DNA of 63,032 nucleotides, counting the filler, from Neoconidiobolus thromboides FSU 785 (Eukaryota > Fungi > Entomophthoromycota): assembly GCA_025603075.1 (NCBI GenBank). It is 8 parts of 8 records of this genome, joined end to end, with 100 filler letters (N's around TTAATTAATTAA, not from the genome) between each part and the next. Parts side by side here need not be neighbours in the genome. Positions count along the whole stretch, not along the records: positions 1 to 8,237 come from MU626688.1; 7 more parts are not named here. The stretch is one strand, 5' to 3'. How positions within the stretch are numbered: position 1 is the first letter of the stretch; each line of letters starts with the position of its first letter. Under the pieces are notes generated by a model, which had not been told where the DNA came from, ran no database searches, and saw only the letters and a list, made by a program, of their open reading frames with translations. This document shows, piece by piece, positions 1 to 63,032 of this stretch. A program made the position numbers and the translations under genes.

Positions 1-462
1 TGAAATCTAGTGCTCAGTGATTGGAGTCAATAACAGCTATTTCCTAGTTAATTATACTGTAAGTTGAAAGGTCTTAGGTTACGTGACTAAACTAAACTTG
101 GTTTATGAAGAATAGGACGTAACAGACTACAGGCTATGTAAAACAAATAGAATAGACAATACTAATGTAAAACCTACATAAAATACTATTAGGAAAACTT
201 AGTGGCTTTATTAAATGTTTGAGATATCAAGGAATAATTCAGCCAAAAAGCCTCAAACTACTATACTCTAGAATCTGTTTTACGCCCTGAAAAGTACAAG
301 TATCAAAATGAGAAGATAATATTGTTTGGGATGAAGCTAGAAATTCTCATACCAAATCAAACTAAGAGTTTAGGACTGATTATCTGTGAACTCGAGAGCA
401 CAACAACCTAAGTAATTATTATGTTATAATTGGTCATGGAGCTGACAAAGCGACATTTCACA
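1..462 (-). mobile_element. Family-2 ~465-bp TG...CA element (solo LTR or non-autonomous DNA transposon), lacking 2 terminal bp at window start
   Basis: Reverse complement aligns along its whole length with 52758-53222 and ends in gacATTTCACA at 462. Confidence 0.85.
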
Positions 463-603
463 AAGGTTATTTATGTTAGTGATTAACTAAATCAAAATCC
501 ATCAAGCAATCTACTTTTATTCCCACAATTAAAAAACTAATAAACAGTTTTGTACTATAGAAAAAAAATAGAAAGTGAGATATATATGGACTAATTGAAA
601 ATT

Positions 604-707
604 ACATGGGAGTGTTTTTTTTAACTTCATTATTTTTTCCATTTTTAAGCACTATTTAAGTGGAGAAATTGGTAGTAAAATTCTTACACGAAAACACATC
701 CCCACAT
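604..707 (+). mobile_element. Family-1 MITE copy
   Basis: ACAT|GGGAGTG...CATCCCC|ACAT: a perfect non-palindromic 4-bp direct repeat around the family consensus body. Confidence 0.9.
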
Positions 708-1487
708 GTTAACTGACTTAGGTTGTTAATTGACTGGTAACTGGGTTTCTAAAGTGTCCTATGACAAATGCTCCCCCTATTGATGTTTACTAGTTTCATT
801 ATATGTAATGCTAACTAAAATTGAGACTGATCAAATATTGATGGTATAGTAGCTAATATATGACACTTTAGATATCACAGGGACCTCCCTGAACGATTTG
901 GCATCGGAAGCTGTACATCAGTAAGCCCTCATTTGACAATAAACAATTAATTGATTTTTAGTAATTAATATGGATAAACTATACTTGATATCTGGTTTCA
1001 AAGCAAAATAAAATCATAAACATTCATTATCAAATTAGTCCTGACTAATAAAATTCTCCTTTAATGTTTTTTTGGCTCTAATAAGGTTTAATTTAAATTT
1101 AACCTTCTGAATACAAACATTATAAAAAAATCTAATTTGATTATCAAACTCATTTTTTGTTAAATAAAATAAATAAATAGATTGTTTTATTATTACAATG
1201 ATAAAATAGTACTATTATGTTATTTCTTATAAATGTTATCATCATATTGTGAGTTTTATTTTGCTAGGGTTAACTTTTTTTAAAGGTTATTGATATAGTT
1301 ACTTTTTAAAAATAAGTATTATCAATTTTCTTACAAACAATCAAAATAACAATCAGAATTTAACAAACTTCTTTTTCATTTTTAGATTCCAATTCACTAA
1401 TAGTGACAAAATAAAATTTAAAAACAACTCCTAAAAGAATATAATAAGACTAAAAAGCAAATTTTATAGAATTGTTTAAATAAAGAT

Positions 1488-2521
1488 TTAAGCCTCTTTT
1501 TTAACCTCTGCACCTTCCTTGTTTTGAAGTTGACTAAGTTCATCTGAAAGACGGTTAAATTCCAAATCCAATTGATCAGCTTGTTTCTTTAAAGTTTCAT
1601 AATCCACTACTTTTTTGTTTGCAATAATAAGATCATCTCTTAATTTGGCGATTTTTTTTTCTTGATCCTCACTTGTGGATGTACCAGTATTATTATTGTT
1701 TAACTATTATTAAAAAGATTAATATTAAGATATTATAATTTGTTTAAATGTGATCTTACCTTATCTTCTAAAAGAGTTATTTTTTCTTCAGTATTTAGCA
1801 ATTCCATAATATTAGAATAAGTATAGTTAAGTACCCTAAATAAAGTATTAGTAAGCTATAATAAATAAAAGTAATATATTAATTACAATGAAAGGAATAA
1901 GGTAGACCCAGTTAAATACCTAAAATAATTCATTAATAAATTATAGTACTATGTTTTATATTCACTTACATATTACGTTGACTATAAAACTTCTTTGAGT
2001 TAATGTTGGTATCTAATCTTACATCTGACACTTTATCCGTATTTTCATTTTGTTCATTTACTCTTACCATACGATTAATAGAATCTAATAAAAAATTCAA
2101 TTATGACTCAACTATAAGGACTGAAATAAATTTACCAACAAACAAAATAAAGATGAAGCTATATTTAAAATAAAATAAAATAAAATAATTAATATTGAAA
2201 ATTTGTATTATAAAATAAAAACTTACACAAATACAATCTTTAAAGTATAATCAACTCTAGCAACCACATTTTTAGATACCCAAATAAGTGCGTTCCTACG
2301 GATAGTAGAAGGGATTGGAATCTAATAAAGGGCAGATTAAAAATCATTTACAAATCTCATTAGTAGTCAAATCGACTTACAATAAGCGCCAAAAACAGAG
2401 CGATCTAAAGCAGTAAAGATAGAAAAGAAAGAAAATTAATAATCGATCTTAATCAGAGCAAAACAATTAACTTTACCTCAGTTAAAAGTACAGCAAATAC
2501 CAATTGATAATAAAGAGCCAT
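1488..2521 (-). CDS. BCAP31: BAP31/BAP29 (Yet3-like) ER membrane protein, multi-exon
   Basis: Spliced manually: MALYYQLVFAVLLTEIALFLALIIPIP...FIFILFVDSINRM...KKFYSQRNMYLTGSTLFLSLVLN...coiled coil...YETLKKQADQLDLEFNRLSDE...KKEA*. Three TM segments plus the QRNMYLTG motif. Missed by the ORF track because the exons are short. Confidence 0.92.
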
Positions 2522-3015
2522 AATTGTAGAATCCTCTTTAATTTTTATACAAATATTCCAAAAGTAAATCTAATTGATTTTATTTATATGGGTATTAACA
2601 AAATGATGTCATAAATCAAACTTTCAAATAAGGTTTGACGTAACCATGACGAGCCATTAAAATACTACCATTTTCATTCTAAGAGAATTATGACTTCGTG
2701 GAAGTTTATTAGCTTATTATTAGAAACTTTATTAATTGAGTTCGTTTACGCGATATTATAGGTGCATTTCTTATACTATTGAGTTTAAAATTAGCTTTTT
2801 GGTCATTATATGATCCTTGCTTGAGTTTATTTTTTTATGTAAAATATCAATTGAGGGAAATAAAGTAGCCAATTATATATAATGGAGAGGTAGGAATGAA
2901 GACAGTGAGTTATTAATTGGCTCAATTTCATAAATTGAAATATCAAAAAAATAAAATTGAAGTTGAAAGATATATTTTTAAATACTATTTCACTTACTAC
3001 AAAGATAATAATAAA

Positions 3016-4775
3016 ATGAATTGTGTAATGACCGGTCAAGATAAAGTCGAATTAGACAAAGATTTGATAAATTTTTATAAAAAAAAATTTGGTAATGCTC
3101 TTTTATCTTTTCTAGAAAACCTAAACTCAAAATTAATGATAATTATTCACTAGATCATTTATCTGTTGAACACACTGAGCTATTAACACAAATTGAAAGT
3201 ATCAAAATCAATAAGGAATTATTTTTTAATTTAGATCTAGAAAATAAAAAACGAAATCAAGAAATATTTAAATTACAAAGATTGTTGTCCGAAACTCAAC
3301 TGGAATTGGGGAATGAGCAAAGGAGGAACTTGGTATTACAAGAGGAGATCGACAAGGCAAAAAGTAATATTCAAAGTTCTGTTTATTTTGCTATTATTTA
3401 ATAGGATTCATCGTTAGTTCGTGAAGTTCAAGATCGAGATTACATAGCTACTTTATTAAGTAAAAGTAAAAGTAAGGATAAAAGTAATTGGAGAGTTAAA
3501 TTCAAGTGAGTTTATTTTAGATAGTAATAAAATAATGATAAGAAAATAATAATATCAAAAAGTAATCGATATCAAAAAGAAGGGTGGAATGAAACCATTA
3601 AAACGAATTTGGAAAGCGAGAATCGAAGTTTAAAAGTCAAAGTTAGTTCCTTGGAAATTCAATTGGAAGAAAAAGTGAGTTCTTATTTTTATTCTATTTT
3701 TGATAAAGTTTAAGAGATATTCTAAAGAATTCACAATATGAGATTATGTATAATACCTTATATAACGATCGGCAAGCATGGCTAGAAGAAGATCAAAGAT
3801 ATAAACAAAGTGAAGTTCAAAAACAACAAAATTTAATAAATGAAATTGATAGGACTAAAAAGTTGGCGGTAGCAAATTTAAAAGGTAATGAAATCCAAAT
3901 AGAGTAACAAATGATCGATTTTAAGATTTTATATAGAACTGGTTGAATTAAAAAGAAAACATAGACAAAAGGAATTGATATTAATGGAAAATGAACTAAG
4001 ATATCAACAGGAAATTAAGAGGCTAAAAAATGGTAACTCAAGCGATCCAAATCAAACGATATTATCTTCAAGTTTGTCGTTTATTGACTCAAATCAAAGT
4101 ATGTTATCAAATAACAATCAACACAATAACAGTAGTAGTTTTCTATTTCATCATAATATTTATAGAGTAAGTGAAGAATTATATCATTTAAATAAGGATA
4201 AAAGTTAATGAGATTTTTTATTTAGGAAAAACAGTTTTCAATTAAAGATTATGTAAGGCAAATTAAAGCATTAAGAAAATCATTAAGAGATAAACAAAAA
4301 GAAATTACAGAGTTAAAGGTAAAAGCTATCGTGTACAATATTTAATTAAATTCAATTGGACAATAATTTTTAGTTAAAAAATATAGAACTTCAAAAAGAA
4401 TATGAAGAACACGTAATACAAACTAATAATAAAATGGATCAATTGACTCATAGGTAATAAAAATCAGATTCAATTATTGTTAATTGATATCATTACATTT
4501 CATTTTATTAGATGTCAATCAATAGATCGAGAAAGTAAATACAAGTTGGAAGGTTATTGTAATTCGATAAAAGATATTCAAATTGAAATAAGAAATTTAG
4601 AAAAAAGTTTAATGGAACATTATCAATTAATTAATGCTAAAGATTGGACTTGTTTAAGGCGAGGTAAGTTTAAAAAAGTTGATTTTTTCATTGAGTTGAG
4701 GAGTTAATGTTGTTTTTTATAGTACAATATTTATTTCAAAAAACAGGTCAATTGTTAGATAAATTTAAAAGGTAA
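3016..4775 (+). CDS. CCDC77: CCDC77-like coiled-coil protein, about 10 exons (start codon tentative)
   Basis: Canonical GT-AG splicing gives one frame: DLINFYKKKFDHLSVEHTELLTQIE...KRNQEIFKLQRLLSETQ...KIREVQDRDYIATLL...LYNDRQAWLEE...TNNKMDQLTHRCQSIDRESKYKLEGYCNSIKDIQIEIRNLEKSL. These blocks are colinear with human CCDC77 as recalled. Confidence 0.75.
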
Positions 4776-5226
4776 AAAAGTTGAAAATGATCCTGTTGTA
4801 TGAACAGTTTTTAGAATTTCAAGTGCATGTAGGCTATCTTTAGTGAATTTTATATGGTGAGTGACTTAATTTGTGTCAAATTGTAAAATAAATTAAAACA
4901 ATATTACATAAATATTAATATAACTTAAGTTTATAAAAATTCATAATACTTCAAATAAAAAATCTACAGCCATATAGAAAAAAAGATTCAAAGTATCTAA
5001 AATCAATCTCAGTTTTTAATTATTAAATTGAATAAGTAATCGGATGAAAGATTTAAATTTAAAGTTAAATAAAATAAAAAAATTATTGCTTTATTATACC
5101 AAATACAACTAAAAAAAGCACAATAGCTATTTTAAAGAAATTCATTTATCAAAAACAACTTATTTCAAACTATTAGATTCTAAATAAATGTAAGTTTCAT
5201 ATAACATAAATTCCATTAAAAAATAA

Positions 5227-5335
5227 TTTTATTTATTTTATTTTATTTTATTTTATTTTATTTTATTTTATTTTATTTTATTTTATTTTATTTTATTTTA
5301 TTTTATTTGTATTTTATTTTATTTTATTTTATCTT
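5227..5335. repeat. (TTTTA)n microsatellite
   Basis: About 20 near-perfect pentamer units. Confidence 0.95.
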
Positions 5336-5433
5336 ATTCTATTTAGCATCAAAATTTAATATTCCAAAACCTAAAGCTTTATTTTTTTTAAATTTCAATG
5401 TAGCTCAATGCATTTAATAATACAAAATCTATT

Positions 5434-5538
5434 ATAAGGGGACGTATTTTTTTATTCAAGAATTTTATTAACACTTTTTCCACTCAAATAGTGCTTAAAA
5501 AATGAAAAAAGTGATGAAATTAAAAAGTACTACAATAT
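5434..5538 (-). mobile_element. Family-1 MITE copy (degenerate)
   Basis: GGGGACGTATTTT...CCACTCAAATAGTGCTTAAAAAATGAAAAAAGTGATGAA matches the reverse consensus. Confidence 0.8.
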
Positions 5539-5919
5539 TGCTTTATCATTTTTATAATTAATTATAATATAATAATTGTTTGAATTGTTTAAAAATTAAT
5601 TACAGCCTTATAATTAATTTGGTTAGCTTCAGGTGATTTTGCTACTGAAAATTATTATATTCTTAAATTCAGGGATAATTAATTTGAGGTTTTATCATCT
5701 AATTATAAAAAATATTATTTTTGTATTTTAATATTTACGTTTAATAACTATAATAAAAAACAAAAAGATAAAATGGTAAAAAAATAAAAAAATATTTACA
5801 TTTTATCAAAAATAATAATAAATTAAAGGTTTGTATAACTTCAAACAAATTATAAAATTTAATGATTTCAAATACGAAGCAAGAATATTAAATAATACTA
5901 AAGCAATTATATTTAAGAT

Positions 5920-6353
5920 TGCGAAATATTGCTTTGTCAGCTCCATGATTGACTATAACATAATAATTACTTAAGTTATTGTGTTCTTGATTTTGAAGAC
6001 AATCAATCCCAAGTCTTTTTTGATTTACTGCGAGAATCTCACACTTCACATTGGAAAGAATATTATCTTCCTGTTTTGATATCCATACTTGAAGTTTAAA
6101 AGAGATTTTAGAACATAATAACTCGAGACTTTTTAATCGAATTGTTCCTTGATATTGTACTTTTAATAAAAGGCACTAAATCTTTCTGGTAGTATTTTAC
6201 ATAGATTTTACAGTATTGTTGTCTATTATATTTATCTTACATATTCTGTAGCATATTACTTGGTATTTCCATAAACTAAGATCTTTCGACTTACAGCATA
6301 TTCAACAAGCAATAATTGCTTTTGGCTCCACTCACTGGGTACCAGATTTCAAA
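5920..6353 (+). mobile_element. Family-2 TG...CA element, diverged copy
   Basis: TGCGAAATATTGCTTTGTCAGCTCC...GGGTACCAGATTTCA, colinear with 52758-53222. Confidence 0.8.
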
Positions 6354-6368
6354 TATATATATAAATAA

Positions 6369-7429
6369 ATGCATCAAAAAAAGAGGGATAAAATTCAAAA
6401 CAAGGCACCATTTATAAAACCTACTGATATTGAAAATCTTACTGGCGAAAACATAGATGAAAGTAGAGTTGAATTAACTGAATTAGTTAAAAAACCAGTA
6501 GAATCAAATATGAACAAAAAAGTTTCAAAGTTAGTTAAGCTCAATACTAGTAAGTTTACAATAAATAAATAAAACAATACTTATATTTAATAGGTGATGA
6601 GATTTTGGAAAGATCTGTGAATATAATGTCAAACTCAATAGAAATAAGTAAGTTTTTTGATTTAAAACAGAAAGGCAATTATTTAAAAGGATGTTTGTTA
6701 TATTTTGGCCCTACAACTTTAAAGTTGCAATTTCAATATGAAAGATTAGCTAAACTTACGGGTGCAAAGTGTACAATTCAGTTTAAGCCTAAAAAGATTA
6801 CCCACTTTTTATTACTTGATTCATATAAAGGGATGACATCTTATGATTCAATAACTAAAAATTTTGATTTTAAAGTAATTTCTTGTGTCTGGCTTGTAGA
6901 ATGTTATCGACAAGCTATACACTTAAATGAGGTAGATTATCCAAATACATATGATTTCAGCCCTCAAATATATTCTTTGTTACAATTTAATGAGCAGAAA
7001 ATTGCAAAAACAGGGTCTAATATGTTTGATGAATCAAACGATCAATCAGTAGCAAAAGATCTCTTAAGTGAAGATCTCAATGCTCAAAAAAGCCCAAAAG
7101 GATTTGTTTGTCAAGTGATCACACTCAAAGAACAGTTTTTTTTATTAAGCTACCACACTGCAGCAAGAATGGATGTATTAAATAACTGTACTAAAACAAC
7201 CATGCTTGCTCCAAATGTTAAGGCCAATGATGAAAATAGTGTTCCAGAGAATGACCCAAGATATACTGAAGCTATTGAAAAGCTTACAAACAACTTCATC
7301 AATAATGTCGAAACCATTATTCAAGGCTATATAGTCAAGAGGTTAAAAAAAAGCGATAACAAAAGAAAATGGAATAATTACGTTAACCATATAGCTATAA
7401 AAGTAATCTCCAAGTTGAAGAAAAGATAA
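6369..7429 (+). CDS. BRCT-domain protein, 2 exons
   Basis: A GTAAGT...TAG intron joins ORF 6369 to ORF 6605. BRCT features: YLKGCLLYF...LAKLTGAK...KITHFLL...VISCVWLVECY...LNEVDY. Confidence 0.75.
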
Positions 7430-7604
7430 AAAATAAGATTGATATTTAGTAAATAAAATAACATATTGATCGTGGAATTATGACTTTAAATATTGAATTC
7501 TATTTTTTGTTATATAAAATAAAAAACTTAGAAAATTAAAGCATATTAATATGTGTTGTTTTATTATTATTGAGAAATCTATTTAACAACCTGAATTATA
7601 TTAT

Positions 7605-7708
7605 ACATAGGGATATTTTTTTTGGCTTCATCACTTTTACATTTTTAAGCATTATTTAAACGGAGATATTGGTAGTAAAATTCTTAAATAAAAAATACAT
7701 TCTCATAT
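7605..7708 (+). mobile_element. Family-1 MITE copy
   Basis: ACAT|AGGGAT...CATTCTC|ATAT with consensus body. Confidence 0.85.
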
Positions 7709-8237
7709 CTCTTTTTATACAATTTAAAATAAGTATAGGATAAATCTTAGCCGATTCATAAAAAGGTATCCTTTTTGGCTTCCATTTTATATTCAAAAAT
7801 TAATTTTTTGATGTTTTCTTTCTATATCGTTTACCCTTAATCCAAAGTCAAATAGATTATAGTATTCCTAAGATTGTTTGGAACTTTAATTACTGCAGTC
7901 ATTAGTATAGATATCTAATAAGCTTATCACAATAGAATAATAGCTATCCTTTACTTGGTCAAAATCACTCATTTTAGATGACATACTATTTCCTTGTGAA
8001 AAGAGTCAGCCTAAGAAAGGGAATAGTTTGACAACTATTTTTGTAAAGTTTAGTAGCAAAGCTTTAGTATTAGTGCTTATAGTATGTCTATCTTCTTGAA
8101 TTGAAATAATAATGATAGTAAAGAGCTTTAACCTAAAAATACCTTATAACCTACCTTTAATACCTCCCCCATGAATTCAACTATCACAAATCTAATCACC
8201 TACGAAAATTGATAGCCTTGAAGCTATGATTTATACA

Positions 8238-8337
8238 NNNNNNNNNNNNNNNNNNNNNNNNNNNNNNNNNNNNNNNNNNNNTTAATTAATTAANNNNNNN
8301 NNNNNNNNNNNNNNNNNNNNNNNNNNNNNNNNNNNNN
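8238..8337. other. Artificial contig spacer
   Basis: N44-TTAATTAATTAA-N44, 100 bp, stops in all six frames. Confidence 0.99.
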
Positions 8338-9239
8338 GTACTAGTGGATGCACTTGATGAATTGTCGCTACTAGAAGTTGCAGTGGATGAGGTATTGTTA
8401 CTAGTGGTAGTTGGACTTGATGAACTATTGGTACTAGTGGATGCACTTGATGAATTGTCGCTACTAGAAGTTGCAGTGGATGAGGTATTGTTACTAGTAG
8501 TAGTTGCACTTGATGAGCTATCAACGCTAGTGGTAGTTGTACTTGATGAATTGTCACTACTAGTAGAAGTTGCAGTAGAAGAATTTGATAGACTGGTAGA
8601 GACTTCAGTACTAGTAGATGAGGTATTGTTACTAGTAGTAGTTGCACTCGATGAATTATCAGTATTAGTAGCAGTTACAGTAGATGATGAAGTTGTTGAT
8701 GGAGTAGTTGAGCCTTCAGTACTAGTTGATGGTTGAATCGATGAAGTTTCTTTACTACTGATAGACTCTATAGATGAAGTTTCCTTTGTGGTAATAGATA
8801 GCGAAGGTGAACTATTACTGCTTGTAGTAGATACTGTGGTTGTGCTTTCTGTAGTAGAAATGGTGGGTACACTTTCTAATGTAGATTCTGTACTTTTTGT
8901 AGTAGTTGGAGGCATGGGAGTTACACTCTCACTTGGCGATGAAAATGTATTTGAGGTTTCAGCAGGTTGAGTTTGTTGTTGGGTTTGGGTCGATGAAGTG
9001 GAACCTGTTTCAGTCTCGGATGACTTATTAGTACTTTCACTATTTTGATTTTGTCTTCTTAAGAGCTTCTTTACGTTGATCAAATTTAAATCATTGCTTC
9101 CTTTACTATCAATTATATTATTATTTTTAACTATACTATCTTTATAACCGTTTATCGTACCAATATTTATTACTAATATTATTAAGGTAGCGTATGTTAA
9201 CCATTTCCATACGGTATTGTTATTAATTAATATAAACAT
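8338..9239 (-). CDS. Secreted or cell-surface Ser/Thr-rich mucin-like protein, 3' truncated at contig edge
   Basis: N-terminal hydrophobic signal, KKLLRR Kex2-like site, S/T-rich body with 31-aa (93-bp) tandem units starting at 8338 and 8431. Confidence 0.85.
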
Positions 9240-11141
9240 TATGTAAAATAAGAAGATAAAAAAGCTTGAAAAATTCCATCTTGATACCTATGAGTGTTCT
9301 TTTAATCATTTGAGTTCATCATAATTTATTATTTAATGTTACTTACATGGTTATGGTAGATTGAGATTGTTAATTCAATTCCCTTTTTAATCCCTATTTC
9401 TTACCAGGGATGCTCCTACAAATAGAAATTTCATTCTTCGACTCTGGATTTTAATTTTTCAATTAACCTATAATCTTCAATTTTGGAACAAAATTATGAA
9501 ATATATGACAGATATAGTAATAAAAGTGAACTAAACTGTGAACTTAATTAATTGTAGACTGATTGTTTTAACAAATGATATTACACTGTAAATAAAAGCT
9601 ATCCTTTGAGTTTTGAAATTATATTAATACCATCCTTTTGTTTTTTAATCTAATTTATTCTCGAGTTGATATGCTATTCAAAATCTGATTTGTTATCATT
9701 TAGTTCCCAGTAATTATTAAAGTACCTAAGATAACAGACTGAAATTAAGGTAATTTATGGGTATTTCCATTATTCTTTTGTTTATTTATACTATAAAACA
9801 ACTCAATTTAACTTTAGTAATTATAGTTACTTATATATGTTTAATGCTTATCAATAGGTGCTAAAATGTAGTATTCAGTTCTATATTATATATTTAAATC
9901 CTTATTTGTAAACCAGTATTTTTGTACCAAGTTATTGGAGTAATAAATATTATTGGATAGCGAAGTAAACTATACTTTTATAGGCCAAGTTTTGATTTAT
10001 TATTTTAAACTATGAACTTTTTTAATAAAACATGTCCTTTACATTACTAAATTCTTTAAATTTTTTTGGATTGTAAGGTATATTAGAGGGCTACAGATAT
10101 AGCCCCTTTATAGAAATTCTGCTTCAACGAGCCTATATACTATATCTTTAAATTTAGTCCTTAAAGTTTCTCAGTATCTTTTAGCTTTTTATTTTAACCA
10201 ATAAAGTGTTTGAGCATTTTTACTTTTCTTAAGCATTAATAATCAATTGATTAAATTTATCCCTTTGAATTTCGTCATTTAATTTATTTGAGTAATAAAA
10301 TAAGTTGTAGCTTTTTAGGTAGAAATTAATATTTTAAAAAAAATAACAAACTTGAGTTATATATATGAAGCATTAGTGAAATAAACCATTTTTCCAATAC
10401 GTTTTAGGCGATGTCATTTTAAGGTGTTCTTTATATTTATCAGATAACATTGTATTTTTATTATTTTAAACTTATGGATTATAAACTTAAGTTGATCTTT
10501 TAGAAGTAAAAAAATCGATTATAAACATAATTCAAATTAGACAACAATTATACCTTCAATTTTAAATAATTACAAATATTGAGATAATTTATAATTTAAA
10601 ATTGTATAGATCAATTTTAGTGATATATATCTAAATATTAATCTAAGTAACGAGTCAATAAAATTGCTTTTTTAAATTAATAGCTTAAAGGTATTTAAAA
10701 GATAGTACAGTTAACATCATAACATTGGCTCTAATCTAACTTCTAACAATAGCTTGCTATAGCGTTAAAACTATAGAAATGAATATTAACGATTAAGACA
10801 ATACTATGACTTAAAGAATATTTTTGATATTAATTTGTAGAACAGTTAAGGTAAGGTTAAAAATAGCATATAAAATAAATGATTCAAATCAAAATGATGT
10901 TTTTAAAACAAATTCTAATTGATAGGTGTATAGAAATGGACTTGAAACTGTTAAAATTCTACTATCATTCAAAAATAAACATAAAGGTTCATACAAATAC
11001 AAAGAATTTTAGAAAACAAGTCTTATATTTGACTTCAAAATATACTGTAATAGACCATAACAATGAATAAATATTCTAAATCTCTCTGTATTTCTAATAT
11101 ATATGAGTTCGAGTTCTAAACAAATGGCTTAGAAAGTTCCG

Positions 11142-11272
11142 ATTGGATCAAGCAGATCTAAGCCAATCCCTTAAAGAATTCAGGGATAACTGAGCCAATC
11201 ACCATGAGTAAAAACTAATTAAGCTTCCAAGCGCCAATCAAAACTAAGCTCTAAAAATTTGAGGTATATAAA
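11142..11272 (+). promoter_or_regulatory. Four CCAAT boxes plus TATA upstream of the zinc-finger gene
   Basis: ATTGG at 11142; GCCAATC at 11163, 11195 and 11234; TATATAAA at 11265; ATG at 11307. Confidence 0.65.
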
Positions 11273-11306
11273 CCAGAGGCTTAGCTTCGAGCTTGTCACT
11301 TTTTAG

Positions 11307-11888
11307 ATGCATAATAACTTAAGGATGGAGAATAGAACGATAGGCATTAGTGGTAGCGCACGTTTGTTTTGCGGCAAATGTAACAAATACTTTCAAACTG
11401 AAAAATCCTTCAACTGGCACAACATTAAAAAACACTTTAGTAAAAATTTTCAAAAAAATAACGATGAATTGGTGTATACCCACTACGAACGTTGGTGTTA
11501 CCCCATCCGTTTAAAGTTGGACGATATAGATGATAATATTGATAATCCTATTCCTCCCCCGCCAAGTCCCTTGCTTACGCCTACCAAACCAAATACTGTG
11601 ATTCCAGGTGCTCCCCTAGGCGCAAAGCTCAGGGATACTTCAACAACAGTCATCGTTAACAATGAAAAAAGATATACATGTCATTTATGCGATAAATCAT
11701 TTAAACAAAAAGTGCACCTAACACGTCATATCAAAGAACATTCAGGGACAAAGCCATATTCGTGTAAAATATGTTTTGTATCATTTAAACGGTTGGAAAA
11801 TTATAATCAACATGTACAGAGCAAAAGGCATCAATTTACTAAAGCAAAATTGGAAGAGAGTGCAGAAGCTGGTGCGAAAGTTGCTTAA
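11307..11888 (+). CDS. C2H2 zinc-finger protein (3 fingers), intronless
   Basis: CGKCNKYF...HNIKKH; CHLCDKSFKQKVHLTRHIKEH-SGTKPY-SCKICFVSFKRLENYNQHVQSKRH with a canonical linker. Confidence 0.92.
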   Translation: MHNNLRMENRTIGISGSARLFCGKCNKYFQTEKSFNWHNIKKHFSKNFQKNNDELVYTHYERWCYPIRLKLDDIDDNIDNPIPPPPSPLLTPTKPNTVIPGAPLGAKLRDTSTTVIVNNEKRYTCHLCDKSFKQKVHLTRHIKEHSGTKPYSCKICFVSFKRLENYNQHVQSKRHQFTKAKLEESAEAGAKVA

Positions 11889-13031
11889 GGGCTGATAGTA
11901 TAGGATCTGAATAGTTTTTTATTTTATTATTAGTGTTGTTTTAGTATAATAAAGTTATATTTTTCTGCTTTATATGAAGTTAGTTTACTCCACATCGTTA
12001 TTTTTTTTTAAAATTAAGGGATGTTAATTGAAGGGATAAAAGGCTTTTTCATTAGTTCTTTGAAAAATAAACCTCTGTTATATTTTTAGCTCAGTTTATG
12101 GCTATTTTTAGTTTTATTGGTTTATTTTGAAGGCGAAGTCCAATAAAGCATTAAATATACTTTGACTTAAAATTTATTCTAGTTCGTTTGGTTTCAGGTT
12201 TCACCCCAGGCAACTCCTTTATTTACATCGTAATATATATCTATACTGCGCTTCTAATATCGTACTTGTTTTGTTTCTTGTGGATTATGAAGCATGTATA
12301 TGGTACTGTTTATACTACATATGTTTTTTTAGTACACTGATAGAAAGAAAGGATTAAAAGAATGAGGAGGGGTATCATTAAATTAATTTTAATTTATAAT
12401 AAAACAAAGTAATTTCCGGTAAAACAAATATATGAACTCATTATTATAATACTCGAAATAAAAACAAGTTTTTTAAATAATTTAAACTCATTTATTAGAT
12501 AATCTAAGTAAAGAGGGTGGCTTATTTAAGTTAAACCTCACTGTTATTTTTACGAAAAAATATCTTATAAAATGAAAGGAAAATAACTTTGATTTCACAC
12601 ACAAATCTTTAGATTAAATTAAACAAATAATAAAAGCAATAGTGTACGATTGTATTAAATAATTTTTTAATTACAAATCGTAGTTGGATTGGTAGATAAA
12701 GATTTTAGTTCATAAAGATAAAAACTAGAAAATAACTTCAATATTTAAACTAAAAAACCAATTTCGAAGCTTATATAAAGTTGATATCTCATACTTTAAA
12801 ATTGATAATAGTTTTATTTGCTTTAATATTTAGTATAGCTTTATTGTAATTGAGAGTAAATATAGCATATAACAAATATAATGTTTGTTCAATTAAATAG
12901 CAATAATAGCAAGTAACAGTTTATGCTTATATATAATTGGCTAAAAACTTGAATGATACAACTTACATCATCAAAACCAGTCTAAAGTTAAAAATCAAAA
13001 GATTTTTTGTTATAATACACAAATATACAGA

Positions 13032-14937
13032 ATGAGCGGTCCATTTGGAATACCAATATTTTTACTAACAGATAGTTACAAACTATCTCATCCCTATCTG
13101 TTCCCAGACTCGAAGAAGGTAAAAAGGTTTTTAAATAATATCAAACCTTATTTAATAATCAATATAAAGATGGTAGCCTATAGTTCATTTCGACAGAGTT
13201 ATAATAAAGGTTCGGATGAAAGGATTATATTCTTTGGATTGAGATATTTTATAGAGAACTATATAGACAAGCAATGGTCTTTGGAAGATTTAGAGAAAAG
13301 CAAAAGGTTTTTCGAAACCCATAACGCTGGATTTACAAAGTTTCCATTCCCTGAAGAATTGTTTTTAAAGATGATCAATGAAAACAATGGTTATTTTCCA
13401 ATTTCTATTTATGCCTTGGAAGAAGGGACCGTTGTTTATCCCCATGTACCAGTTATGGTTATGGTGGCAGAAGAACCTTATTCTGGACTGATCACTTACT
13501 TAGAAGCTTTGTTAACAATGATTTGGGTAAATTTTAATTATAAGTATTATACTTTATACGTAACTAAGGATAACAATTAAAAGTATCCATGTACAGTAGC
13601 AACCTTATCAAGACAATGTAAAACGATTATTGAAAAAAGTTTTGAAAAAAGCGTTGATAAAGAAAAAAACTTTTTAATAAATTCAAGGTTACATGATTTT
13701 GGGTTTCGAGGCTGTACTTCAGTAGAGCAAAGTATCTTGGGTGGCATGGCTCATCTGGTAATTTAATTCGTAGTTTTTGTTTTACTGTCTTTATTTTTAT
13801 TTTAGTTAAACTTTGAAGGTTCTGATACTTTATCAGCTGCCTATTATGGCCAATTTAACTGGAACAATGGGGCTCCAATAGCAAGCTCGATACCAGCAAC
13901 AGAGCACTCGGTCATGACCAGTCATCTCAATGAGAAAGTAGGTTAAAATGATACCTGTTTAGATAGTACATTAACGTTGATTTAGCAAGCCATCTTAAAA
14001 ATGATAGAGAAATTCGGAAGCGGAGTGTTTGCCTGCGTGATGGATTCGTATGATTACAAAGTAGCATTGGAAAAAATATTACCAGAGATAGCAAGTGAAA
14101 AAGTAGGCAAAGGAGGGTTTATGGTCTTAAGACCAGATTCTGGAGATCCAATTAAAACTGTTTTGATGGCTTTGAAGTAAACTTCCTTTTGATTTTGTCT
14201 TTAATGATCTGATTTTTTTAGTGCTGGCGATCAGGTTTTTGGTTCTACAATAAACAGTAAGGGCTATAAAGTAAACTTAGGATATTAGGATAAATCTTGA
14301 CAAACAAATTAACAAATGTAAAAGGTATTGAATGGCTGCGGGGTGATTCAAGGCGACGGTATCGATATAATCGTATTAGAAAAGATATTAGATGCTGTAA
14401 TAGAAGCTGGCTACTCTAGTGAAAATATAGCGTTTGGCATGGGAGGTGGGTTGTTACAAGTAAGTTTAATAGCTGTTCTTACTTTACATAAACAATTTAA
14501 TATGATAGAAACTTAACAGAGACACTATGAGTTTTGCTACCAAACTGAGCTACATTAAGGAAAAAGATGATTCAGTAAGATTAATAGCCAAGTTACCGAA
14601 AACAGATACAAGTAAATTTTCGTTGCCTGGGCAATTTATGGTGCTCCTCGATTCTAACAACGTAATTTTGTATTTTATTGAATTGATCTTGAACTAAATA
14701 CATTATTAGTTGCCTAAAGTATATCCTAAACCAGAAGATCAAGTAGAATACGAACAAAAGTATAAATCTAATGATTTGTTAAAATTAGTTTATAATGGCA
14801 CCAAAACAGATAAACAATGGTTGACGTTTGACCAACTCAAAACTAATATAAATCAACATTGGAATAACTGCCCTATTAAATTTGAGCCCATCTCTGATCA
14901 GATTAAAGAACTCCAAAACCAGTTAAAAAATAAATAG
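13032..14937 (+). CDS. NAMPT: Nicotinamide phosphoribosyltransferase, 9 exons
   Basis: Exons 13032-13118, 13170-13526, 13584-13757, 13806-13937, 13986-14176, 14222-14270, 14325-14459, 14509-14661, 14710-14937. Motifs TDSYKLSH, HDFGFRG, GSDT, PATEHS, RPDSGDP, QGDG, FGMGGGLLQKLNRDT. Confidence 0.93.
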
Positions 14938-14991
14938 TCATTCACATCAGTATTAATTTACTTTATTATTTAAATGATGTAAAAAAATATA

Positions 14992-15086
14992 TGCTCCTGG
15001 CGGGGTTCGAACCCGCGACCTTCGCGTGTCTTAAGTATAACTTTAAATTATAAGCACGACGCATTAAACCACTTTGCTACAGGAGC
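14992..15086 (-). tRNA. tRNA-Ile(TAT) with 21-nt intron
   Basis: GCTCCTG...TCGTG-CT-TAT-A[intron]A-CGCGA...GGTTCGAACCC...CAGGAGCA cloverleaf. Confidence 0.92.
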
Positions 15087-15512
15087 TAGTTTGGTGGAAT
15101 TTAATTTTTTAAATAATATATAAATTGGATAATCTCTACTTTTTGAAATGAAAGTCAAAAACATTAAAAACAGAAGTGTAATAGACATAACATTAATAGT
15201 CGATTATAAATTAGGGTATGTCACACTTATTAAAAAGGATGTGATGTAATAATGTTAATAAATTTTAATGTTTGGTCTTTACCAATTTACTATAGTTTTA
15301 TAGACTGTTTGTTGCTCTTAGTTATTTTTTTACATCACTGAAACAAAAATATTAAAATCAAACTTTAATATAGCTTTAAAAGACATACTTCTGTTTGTTA
15401 GTTTTATTTCCTTAAAATAATTTTAATTTTAATGAAAGTTCATTTTAAAATAGCAATCGACATTTTTAAAATTAAAATTTATTTTTAACTCTTTTAAAAA
15501 TAAAGCTTTGAC

Positions 15513-16013
15513 TTAACGTCCCTTGAGGGTATCAAATTGCTCTCTTTCTTTAAACTCCTTTTCAACTTCTTCGATAATTGGTAAAAGGTAAGGTTCATCC
15601 TAAACAAAATAAAATGAATAATGTTCCTTTTTTCATGCTCCTTTCAGAGTTCTATAATTTTTAGGAATATTGAGAAAAGTCTTTACCTCGCTTGGCTTTG
15701 TCCATTGGTCTCTTGGGAGTTCGGCTTTAGCAGTCGAAAGTCCAAAGGCAACTTTGAGACGATAAGCACGGTCTGAAGCTTGTTTAGCTGGTAAACGTCT
15801 TAAAGCTTCTTTAACAACATCATTTTCTTCAACAATTAAATCGTCATATTTTAATCCTTTAATATTTTTGATCATTACTCAGTTCTATTTAAATAAATTA
15901 ACAATTGAATTACCATATCTACGATATCCTGAAATATCTGGATAAATGTTGGCAAAAGGCTTTAAGATTGAAGTAAATAATTTGGACTCGGTAACTACTT
16001 TTACGAAATTCAT
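15513..16013 (-). CDS. QCR7: Cytochrome b-c1 complex subunit 7, 3 exons
   Basis: MNFVKVV...SGYRRYG|LKYDDLIVEENDVVKEALRRLP...RAYRLKVAF...LPRDQWTKPSE|DEPYLLPIIEEVEKE...FDTLKGR*. Confidence 0.95.
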
Positions 16014-16248
16014 CTTTTTTATACTGTTGTTGAATTAACCTTTATTTATTCATTAGTAATTATTGTATCTAAGTAAAAGTTTATGCTTACCAAAGAAGCT
16101 AACAACCTAATTCTAAAGTTTACAATTTAAAATGAATTTTTTATTAGTCTTATCTGCTCGATTATCTTTGATCAAATAATACTAAGGTGTGAAATTATGT
16201 TTTTAATTGACTAATCATAGATGATAAAAATACCATAAGCCTTATATC

Positions 16249-16325
16249 ATTGGTTGCTGCCGGGAAATACTTCAGCCCTTTAAGCGAATGGAGCCACCTT
16301 TGGAATATTGCAAACAACTGATTGG
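16249..16325 (-). promoter_or_regulatory. Two CCAAT boxes upstream of QCR7
   Basis: ATTGG at 16249 and 16321. Hap/NF-Y control of respiratory genes is established in yeasts; function here is inferred. Confidence 0.4.
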
Positions 16326-17225
16326 ATGTTTCATTATCAACTTATTTCAACCAAAAAATTAAAATCCCATTGTTAGCTTTAACTTCTTTGGATCATTTTT
16401 GGATCAAATTTAAATCTTTAATTAAGCTTAATGTAGCCTATAAAGTAGCATTATTACAATGATGGAGTCAGCTATTGGAAATTAAAAGTAGCTTAAAAAT
16501 CGTTTAAACCAGACTATGTAATAAAAGAATAACATAGTTGTTTAAACATTTTGAGTTTAACGCAGTTATATTTAGTATCCAGTTGATGATACTGAAGAAT
16601 TCTGCTTACACATGATTAACTAAGATAAAGCTCTCAAAAGAAGTTTTTCTTGTGTCATAGCTATAATAAGTTGAAATTTACATAATGGTATTGGAATGCA
16701 AAGCTGGATCGTTGAAATGAATAATGCCTTTTCACATATTTAGATTTGAAATTGTCTAGTGTCTTTATAAAAAAATTAATAATGCTATTGAGCACAAAAT
16801 TTAATTTAAACCCAGAATATCTAGGTAAAGTCGGAAGTCGCTTTATAATATGTGAGCTAAGTTTTATAAAAATGTCTTTATATAAAGTTCAAGCATTTAT
16901 AACTCTAATATAATAAACTAAAATGATAGAGCCTTAAATTGTACCAGGTTTTATATTGTTAATCTATACAAGTTATGGGTTATGTTCATAACTCTAATTT
17001 TTTAATTAAATGTCATGTCAAACATTTTTGTTTATTGGAATATATGATTATTTTAAAAGTTGTAAAAAGAGATTGAGTAATTAATTACGCTATTTCAACT
17101 TTTTACAAAATATTCAAATTAAACTGTTTTCAATATTTATAAACAAAATCTTTTAATAAACTACATAATTCAAGTAGTAGTTATATCTTTTCAGTAAATT
17201 TGAAGTCCATATATTTTTTCATGAT

Positions 17226-17329
17226 ATATGGGGATATATTTTGTGTCTAGAGATTTTACTAACGATTTCTCCGCTCAAATAGTGCTTAAAAGATGAAAAA
17301 AGTAATGAAATAAAAAAACACTCCAATAT
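17226..17329 (-). mobile_element. Family-1 MITE copy
   Basis: ATAT|GGGGAT...CACTCCA|ATAT. Confidence 0.9.
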
Positions 17330-18262
17330 ATTATAAATAGTCCAAAGCATATTTGATATATTTAATTTTTATTTATTGGCTTTTTTATATCGTGAAAGAG
17401 TACTAAGGCTTAAAGGTGTCTATTAGCAAAACAAAACAACTAAGGAATCAAGGGAATGGAAATAGAGACCATAAGTAGGAGTGTTTCTTCTGCTTTTCTT
17501 TTTAGCTAATTGGATTAATACCTTGAAATAATTTTTATTAATTTTTAGTTTTTTAGAATAATTTTATTTAACACTTGCCCAATTTGGGTTCGAAATTTTT
17601 AAAAAATTTGCTTTGAAAGTACAAAAGCAAGTTGTCTTTTGAAAATTTCATGATAAAATAATTATGGCATTTATTTAATACAATACAAAAGACTCTCTTT
17701 ACTATGATAAATAAGAGTATATAATATTATTTTTGATATGTATCATTATCTATATTAGGATATCAGTTCAATATTACCTTTACTAACTGTGTATCTTATA
17801 TTAAAAAAACGACATTGATTCGTTAAAATCGGCTAATAAAAAGGAGTGAAATAACATGAAAAAAATGACTAAAAAAAGCAAATTAATTTCAAATCACTCA
17901 AACAACTAAAGATTGAGATTACAGTTGTAAAAATGATAGTAACAGCTAAGAAAAAGAATAACGTTAAAAGGATGGCTTTTAATGAGTAGTTTTAAATAAA
18001 AATCAGGTTGGGGAAATGAAACAACAGAAAAAAAAGTAAAAGTTAAAGGTTAAAGTTAAATTTGGTATAAATTTGGAGTATAACAGATCGTTAAATAGGA
18101 TAGCAAAGAAAAGGTAGTAACTGAAAAAAACAAGTCAATTAAATAATGATATTAATATTAAAAATTTCCTTTGTTTTAAATATTTAAAATAATAATATTA
18201 CTGTATTGTTAAATTAGAAACTAAAAGTATCTTTCTTTATTTCTTTTGTTATTAAATTCACT

Positions 18263-19729
18263 ATGAGGAACTTGGAATTAAATATGGGGGAGATTGGGGA
18301 GTGCTTGATTGATATGATTACTGACGAAGATATAACCATGGATAAAATACAGAATTTCATTGAAAAGGACGTTAATGGAAGTATTTATACTATATTAAAC
18401 TATAAGATTAACCAAAGTGAACAATTAAAGAAACAATTCCCAAAAGAACACCTTAAGGATGCCCAAATATTTTTAGGATTAAACTTTAAGGATTTGAACT
18501 TGATTCAATTTATGATATTACAATTAGAAGAAGAAGAAGAAGAGCTAATCATTTATTTTATAAAGTATTTGATTAAATTATTTCAGTATTATAATTCAGT
18601 GCTATACTTGGATTTAGACGACTTCTTATTACAATTGGTGTTTTACCAATGCTTTGACAAGAATACCATTTTACATTATGCCTCTTTTTTTACAATGTTA
18701 GATTTAGTAGAGCTGTTGTTAAAACTAGGCTCCAATCCTAACTTAAAGAATTGTTTAAAATACACACCAGTAGATTGTGTTGATAATAACGACCTGCGTA
18801 ATTTATTTTTTAATTTAAGTGAGCAAAAGAATTACTTTGCATTAAAAAATAAAGAGCAATTCTTAATCAAATTAATAAATAATAACATAAATAATAATAA
18901 CACCATGAGCAGCAATAATTCATCGAACACATCATTAAGTTCATCCAAATCTATTTTAAAATATAGCAATAATAACAACAATGTAAACAGCAGTGCCAAT
19001 AGTATTAAAATCAAGAAAAAGGTACAGTTTGACAATAACACTCTGCTAACAAATTCGATTAAAAGTAAGGATATATTATTTATTAAACAATTAATAAGTG
19101 AACAGCCAAGTATAATTAATCAATTAAATAAATATATGAATTATAAAAATGGGGACACATTGATTCATTTATGCTGTAGATATCAATTAAATAAGCTATT
19201 AAATTATTTCCTAAAGTTAAATCTATTTAACATCAATCAACTAAATTATAATTCATTCACCCCATTTCATATAGCGATTCAGATGAAAGATTTAAATTGT
19301 ATCAACTTATTACTAAACCATCCTTCATTTAGTAAACAAATTAATATTTTGAATTGCCACTTTAATTTGTTAAATTTATCAAATGATCCTATTATCTTGA
19401 AGTTGTTAACTAAATTGACTTACACTGTGTATTCTTATAATAATAATAATAATAATAATATCAATTCATCCATACCTCCTATTTTACCATCAAATAAATA
19501 TCCACCTGCTGTTAGTCCTAATACCAAAAAGAATAATATCATTGGTCATAGTAACCCTGTTACTCCTAGCCACGGAGGAAATAGCAATAAACAATCACAT
19601 AACAATAAAGTAGCACTTGTTTATAATATAAATACTATTAAAATGAAGAATACTGCTAAGAATACTCATTGTCATCCACCATTACCTCATTCTGATCCTT
19701 TTGTTAATTTATTCATAAATGAACCTTAA
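18263..19729 (+). CDS. Ankyrin-repeat protein with RVxF (KVQF) motif, intronless
   Basis: Ankyrin motifs NTILHYA...LLKLGSNPN...YTPVD; GDTLIHLCC; FTPFHIA. KKKVQFD precedes the second ankyrin block. Confidence 0.88.
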   Translation: MRNLELNMGEIGECLIDMITDEDITMDKIQNFIEKDVNGSIYTILNYKINQSEQLKKQFPKEHLKDAQIFLGLNFKDLNLIQFMILQLEEEEEELIIYFIKYLIKLFQYYNSVLYLDLDDFLLQLVFYQCFDKNTILHYASFFTMLDLVELLLKLGSNPNLKNCLKYTPVDCVDNNDLRNLFFNLSEQKNYFALKNKEQFLIKLINNNINNNNTMSSNNSSNTSLSSSKSILKYSNNNNNVNSSANSIKIKKKVQFDNNTLLTNSIKSKDILFIKQLISEQPSIINQLNKYMNYKNGDTLIHLCCRYQLNKLLNYFLKLNLFNINQLNYNSFTPFHIAIQMKDLNCINLLLNHPSFSKQINILNCHFNLLNLSNDPIILKLLTKLTYTVYSYNNNNNNNINSSIPPILPSNKYPPAVSPNTKKNNIIGHSNPVTPSHGGNSNKQSHNNKVALVYNINTIKMKNTAKNTHCHPPLPHSDPFVNLFINEP

Positions 19730-21145
19730 TTATCATTATCTATAAAATTAATAAAATTTTAAATATTTAAAAATGGTTGTTTTTACATTTAGTGCTATTC
19801 AGCCAAAATTACAAAGTTAATTACTTCAAAGAATACTAACAACCCTTTAGAAACAAAGTTTTTTGAATGCAGATATGTGGTGAGAGGTGATTTTAAGCTC
19901 CGATCCTTGTTTATTTTCAAAACATGAACAGTATAGTATTTCCAAAAAAGTTAGTAGGACTACTTATTTGAATAAATTTTAAAATATGATCTTCTTAAAG
20001 TTTAGACTTAATAAGATTGAGATAACTTGGTCATCATATACTTTATAGTGTTCATACAACTTTGGTATAGAATTAAATATAGTAAAAATCAATAAGTTGG
20101 AATGATCCTTCTTACTATTATTGTATAATTATTTAATTAAGCATTATGTAAAAAGTCCGACTTAAAGCAAAAGGATGAATATCTCAAAAATTATCTTTAT
20201 TTTAGTATTGATCCTACTGGAGCTGTGGCAATTGATATCAACTAGACCTTGTATTTGGACTTTACTATTTTTTGACTTGGCTATGTACGCATGTCTATTC
20301 TTGCGCTTAAATAATTCTTGCAAGTTAATTATTTATACTTTAAGTAAGCTCAAGTATCGAGCTTTGTTTGGTCAACAGTAGTAGGGTGTTAAAGCAAAAC
20401 AAGCTATGCCTCACAAGGGCCTGCCTTTAGTTACACATGGCTCACAACTAAACAACGCTTTGAGAATAAAATTACATGAGTTACAAGCCCTAATAGCATT
20501 TACCTCAGTGTTCAATATTATTAATACGCCGTCATATTTTTTTAAAAGAGCCATTAAAGTAAAAATTAACCACTTTACAAGTTTGTCTAAACAATGTTCT
20601 ATACTTAGAAAAATCTAATGCATAGCTAAAATTATAAAAAATAATGCAAATGGCTGTTTAGTAACAATATTGTTAAAACAAGTTTCTATATATTTTATTG
20701 TATCTAATAAATTATCCTTTATAATCAAATTTATATCAAGCATCATTTGGATCTATTTAAAGGATTTGAGATCGGATTAGATGATTCTAGTCTCTACTTT
20801 AAATGAAAGCTTGCTTAGACAAATATAATTTTGATTTATTGGACGTCTTGTCTTAATATTAGATGCTCAAAAGAGCTACCAAGATTATGCGTTTTATTTT
20901 AGTTTGGTACCTTATTTTAGAAAAATAATATTTATAATCTTAAGAACAAGGATTTTAATAGACTTGAATTAAGTGATTAAAGCAATAGTTTAAAAGGAGA
21001 TTTTGGGGATAGGTAGGAGTTGACTTTTAAATATGATTTAGATGAACTTATTAGTTATCATCAGAGAGGTTTTCGAAATATAATATGGAGAAGGTTCGTA
21101 AGTACTATTTATATGAAGTTCTTGAATATTACCAATTAGAGCTTC

Positions 21146-22175
21146 TTAGAAATAGTTAGGAATAATATTTCGAACTTAATTACTTGGTAAATGAGGCTTG
21201 GTTTGATCGACTCAATGATAAAGGAAAGGTTAGTTTCCAAAGTTGTATTTAGATAGAGTGCCTGTGGTACTATATATAGTGACAAAGTTTGTATAAGGCT
21301 GAAGTTCAAAATAGCATAGATCTCTACCATTGTGAGTGAATGTTATCTCTTTTAATGGCATATTATAGAGGTAGCCTATAGCATGACCTCTTTTAAGAGT
21401 AGGAGTAAAAGTGTTTGGATATCATCTATAATTAATACTTGTACTATGTGTTTTGTTGTTCAGCAATATAGGTGCCTCTATTTTAGATTAATAAACTTAT
21501 TGAATCAATAATGATATTATTACCATGGATTTTAGGAGTACTTTTATTCGCATATCCAAATAATAGCTCAAAGTCATCATTAAAATCAACCATTTCAATT
21601 TCATAATAAAGGCAACTTCCATTTAAGGGCGTATACTCCCTTAAATTATACAATTACCAAAAAAAAGTACTGGATAATTTTCTGTCACTAAAGTTTCATA
21701 GTTTTTTGCAGAAATTACTTTGAAAATGATTGTAAACTGTACATATATGATTTTCTAACTAGATTTTGTTTAGTTCAACTGGAATATTATTTTCAGTCCC
21801 TATTTTACCTTGTTCATTTGTGTCATCGCTTTCTGTCATTGCTTCGCTCAGCTCATATATACCATCGTTTTTTATATTCGCTCTACCCATCTCAATTGGA
21901 TTATCGTTTTCTGATCTTATTTCATTTGTATCTATTGGATTGGTAGTTTCTTCAGGGTATGGATTGCTATTTTCGATTTTTTTTCAAACTTAGAATTAGT
22001 ACGTTTTTTAATATTAATAGCAAAGATGATAGATACGGCAATAGTAGCAACTACTAGGTCAAGTGATATTACAGTAATTAAAAAACAGCCATTTAAAATA
22101 AGGAAAGCTAAAGCATGATATAAGATCAGATCCGAAATCAGTTAGAGGAGTCGATGGAGGGCCAGGCAATGTCAT
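21146..22175 (-). pseudogene. Ssh4-like TM-SPRY pseudogene
   Basis: Colinear with 23552-24570 (CLYYEIEMV..DFELLFGYA; ITFTHNGRDLCY; TIYSTTGTLSKYNFGN*PFLYH*). Frameshift near 22140 and in-frame stops at 21230 and 21212. Confidence 0.8.
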
Positions 22176-22574
22176 TTTTTATCTGTTTTTTATTCTCCTT
22201 CATCCCTTATGTCTTTATGTTTTTTATTAATCTACCAGTTACTTATTTTGCCACATTCAATTCATTGTTAATTTTAATATAACTTGTAAATATTGTGTAT
22301 GCCATTTTTAAAGTCCTCAAAAGTTGTCTTTCAGCCCCTTTTTTATGATTCATTATAGAGCATTTAAAACCCATGGGATTGGGGTAATTTTATACTTTTA
22401 GAAGTAAGCTTTATATAACGTCTGTACTTTAAATAATTGTTATATGCTATTACAGTTTTATTTAGTAAATAAAACTGAAAAAATAAAGGCAAATATTCAA
22501 TATCAAAGCTACTTATAAGCAATGCTTATTAAAACTAGAACTTGTGTTTTAAATCAATAATGTTTGAACAATAA

Positions 22575-22668
22575 GTGGGGGGGGTGTATTTTAAGGATTT
22601 TGTTAGCAACTTATCCGCTTAAGCAGTGCCTAAAAAATGGAAAAAGTAACAAAACCAAAACACTCGCA
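22575..22668 (-). mobile_element. Family-1 MITE copy (degenerate)
   Basis: GGGGGGTGTATTTTAAGGATTTTGTTAGCAACTTATCCGCTT...AAAAATGGAAAAAGTAA. Confidence 0.7.
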
Positions 22669-23551
22669 AGTTTTAAACTTTTGTTTATTTTATTAGTGAT
22701 CCCATTAAAGTTTTTGGAAGTTATTTTTACGGAGCGTTTAAATGGAGTTCTACCGATTCTTTTTTGGCTATATCATTTGATTTCCTTCGTATATGAATAA
22801 AGCCTTAAGTAAAAAATCATAAACAACTAATATAACTAGTTATCGTACAATGCAAGTTGGCGTAATAAATTAGTTACATAAAAGAAATGGGCTTTATAAT
22901 ATCATCTTAGAAAGCAGGTAAATGGTGCAGTATTATATAGAAATTATCCTGATGACGCGTGGCTCCGATTTAAATCATACTGAAGGAAATTTCAACAGAA
23001 ATTCATAATGTCAGTATTTTTACGTTATTTACTGTTATTAAATATTCTAAATTATGTATAAAAAGATTTTTTAAATAAGTATTTCTTTTTACAAGCTCAT
23101 CTAAACAAAAACAACTATTTAGACAATTTGATACAAACTAACCTGAAGGAGCTATTAAAAACAATTATTTAGTTACAAACATATTGAATCTTAAAAGCCA
23201 CATAAATGCTAAAGCTACTTATCTAATTTTTATTGTGTACTGTTGTTACTTGCTTGGACTAAAATGACAATGAATATTGTAAAGGCTCAGTTGAAAACTT
23301 TAAACTCAACTTAATTGCCTCAGCTTATATCTTGATGGAATTTTATAGTATTAAAAAGTTCTTTTTGATATAACGAATAATCACAAGCCCAAAAATTTGA
23401 GGGTCTTTTGAAGTAGCTTAATATAAGTTGTGTTTTTTGGTTTGAAAATGTGGTAGATATTGGGTTTGATTCAATTTTTTTTAATAGTGACATGAAAACG
23501 ATAAAGTTAATTGTTAGGATGAAGCTCTTAAAAACGATTTAGTAGACGATC

Positions 23552-24570
23552 TCAAGAACCATTATGAGGGATCTCTAAAATATAATAAGGAGGAGGTAGT
23601 TGAATACCACTGTCAGTAAACTGTTGGGAGCTATTGAGATAAAGTTGTTGATCATCACCAGTAAAGTGATTTACCCCATCATTAATAGGACTTTCCAAGC
23701 CATAGTCAGGTGGGTCTTCTTGAATATAGTTGCTTGTTAATCCAAGCTTCAGATGATTAGCTCGACGGTAAAGAAAAGGTTGATTGCCAAGGTTATATTT
23801 AAGTAAAGTACCTTTAGTACTATATATAGTGGGAAATTTTTTACGTGAATGCAATTTACAATAGTACAGATCATTACCATTATATGTAAAGGTTATTTTA
23901 CTTAATAATCGGTCATAAAAACAACCTATGATATCGCCACTTTTAAAGGTGTGAACAAACGTGTTCGGATACCGGGTGCCATTAATGACCATACCATATA
24001 TTTTATTGTTTAACAATACATGAGAGCCTAGTTCAAATTAATGAATAATCAAGTATTAATAAAGTTTAAATTACCATAAAATTTATAATTTGTTTTACTT
24101 GCATAGCCAAGTAAAAGTTGAAAATCCCTCGTGATACTGAGTAATTCAATTTCATAGTAAAAAGAGTCTGGATTTAGTAGAATACCCTTGCCTTGAATGA
24201 TACAGTTTTTATTAAAATATATACAGCTGTCTTGTTTTAATAACACTTTGTTTTTGTTTTTGGGTTTTGCATTAAATTTATAAATGTCTAGGCTTGTACT
24301 ACTCCCTATTCTTATTTCGTTTAGCTCAGATAGATCATTATTTCCTCTACCTTGTGGTTCGATATTATTGTTTGTAGCGATATTGTTGTTTGTAGCGGTA
24401 TTGTTGTCTATAGCGGCATTGTTTGTTTCTGCTCCAGCCATGAAGCTTGTATGCTTTTTAAGATAGTCGACAATAAAATTAAATAGATAAACAATAACGA
24501 TAACTGGACTGAATAGTATAAAAAGAGTTGAAGAAATTATCAACTCAAAAATACAATCAAAGGTAGGCAT
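23552..24570 (-). CDS. SSH4: Ssh4/Ear1-like transmembrane SPRY protein with PY motifs, 2 exons
   Basis: Intron 24074-24028 joins two ORFs. N-terminal TM, SPRY core (FYYEIE, GDIIGCFY, ITFTYNG, NLGNQPFLYRRAN), DPPDY and LPPPY motifs. Confidence 0.82.
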
Positions 24571-26199
24571 TTTTTAAGATATTGCTTTTTAGATAAATGT
24601 TAAGCTTTTTTATATCATGAAATTTTTAAAAATTTTACAATCTCCCGTCTTACCACTTCAATTGTTCTTTTAAAATTTTAAACCTTCAAAAAGTGGGTAG
24701 TTCTTTTATAAAATTTGGGCGCTGTTTAACAAAATAATTTAAAGTTTCACTTTTTTTGAAACTTTATTCTTAGAAATTATGGTTGATTAATAATTTTTGA
24801 TTTATACAGTGTATTTTATATAACAACTATAGTTAGAAAAAGATTAAGGCTAACAAAGATAGTCCTACAATTGTTTCAATAAAAATGTAGTAAGTGCTCT
24901 AATGTCAATATCCTTAATATTTTTTGAAAGCAAGTTTTATAAATGATTTTAATTATAAAGTCAAATGAATAAGTAATTAAGAGTATTCGATTGTATTGTT
25001 GGTATCATCAAAGGTATAAAGTTTCTTTCATAATTCTACTGTGAATTCAGCTCTATTGTTTCTTTTTGACTTTGTATACACTACTGTCTTTATTTATGAC
25101 AAAGGTTTTAAAAGGTCGATTTTACACATAGGAAACTTCAGCTATCAGATATTCTTTAATAATATAATGAAATGGGCATATAGAAAAGAAGTATCACTTT
25201 TAACTTCGCAGAAGTTTAAATAGGTTGGCAGTTTCTTTGAAGGGTTAACTCTGATCAAGTGTATTTTTGATAAAAGCTACATTTAAAGAAAAAATTACAT
25301 GAGTTAACAAAAGTAGCAATGCATTTCAAATATATAACATTATGAAAATTCTCTATCCTAGATAAAAACAAATTTCCTTACCTTTATATTTTTTCCAAAA
25401 TTTTATATAACCAAATAAGCAAAATAACTTTTTAATACAGACAATTTAAATATTAAAAAGACAAAATTGTAATAAACTTAAAACATATGGTTTAAACAAA
25501 AAATTAAAACACATAACACATCTATTGCATGCTATAAATGATTATTATACACTAAATTTGATACTAATATTTTAAGTCTTTAGTTAAAAATCTTAATAAA
25601 ATTGTCGATTTCTGGTCCTTATATTGAGCATAGCTTTGCTCTTACATCAAAACATTAGTGATCTAAAGCCTCAAGTTCAAATTCAAAATTTCTTGAGGGG
25701 TTGCAAATTGTTTGATTTTTTTATAGATATACCGAAAATTATGAAATTTCGAAAGACGACTGTTACTCCAGCATCTGAAGGCCAAAAAGACTTGAAAATT
25801 AATACAAGTAATCGAATAAAAATGCATGATAAAATTAGGTACTAAAAAAATTATTTGGTACCAAAATGTTAGTTATTACCATCCGAAGTCGAAGCGATTT
25901 TCGATACATTTTTCAACAATAAATTTGCAAAATAGGATGTTTAGTACTTTAAAATAGCCTTTTTCTATAATCCTTTTCTATTATACTTGTAGAGTCTATT
26001 TTATTAGTTGAGATGTTCTTTATATTAAGTTAAAATTTTACATAGAATCTAATGTTTTGACGTTCGTTTTAAATTATTTATTAAGTTTTAAAAATAGATA
26101 GATAAATCTCAGCAGACTTATGATTCCATATTTGGTTTTAATGGTGTGATGCTTGTGTTTCAATAAAATAGATATGCCAAAAATAGAGTGTTGGGTAGA

Positions 26200-26515
26200 C
26201 TAATAACTAGGTGGGATATCTTGGACATAGTTACTTGTCAAACCAAGTTTAAGTTGATTAGCTCGTCGATAAAGGAATGGTTGATTTCCAACATTATACT
26301 TAATTAGGGTACCTTTAGTACTACATATTGTAGGGTACATTGTATTAGCTTGGAATTGGTAATAACACAGATCATTGCCATTGTAAGTAAATGTTACTTC
26401 ATTTGACACTAAATCATAGAAACATCCTATAATATCACCCTTTTTAAGAGTATGAACAAAAGTGTTTGGATATTGTTTTTGATTTACATTTACACCATAT
26501 ATTTTATTATTTAAC
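26200..26515 (-). CDS. Third Ssh4-like SPRY paralogue, 5' truncated by contig edge
   Basis: LNNKIYG...PNTFVHTLKKGDIIGCFY...NVGNQPFLYRRANQLKLGLTSNYVQDIPPSY*. Confidence 0.85.
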
Positions 26516-26615
26516 NNNNNNNNNNNNNNNNNNNNNNNNNNNNNNNNNNNNNNNNNNNNTTAATTAATTAANNNNNNNNNNNNNNNNNNNNNNNNNNNNN
26601 NNNNNNNNNNNNNNN
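26516..26615. other. Artificial contig spacer
   Basis: N44-TTAATTAATTAA-N44. Confidence 0.99.
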
Positions 26616-27133
26616 ATTGTAAACAATTAGGATTAAGAGTAGTTGGATCAGCAGGTAGTGACGATAAAGTCGAATATTTATTAAAAGAGTTAAACTTTGA
26701 TGCTGCTTTCAATTACAAGAAATATGATGATTTAGTCCCAGTACTCAAAGAACATTGTCCAAATGGTATTGATATTTATTTTGAAAATGTAGGAGGAAAA
26801 ACTCTTGAGGCAGTATTAGAAGTAGCTAATGATAAATGTCATATTCCAGCCTGTGGTATGATCTCTCAATATAATAAAGGAAAAGAAAGTGATGGTATTC
26901 ATAACTTGACCCAAATTATTGGCAAAAGAATACGTATCGAAGGATTCATTGTCAATGATAGATTAGATCTCTTCCCTAAAGCTTTTGAAACATTTGGTAA
27001 ATATTTAGCTGAAGGTAAAATGAAATATAAAGAGCATCTTACTGAAGGAGTTGAAAATCTTCCAACTGCTTTTATTGATATGCTTGAAGGTAGAAATTTC
27101 GGTAAAGCTTCAGTTAAAATTGCCGATTTATAA
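26616..27133 (+). CDS. NADP-dependent alkenal/prostaglandin reductase-like MDR oxidoreductase, 3' part (copy A)
   Basis: LGLRVVGSAGSDDKVEYL...FNYK...PNGIDIYFENVGG...CGMISQYN...FIDMLEGRNFGKASVKIADL*. Confidence 0.92.
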
Positions 27134-27680
27134 ATACAAGGTGAATAAAGTTTATTTTCTATTTTTTAAATCTTATTGTTATTTATGATGGAATTATTCG
27201 AATTGTCTTTTATCACATTTAAATCAGATGACTTCAATCATATTTTGACTTGATATATAATCGTTTTATATTAAATTATAGAAATATAACAGTTCTCTTT
27301 CTAAATCAACATAACTTGAATAGTAACTAGAATACTAGTATAATGGATAATGAGCTACATAAACATTTAAGGAGACCTGAGTGTAGATTATGCATTGTCT
27401 TTAAATACAGATATAAGTTATTCTTGTTGCTATAAAAGGCAAATTGAGTCTATGTATTAAGAAAAAGTGTTTATTCCATCTTTAAAGTTCAGAAAAAAAT
27501 AAAATTGATATCTAAAACGATATCTCATATAATAAGTTTAATTAATCATCAATGGAATTTAACAGTTTAACTAAAGATAATAATAAAGAATTATATATAA
27601 TTAATATAGAAAAGTGTAATCCTTACAAGGTATAAAAATGGGAAAGTTTTTTGTTTTCAGTCAAAACAGTTTGGAATTAG

Positions 27681-27787
27681 ATATGGGGGTGTTTTTTTTG
27701 ACTTCATCACTTTTTCCATTTTTTAAGTGCTATTTGAATGGAAAAATTGTTGGTAAAATTCATAAACAAAAAAATACATCCCCATAT
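27681..27787 (+). mobile_element. Family-1 MITE copy
   Basis: ATAT|GGGGGTG...CATCCCC|ATAT. Confidence 0.92.
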
Positions 27788-28446
27788 CCTTTATACTTTA
27801 AATTGTAGTTAAATATTTTTATTATGAGTTTAGTAGCTAAATAATTTTGGTATACCCTAAATTCATAACAAAAAAAACTATCTACAAATTAAAAACAACG
27901 CAGTCATCTAACTCTAAGTTAATCTACTTATTTGTTTATTGCTCAATAAAAATTTGAAGTTTTTTTCATATATTATAGCGAAAAACACTACCACATTAGT
28001 TAAAGGGGATAAGCTATAATGGTTGATTATTAAACTTTAGTGTTTAATTTTAATCTTCAATAAAAAGTTAAATTTAAACAAATAATAGCGCTGATTAAAT
28101 TTAATCTGCATCCTGAAGACAACACAAATTGAGTGTTACTTTTGATCACTTTACCATAGCGCTATCATTTCATGACAATATTAAAAGAATTTTTTATTAT
28201 TATGTAAACAGTTATAAAATTTGATTAAAACTCAGAATTCATTTTTTTATTAAAACAAAAGGGGTAATTGGTTATATTCTATTCAACCAATCAACTTCGA
28301 CTACCAAATTAATTTTGTAGAGAATAAACTAATTAAGCTTACATTTGAAAATTTAACTATATTTTATTTTAATTATTTCATTAAAAGCAAACAACCTATT
28401 TACAATCTAACTCCAAATAACAATATAACAACACCATCTCGTCAAC

Positions 28447-29736
28447 ATGTTCGAAAAATTACGTGAATATTTGATTCTACCTGACTGGTTGCATTTAATA
28501 ATTTTAAGTAAGATTTATCGTAATGTGTATCTAACATATATCTATCGACTATATAAAAAAATACAGCGATTATTATTTGGAAAGAGTAGTATTGAACTTA
28601 TACTTGAAAATGAAATGGACCAAAATCAAGAAAAATTAACAAGTATCAGTTTGATGTTATTAGATATTTCCATTTATTATTCAAAACAGTTATTGATGGA
28701 ACATAAAAAATTGGAGATTGAAGATTGTGAGGTTGGAGGAATCATTGAGAATGTTGTTACTAAGAAAGAGTTTGATAGGAGTGACCCTAGCTTTGAGTAA
28801 GTTTATTATTATTATTTTAAGAAGAATTTTAATTTATATTTATTTAAATAGTATTAAAGTACAGAGACTTAAATTTGGTATTACAAATATTCAGAAATGT
28901 CGTCGATTAAGTATTAAGATCAATCAAATGGCAGCTACTAAATATGATAAAGAAAATAAGAAACATGAATTTGAGTTGATTAAAGTAAATGATAACAAGA
29001 ATATAACATAATATATTTAATATAAATTTAAAATAGCTATGGAAATTATTAAAACCAGAAGAAGAGTTAAGTAATAGAAAATCAAAACAATGGCAAAGTA
29101 TAGGCTTCCAAGGTGATGATCCGGCTACTGATTTTAGAGGAATGGGTACTTTATTTAATTATAATTATACTAACAAATAAAATAATAATAATATTTTATT
29201 TAGGTATCTTGGCACTTAAAGACTTGACATATTTTTCAGAAAAATATACTAGTTTAGCCCAAAAAATATTATCAGATTCTCAACATATGGTATCATGGTA
29301 ATTTGATAATAATAATTAAAAACTCATTTATTAAAAGTTGCTTATTTTTCTGGATAATAGGTATTCATTTGCCTTAGTTAGCATTCATATCACTGCTTTT
29401 ACTTTGGAATTATTAAGAACACGTTTATTATTATTTCAATTTTATGGCTTTGGAATTCATATTAATACTTATCATGAAGTTTATTGTAAGTTTACTTATC
29501 ATTAATATACATCATACTGCCTTCTTATTAACGTGTTGTTCTAACACATATTATTGTATTTAGGTTACTTATTCCAAAGATTTAATGAATATTGGTTCCA
29601 ACCTAGAGATACTCAAATTACAGTGATGGATTTTGAAAATATATTTCAAATGTATAAACTAATGATAGCTAAAGAATTATTGAGGTATCGAACATTTAAA
29701 CCAATTAAAAATCATTTAAGAGTTAAATCAGATTAG
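28447..29736 (+). CDS. ELMOD: ELMO/CED-12 domain protein (ELMOD-type Arf GAP), multi-exon
   Basis: Spliced: LWKLLKPEEEL...KQWQSIGFQGDDPATDFRGMGILALKDLTYF...YSFALVSIHIT...FNEYW...TVMDFENIF. Confidence 0.92.
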
Positions 29737-30246
29737 AAATAAAAATAATATATTAATATTAAAAATAGTATTAATATAGAAATGTCTTATTTTTTTGTTT
29801 CTATTTATTGTTAAGATGGAAACAGTGGACTAGTAATAATGAAATTAAGTTTCAAATAAAAACCAAAAGGAATAATTTAAAGTTTAATATGAATTCTTGC
29901 TATTAATAGATAAAACAAATTTGAAGTTAAATTGAATTTTAAATTTAAAAAAATAAATTGAAATGCCAGTTAACAAGGTAAAGATTAATATTACGAAATT
30001 AAATTTAAGTTTTAAAAGAAATAATTTAATTTAAATAAGATAGGCAATGATGAATTTAGATATTGTTTTAAAGTAGTAACAAAAGAATGTTTATTTTATT
30101 AAAAAACGCCAGGTTTTAGCTTAAAGATAAGAATGAGATCAACTTAAAATTAGGGCTTATTAAAATTTTTCGAAAAAAGGAATGCGGTTAAAAAAAGAAT
30201 TGAAAATATTAGAAAAGAAGGAATAAATAATAGTATAAGAAATGAT

Positions 30247-30546
30247 TTAAAGGACAATAATGGAGGACTTATCTTCAGTTTGAAAAGGAGTCGAGAAGAT
30301 AGCAAGAAACTTAAACAGTTTCGATTTAAGTTTAGTTTCACGAATCACTTGGATCTGTTTAATAGGATGCTCTAAATCGCTGATAATTGAATTTCTCTTT
30401 TCTTTTTTCAAACATGTATGATTGTTATTGTTCTTATAACTTAAAATTTGAATTTTTTCTTCAAATTTCACTTTTTTATGTAAACTATTAGTACTTTTTT
30501 GACTTGTTAAACTACTCCTTCTTTTGTTATCAAATTGTACTGACAT
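30247..30546 (-). CDS. Small hypothetical protein with KKVKF motif
   Basis: 99-aa ATG-started ORF in very AT-rich DNA, with RRSS and KKVKFEEKIQIL segments. Confidence 0.4.
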   Translation of the reverse strand: MSVQFDNKRRSSLTSQKSTNSLHKKVKFEEKIQILSYKNNNNHTCLKKEKRNSIISDLEHPIKQIQVIRETKLKSKLFKFLAIFSTPFQTEDKSSIIVL

Positions 30547-32550
30547 AATGAATTATTTTTTAATTATTTTGTTTGTAAATGATAATTTGTATTCTATTTA
30601 TATATTCTTCTCACTTACCCGACTTGATCATAAAACACTTAACATTCAGTGTAATATTAAATCATCAATTTAATCCTTTTTATTGATAATTTCAAATGCC
30701 ATTGACATTATAGTCGATCTCAACCAATCTTAGTCTAGTTATCCTATAACTACTTTTTCTATTGATTTATAAACAAGTATCCTGCTTGGTGAAATTTAAA
30801 AATAATTTATTTGAGTGGATTTTGAATTGTGTCATTTGGATGTTAGATAACTTAAAATGATTTAGAATTTAAATTATCTTGTTGCCTTTTTCATTCATTA
30901 CCAAGTTAGGCTGGTTATTTTTATTGAACATTGTTAATGTTGCTTATTATTAGTATTTGTTATTATGTATGTACTATTAATATCATCTGGCTTTGTTTAT
31001 TCAATTTATTAATAACATCGACTAACTCAATTAATAACAATTATATAATTATTATTTTATTTTAAAACTATTTAACCCTAATTCATTAAATAAATAAATA
31101 AATGAATTAAAATAGTTTGATTTCGGTATTATTTTTTTCTCAAATTCTGAGTTCTCAATTAAATGAGGAAACGTATAAAAACGGTTAAATATCAATCATC
31201 TTGAAATTAGTATCAAACAATGAAAATATTAATAAGGTTAGATTAAAATATAATAATTATAATTCTATGCTCAGACTTATTTAGTGATTATTTGTTATTA
31301 TTATCATTTATAAATTTAAAAGTTATAAGATTTTATTTTCATTATTTCCCTTATTTAGTAATATATTAATTTATTTAAATTTTTTTGGACTATTATTGAG
31401 TTTAAGCCTCTTAATCTACTTTAATGTGGTTGAACTAACGTAATTTTAAGTCTGACATTGATCATGAAATCCTTTCCTTTTGGTATTGGATTAACCTATT
31501 TTAACTAGAGTACTACTTTAATAATCTAATTAATGTACTTGGTGGGTATTTTATATATAATAAGTTATTATTTGATTTATATATTAAGTATTTATTTATA
31601 GATAAACTATATTTAAACAGGCGATAGTTCCCTACCTCGTTATTTCGAAGCTATTAAATTGGGGTTCCTTTCATAGTTGTAGTTGTAGGCTTTGCTAACT
31701 GAATTAATCAGTCATTTCATGAGGAATGAATAGTTAGAATCTTTATTAGGTAAGTGATCAATTTAATCGAAAAACTATGTGAACATTAGAAAAAGCCGAG
31801 TTTTTTCTCTATTTGAATTTATGCTTATTAAGTTCAAAGAAATTAAATGCAATATTTCACAAAGTAAAATAAGTTCTAATTGTAATTCCATTATGTATTA
31901 TTCCTTCAATCATTTTTATAATGTTGATAATAGCATTGATGATAGCAATTTTTAAATTTATTATAAAATAAAATAAAACGAAATAAAATATATAGAATAT
32001 AGGCTAACTTGAAACATGGCACAATTATTTTCCGGATTGAATTTGCTTTGAAATTGTAATAATCTAAATAATATCTATCCACTCCTAGTGCTTACCAGTC
32101 TCCACTATGAGTTTTCATATCATTATTCTCTTCATAGATCCTTTTATTGTTTAATAACTATAAACTATCGGATCTCTATTCTTACCGTAGTTAAAAATAA
32201 CTCATTTTAAACCACTCCTTCATAAAATTTACATTTAATCTTAAACCTTATACAACTCTTTCTTTCTATAACCTCAACCACTAAAAATTTATAATATATA
32301 TTAGACACACCTAAAGACTATATTATCATTGCTTTCTCTCCAACTCTCAAATACCAAATACATTTACTTCTTTTGATAAATTGGTCAAATGTTTGAAAAA
32401 TAAACGGTGCAAGAATTCCTAAAGAATTCTGAAGATTGGTTTATTTAAAGAAATAACGGATAACATTTTGTTTTTTAAGTAATTACTTGATAAACGTCTG
32501 TTTTGACTTGACCAGGGCTATACTTATATTTTGTTTTCATTAAATAAAAC

Positions 32551-32656
32551 ATATGGGGCTGTTTTTTTTAGTTTCATTATTTTTCCATTTTTTAAGCGCT
32601 ATTTATGTGGAAAAATTGTCAGTAAAATTCTTAAATACAAAAATACATCCCCATAT
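32551..32656 (+). mobile_element. Family-1 MITE copy
   Basis: ATAT|GGGGCTG...CATCCCC|ATAT. Confidence 0.92.
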
Positions 32657-33426
32657 GAACATTAGTTTAAGATAATTTAATGAAATTTTGATAATATATA
32701 TATATAACTATTTATTAATACTTATTTAATAAGTCAGTTAGAAAATTGGCAATTTTTAAATTGAGATTTTATATTCGTATTTAGCAACAATCTATTACTA
32801 TTTTTAATTCTAGTTAAAACTAGATTTATGCCATAGCTCATTTTAAAAGATTAGTTTATACAATTATATTTTATTTATGTAATTCTTTTACATTGTATTT
32901 TGTTAGAATGATAAGAATAAATATTAAAAACAATAAGCATAGATTTACGTCGTTGGGACTTTACTCTTTTTAATACATTTTCATAGAATTCACATTCATG
33001 TATACTATTACTTTTCTTATCAAGTTTTATAAATCAGTTATATTCATTACATCCTCATATGAAGTTTTATTTTAATATCATGCTTTATGAACCTCAATGA
33101 TACAAGAAATATTAATTAAAAAACAGGCATAATTTGCCTTCTATAACAATAAGAACAGCTTCTATCAGTACCATCTTAACATATCCTTCAAAATTAGATA
33201 CCTTTAAGTGAAAAGTTGAGTTATAATCAATTGTACTAGTAATTTAACTACCATGTAAATTACATAGATTTTTTGTAGGTTCATCATAAAAAAATGCTTT
33301 TATCAAAAATGCTGCTACTATTTTATTCTTTTATCTAAATAAATATAGTAAGATGTAACCTATAAAATAGGCACACAAATAATAATAAAATCCTAAAATA
33401 TTGACTTTAAAGGTTTATTATACCTC

Positions 33427-33947
33427 CTAGTTACAGTTGGAAATTTTAACTAAAGCTTTACCAAAATTTCTACCTTCAAGCATATCAATAAAAGCAGTTG
33501 GAAGATTTTCAACTCCTTCAGTAAGATGCTCTTTATATTTCATTTTACCTTCAGCTAAATATTTACCAAATGTTTCAAAAGCTTTAGGGAAGAGATCTAA
33601 TCTATCATTGACAATGAATCCTTCGATACGTATTCTTTTGCCAATAATTTGGGTCAAGTTATGAATACCATCACTTTCTTTTCCTTTATTATATTGAGAG
33701 ATCATACCACAGGCTGGAATACGACATTTATCATTAGCTACTTCTAATACTGCCTCAAGAGTTTTTCCTCCTACATTTTCAAAATAAATATCAATACCAT
33801 TTGGACAATGTTCTTTGAGTACTGGGACTAAATCATCATATTTCTTGTAATTGAAAGCAGCATCAAAGTTTAACTCTTTTAATAAATATTCGACTTTATC
33901 GTCACTACCTGCTGATCCAACTACTCTTAATCCTAATTGTTTACAAT
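33427..33947 (-). CDS. MDR oxidoreductase, 3' part (copy B, inverted duplicate of 26616-27133)
   Basis: Reverse complement of copy A apart from one internal SNP (26841 vs 33722) and the last codons (ALVKISNCN*). Confidence 0.92.
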
Positions 33948-34047
33948 NNNNNNNNNNNNNNNNNNNNNNNNNNNNNNNNNNNNNNNNNNNNTTAATTAAT
34001 TAANNNNNNNNNNNNNNNNNNNNNNNNNNNNNNNNNNNNNNNNNNNN
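33948..34047. other. Artificial contig spacer
   Basis: N44-TTAATTAATTAA-N44. Confidence 0.99.
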
Positions 34048-34377
34048 CCAAAAGAATATTATCTTCTCATTTTGATATTTATACTTTTCAGAGTATAAAA
34101 GAGTTTACAGAGTATAGTGGTTCGAGGCTTTTAACTGAATTATTCCCTGATATCTCGAACATTTAATAAAGCCACTAAGTTTTCTTAATAGTATTTTACA
34201 TAGAGTTACATTAGTATTGTCTATTATATTTGTCTTATATAGCTTGTAACCTATTACATGCTATTCTTCATAATCCAAGTCTATCTTAGTCACATAAACT
34301 AAGACCTTTTGACTTATAGTGTAGTCAACCCAGCAATAGCTGTTCTTGACTCCAAACCCTGAGTACCAGATTTCACA
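34048..34377 (+). mobile_element. Family-2 element, left part cut by contig edge
   Basis: Highly similar to the right two-thirds of 52758-53222 and ends GTACCAGATTTCACA. Confidence 0.9.
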
Positions 34378-34493
34378 AAAGAGTGCAGCTTTACGGATTC
34401 AAATGTGATTTTTAATTATAAAAGTTATATTTAAAAATGTGAAAAGTCAACAAAGTGACTTATAGAGGCTATAAAATCTTATTTGAAAGGTTG

Positions 34494-34600
34494 ATATGGG
34501 GATATTTTTTTTAACTTCATTATTTTTTCCATTTTTTAAGCGCTATTTAAGCGGAAAATTTGTTAGTAAAATTCTTAAACACGAAAATACACCCCCATAT
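34494..34600 (+). mobile_element. Family-1 MITE copy (near consensus)
   Basis: ATAT|GGGGATA...CACCCCC|ATAT, retains all three internal CpGs. Confidence 0.93.
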
Positions 34601-35608
34601 TTTATTTTCTAGTATATAAATCTTTATCCAAATTTGGAATTTTATAAGATTTATTCAAAGTTATAATGATTGGCTCCGGTAATCAACCGCAAGATGTTCC
34701 TATTATGAAAAAAGATAAAAATAGAAATCATTTGATTTTATATTTGATTTCTCATGAGTTTATAAATTCTATAAAAAAATAAAAATAAAATTGTTTGAAC
34801 TATTTATTATGAATTTCTTTAAAAATAGGAACACCTGATGATCATAGCAATAAAAACCTGAAAGTTATACCGCCTTTTACCTATCCTTTATCTCCTTACC
34901 TTTTAGGTTTATTAAAGCTTTGGTATGCTCTGACAATAAACTACCTGAAGGCTTACTCCTTTAAGGTTTTTAGAAAAACGAGATCAAAGGGAGTAGTTGA
35001 CTTTATACATTATGTCAATCAGTTTAGATTATAAATTTTCTTAACCTTATTAATAAACATTTTAGAGCTTTGCTCCTTTGAGAGTTTTTAAAATAAGGAG
35101 TAATTAAGAAGAAATATAAATCTTGGCATATTATAACATTTTAATAAAGTAAAAAATTATTTTATTATCTTATTTAAAGTTGTTTTAGTTAAATACTTAA
35201 ATAAAAATAGACTTGTAATTGACATAATTTACATATAAAGTGTATATAAAGTTCTATATAAGGCCAAAAGTATAGAAATTAATATATATTAACACCCTTA
35301 AATGACGGCTTACTATAATAAAATATTTAGAACATTCTAATTTAATCCTTGTACTATTAGTTCTTAATGTGTTATTGAATTTTGTAATTAAAACTCAAGA
35401 TTAATTCCTAAGTTAAACTCATTTTTGAATTTTTGTATCCCTATTATTTATTATACAAATATTTCACCTAATTCCATATCATGAATTTCGTATAAATAGT
35501 ACCCTCTTTAGAACAAAGAAGTTTTTATTTATTCACCTTACTCAAAAGTAGAACACATAAACTGTTTCACTCTTTTAATACTTCTCTAATTTTTATAAAT
35601 AACCCAAA

Positions 35609-36772
35609 ATGGTTATCTTTAATTTCCAAAGTATATCATTAGTCTGTATATTATTAAATCTCATTTCCCCAGTATTTTCAGATGAACAAAAAGGGAAATG
35701 TTTTGACGTTAAAGGACTCTGCAATAAAGATAGCCCATGTTGTAACAAGGAAGGTTTCTGTGGAAAGACGTATGCATATTGTGGTTCTAATTGTATAGAA
35801 TCTGGTAATGCTAAGGGGAAAAAATGTTTACCATTACCAGCATGTAAAAATATGCAAAGTAGCTTTAGTAAAGATAAAATTATTAAACTTAGTGATTACA
35901 AAGGGGAGTATACTAAATATGATTTCACTATTGCTGGTGATTATGAAGTTCAAGGCAATGAAGTTGTATTAAAAATGAGTAAAGCTAATACTGGATCCAC
36001 TCTACAATCTACTCGTTTTGTTAATTATGGTCGTGTTTCTGCTGATGTTAAGACTAGTCGTGGCGGTGGTGTTGTTTCCGCTTTTATTACTATGTCTAGA
36101 GGTAAAGATGAGATTGATCTTGAATGGGTTGGGCATAGACTTGAAGAAGTACAAACAAATTGGTATCATAAAGGTATTAGACCACCACCAGAGCAAACCC
36201 ATTTCAAAGCTGATAAAATCAAAAACTCCTTTGAAGGTTTCCATAATTACGCTATTGATTTTAATGCTGATAGAGTTCAATGGTATGTCGATGGTAATAT
36301 GATCCGGGAAGTCAAGAGATCAGGTGACGAATTTCCTTTGGAACCAGCTCAATTTTCATTTGGTATTTGGGATGGTGGTTCTAATGAAGAAGGTACTAGA
36401 GAATGGGCTGGTGGTTACATTGATTGGGAATCAGAAGATATGAAGAAAGATGGTTACTATTCTGTACGTGTAAGAAACTTCAAGGTAGAATGTTATGGAG
36501 AACCTTTATCTAAAGATGAAGATTTTGAGGTTGATGAGAAATTAGGTCTAGTTAAAAAAGGCGATAAAGAAAAATCAAAAACTTCGAAAGATATGCAAGG
36601 TGGGGGTGAATTAGGTGATGAGGAGATGTTTGACATTGTTAAAAGTACGTCAAAGGTGGAAGAATCTAATACCAGAGTTATTGATTCTCGTCGCCAAGCT
36701 CCTTCCAGCGCTAGATCACTATCTTATTCCTTATTCCCTTTAGGATTGGCCATTTTACTTAATTATAATTAA
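35609..36772 (+). CDS. UTR2: GH16 Crh-family chitin transglycosylase with N-terminal Cys-rich chitin-binding domain and GPI-type tail
   Basis: Signal peptide; SPCCNKEGFCG; YGRVSADVKTSRGGGVVSAFI; DEIDLE catalytic motif; FGIWDGG...WAGG; hydrophobic C-terminus. Confidence 0.9.
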   Translation: MVIFNFQSISLVCILLNLISPVFSDEQKGKCFDVKGLCNKDSPCCNKEGFCGKTYAYCGSNCIESGNAKGKKCLPLPACKNMQSSFSKDKIIKLSDYKGEYTKYDFTIAGDYEVQGNEVVLKMSKANTGSTLQSTRFVNYGRVSADVKTSRGGGVVSAFITMSRGKDEIDLEWVGHRLEEVQTNWYHKGIRPPPEQTHFKADKIKNSFEGFHNYAIDFNADRVQWYVDGNMIREVKRSGDEFPLEPAQFSFGIWDGGSNEEGTREWAGGYIDWESEDMKKDGYYSVRVRNFKVECYGEPLSKDEDFEVDEKLGLVKKGDKEKSKTSKDMQGGGELGDEEMFDIVKSTSKVEESNTRVIDSRRQAPSSARSLSYSLFPLGLAILLNYN

Positions 36773-36781
36773 TTACAATAA

Positions 36782-36880
36782 ACAGGGACATATTTTTTGT
36801 TTAAGAATTTTACTAATGATCTTTCTATTCAAATAATGTTTAAAAAATGGAAAAAGTGATGAAAAAAAACATCCCTATAT
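36782..36880 (-). mobile_element. Family-1 MITE copy, 10 bp after the GH16 stop
   Basis: GGGACATATTTTTTGTTTAAGAATTTTACTAA...CATCCCT|ATAT. Confidence 0.8.
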
Positions 36881-37453
36881 AGTATCATAACTTATAAAAA
36901 AAATTCTATAATAAGGTTAACTAAAAAAACATTTTATTTAATAAAGACAATATTAAATTAAATTATAATAAAGCTATAGTCCTATTTTTGTTGGCACTTA
37001 GACTTAAATTACTCTAATTAAATGAATAACTTTACTTTTTTATAAATATTATAGTAAAACTAAAGCTATAGCTTTAACTAATAGATTTTCAATAGAAAAC
37101 AATAAAATCAAAACTAATAACTGTATTGAATCTTAGTTTTCATTTAATTTTTAATATTTGTTTTGAATAATATAAAGCACTTATATATTAATTTTAGTTT
37201 AAAAACAGATAAAAATACCTGAATGATGTTATAAGTTGCTTATTATAATTTAAAAATAACTCGTTTTTTGAAATGTATAAAAATAAGCTTCTTTAATACT
37301 AAAATATATAAAAACTGTGTTTAAAAGCTACTTTTTACAAATAACCTCCCTTTAAATTTAAAAATCTTTCTTTTGAAAGTCGATTATTGTTTAATTTGTT
37401 TAAGCTATAAAAATAGAAAAAATATAGACCCAATCAAATAAAAACTATACAAT

Positions 37454-37560
37454 ATATGAGGATGTATTTTTATGTTTAAGAATTTTGCTAACAATTTTTC
37501 CGCTCAAATAGGGCTTAAAAAATGGAAAAAGCAATGAAACTAAAAAAATCATCCCCATAT
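37454..37560 (-). mobile_element. Family-1 MITE copy
   Basis: ATAT|GAGGATG...CATCCCC|ATAT. Confidence 0.92.
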
Positions 37561-37926
37561 ATATAAAATTAAAAAATTATTAAAAATTTCAATTTGATAA
37601 CTAAAAAATAAATTATTCTGACAAAAATAAACCAATACCTAGGAGATAGGTAGCAATGAGTCACAATATTAATATTTACACTTATAAGCTTAATATTATG
37701 AACTAGTATAGACGTTGATTTTAACTATTTAATATAATATAATTATGATCATAGTATTAAAGATAATATATAGTTCGTGGGTATTATTTATTGTTATAAT
37801 TTAATTTAGTATTACAAGGAATTAGCTAGTTACTGCTTGGGGATAGGCTACTTTCTCCTTCTTTAGTGATCTTAAGTTGTTTATAGCTTTTGATTGATAT
37901 TATATGCGAGTTTACTAACATTATTC

Positions 37927-38032
37927 ATATGGGGATGTATTTTTGTGTTTAAGAATTTTACTAACAGTTTTTTCGCTTAAACAACACTTAAAGAATGGAA
38001 AAAATAATGAAGTCAAAAAAATACTCCCATAT
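37927..38032 (-). mobile_element. Family-1 MITE copy
   Basis: ATAT|GGGGATG...TACTCCC|ATAT. Confidence 0.92.
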
Positions 38033-38246
38033 CATGTTTATGTTCTATATTACATAAAATAGTTGAAGTTAATATTTATACAATATAATAATCTTAGTAG
38101 TTTATAAGACAAAGTGGAGGTATTTTTTTACTTTAGTATTCAATTGTCGTATTTTCACAATTTATGTTACATGGGGTGAACATCAATCGAAACTGAAAAA
38201 GCATTCTTAAATATTAAATTGTTTTAATATTAATCTTATGACTATT

Positions 38247-38351
38247 GTTTGGAGATGTTTTTTTGACTTCATTACTTTTTCCATTTTTTTGTGCTATTTG
38301 AGTGGAAAAATTGTTAGTAAAACCCTTAAATATAAAAATACATGCCCATTT
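38247..38351 (+). mobile_element. Family-1 MITE copy
   Basis: GTTT|GGAGATG...CATGCCC|ATTT. Confidence 0.88.
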
Positions 38352-38893
38352 ATTAAATTGGTATACTATTAATTTAAAATTTAAACAAAGATTTCATTAG
38401 TTTTTTTAAATTTACCTTACTATAAAACTTTATAAACTTTTGAAGTTATTGATTTTTAGTATATGTCTAATTTAAAGTATAATTTTAATAGTCGTAATAG
38501 TTATAATAGCTAAAAATAGCTCTCTGCTTAATTTTATAGTAAATTCATTTGATTTTCGTTTAATTTGTTTTATGTGTAATATAATTTTCCATAAATTTAA
38601 ATTAGACAATTTGAACTCTTAGTTTTTAACTAACCCATATGTAAAGGAGAGGTACATCATTAGTCTTATCAGGTTCATAAAAAATGAGATAAATAAACAT
38701 TATTTATATCGTAATGATGGATTTTATAATTAAATAATATTGATAAAATTATTTGGCTAGAATTAATTCGATAAAATTAGCCTCATTTTGATATCTAGAT
38801 TATATTAATTTTATTCACAAAATCAATATTCATTAAGAAACAAGTTAAAACAATAGTTATAATAATATTACTGCATAATTACACAAGGAGTAA

Positions 38894-38964
38894 GTCATTG
38901 TAGTATAGTGGTAGTACACCGCGTTGTGGCCGCGATAGCGGGGGTTCGATTCCCCCCAATGACA
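38894..38964 (+). tRNA. tRNA-His(GTG)
   Basis: GTCATTG/CAATGAC acceptor stem, TT-GTG-GC anticodon loop, GGGGG-TTCGATT-CCCCC T arm, followed by a T-run. Confidence 0.92.
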
Positions 38965-39785
38965 TTTTTGGATTTAAAATTTTCGGTTATCTTTCTTTTA
39001 CTGTTATATAACTACACTATTAAATACTCATTTATTATGCTATAAAATAGTGTGTTCTAAACCATTAATTCAGTAAATAAATAATATTACATAATGAGTT
39101 TTATTGAACAAAAGTAATAGATTAAGAAATTTTAACCTTTAATGTTAAATTGATTTTAAATGTATTACATAGTACTAGTATAATACAATGTTAGTACAAT
39201 ACAGCAGTGTAAGCTAATATGCTTGCTTTGAAAATTTATTTTTATAGATTATCTGTATTTTACAACTTGATAAATATTAATATTTTAAGTAAGCTTAACC
39301 TATAATTTTCAAATTTAAAAGTATAATAACATTTAAAAAATTAATTTTTAGTCGAACCTACGTTGTTTGAATTGAAACTTAAGATATAGATAACGAGATC
39401 ATGACCTTATTTTTAATGATCTGCTCAATTATAATCTATTACTGCTATTACAATAGATCATTTTGATATAATAATGTTTGGGTTTTGTTTTTTATTATCA
39501 TGATGCTTATTAAACGTTGAGTGATTTAAAAAGGAATTTCAAAATAAAAATTGCTGATTGAGATAAAAACCTAAAAGTAGGAAAGCAATAACATGTCATG
39601 AAAGATCAAGTGTAAGATAATCAAAAAAATAAAAATAGCACAAAATAGCACAAAATATCATTTTTAAAAAACATAATAGGTAAAATATGGTATATAAAAG
39701 AAGTAAAAATAGATCGATTTAATATACATTTTAAATAATAAATTAAACTAATAATATAATATAATATAAAAATACAATATACAAT

Positions 39786-40625
39786 ATGATTAATACTAGA
39801 TCTTTACTTGTTCTCGTAATCCTTGGTTTATGGTTACCAGCCAGACCTGCTCCACTTAATAATTTACCAACAATACAACCAGAGACTGTGGAATCTAATA
39901 CAAACTCAACTATTCAATTGAGTAACGGAAAAGATGCCACTGTGGGATCAGTTAAAGATTTAACAGCTACATTAAATGCTAGTAAAGCAGATGAATCCAG
40001 TGAATTGACTAAAAACGAAGAGGTACACAAAGTAGAAAAAGATGGAAGCACTACCATTGAAAGTATTAAAAACAAAATCAATGGTGATAACTTAAATACT
40101 AACTTAGGTGAATTAGATGTTATAGATAAAACTAAAGCTAAAACTGAAATGTCACAATTAAACATGAATCCAAGCGCTTTGAGCTTAAATCCGATAGTGC
40201 CAACATCTAACAAGCCTTTACTCTCTAATACCCAAAGAGTGCCTATTACTTCCGATGCTAAGTTGAGTAGCAAGGGTGCAGAAAGTGAGCTTAATATAGA
40301 TTCTTATACTCCAAAGAACCCTATTGTTTATGATGATGAAAAAGACACTTACGGTGGATACGATAGTTACAATATTGATAGTTATGCTCCTAAAAAACCC
40401 AGTGCCTATAGTGATGAAAAGGATCCTTACAATAGATATGATAGCTACAATGCAGACGAATACAATGACAATGACGGTTATGATAGTTACAAATACGATA
40501 AAAATAGAGATGATGATTACGATTCAAGTTATGACTATAAACCTAAGTACAATAAAAGGAAAAACCGACACAATAGAAAATATAACTATAGTTATGGTTA
40601 TAAACATAATGAAGACTGTGATTAA
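39786..40625 (+). CDS. Secreted hypothetical protein with Tyr/Asp-rich repeated C-terminus
   Basis: Signal peptide MINTRSLLVLVILGLWLPA; 279-aa intronless ORF with duplicated NIDSYxPK...DEKDxY...YDSYN units. Confidence 0.8.
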   Translation: MINTRSLLVLVILGLWLPARPAPLNNLPTIQPETVESNTNSTIQLSNGKDATVGSVKDLTATLNASKADESSELTKNEEVHKVEKDGSTTIESIKNKINGDNLNTNLGELDVIDKTKAKTEMSQLNMNPSALSLNPIVPTSNKPLLSNTQRVPITSDAKLSSKGAESELNIDSYTPKNPIVYDDEKDTYGGYDSYNIDSYAPKKPSAYSDEKDPYNRYDSYNADEYNDNDGYDSYKYDKNRDDDYDSSYDYKPKYNKRKNRHNRKYNYSYGYKHNEDCD

Positions 40626-40684
40626 GTTAATAAAGTTATTTAATATTTTATTTGTGATTTTAGTTTTAATTTTTCTAAAAAAAA

Positions 40685-40757
40685 TGCTCCCTGTGGGGAT
40701 CGAACCCACGACCTTGAGATTATGAGACTCACGCGCTGCCAGCTGCGCCAAAGAAGC
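40685..40757 (-). tRNA. tRNA-Met(CAT), elongator type
   Basis: G1:C72 pair, TGAGT-CT-CAT-AA-TCTCA, GGTTCGAT T-loop. Confidence 0.93.
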
Positions 40758-41108
40758 TTAAAAAACTAAAGAGCAAAATTAATATAATGAGTCAAAATCT
40801 CTAATTATCCACACAGCCCTTTTAATGTAATCAATTAGAAAGGGGAGAGGGTTAGCATAATTCGAACCAATAAACAAGAATTAAAAGGTTCAAAGTTTGT
40901 CGTTATTGGGAATAAGATAAGTCAGCCAAACTTAAAAAATACAAATAAACCCCCCTTAAAGTTGAAAATTATGAAACCAAATTAAAGAGTATTACCAATT
41001 TTATAAAGGATGAAAACAATAAAAGGAATAAAAAGTAGTTAACTATTATTTCTTTATTTGCATTGCTAGCATAAATAAGTTCGAATTGTTATTTTTTTAA
41101 AAATTGAG

Positions 41109-43614
41109 ATGGAAAATGAATTAAGTGTTGAGAGTATAATCGTTAAACAGCCTACACTATTAGATGAAAATACGGCTCAATTAGTTTCAAATGTATCTAC
41201 TTGCACTAGACTATCGATAAGGGTCACCGCATTAATATCCGAAATTCTCATGGAAAGTGCAAAGTATTCTACATCAGTTTCGATTCAATTGAGTAGAAGG
41301 GTTATTATCAATGCTTTAGCTGCTGCCAGAAACTATCATCTTAGCCCAATCAATGGTAAGATCAAAGAAATATCCGATATTGAGTTTACTCGTTCCTTAG
41401 ATCACTTTACAGATCTCGGGATTTATATTGTTCATCAGTCTTTCACTTTAGTTGAATTGTTTGCTATGTCCTCCTTTCACTTTTTTTCCAATAGTTTTAA
41501 ATCTGGGTTATGGGTAAGCCTTAAATATCTATTTTTTATTTTATTTTAATGTTGTATAGTTAGCTGAAGAATCTGTAAGGGTCTTAGATGGGTTATTTGG
41601 TTCAACTGAAACTTCTAGAGCATTAGCATCTATTGTTATGTTGGTTAAACGAGAAATCTATGAAGACGATGAGTTTTTAGCTGGAAGACTTAAAAATACC
41701 AACTTAATTGCTGCCTTAACTAAGGCATTAACAGCTTTCGCTTGTCTTCAGAATATTACTACTTCGAAATCTGGAAGAGAATTGCAATTAGTTTGCTTAT
41801 TTCAAGGTCATGTTTCGCTAGCATCATTAATAAAAACAAATGATAAACCTAAATTGATTACTGCTTCACCTTCAGGTATGGTTAAATCTAATTCAGAATC
41901 CTGTAAAGATTTGCATGTCAAAAATGTAGATAAAATTGACAGTAAAGGGGCAACAAGTAAGTTGATTAACAATGTTATTAGGGAAAGAAGCAGAGCTAGG
42001 AGATCAAAGTCTTTTTCTTCTATTTCTCGAAAACTCCACTCTTTAAATACCAATGGATACTCTAGTGGAATGGTAGAACTTTTAGATCAATCCGAGAATA
42101 GCATTGATAAAAATATGCAAAATCAAGTTGGGGAAAAAGCGATAGTTGAATCAGGTTCAAGACCATTTGAAATGAGAAATAGTCATTTAGTTAACCCAAA
42201 TTTAAGAAATCTTGATAAATTAAATCGAAAAAACTCAAAGCTATTAAATAGTAAAGAAATTGAGAATAACGAACAGTTAAATAGTAATTCTAAACTATTT
42301 ATACCAAATCCAACAAACTTATTATCTTTAATTTATCGATTTATGCGATATTCATCGGCGGCCTATGGCTCTCATTTCATGAGGATTTTAGGTATTGGTA
42401 CTTGGGAAGAAAACGATTTCCAAAATTTGAATAACATTCATATAAATCATTATGCCTTTGCCAGACATACTTCAACTCCGTTAGAATCAATTTTGTTCTC
42501 ATCCTATTCTTCAGTGTCTTCTACCTTTAACTCAAGCCATGGTCATCTATTAAGTCCAGCCAAATTACATCCTTTAGTTCATTACGTTGCTGTAGATCAT
42601 GCTGTCAATGCGATTGTATTAACTTGCAGAGGGACTTTAGGTATTTCAGACGCATTAACTGACCTTACTTGCGATTATATGCCTATTAAACTGGGGGGTA
42701 ATATTTACAAAGCACATTCAGGTATGTTAAATTCCGCTCTCGCATTAGCATCTGAAAAATCAGAAGTACACTCCATCATTGCTAAAGCTTTGACCCAATA
42801 TCCAGGTTATGGATTGGTTTTATGTGGGCATTCTTTAGGTGGCGGAGTTGTCTCTTTATTATCAGCTTTATGGGGTGAAAAAACTGAAAGCGAAAATGGA
42901 GAAACATTGTTTGTAACCTCTAAAGCTTCGCAACTTCCAAATGGAAGATTCATGCATTGTTTTACTTACGGGGTTCCACCAGCTTTGACCTTAGATGGGG
43001 CTAATTATTGTAATGGCTTGGTCACTTCCTTAATAAATCAAGATGATATTGTAGCTTGTCTTTCATTAGGGATACTAAGAGATTTCAAGAATATCACTAC
43101 TAGTTTGATGAATGAGGAAGGACTACCTCAACTTATCCTTCAACGTATATTAGGACTTAATGGTAAGCTATTAACTAATAGCCAAAGTCAACTATCTGTA
43201 GATGAAAGTGAACACCTGGGTGGGGAACAATTGGAAAATTGGTTTTGGTCTTTAATCAAAACAATGCGTGCTGATATGCAATCAGAAAAACTGTATCCAC
43301 CAGGTGAAGTATATATCATTAACTATCAAACTGTGGCAGCTGAGTCTAGTATCCTTCATAATCCATTTATCCATTATCAAAAAAATAATCCGGTACGATC
43401 TAATTCTACACCAAGTGGGTATTCTTTTTCCGAATCTAATAGTGGATCTTCTACTCCCATCTCTTGCCTTAAAGTTACTTTATCTAAATGTACGGATGTT
43501 AAAACTCGATTCTCTGAAATTACCTTCTCCAAATCTATGTTTGCAGATCATTCGCCTAGATCTTATGAAGATAACTTAGACGCCTTGAATAAGGCACTCA
43601 CATCGCATTCCTAA
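41109..43614 (+). CDS. Lipase class 3 (DAG-lipase-like), 2 exons
   Basis: Intron 41514-41559. Motifs AEESVRVLDGLFGSTETSRALASI, HYVAVDH...VLTCRGTLGISD, HSGML, GHSLGGG, QDDIV..LS, YPPG, H of MFADH. Confidence 0.92.
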
Positions 43615-44018
43615 TAATGCTTCCGTTATTTTTTGTATAAACTATTAGTTTTGGTTGAATTTTTTATTTACAGTTTATACTTATTATTATTTGTTAAGTC
43701 TTGTCGTTACTTTGGACATGCTTTATACCAGGTCGTTCGAAGTGTTCCAGTACAAGTTCATGTACATAAAAAACCATCAATTTTTGATCGTAGCAGTGAA
43801 TCTTTCTTAACAGCAAAAACGAGAATGTTTTAGTGTAAATTCTTTAATAGTGCTATAACTAATGGTTGACGAGTTTTTAATATGGATAAATTTGTACTGG
43901 AACACTTCAAATAAACCTAATACAATATTAATTTTAAAAATTAGCATAAATATTAAAAAAACCTTTGTACTTAACGAATATTTATGTTTATTTAAACGAT
44001 GTGAAGTAATAAAAAGGA

Positions 44019-44101
44019 TCTCACCTCCCGGGATCGAACCAGGGACCGATGGATTGCTATTCATTTACAGTCCATCGCTCTTCCAACTGAGCTAAGGTGA
44101 G
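44019..44101 (-). tRNA. tRNA-Tyr(GTA) with 10-nt intron
   Basis: CTCACCT/AGGTGAG acceptor stem, ATGGA-CT-GTA-A[ATGAATAGCA]A-TCCAT. Confidence 0.93.
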
Positions 44102-44427
44102 AAGCTCTTGACAATTAGAAATTTTAATTAATTTTAAATTAATTTTTATATACTAGATAGCTATAAAAATGCTAAATTTAAAATTTATAGCTGTTATGCT
44201 TCATATGTAAAATACTATTCAAAGTAAAATACTATTCAAAGTAGCTAAAATCTATTTTATGATTAATATTTTAGTTTTATGATTAAAAGATATTTATTTT
44301 TATATTCTACTTTTGTTCTACAATTAATTGGACTTCCAAATATTTATCATATTGGTCACAATTTGACCAATAATCCAACTATTTAGTCAGAGAAGCTTAA
44401 AAAAATAATTCAGCTTTTTTTAATAAA

Positions 44428-46829
44428 ATGTCAGGAAATCAACAATTATGCAGATATTTTCCTCAAGGGAAATGTCATAAAGGAAACTCATGTCCTTTTT
44501 CTCATGGTGTGTATTAATAGTTTATTTTATAACAAATGATTGAAATTTTATAGCTTTAACTCAAACAAACGGACCGCCGCCAAAACCAGCTACTTGGGAA
44601 GCTTTAAGGTAATCCATAATTATCCAATGCTTTAAACTTTTGTCTTAATATTTAGTGTTCAATCAATAAAAGATGACTTTGCAAATTTTCTTGGTTATGG
44701 ATTGACTAGTTATGGGCCTGTGATGGAACAACAAAATGTTGTTGTTGGGAACGATTTTAGCCCAGAGAAGTTGAAAATGTTATGTTTGGAAGAATTCTAT
44801 ACTACTGGGAAAATCGATGAATTTGTAAATTTATTTCAGCTTATTTTTTGATTAGTATTAATATTTTATTTAGAATCGAGGTTATAATTCACTAATGAGT
44901 GGAGCTTTTCAATTAGTTAATAATGCCCAAAATATGGACCCAAATTTTATTATTCAAAAGTTACACAATGAAAAAATACAGCACGAAGCTATCGCTCAAA
45001 ATTTATATGATATTGCTCCCAATGAAAAGCAAAAAGCCAAAGAAATGCTAAAGAATTTGAAACCAAACTTTGGTGCTACAATAGCGCAACAACAGGGGCA
45101 ATTTTTTAATTCGATTTCAGATCCTTTACAAAAAAGAGAAATGGATCCCAGAGCAGCTCCAATAAAAACAGATAAATTATTCGGGAGTGGATCAAAGTTT
45201 GCGAATGAAGAAATGCTAACCTTTGCTTCCTTCGCACCCGCTTCTAAAGATGCTGTACCAGCTTATGCATTACCAGCTCAAAATGGAGGCCAAAATGCAG
45301 GTTTCAATTCTTTTTCAAATCCTTCCCAACCTATGGGGGGTTTCCCTGGCTCAAATCCAGTTCAGTCTTTTGGTTTTGGTCAACCTCAACGAGTTGGGTT
45401 GGACCAATTAGCTGCTCAGAATCCAAACACCACAGCAAATCAATTCAACTCCCCTGCAAATACTACATTGAACCAGTTTAACTCTTCTGGCAATGCTGGA
45501 TTGAATCAATTTAATTCTACTCCAAATACTGGAGTAAATCAATTTAATTCTCTTGGAAATAATGCATTGAATCAAGCTAAACCACCTGTTGAAGAGTTTA
45601 GTTTCCTTACTCCCAGCAAGCCAACAGCTAATAGTAACTCTAATAGCAATGGTTCCTCTAGTTTTTCATTTTTGAATCCATCATCAGTTAGTTCTAGCGA
45701 AGTACCACAGAGCTTTGGTTTTACTATGAACAACCAGATTAAGCCCACTGCTAACGGTACGCCCAAACAAATCAACAGTAGCAGTGGATTTGACCAGCAA
45801 GTAACTCCTGGTTTTGATATGGCTAAAAAAGAAGAAAGTAAGGTTGTACCCCAAACTGATAACAAACCTACTCCACTTGCAACTGAAAGCACAAAAATCG
45901 ATCAAGATCAAAATGTAGAAAATAAAAATGATACTAAACCATTCAGTTTTGGGTCATTTGGTACTGCTTTGCCTAAAGTGCCTACATCTGAAACAGCTAA
46001 GCAAGAAGTCAAAGAAAACAACCAAAATAAAGAAAGTTCAAGTATTGAAGCTAAACCATTTAGCTTTGGATCACTCAATGCTACCTTGCCTAAAGCCTCT
46101 ACACCTGATACAAGTAATAAAGAAACTAAAGAAAATTCAAATAGTGCAGCTGTGCCGTTGAATTTTAGCTCCTTCGGTCCTGCTTCAACTAAAGTGTCTT
46201 CATCTGGTAAAAGCAGACAACATGGTAAAGCAGCTATTAATAAGGCTCAACCGTTGGGTAATAAAAGTGAAGATTTATTCAAAAATGATAAAACTCCATC
46301 GCTTCCTAAGGAATTTCAAACTAAAACTGACTTATTCTCAGGTAAAAATATATTTTCTAAAGGGAACAATGCAATAAGTGAAGATATATTTGGTAAAGAA
46401 AGTCAATCATTAAAGATACCAAAAGCAACACTCGGTGCCAAAGAAAGACAACTTATTAAAGAATTCGATTCGTTTTATAATTATGAAAAGGAACTGGCGA
46501 ATATGTCTTTAGAAGATATTACCAAACAATTAGATGATTTAATCTTTAATCAAAATTATACATCAAGTTCAGAGCCAGAAACAGCAGAAAGTATTTCAAC
46601 ACCAATACCATTTGAAGCAACCCCGAGTAAAAATCCAGACTATAAAAAGTTACCCCCATTACTAAAAAATAGAGAATATTTAAACCCATCACTTCTTGCC
46701 TCTCCTTCAAGTTATACACGTAGAGAAGCATTATATGATTGGGAAGTTGAAGCTTTCCAATGTGAAGAATTTGAAAAAGGAAAAATCCCTATCCATCCAC
46801 CTTCTATTGATTTTTTAATTATGAAATAG
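44428..46829 (+). CDS. NUP42: Nup42/Amo1/NUPL2-like nucleoporin (CCCH finger, FG repeats, Gle1-binding tail), 4 exons
   Basis: Exon 1 CRYFPQGKCHKGNSCPFSH; LTSYGP...GNDFSPEKLK; FSFG repeats; C-terminal EVEAFQCEEFEKGKIPIHPP. Confidence 0.85.
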
Positions 46830-47102
46830 ATTAATTTAACTGTAGGCATTTTAATCATTATACTGTTTATTATTATTTATTGTTTTTTATAACTGTTTTA
46901 ATTTTACTAATATTTGATAACCATTGGTTTAATTAAGTTTTATTTTTATTGATAATATTATAAGTTAGGTTGTTTAGTATAGAAATAAAATAGATAAGTG
47001 AGGGGTGGAAGAACTAAAAACAAAACCAAATTGTAAGTATTTTTGGGCATAAAAAATCAATTGTAATGACTGTTATAAAAACAAAAGAAGATTCATTTGC
47101 AC

Positions 47103-47936
47103 CTATTTTCCATTTGATTTTTCCATAGCTTTTTCATACCGCTCAACATCACTTCGAACTTGAGAAAGAATAGCTGAGCTTAATAAAACAAAAAAATTTA
47201 ACAGTATAAATACAAACAATGTGGTATAAATATCTACATAAATTGAACTTGATAACTTAGTTAAATATATGAGGCACCCTGAAGACCCATTATTTGTATG
47301 ACATTGTTTCATTGGCACTATATTATCTGTTGAATTGCTTAATCCACAGCATTTACCCTAAAAAACATTAGTATTTGATATAATTAATTTTGATTATAGT
47401 AATAAAGCATACTTTGTATTGTACAATAGCTCTTTCTTCAACACTCCATTGGCGCCATTTGTTCGTAAAATGCGCTTGTGGTGTCATAGTCAACATCCAT
47501 ATACATAGCCCAAGTACTAACTCATATATAATGGCTATCAGTAGGCTCCAGCCTAACAGAGTTACCAGATTTTTATATTTAATTGGTCGCCATGCTCCAA
47601 CTACGCCAAATAGTGAAGTAAGTAATATAAATAGGCCAAGGACAAGAAGAGCTATAAAAAATAAATAAGTAAAAAGCTATGTAATTAATATGGTGTAGGA
47701 ATAGTATGATAACAATATAACTAAATGTATATGATAATGGAAAAGTTATAATATATAATATAGTAAATAATAATAAATAGCTTACCTGCTGAAATATCTT
47801 TGGTGACAATTAATGGATGAATATAGTCATTAATAGTCAAATAATAAATGGCTAAACCAAGTAAAGAAACACCAGTTAGGAAGTAAATTAGGATACCAAT
47901 TATAAACGAAATGATAACTGGTTTATCAATCTCCAT
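47103..47936 (-). CDS. PLS1: Fungal tetraspanin (Pls1-like), 3 exons
   Basis: Spliced: four TM helices, large loop with QYKGKCCG...C...GC, C-terminal RSDVERYEKAMEK. Confidence 0.8.
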
Positions 47937-48506
47937 TTAATAAAAGAAAGTGGAATAGGAAAAGAAAGCAAATGAAAAAGAGATAGAAAGTAAAAAATAT
48001 AAAATATTAATGAATTAAAAGAATGATCCCAGATTTTGAGATTTAATTAATTTCCGAGTTTACTGTTCAATAGTAATTTCAATTTTAAAGCGTAAAATTA
48101 GTTACTTGAGTTGTTTGACACTCTTTTTTTAAAAATTTTAGTTTCTCTTTGATCAACGATTGAGTTGGCCTTTTTGATAATTGTCCTTAAATTTAAATTA
48201 CCGTTGAAATTCAGCTTTTAGTAAAAATTTAGTTTAAAACTTTAAACTTTATTTACTGTATAAAGAGAATAATATCTATAAAATGATAAATAATATCATT
48301 ACTATTTGCTATGCTAATTAATTAAAAACGGATTTGATCAATAACTTAAAATATTAGAAATAGTTTAATAAGTACCAAAACTATATTATAATACAAAAAT
48401 AAAATTTATACTGTCAAGTTGATAAGACTAATACGTTAATTGTTGAAAATATGTAGTGTTAAAATATTAATAAGCAATTTTATTTATACTTTAAGATGGT
48501 CCCCAT

Positions 48507-49328
48507 TTAGGGGCTAAAGAAAGAACTTTGTTGAAGGTTATTAAAACCTTGGCCGTTACCATTAAAAGAAGGGCTAATTTGATTAGGTATATTGGTACCA
48601 CCTTGTTGAAACTTATTAAAAGAGGGACTGTTGAAAAACTGATTCATATCTGGAATATTCCGTTGACCACTTTGACCAAAATTTGGACTATTTGGTCTAA
48701 AATTTGGCACCGATGGTCTGCCCATATTATTTGAAATTGAATCAAATATCGGTTTAAAAGATCCAAAATCATTTCCTGGTGGAGTAATAGGACTAGGTCT
48801 GGATTGTCCTTGGGGTTGCTGCTGAGGAATTTGCTCGGGTTGAGGCTGTCCATGAGGAATTTTTTCCGGTTGAAGTTGTCCTTGAGGCTGCTGTGGTGGG
48901 ACTTGTTGTGGTTGAGATTGTCCTTGAGACTGCTGTGGTGGAATTTGCTCAGGTTGGGACTGTCCCTGAGGTTGTCCTTGAGGTGTTTGTTCTGGTTGAG
49001 ATTGACTTTGAGGTTGTTGAGGATTATTATCTCCACCTTCATCAGCCTCACTACCAAACCACATAGTAGCAAAATCCCCTTTTTGACCACCACCAACGGC
49101 AGACCATTTCATACTTTGCCATATACCAGTACTCAAAATAACTGCACGATGAGCCTCACTACCTAACCATCCTTGAATCATTCCTTTAGCACCACCACCT
49201 ACATTTCCTTTTAATGAAATTTCGTATCCTTTTCCATTATATCCACCAACCGATTTGGCTTTAGACCACATACAATCTGGATTATTGTTAAAATCACAGG
49301 CTAATGGTCCAAACCATGAATGAATATC
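48507..49328 (-). CDS. CAP/SCP-like domain protein with Gln/Pro-rich repeat tail, 5' truncated
   Basis: The frame stays open to the contig edge: DIHSWFGPLACDFNNNPDCMWSKAK...GKGYEIS...GWLGSEAHRAVILSTGIWQSMKWSAVGGG...ATMWFGSEAD, then QQPQGQSQPEQIP repeats. Confidence 0.8.
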   Translation of the reverse strand, partial: DIHSWFGPLACDFNNNPDCMWSKAKSVGGYNGKGYEISLKGNVGGGAKGMIQGWLGSEAHRAVILSTGIWQSMKWSAVGGGQKGDFATMWFGSEADEGGDNNPQQPQSQSQPEQTPQGQPQGQSQPEQIPPQQSQGQSQPQQVPPQQPQGQLQPEKIPHGQPQPEQIPQQQPQGQSRPSPITPPGNDFGSFKPIFDSISNNMGRPSVPNFRPNSPNFGQSGQRNIPDMNQFFNSPSFNKFQQGGTNIPNQISPSFNGNGQGFNNLQQSSFFSP

Positions 49329-49428
49329 NNNNNNNNNNNNNNNNNNNNNNNNNNNNNNNNNNNNNNNNNNNNTTAATTAATTAANNNNNNNNNNNNNNNN
49401 NNNNNNNNNNNNNNNNNNNNNNNNNNNN
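49329..49428. other. Artificial contig spacer
   Basis: N44-TTAATTAATTAA-N44. Confidence 0.99.
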
Positions 49429-49523
49429 TATACCTTTTGAGCTATTACTTTCGAAGGTATAAGGATATACTTAATAACATGAACAAATGTTGTTCTTTAT
49501 TAATATGAGTTAATTATTTAATA
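49429..49523 (+). repeat. 95-bp terminal inverted repeat, left arm
   Basis: Exact reverse complement of 56080-56174. Confidence 0.95.
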
Positions 49524-51384
49524 AGAATAAAATAAACCTAAATGTTATTGACTTCATGGATCTAGACTTAATCTGTCAACTTTTAACTTTTAATTTATGA
49601 TTCAAATTCCCATTCCCTAAAGTCAAGGTTCTCACACATATACCTTTCATTTAGTTGTTATTGTTTTAAGATTTTGATTGTGATTTTTTTACATTTTCGA
49701 TATATTTTATACTGAGATGATAGACTTACCGATAAGTTTTTTACATTACATATTGCGTGGTGTTCCCTTTTGATGCTACTTTACTAAAATATAAGCATTT
49801 ATTCAATTTCAAAACCATTAGTGAAATTTTACCATAGTTCCAACTAACATCAATACTAAAAAGCGGAGCAGTTTTTAACTTAAGAAATTCGAGGTGTTCC
49901 TATCTGGTCCACCTTTTGATAATAATATGTTCATGATTTATAAATCTAATTCTGATTTTAACTTTCTTTTAACCCTTTTATATTTTAACACCATAGTATT
50001 GATGATAAATAAGCTTGGTTATTTGTCTCATTTTAATATTATCTTGTTTTCAAAGAAATTGTTAATATGAATTTATACAATTTTTATAAGTAATTTACCA
50101 TATATAAAAATAAATCTTTTACAAACTCTTAATTTCTTGTTTAAACCTTACAAATTCATATTAATAAAGTTTCTAATTTGTAAACATAGATCACCAAAAA
50201 AAGTAGTAAGAACAAAAATCAACATGAATCTAAAATCAGAAAACTTAATACGATTGAAATTGAATCAAAGTTATGGACTAAAAAATAAGCTCAAAGTTTG
50301 AAATAATATTTATTACTATTTGGCATCGCCAAACTGTACTATATTGATAATAGCTGGCGTTTATATATGCCTTGTAGTGGAGATTTTAAATAAAAGATCG
50401 CCTTTTTTGATAAATATACAACATACTAGATTATATTATTTTGATTATTTTGACCTGAATGAAAAGCTTTGTTCTATTGAGAAAATTTGATAATATCATT
50501 TTCTAATCATATAATTGAACCGTATTGTTGTTCAGTTTAATCCAATAAGTTTTGATGTTTTTTTTAAAAAAATAATGCTACAAAATGGCTCAGTAATGTA
50601 TAAAGTAAATTAAAGTAAAAGATCTTATTTTAGAGATTAAGGCATTTGATACCCTTCTGTGCTCTAGACCATACTATTTTTATGAATAAGTAAATATAAA
50701 AATATTTGATACTAAAGCATCTCATGTTGAGTTAGGTCACGTCTATTTCCAAAAGGTTTTTAAGTATCAAAATAATACTATTTAACATTCTATATTATCA
50801 AAGTTCTTCAATGGTTATACATTATTTTTTTTAAGTATTTCTAAATTTACCATAAATATTATCAGAATAAGATGATGTAGCAGTACTATTTTTTGTGCTC
50901 TTAATGTCCTTCACTTAATTAGACAATAGTTAATTGTATCAATAGAGAAATTCAATCAAATATGTTTTATAATACTAAAAACCTATATATTATTAAAGAG
51001 TTTCAAGAAACTAATATAAGTTTTTAAAGTTAGTGCTCTGAAATATAATCGACCTGGTCTTCATATATATTAATTACTTTATCTACTGTTGATATGGCCT
51101 TTATATAATTATTATATGATCTAATCAGATAAATTCTTGATAGTATAAAAATTCACTTATATTTAAGTTTATTTCATATATTGTGAAGAAAGTATCATAT
51201 ATGGTCTATTGAGGAACTATAAAATGAATATAAGTATGTAATAATCTAAACACATTTTTTTATAACCCCAGTTAATATTAAACGTTAAAATTAATAAATT
51301 CAACTTAATTTTTATAAAAGAATGATTTTTTACCTTGCTATTTTGTCCAATTTTTGTACAGTATAAAATTTAAAGATAATAAAA

Positions 51385-51480
51385 CGAGGATGCCTTTTTA
51401 TCTATATTTACTAGCATTTCTTCCACTTAATAGTACTTGAAAGATCGAAAAAGTGATGAAACCAAAAAACTTCCTAAATA
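51385..51480 (-). mobile_element. Family-1 MITE copy (degenerate)
   Basis: GAGGATG...TTCCACTTAATAGTACTTGAAAGATCGAAAAAGTGATGAAACCAAAAAAC. Confidence 0.65.
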
Positions 51481-51770
51481 TAAGGCCATAAAAAGTTTCC
51501 ATAGTCTAAAATAAATGACTCGAAAAATAGTTATAAAATAAAAACTATATTAATAAATATATCCTTTTTCTTTCATTTGAATATGGTTGTATCTATTTAC
51601 TTTTTTTAATTTTAAAAACTTGATTTTTATTGAGAGTTTCAAATCCAAAATACTTTATTAAGTTACAAACATTAAACCCTGGGACCTTCATAAAATATCA
51701 AACCCTATAAGATAATAACTCTGGCCTGTTTATTTGTTATGGTATCCTTAGTTTTTTGTTTTGTTTGATA

Positions 51771-51812
51771 AAAGATGGGAAAAGTAATGAAGCCAAAAAA
51801 ACAACTTCATAC
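51771..51812 (-). mobile_element. Family-1 MITE fragment
   Basis: AAAGATGGGAAAAGTAATGAAGCCAAAAAAAC. Confidence 0.6.
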
Positions 51813-51896
51813 TTTAAAATATAGGTGAACCTGTTTTTTATTAATTTTGAATTTCTAATAGCTGAAAAAATAGACGCATTTATTAAAAAATTTTAA

Positions 51897-51962
51897 ATTT
51901 AAGCACTATTTGAGTGGAGAATTTGTTGGTAAAATTCTTAAACATAAAATACATCCCCATAT
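51897..51962 (+). mobile_element. Family-1 MITE right half
   Basis: AAGCACTATTTGAGTGGAG...ACATCCCC|ATAT. Confidence 0.85.
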
Positions 51963-52329
51963 TTTATATCATAAGAGCAAGTCTTTTAACATTATAGATT
52001 TGCATGCATATATTGATTTCATAGGGCTTTTATATCCACTATATGGGGCTGTCCTAATTGATTTCAGAATTTACTTAGAAATTAATCGAAATTTTAAAAT
52101 TTTAAATTTGTGTCTAATATAACGGTTAAATCTAAAAAGCCTAAAGTTAAATCTCTCTATTTAAAACTTATTTTAATTGTTTCCTTTTCTTAAATAGCTA
52201 ATTTTCCTAACTATATGTTTTATGTTAGTTCTGTTAGATATTTAATAGATACATAATATATAACTATATTATTATATAATTATATAAATACACTTATTTG
52301 ACTTTATTTTTTGTTGAAATAAAAATAAA

Positions 52330-52623
52330 ATGCAAACTTTCATAACTAAACTTCGAAATGGAATTTTTGAAAACTTCAATACAATAGAGAGGAGTACACA
52401 ATATAAACATTGTAATTCATTTACATCAATTTTAAGAGCTACTTATAACAACCCAAGGTTTATGGAATTTTGTAATAAAACAAAACAAAGAAAAGATATA
52501 TTATCAAAGTTTACTATCGATAGTAATAAACTTAATCAAGCAATGTATAAAATTAGTGCTTTGAGGGAAACAGGAAATAAAAATCAACAAGTAGCGTTAT
52601 TGTCAACTATAGTTTCAGTATAT
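52330..52623 (+). pseudogene. Unassigned coding fragment interrupted by a MITE
   Basis: About 97 codons of open frame. The ORF-track tail (GDVFLCLR...) is MITE sequence. Confidence 0.35.
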
Positions 52624-52724
52624 GGGGATGTATTTTTGTGTTTAAGAATTTTACTAACAAATTTTCCGCTCAAATAGCGCTTAAAAAATAGAAAAAACAA
52701 TGAAGTCAAAAAACATTGCCAGAT
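52620..52724 (-). mobile_element. Family-1 MITE copy
   Basis: ATAT|GGGGATG...CATTGCC|AGAT. Confidence 0.92.
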
Positions 52725-52757
52725 ACTGAGTAATAATATGATTATTATTGTGTTTAA

Positions 52758-53222
52758 TGTGAAATATCGCTTTGTTAGTCCCGTGGCTAATTATAGCATA
52801 ACAGTCGCCTAAGCTGTTGTGTTCTCGAGTTCAGAGAAAATCAATCCCATGTTCTTATTTTGATTTGCTATGAGAATTTTTAGCTCCATCCAAAAGAATA
52901 TTATCTTCTCATTTTAATATTTATACTTTTCAGAGTATAAAAAAGTTTACAGAGTATAGTAGTTCGAGGCTTTTTAACTGAAGTATTCTTTGATATATTG
53001 AACATTTAATAAAGCCACTAAGTTTTCTTAATAGTATTTTACGTAGATTTTTACATTAGTATTGTCTATTCCATCTGTCTCATATAGCTTGTAACCTATT
53101 ACGCGCTATTCTTCATAATCCAAGTCTATCTTAGTCACATGAACTAAGACCTTTCAACCTATAGTGTAGTCAACCCAGCAATAGCTGTTTTTGACTCCAA
53201 ACCCTGAGTACCAGATTTCACA
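52758..53222 (+). mobile_element. Family-2 element, complete 465-bp copy
   Basis: TTAA|TGTGAAAT...ATTTCACA|TTAA: 8-bp terminal inverted repeat with a 4-bp flanking direct repeat; internal TATAAAA followed by AATAAA. Confidence 0.9.
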
Positions 53223-53726
53223 TTAATGAAATATAAATACTTTTTAGTACCTTATATCTTTATTATTTCTATATTTTTATATTTTTCGTATTTTTCATAT
53301 TTTTCATATTTTTCAAAAATTATATTTATTTTATTATATTCATAAAGAATAATTCCAAATCCTGAAATTAATTGATAATGTTTTTTATCTTACCTAACAT
53401 TTTAGAACTATTTTCCTATTATAAGATTTTTTTAAAATGTCTATCAACTACACTTTTTTTATAATGTTAGTTTGAATTAATTTTCAAAATTTGAAACTAG
53501 TTTGGATATCCTTATATAATTAAAAGTCCATCTTTTTAAATTACAAAATTCTAATGTTTGATATCATAATCAAAAGAGAATGTTACAACTCAAAATCATA
53601 GTGAATAAAACGTATTGGATATAATCAGTTGTTTTTGATTTTCAAAACATTTGCCCTCATGTTTGGGAAATTATAGTATTTTTATAAAGGTTTTTTGTGA
53701 CTCTATACTAAAATAAAAAATGTATT

Positions 53727-53832
53727 ATATGTGGATGTTTTTTTGACTTCATTACTTTTCCCATTCTTTAAGGACTATTTGAGCGGAAATTCTATTAGCA
53801 AAATTCTTAAACATAAAAGTACATCCCCATAT
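53727..53832 (+). mobile_element. Family-1 MITE copy
   Basis: ATAT|GTGGATG...CATCCCC|ATAT. Confidence 0.9.
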
Positions 53833-53861
53833 AGTTTTTAATTTAAAAAATTATTATAAAT

Positions 53862-53966
53862 ATATAGGAATGTATATTTTGTTTAAGAATTTTACCAACA
53901 ATCTTTCCGCTCAAATAGCCTCTAAAAAATGGAAAAAGTAATGAAATCAAAAAAAAATCCCCATAT
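53862..53966 (-). mobile_element. Family-1 MITE copy, inverted relative to its neighbour
   Basis: ATAT|AGGAATG...ATCCCC|ATAT. Confidence 0.9.
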
Positions 53967-56079
53967 ATAAATAAATTAAAGCTCTATTAATCATCGATAA
54001 AACTTAAAGTATTATGGGCAATATTTCTAAAAGAACGAAAATAATCATATACCTTTAAATTTAATAATGATGCCATTTTTTTTAAAAACAACAAGCTTGT
54101 TTTTTATTTTTAATTTAGAAATTTAGAAATGTAGTCATAACTTGTCTGTTTTACACTTCCCTTCCTCCTCCTTACTTGCAGTCGACTTATTGTTTAATTT
54201 GCCTACATCCATATTTTATTCTAATAATAAACCATTTGGTAGTTTGTTCCTTCAAAGTTTTTTAACAATAATTGAAATGCCAAGCTATCAAAAGTATTAA
54301 TTTTTTTAAAATAATTTTTTTGTCTATATCCTATGCAACTTAAACTTGGGAAGAGCTGATAGAAATTATGGAATCAAAAAAGACATTCTCACGTGAGGAA
54401 AATATACTTTATATTTTCTGGCTGGTTAGCACTTTACAAATAAGATTAAATGTCTTTAAATTAACATATACAACGTTGAATCTAAAACTGAGATATTTGA
54501 TAGATCTATTTGAAATACTCATATCAACAATTAAATGAACCAATTTGAATAAGTCTTTATCCTTTTTAAACTGTTTACCCTATTCCAAATAGCTTTTATC
54601 CGCTATCTAAAACTAATTTTTTAATTCAATTCAATTCAATCCAATCCTTTTGAGGGGTTGCATCTAAAAACAGTAATAATCTTCGAAATTTTTTAAATTT
54701 GACTCTCCGACTTAGTCATTTGATATACAATATCTATGCTTATTATTTCTGGGCTCATTTTGTTTTCCTGTTTTTTTTTGCATTCCGCTATGGTATGGGT
54801 AAATTAATAGCTTACTTTATTAACCGAGAATAGTGATACATTTTTAAAAAATATTAGCCTTTTCTAAATATGGAAGGTTCGAAAAACAATACTATTAAAG
54901 TATACGGATTGGAGAGTATATGCGTACTTTAATTAATATATATCTAGATTATGAGTATTAGAATACTCATTTCTATACTTGAAAGGCGGTGCCATAATAA
55001 ATAAAATAGGAAAGTAAAACGTTTATTGGGATAGTTTCTTACTATTTGCTCAGCTGTAAAAACTCGGTTAATTAAAAGTTTGATAAAGTTCTCCAACTTT
55101 TCCTAAAATGTTCGCATTTTGTATATTTAAAAAATAGACCAACTTAACTAATTTCATTAAATAATTCTGCGATACTAATTTTTCTTTTATAAGCCAAAAT
55201 GGATTCATATATATATGTAGGATTTTTGGCGTTTTCAAATAGATACAAGTATACTAAACCAGAATTATTTAAACAGAATATTAAATCAATTACTAGTTTA
55301 GTTTTCATAGTCTTGCTTTTGTCTTACTTTTGTCTTACTTTGCTAATTTTCAGAGAATGAAATGAAAATGCTATATAGAAAATGTTAAGAGTATTGCATA
55401 AGCTGGTATTTAGTTGCGAAGTGACGCTTTGATTTAGTATTTACATATTGTATAGAGTTATCAATCAAAAATGAAAGGATACATATTTGACAAATAAATA
55501 TTTGAGGGAATCAATAATCTATTAGGATTTTATGAAGAGTGAAAATATCTATTCTTCTTCTTGTATAAACACATAACGTCTTATGAAAAGTCAAACCACT
55601 AAAAACCAAGGCCTTAAAAAGATTGATAAAGATCATGTGGTAAAAGTAATAAGATAGCCGTCGCAATTTCAACAACATCTCTCAAAAGAGTTTATAGCTT
55701 TATGAACCTTGAAATGATTGAAATGATAAAAATGATAAAAATGATAGAAATAATCTTACTAAATAATCTTTTTTGAAAATGGTTGCCCTTTTTTAGCTAT
55801 ATTACTGCTAGTATACGATTAAGAAAATTACCCGAACGTAATTTATGGGTTTAAACGTAAATTTTTTAGAATTAGGCAGAATATTCATTTATATCACTAA
55901 ATAGCAGGTACAGCATAAGTATAATGCTGAATTGAATAACATATTCATAATCATGTTATCAAAACATGATGGGTTAAATTAAAAGTAATAAGAGCGAGGC
56001 TTTGGGTTATTAAGATAGAAAGTTAAATATTAATACATGAAAATTAATAAATTACCAATGATCAAGTTTACTTTATGCC

Positions 56080-56174
56080 TATTAAATAATTAACTCATAT
56101 TAATAAAGAACAACATTTGTTCATGTTATTAAGTATATCCTTATACCTTCGAAAGTAATAGCTCAAAAGGTATA
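56080..56174 (-). repeat. 95-bp terminal inverted repeat, right arm
   Basis: Exact reverse complement of 49429-49523. Confidence 0.95.
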
Positions 56175-56274
56175 NNNNNNNNNNNNNNNNNNNNNNNNNN
56201 NNNNNNNNNNNNNNNNNNTTAATTAATTAANNNNNNNNNNNNNNNNNNNNNNNNNNNNNNNNNNNNNNNNNNNN
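56175..56274. other. Artificial contig spacer
   Basis: N44-TTAATTAATTAA-N44. Confidence 0.99.
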
Positions 56275-57327
56275 CCATCAATCGTAAGAGACATCTTAAT
56301 AAAGGACACAAATACAATAAGCGTTAATTAGCAAATAAAGAGTATGATAATAAGAATCATGGTAAAAAGAGGCATAGAAATAACAAACGTGTATTTAGAA
56401 ACAAAATTGATAAGTATGACAAATATAAAAAGTATGAAAGTCAAAAAGATCAAAAACACGAAAACTGATAATTTCAACATTTTTGTTTCAAAAGGAATTA
56501 CTATCAAGATGATTGCTGTTGTGCTTAATAAAGTATCTGAAAATACATTGCTATTGATTTTTTTAGTTTTTACATTATGTTATATGAATGCACTATTTAT
56601 GTGGATCTTAAATGAGTCATAAAACTTTATTGACATTTTAATATATTTTAGGTGTTTATAAATAATATTATCTTCAATTACTATGTATTTACATACTAAA
56701 GGTATAATGATTAAGGGAAAGCATACTATAAAAAATGGGTAAATCTTCAAATATTATTTTAAATACAGTGTGAACCACTTTCCTTTAAGTGTTCTTCCAT
56801 TAACACATTGTGGTACTTTAGCCTTTCGTCCCCAACTCATAACCTTCTAGTCGCTATAAATTCTATTTCTAAGGCTGTATCAACTTTTGAGAATTTCGAT
56901 CCACACTTTACAGCAAATTTTTATTCTTCAGCTCCGCGGGCTACTTACTGTATGTATACCAGATTTGCCTTTGAACCACATCCAGAACAACTGTCTGAGA
57001 CTTCATTCATCTATTTGAGCTTTCTTTATATTAAGCCACTTGAGGTTTTGCCCTTTCAGAAAAAGCATTACTTTAAATCTATAGTTTATTAATAAAATAA
57101 AATGATTATAGCAGGTTACATTTAGATGTCTTTCATTGTTTTTAATTTGTATTTAGCTTTTTTAACATGTAGTTTAATAATATAAAAACTATAATACTTG
57201 ATCTCATGCTAAAAAAACTAATTTCAAATTAAAACCAATAAATGACATCTAGTTACATCTATTCTAAAGTTAGGATGTTATTAATATCAAACAATTATGT
57301 GTAAACATTTGACCATTTAAAAGCCAC

Positions 57328-57352
57328 TGACGTCACCCCTTTTAAAGATTGG
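57328..57352 (+). promoter_or_regulatory. CRE palindrome (TGACGTCA) plus reverse CCAAT
   Basis: TGACGTCA at 57328-57335 and ATTGG at 57348, about 100 bp upstream of the SDR start codon. Confidence 0.55.
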
Positions 57353-57428
57353 CTAATTTGATGAGATTAAAAAGCTAAATAAATAATTAGACTAAAAAAA
57401 TTTATCAACAATCTATCAGATAAAAACT

Positions 57429-58530
57429 ATGGCTTTGAAAGAACAAGTACTAGTGAGTGGAGGAACAGGATATATAGCGCAACAAGTGATCTTTGACTTA
57501 TTGAAGCTTGGATACATTGTCAACACTACAGTAAGAAATCTTCAAGATTCCAAATGCAATATATTAAATCAATGGAAAGAAGAGTTCCCAAATCAGTTAA
57601 ATATATTTGAAGCTGATTTGTTGAAAAAGGATTCTTTCCTTCCAGCATTAAAAGGGTGCAAAGCTGTGTTTCATTTAGCCACTCCTGTTTTGATTAAGAA
57701 CTTACCTACTGATCCATATGAAGAGCAAGTCAAACCTGCAGTTGAAGGTATATAAATTTTCATAATATTATAATGGTAGTAGTAACAATGACTAGGAACC
57801 CAAAATTTACTTAAAGACATTTCAAAGGTTGGTACTATTACTGATATTATTGTAACTAGTAGCGTTTCTGCTATATTTACTACTTTTGACATTAAGCAGG
57901 ATTACTATACCGAAAAAGATTTCAACCTTAATGAAACCATTGAATCAAATGCTTACGCATATTCTAAAACTCAGGCTGAACTGAAAGTATGGGAGTTTGA
58001 AAAACAAAATTTTAATAAATATAGGATCTTAGTTATTAATCCAGGCTTAGTATTTGGACCATTAGTTGGGGTTGAAAACTTCTCACTTAATGGAAATGAA
58101 AGTAATGCGGGATTGGAACATATTAAAAATTATCTCAAAGGAGTTCATAAGCTCATCCCTGAGGGTAGTCTTTAGTTTTAAATAATGCATAATAGCTCAT
58201 CATTAATAATTAGGCGGACGTACTTATGTTGATATACGTAATGTAAGTGAAGCTCACATTAAAGCTTATGAGAACAAAGATGCAAGTGGACGATTCATTT
58301 GCAATAATGATACTTTTTCTTGGAGAGAGTTTACTGCGTTGTTAAAGAAATTATTACCTGATGCCCCTTTACCATCTGAGATTAATCGACAATCAAAAGA
58401 GGAAAGTCTACCAAAGTTTGATAATACTAAATCTAAAAACATACTTGGTATCAATTACATCCCATTGGAGGTTTCTATCAAGGATCAATTGAAACAATTT
58501 ATCGATTTACCTTATAAAGTTAAAGGATAA
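57429..58530 (+). CDS. Extended SDR NAD(P)-dependent reductase (Gre2/aldehyde reductase II-like), 3 exons
   Basis: VLVSGGTGYIA, VFHLATP, KPAVEG|TQNLL, TSSVSA, YAYSK, NPGLVFGP, VDIRNVSEAHIKA...GRFI. Confidence 0.92.
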
Positions 58531-59329
58531 ATAAAATGAATGTAGCTATACATATATAGCTATCATTATTACTTTCACACACACTATCATATACATTTAT
58601 TTAATATTAAATAAGGACATTATGGTACTTACAAAATCAAATTAACTAACTGGTTTTTGATTTTTTTAAGAAATCAAATATTCAAAAGAGTTATATTTAT
58701 CATAAAAAGAAAATATAGTAAGTCAAAGCTTTTGGGGTAATGCATCTTAATGTACTACTCTGAAATTTATATAATTTTATTATATACAACCATAGTGTTT
58801 TCAGAAAGAGATCAGCAAAAAGAATCACATTCAATTTTCAACCTCAAAAGAATTTCTATTCAATGCATGTATTTCGAGAAAGAGAAGGAAGATTGACAAG
58901 AGAATTTTTTTAATTAAAGGCTTATATTCAAGACATAAGAACAGTAAAATAAGGACTTTGATTTTATATAAAGAAGTACCCAAGGCAATGTTAGTAGAAG
59001 TTTGGAAAGGAATTAAAATTTTAATAAGGGTCAATTTTTCTGTTAAATTCAAACAATAGTTTATTTTATATAGATAAACTCAAACTCAAGGTTCAACTTT
59101 GTTCCGATTTTATTTGTTATGAAAGAAACAACTTACACCTTCTGCTATCCACTTTTTTAAGTCCTTTTTATTTATCAACAGTAATAAAGTACTTGGAAGT
59201 TATTTAGCGCTTTTAGAAATTTTATAAAAAAGACAACTTGAACATAAAGGCTAAAAACATAAAAAAAATGTTTCTGTTGAATGAATCATTTTTTTTGTAA
59301 TTTTGACCTACCTAAAAAATAGTGAATAT

Positions 59330-59434
59330 ATATTAGGAGATATTTGTCTTTAAGAATTTTACTAACAATTTTTCCGCTCAAATAGTGCTTAAAAGATGGA
59401 AAAAGTAATGAAGCCAAAAAAAACACCCCCATAT
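59330..59434 (-). mobile_element. Family-1 MITE copy
   Basis: AAGAATTTTACTAACAATTTTTCCGCTCAAATAGTGCTT...CACCCCC|ATAT. Confidence 0.9.
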
Positions 59435-59964
59435 TTTATTGTTTTTATTATTTTTAATTAAAGCTAAGTATCAATATTTATCAAACGGTATTACTACTTA
59501 TATTTGCGATTAAGGAGACATCAAAAATATTACTATCGATAATACTTGAAATTGATTAGAAGTATCTAAAACTTGTAAGGATAATAAGAATGTCTATTAA
59601 TATATTCGTGTTTCAATTCTTTATGTGAAACATTGTTAAATGAAATTTAATTTATTAAAAAAAAATACATATTCATTAGTTCCTCTATTTTATATTAAAA
59701 ATACTGATTACTGTTATTAAGTTGATTTAAGGGTTTGAATTTTATTTGTAATTTTAGGAAAAGTTTAAGGGTAAAAAAGTTAAAGTCAACACATGGCATA
59801 TTACAATTTTTCAAGGAAAAAGAACAAATATTAATTTTATAGTATATGCAATGTTTATTAGAAAAATAAAGATAATAAAGATAATGAATTAAATGCGGTA
59901 AACTTTGGCTTCAGGTAAAACTGACTCCCATTGAGTTTGAGTTTTAAGCCAATCGAATAATATG

Positions 59965-60064
59965 NNNNNNNNNNNNNNNNNNNNNNNNNNNNNNNNNNNN
60001 NNNNNNNNTTAATTAATTAANNNNNNNNNNNNNNNNNNNNNNNNNNNNNNNNNNNNNNNNNNNN
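59965..60064. other. Artificial contig spacer
   Basis: N44-TTAATTAATTAA-N44. Confidence 0.99.
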
Positions 60065-60128
60065 TGGTGTCACTAAAGGTGAAAAGGAAACTGAAGTTAA
60101 TGGTGTAGTTACCAAAGAATCTTTTTAA
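60065..60128 (+). CDS. 3' end of an unidentified gene
   Basis: GVTKGEKETEVNGVVTKESF* in highly-expressed-type codons (GGT, GTC, ACT, GTT), followed by an AT-rich UTR. Confidence 0.4.
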
Positions 60129-61012
60129 TTGATTAAACTAAGTATAAATTATAATTTTTAAGATTTTTTTTTAAATTTTATAAAGTTTTTGCCTTTATAC
60201 AGTATCTATAAAAATTGTCTCAAAAATCGAAGCATATAACTTTAAACATTAATTCTTTAATGACTAATAACTAAAAGGCAAGTTTTTTTTGCAGCTATAT
60301 TTGATACCAAAGTCTTAGCAAGAATTAAAAGGTCAATTAGTGAGAACACCAAGGTCATAGTTATTATTAATCAGCCATTCGATAGCCCAATGTATGATAT
60401 TAACTACGTAATACATCATTTGACATCAAGATATAAGGCTGAAAAGTTGATTCTCGAATACTTTGTATATTCACAATAGGAGCGACAGACAGTCCGTAGA
60501 ACTGAAAGCTTCTTTTAGTCAAATACAAATCAAGTTTTAAGCCTTAAATACTTTAGAATCACTCTTAGCATAAGCATGTTTTAAAAAAATTTAATTAACG
60601 ACTGTTTCTAGGATTCAATTGCTTAAAAACTGGATGAATTTTGAAATAGAATACCATCTTTCTTCATTTAAGAGGCAGTAGTCTCAAGTGCTTTAATAAC
60701 CAAAATAAACAGAATATGTTTAAGCCAGTAAACTTAAGGGATATTTTAACTGAAAGATCACATCATAATAAAGTAGTAATATCGTCCTATGATTTTACTT
60801 TTGAAAGGAACAGCTAAGTAATATGAAGGCTCACTTCGCTTCTGTTCTCCAAAGGGTTTCCCACTGAATGGAAAAAAAAGATATTTTTATGTATAAAAAG
60901 TATTTTCAATTAATACAATTTATTAGTTTAATGTTAAAAATTTTGTATATTTGAATTGTTTATTTTGACTATAGTTTTTAAGTTTTAAATAAATTCCAAT
61001 AGTTTGTATAAT

Positions 61013-61114
61013 ATATAGAGGTATTTTTTTCGGCTTTATTTTTTCATCTTTTAAGCATTATTTGAGCGGAAAAATTGTTAGTAAAGTTTTTAAACACAAA
61101 AATATATCCCATAT
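61013..61114 (+). mobile_element. Family-1 MITE copy
   Basis: ATAT|AGAGGT...ATATCCC|ATAT. Confidence 0.85.
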
Positions 61115-61399
61115 ACTGATCAGTGGTTAAAAAATTTGACGAACTTTTCTAGATAATATTTATTTTTCAATAATGAATTAGAGGCAAAGGGGCAGAAGTA
61201 TACATTAGAGTAGTTTTCATTTTAGATATAAAAAGTATTTACTCTTGCGATTAGTAACGTTTTCCTTGTTTAATCAAAAAAGTGTGATTGTTTATTAAAG
61301 GCTCAAAGCTATTGTGCTTATGTATAACTTAAATTTTGATGTATTGACTCATATAAATAAGTCTTAATGTTCCAAAAACATCAATCATTTAGACAAAGT

Positions 61400-61499
61400 N
61401 NNNNNNNNNNNNNNNNNNNNNNNNNNNNNNNNNNNNNNNNNNNTTAATTAATTAANNNNNNNNNNNNNNNNNNNNNNNNNNNNNNNNNNNNNNNNNNNN
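61400..61499. other. Artificial contig spacer
   Basis: N44-TTAATTAATTAA-N44. Confidence 0.99.
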
Positions 61500-61595
61500 A
61501 ACATGGGATTGATTTCCTCTGAACTCGAGAACACAACAGCTTAGGCGATTGCTATGCTATAATTAACCATGGGACTGACAAAGCGATATTTCACA
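61500..61595 (-). mobile_element. Family-2 element left end, cut by contig edge
   Basis: Reverse complement of 52758-52853 region, ends GCGATATTTCACA. Confidence 0.9.
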
Positions 61596-61655
61596 AAGTC
61601 GGGATAATTAATTATAATTAATTAAGCTATAATTTAATAACATAAGTATAATAAT

Positions 61656-61737
61656 ATATGAGGATGTTTTTTTTGGTTTCACTACTTTTAAATGCTATTT
61701 GAGTGGAAAGATTGTTAGGGAAATTCTTGAAAAAAAC
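61656..61737 (+). mobile_element. Family-1 MITE copy (deleted, degenerate)
   Basis: ATAT|GAGGATGTTTT...TGCTATTTGAGTGGAAAG. Confidence 0.75.
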
Positions 61738-61759
61738 TAATATTGATCTTCATATTACC

Positions 61760-61866
61760 ATATGGGGATGTTTTTTTTGGCCTCATTACTTTTTCTATTT
61801 TTTAAGCACTATTTGAGCGGAAAATTTGTTAGTAAAATTCTTAAACACAAAAATACAGCCGCATAT
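61760..61866 (+). mobile_element. Family-1 MITE copy
   Basis: ATAT|GGGGATG...CAGCCGC|ATAT. Confidence 0.92.
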
Positions 61867-62008
61867 TTTAATATACTAAACTATTCTCAAAATCATTTAT
61901 TTAAGCTTAGTGTTGGTTTTTAACTTTAGATTTTTTTTAATAATAAATAATAAATAATAAATAATAGATAACATTATAAATTGAAATCTTTATATTATTA
62001 TATCAATT

Positions 62009-62193
62009 GTTGGAGTTTTTTTTTGGTCTCATGACTTTTTCTATCTTTTGAGTGGAAAAAATATTAGTGAGATTCTAAACCTAAAAAACACATGGGGATG
62101 TATTTTTTGTTTGAGGATTTGACTAACAACCTTTCCACTTAATAACGTTTAAAAAATGGGAAAAGTGATGAAAACAAAAAACATCTCTAATGT
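62009..62193. mobile_element. Two abutting Family-1 MITE copies in inverted orientation
   Basis: A degenerate + copy (62009-62090) runs directly into a - copy starting ACAT|GGGGATG at 62090. Confidence 0.8.
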
Positions 62194-62555
62194 TATGTTA
62201 GCTAATAGATAGGTAGTTAATTACTCTTGTAGTGCTATTTATAAAGCATCAGAATAGTGAAAAAGTACTGCTTTTTGACTACAATAATATCAAGTATTAA
62301 AAAAGCTTAGCCATTAACATTTAAAAATCTAAAATTATTTTACAAAAAAAATGAAAGTTAATAAAACTAAATACATAAAATTCAATAAATATGTGAAATT
62401 AATATTAATAAAAATGTTATTAAATATTAAAGTTTTTTTATTGATGTTTTACAAACTTGTACAAATTAAATTGTTTATTTATTATGTGATTTTTTACTAT
62501 AAGTCTATTAAACTGTGATGCTTCAAAGTTCATAATTTAATTCAGTATTATCACA

Positions 62556-62662
62556 ATTTGAGGTTGTTTTTTTTGGCTTCATTACTTTTTCCATTTTTTA
62601 AGCACTATTTGGGGAAGAAAATTTGTTAGTAAATTCTCAAACACGGGAATATATCCCCGTTT
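62556..62662 (+). mobile_element. Family-1 MITE copy
   Basis: ATTT|GAGGTTG...TATCCCC|GTTT. Confidence 0.88.
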
Positions 62663-62709
62663 ATTTAGAATTAAATATATAAAATATTAATTAAATCAAA
62701 GTAATAGAT

Positions 62710-62781
62710 GGCTTAGTGGTCTAGTGGTATGATTCTCGCTTTGGGTGCGAGAGGCCCTGGGTTCAATTCCCAGCTGAGCCC
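62710..62781 (+). tRNA. tRNA-Pro(TGG)
   Basis: GGCTTAG/CTGAGCC acceptor stem, CTCGC-TT-TGG-GT-GCGAG, GGTTCAAT T-loop. Confidence 0.94.
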
Positions 62782-62934
62782 TGATGTATTTACTTTTATA
62801 AACAGTTATAGCAAAACTTGTATCATGAAAATATCCAATTTTTTTAATATATGGGGTTGTCTGAATTAGTTTCATTATTTTATCCAATTTTTGAATTTTA
62901 TATTTTAAAACTTCGCTTAAAATCCTATAAAATC

Positions 62935-63032
62935 ATATGGGAGTGTCTTTTTTAACTTCATTATTTCTTCCATTTTTTAAGCGCTATCTAAACGGAAAAT
63001 TTGCTAACAAAATTCTTAAATACAAAAATACA
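62935..63032 (+). mobile_element. Family-1 MITE copy, cut at window end
   Basis: ATAT|GGGAGTG...AAATACA, missing the last few bases. Confidence 0.9.

Follow-up and report, generated by a model that had tools for sequence, protein, structure and literature searches.

Introduction

Human CCDC77 lies between neighboring microtubule triplets, at the A-C linker and within a few nanometers of the tubulin wall, and forms this linker together with WDR67/TBC1D31 and MIIP, by which the proximal centriole wall is held together (PMC11060037, PMC12290023). Without the A-C linker, the triplets lose their cohesion proximally, and duplication is impaired (PMC11060037, PMC12290023). CCDC77 is present in those organisms whose centrioles have an A-C linker and absent from those without one (PMC12290023). 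An earlier reading of the DNA analyzed here, made from its letters only and referred to below as the sequence-only reading, had described CCDC77 as an A-C linker protein of triplet microtubules, in agreement with both of these reports (PMC12290023, PMC11060037).

The locus described in this study comes from Neoconidiobolus thromboides FSU 785, which is placed by taxonomy in the Entomophthorales, a non-zoosporic lineage. The sequence-only reading had assumed an apparently non-flagellated fungus, and the host is indeed not a zoosporic one. A centriole-like ring is present at the spindle pole body of Basidiobolus. In Coemansia, electron microscopy has shown a nine-fold microtubule ring in the spindle pole body, the composition of this ring being unknown (PMC6070874), and the non-flagellated fungi split from their flagellated relatives about 660 million years ago (PMC7865070). 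No ultrastructural reports for Conidiobolus or Neoconidiobolus were found in a literature search. The window, that is, the whole stretch of DNA that was analyzed, comprises 63,032 nucleotides from eight records of the genome, joined end to end with filler, and the gene under study occupies positions 3016-4775 on the plus strand.

Results

Structure of the gene at 3016-4775

The region 3016-4775 (+), read by hand from the sequence, contains a gene of ten exons, running from an ATG to a stop codon and encoding a coiled-coil product of 416 amino acids. When the exons were joined and compared for equality, the spliced model was identical, letter for letter, to KAI9290731.1, which is recorded in GenBank as a "hypothetical protein" with the locus tag K502DRAFT_368995, on contig MU626688.1 (8237 nt) of assembly GCA_025603075.1.

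All of the exons lie on the plus strand. Exon 1 (3016-3091) encodes residues 1-25 plus one nucleotide of the next codon, carries the block LINFYKKKF, and is followed by the donor GTAATG at 3092, while exon 2 (3154-3363) encodes residues 26-95. Exon 3 (3418-3505) contains KIREVQDRDYIATLL. The stretch SLKVKVSSLEIQLEEK in exon 4 (3563-3674) was aligned to TLQLQVEALQAQLEEQ of the metagenome contig JAAUYA010218846.1, and LYNDRQAWLEE in exon 5 (3728-3884) was aligned to LLEDRRVRIEE of the same contig, which is described below. Exon 6 (3937-4166) encodes the end of the second long helix and then an N/S-rich, low-confidence linker, and the third long helix begins in exon 7 (4226-4318). Exon 8 (4374-4453) is followed by exon 9 (4512-4663), which contains KLEGYCNSIKDIQIEIRNLEKSL and the site of a degenerate pattern at 4549-4610, and the gene ends in exon 10 (4723-4775) with a TAA stop codon at 4773-4775.

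GT-AG borders were found at all nine introns, which are 52-62 nt long and have a GC content of 21% versus 26.5% in the exons, and each of the nine contains an in-frame stop codon when read through. The coding sequence of 1251 nt is translated into the 416 amino acids with no internal stop codons. The longest stop-to-stop ORF in the region of the gene is 101 amino acids; hence, the gene does not appear as a single ORF in the ORF list. The sequence-only reading had proposed a gene of about ten exons hidden from the ORF track, and the ten exons, nine GT-AG introns, and ORFs of at most 101 amino acids found here are in full accord with that proposal. Scans of the window for Rfam families and tRNAs gave no match.

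Predicted architecture of the product

The AlphaFold2 model of KAI9290731.1 is nearly all alpha-helical, with predicted helices at residues 7-111, 120-130, 133-246, 255-269, 283-390, and 396-415, among which those at approximately 7-111, 133-246, and 283-390 are long. The N/S-rich stretch at residues 247-295 was modeled with a pLDDT below 50. The AlphaFold2 and Pfam results together show the architecture characteristic of CCDC77, i.e., a protein of approximately 400-500 amino acids that is coiled coil throughout and has no further domain.

Neighborhood of the gene

The neighboring gene at 1488-2521 (-) encodes a 208-amino-acid protein of the BAP31 family (Pfam Bap31 and Bap31_Bap29_C), the C-terminal coiled coil of which corresponds to the ORF at 1491-1703. 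A called gene at 6369-7429 (+) encodes 338 amino acids with no Pfam family on record; the ORF at 6605-7426 within it gave a sub-threshold match to BRCT (E 0.009, 16.6 bits versus a cut-off of 21.3). A dispersed repeat of approximately 600 nt is present at 111-694 and, inverted, at 5449-6267, with a fragment at 7635-7695, and its copies are 76-87% identical. The inverted copies flank the BAP31 gene and the CCDC77-like gene and contain short, similar ORF pieces; this repeat is probably a degraded mobile element. Downstream of the CCDC77-like gene, an intergenic stretch of 15-18% GC carries an (ATTTT)n microsatellite of approximately 24 copies at 5226-5344.

Standard searches for relatives of KAI9290731.1

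A word-indexed phmmer search of 5.8 billion proteins with full-length KAI9290731.1 found no relatives besides the protein itself at E values up to 0.001, and the self-match was also the only one obtained with the full-length protein at E values up to 10 and with region 1-115. In an exhaustive search of 1.84 billion representatives, the exon 2 query (69 amino acids) matched residues 27-95 of KAI9290731.1 with 100% identity, and nothing else was retrieved except one weak match to an aphid coiled coil. No Pfam match was observed for the whole protein or for the nine exons of at least 20 amino acids, and phmmer against the PDB gave no match. A scan of metagenomes with a back-translated peptide of KAI9290731.1 yielded 86 pattern matches, none of which was a relative. 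The Pfam result is uninformative, because the protein encoded by JAAUYA010218846.1, to which KAI9290731.1 is compared below, matches no Pfam model either; neither Pfam nor the PDB has an entry for the family to which that protein belongs, which explains the blank results from both databases.

In the ESM Atlas, the proteins closest to KAI9290731.1 in features or in shape were a mixture of coiled coils, both bacterial and centrosomal, that had few features in common with it, and a fold search with the AlphaFold2 model likewise returned generic coiled coils. The nearest proteins by language-model features and shape were Spindly, PPP1R21, CCDC89, CEP89/SCLT1, CEP135, SDCCAG8, and intermediate filaments. 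These shared 115-144 of 256 features with KAI9290731.1, fewer than members of one family typically share, and the generic centrosomal and cytoskeletal coiled coils had TM scores below 0.5 and no sequence similarity to it. We therefore rejected them as relatives and regard them as look-alikes in composition or shape, given the low TM scores (<0.5) and the few features shared. Generic coiled-coil matches only, the outcome that the sequence-only reading had named as counting against it, were thus what the standard searches returned, whereas the alignments to the metagenome family reported below were significant.

The proposed CCDC77 blocks

The sequence-only reading had set fungal blocks beside strings quoted as human CCDC77, and these blocks lie at residues 17, 31, 95, 173, and 360 of KAI9290731.1. 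Each of the five quoted human strings found its best ungapped match in KAI9290731.1 at the quoted site, with scores of 27, 22, 35, 26, and 38 and a BLOSUM62 sum of 148. The signature elements Y-x-K-K ... E-x-x-x-L-L, K-I-R-E-L-E-D-x-x-K-I-Q-x-L-L, L-x-E-D-R-R-x-x-x-E-E, and L-E-x-E-G-F-x-x-D-I-K ... L-K-D-L-E all occur in order in KAI9290731.1, with block identities of 4/9 to 7/15, which alone are at chance level.

Decoys were scored as the best collinear chain of five ungapped segments, with the same freedom as the real blocks. Random sequences of the composition of KAI9290731.1 scored 182 +/- 11, windows of an aphid coiled coil 153-168, and reversed KAI9290731.1 224; overall, five-block chains from unrelated or shuffled coiled coils scored approximately 150-210, and single chance segments 42-80. 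By themselves, the five short blocks match no better than is expected by chance between two coiled coils. The likeness to human CCDC77 that had been claimed for the blocks therefore holds for their best-match sites and their order, but carries no statistical weight, as the sum of 148 lies against decoys of approximately 150-210. The significance of the homology comes from longer collinear alignments and not from the quoted blocks.

A metagenomic protein family with the proposed CCDC77 blocks

A degenerate DNA pattern for E-G-[FY]-x3-I-K-x-[LI]-x3-[LI]-[KR]-[DN]-L-E-x2-L was built from the positions common to KAI9290731.1 and the quoted C-terminal block. It matched the window once, at 4549-4610, and none of 200 shuffles. 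In the metagenome collection, the pattern retrieved two contigs, JAAUYA010218846.1 (L002) and JAAUYG010182846.1 (L003). The C-terminal block was excluded as evidence of homology, because it had been used to find them. Upstream of this block, both contigs encode LLEDRRVRIEE and KIRELEDRKKIQTLL, and a separate 5' exon ending in ...EEIVELQKALSDMQ is present in L002 only. Exon A of L002 is located at 1379-1537 and encodes 53 amino acids.

The contigs have a GC content of 40-42%. A human origin of the two was ruled out by their differing blocks, their differing gene structure, and the environmental metagenome sample from which they come. Although the two CCDC77-like genes are closely related, the last 399 codons form a single exon in L002 (1880-3076, +), whereas the same region of L003 (764-4996, -) is divided into at least five exons; this difference could be due to a partly processed copy or to lost introns. 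One intron of the CCDC77-like gene of L003 contains, at about 3040-3490 (-), tandemly arranged units of approximately 105 nt, in which the last part of the exon before it (...GQVGKEIFKV...) and the first part of the intron itself are repeated.

Three of the strings quoted as human CCDC77 were found in L002, at 12/15, 7/11, and 19/24 identity, indicating that the blocks given by the sequence-only reading are those of a real natural family. We take this animal-type coiled-coil family to be probably CCDC77 (human protein UniProt Q9BR77, PANTHER PTHR22091). In stretches that had not been quoted, the human protein also appears to agree with L002, such as at an exon end, ...LQKALSDMQ, and at ...FQEREHVLRLY.ENDRL, which we treat as a lead. 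The name CCDC77 is very likely the right one for the L002/L003 family.

The family that KAI9290731.1 shares with L002 and L003 could conceivably be one other than CCDC77, in which case the homology would stand but the link to centrioles would fall. Consistent with such a misnaming, no search result names the family: the members of its database cluster carry no family name, the L002 protein matches no Pfam model and gave in a phmmer search of the PDB only four weak matches, none of them to CCDC77 (best E 0.018), and none of the tryptic-type peptides expected of human CCDC77 was matched in literature text. We nevertheless consider a wrong name unlikely, as the strings quoted as human CCDC77 before any search are nearly verbatim in L002 and as the human protein appears to match further stretches of it.

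Homology outside the pattern

Two regions of KAI9290731.1 were compared with L002 by BLASTP, namely, residues 1-115 with exon A and residues 60-355 with the large exon cut before the pattern block (1880-2830). Residues 22-74 aligned without gaps to the entire exon A, with 16 of 53 positions identical (30%) and 29 of 53 positive (30.8 bits, E 1e-7). Residues 85-265 aligned collinearly to the large exon (30.8 bits, E 2e-5). Within the latter alignment, LVLQEEIDKAKIREVQDRDYIATLL matches LRLYAENDRLKIRELEDRKKIQTLL at 14 of 25 positions, and SLKVKVSSLEIQLEEK...LYNDRQAWLEE is set against TLQLQVEALQAQLEEQ...LLEDRRVRIEE. An hhalign comparison of residues 85-245 with the L002/L003 profile gave an E value of 3e-6 and a probability of 88%.

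For either piece, the real BLASTP score was reached by none of 1000 global shuffles and none of 1000 window shuffles, and both reversed KAI9290731.1 and an unrelated aphid coiled coil scored below it. In a decoy calibration with the same BLASTP settings, the decoy maxima were 24.6 and 28.1 bits versus 30.0 and 30.4 bits for the real pieces. On fixed diagonals against L002, the identities were 16/53 for residues 22-74 (raw score 77), 16/35 for residues 75-109 (raw score 61), and 21/86 for residues 147-232 (raw score 85). Residues 75-109, which comprise the KIRE block and its flank, correspond to the first part of the large exon of L002; the segments 22-74 and 75-109 adjoin in KAI9290731.1, and their counterparts in L002 are separated by a splice site but by no additional residue. 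Residues 22-109 taken as a whole showed 32 identities in 88 ungapped positions, far above the range of single chance segments (42-80). The aligned stretches extend from residue 22 to approximately residue 386 of KAI9290731.1, with identities of approximately 20-36% in a protein of biased composition.

The presence of two independent, collinear regions in full-length order makes a chance similarity very unlikely. The gene might still be regarded as a lineage-specific orphan coiled coil that resembles CCDC77 through its K/E/L/Q-rich heptad composition, a reading in keeping with the lack of any relative of KAI9290731.1 in the protein database searches, with the blank or generic results from Pfam, the PDB, and the Atlas, and with the failure of the five quoted blocks to rise above decoys. 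Such an origin appears quite improbable, however, because each of two pattern-independent regions outscored all 2000 shuffles as well as the reversed sequence and a real but unrelated coiled coil, and because these regions are collinear, one of them ungapped across a whole exon of 53 amino acids, with the hhalign E value of 3e-6 in addition. Judged from the alignments, KAI9290731.1 is in all likelihood a true, albeit very divergent, member of the L002/L003 family. The homology claimed by the sequence-only reading was thus borne out for this family by the BLASTP E values of 1e-7 and 2e-5, by hhalign, and by the decoys.

Discussion

Our overall reading is that KAI9290731.1 is probably a divergent, collinear homologue of the CCDC77 family, encoded by an intact gene in a fungus without flagella. 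The host, as a flagellum-less member of the Entomophthorales, falls outside the phyletic pattern of CCDC77, which is that of organisms building centrioles with an A-C linker. This unexpected distribution is a point of interest and no ground against the homology of KAI9290731.1. An A-C-linker-type homologue in a flagellum-less fungus would mean either that proteins of this family also work elsewhere than in triplet centrioles or that a piece of the centriole is kept at the spindle pole.

A relic that is decaying or not expressed, and that is disappearing in the wake of centriole loss, would agree with the extreme divergence of the sequence and with the absence of a detected orthologue in other fungi, in searches that also missed L002 and L003, but is hardly credible in view of the unbroken ten-exon frame of 1251 nt in a genome of 26% GC, where stop codons are frequent, the nine GT-AG introns of 52-62 nt, the conservation spread over most of the length of KAI9290731.1, and the fact that such a frame would not last hundreds of millions of years without selection (PMC7865070). 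An intact gene whose ten exons have stayed open at 26% GC over approximately 660 million years suggests, rather, that some function has kept it under selection.

Building flagellar basal bodies could not be this function, as the host has no flagella. At the spindle pole body, the microtubule-organizing center of the nucleus, KAI9290731.1 may instead be bound to microtubules and serve as a long coiled-coil linker or scaffold. A linker or scaffold role at the spindle pole body is the most likely one in our judgment, and we put it forward with modest confidence. The sequence-only reading had suggested a retained component of a vestigial centriole or of a transitional spindle pole body. A more specific proposal of this kind, by which the entomophthoralean spindle pole body still contains a ring derived from the centriole, with this protein as one of its structural remnants, is putative and rather doubtful; if true, it would provide the first molecular handle on the transition from centriole to spindle pole body in fungi. 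KAI9290731.1 offers a concrete gene with which centriole remnants at fungal spindle poles can be tested. Further, since standard searches miss fast-evolving coiled-coil orthologues, tables of gene loss in fungi may overstate the losses of centriolar coiled-coil proteins.

Comparison with the known members of the family brings out several differences. The intron pattern of the gene differs from that of the L002/L003 gene, in which both the linker in the middle of the protein and the C-terminal tail are longer; in the alignment, KAI9290731.1 stops about 15 residues short of the end of the animal-type tail. No long N-terminal extension precedes its first block, and an N/S-rich linker of its own is found at approximately residues 247-295. 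Human CCDC77 is a centriolar protein, whereas the host of KAI9290731.1 lacks a flagellum, and no centriole has been described in it. The comparison with the human protein is an indirect one, made through the L002 protein, to which KAI9290731.1 is approximately 20-36% identical. Nonetheless, human CCDC77 and KAI9290731.1 are alike in consisting entirely of coiled coil, in being of similar size, in having no other domain, and in carrying the quoted blocks in the same order.
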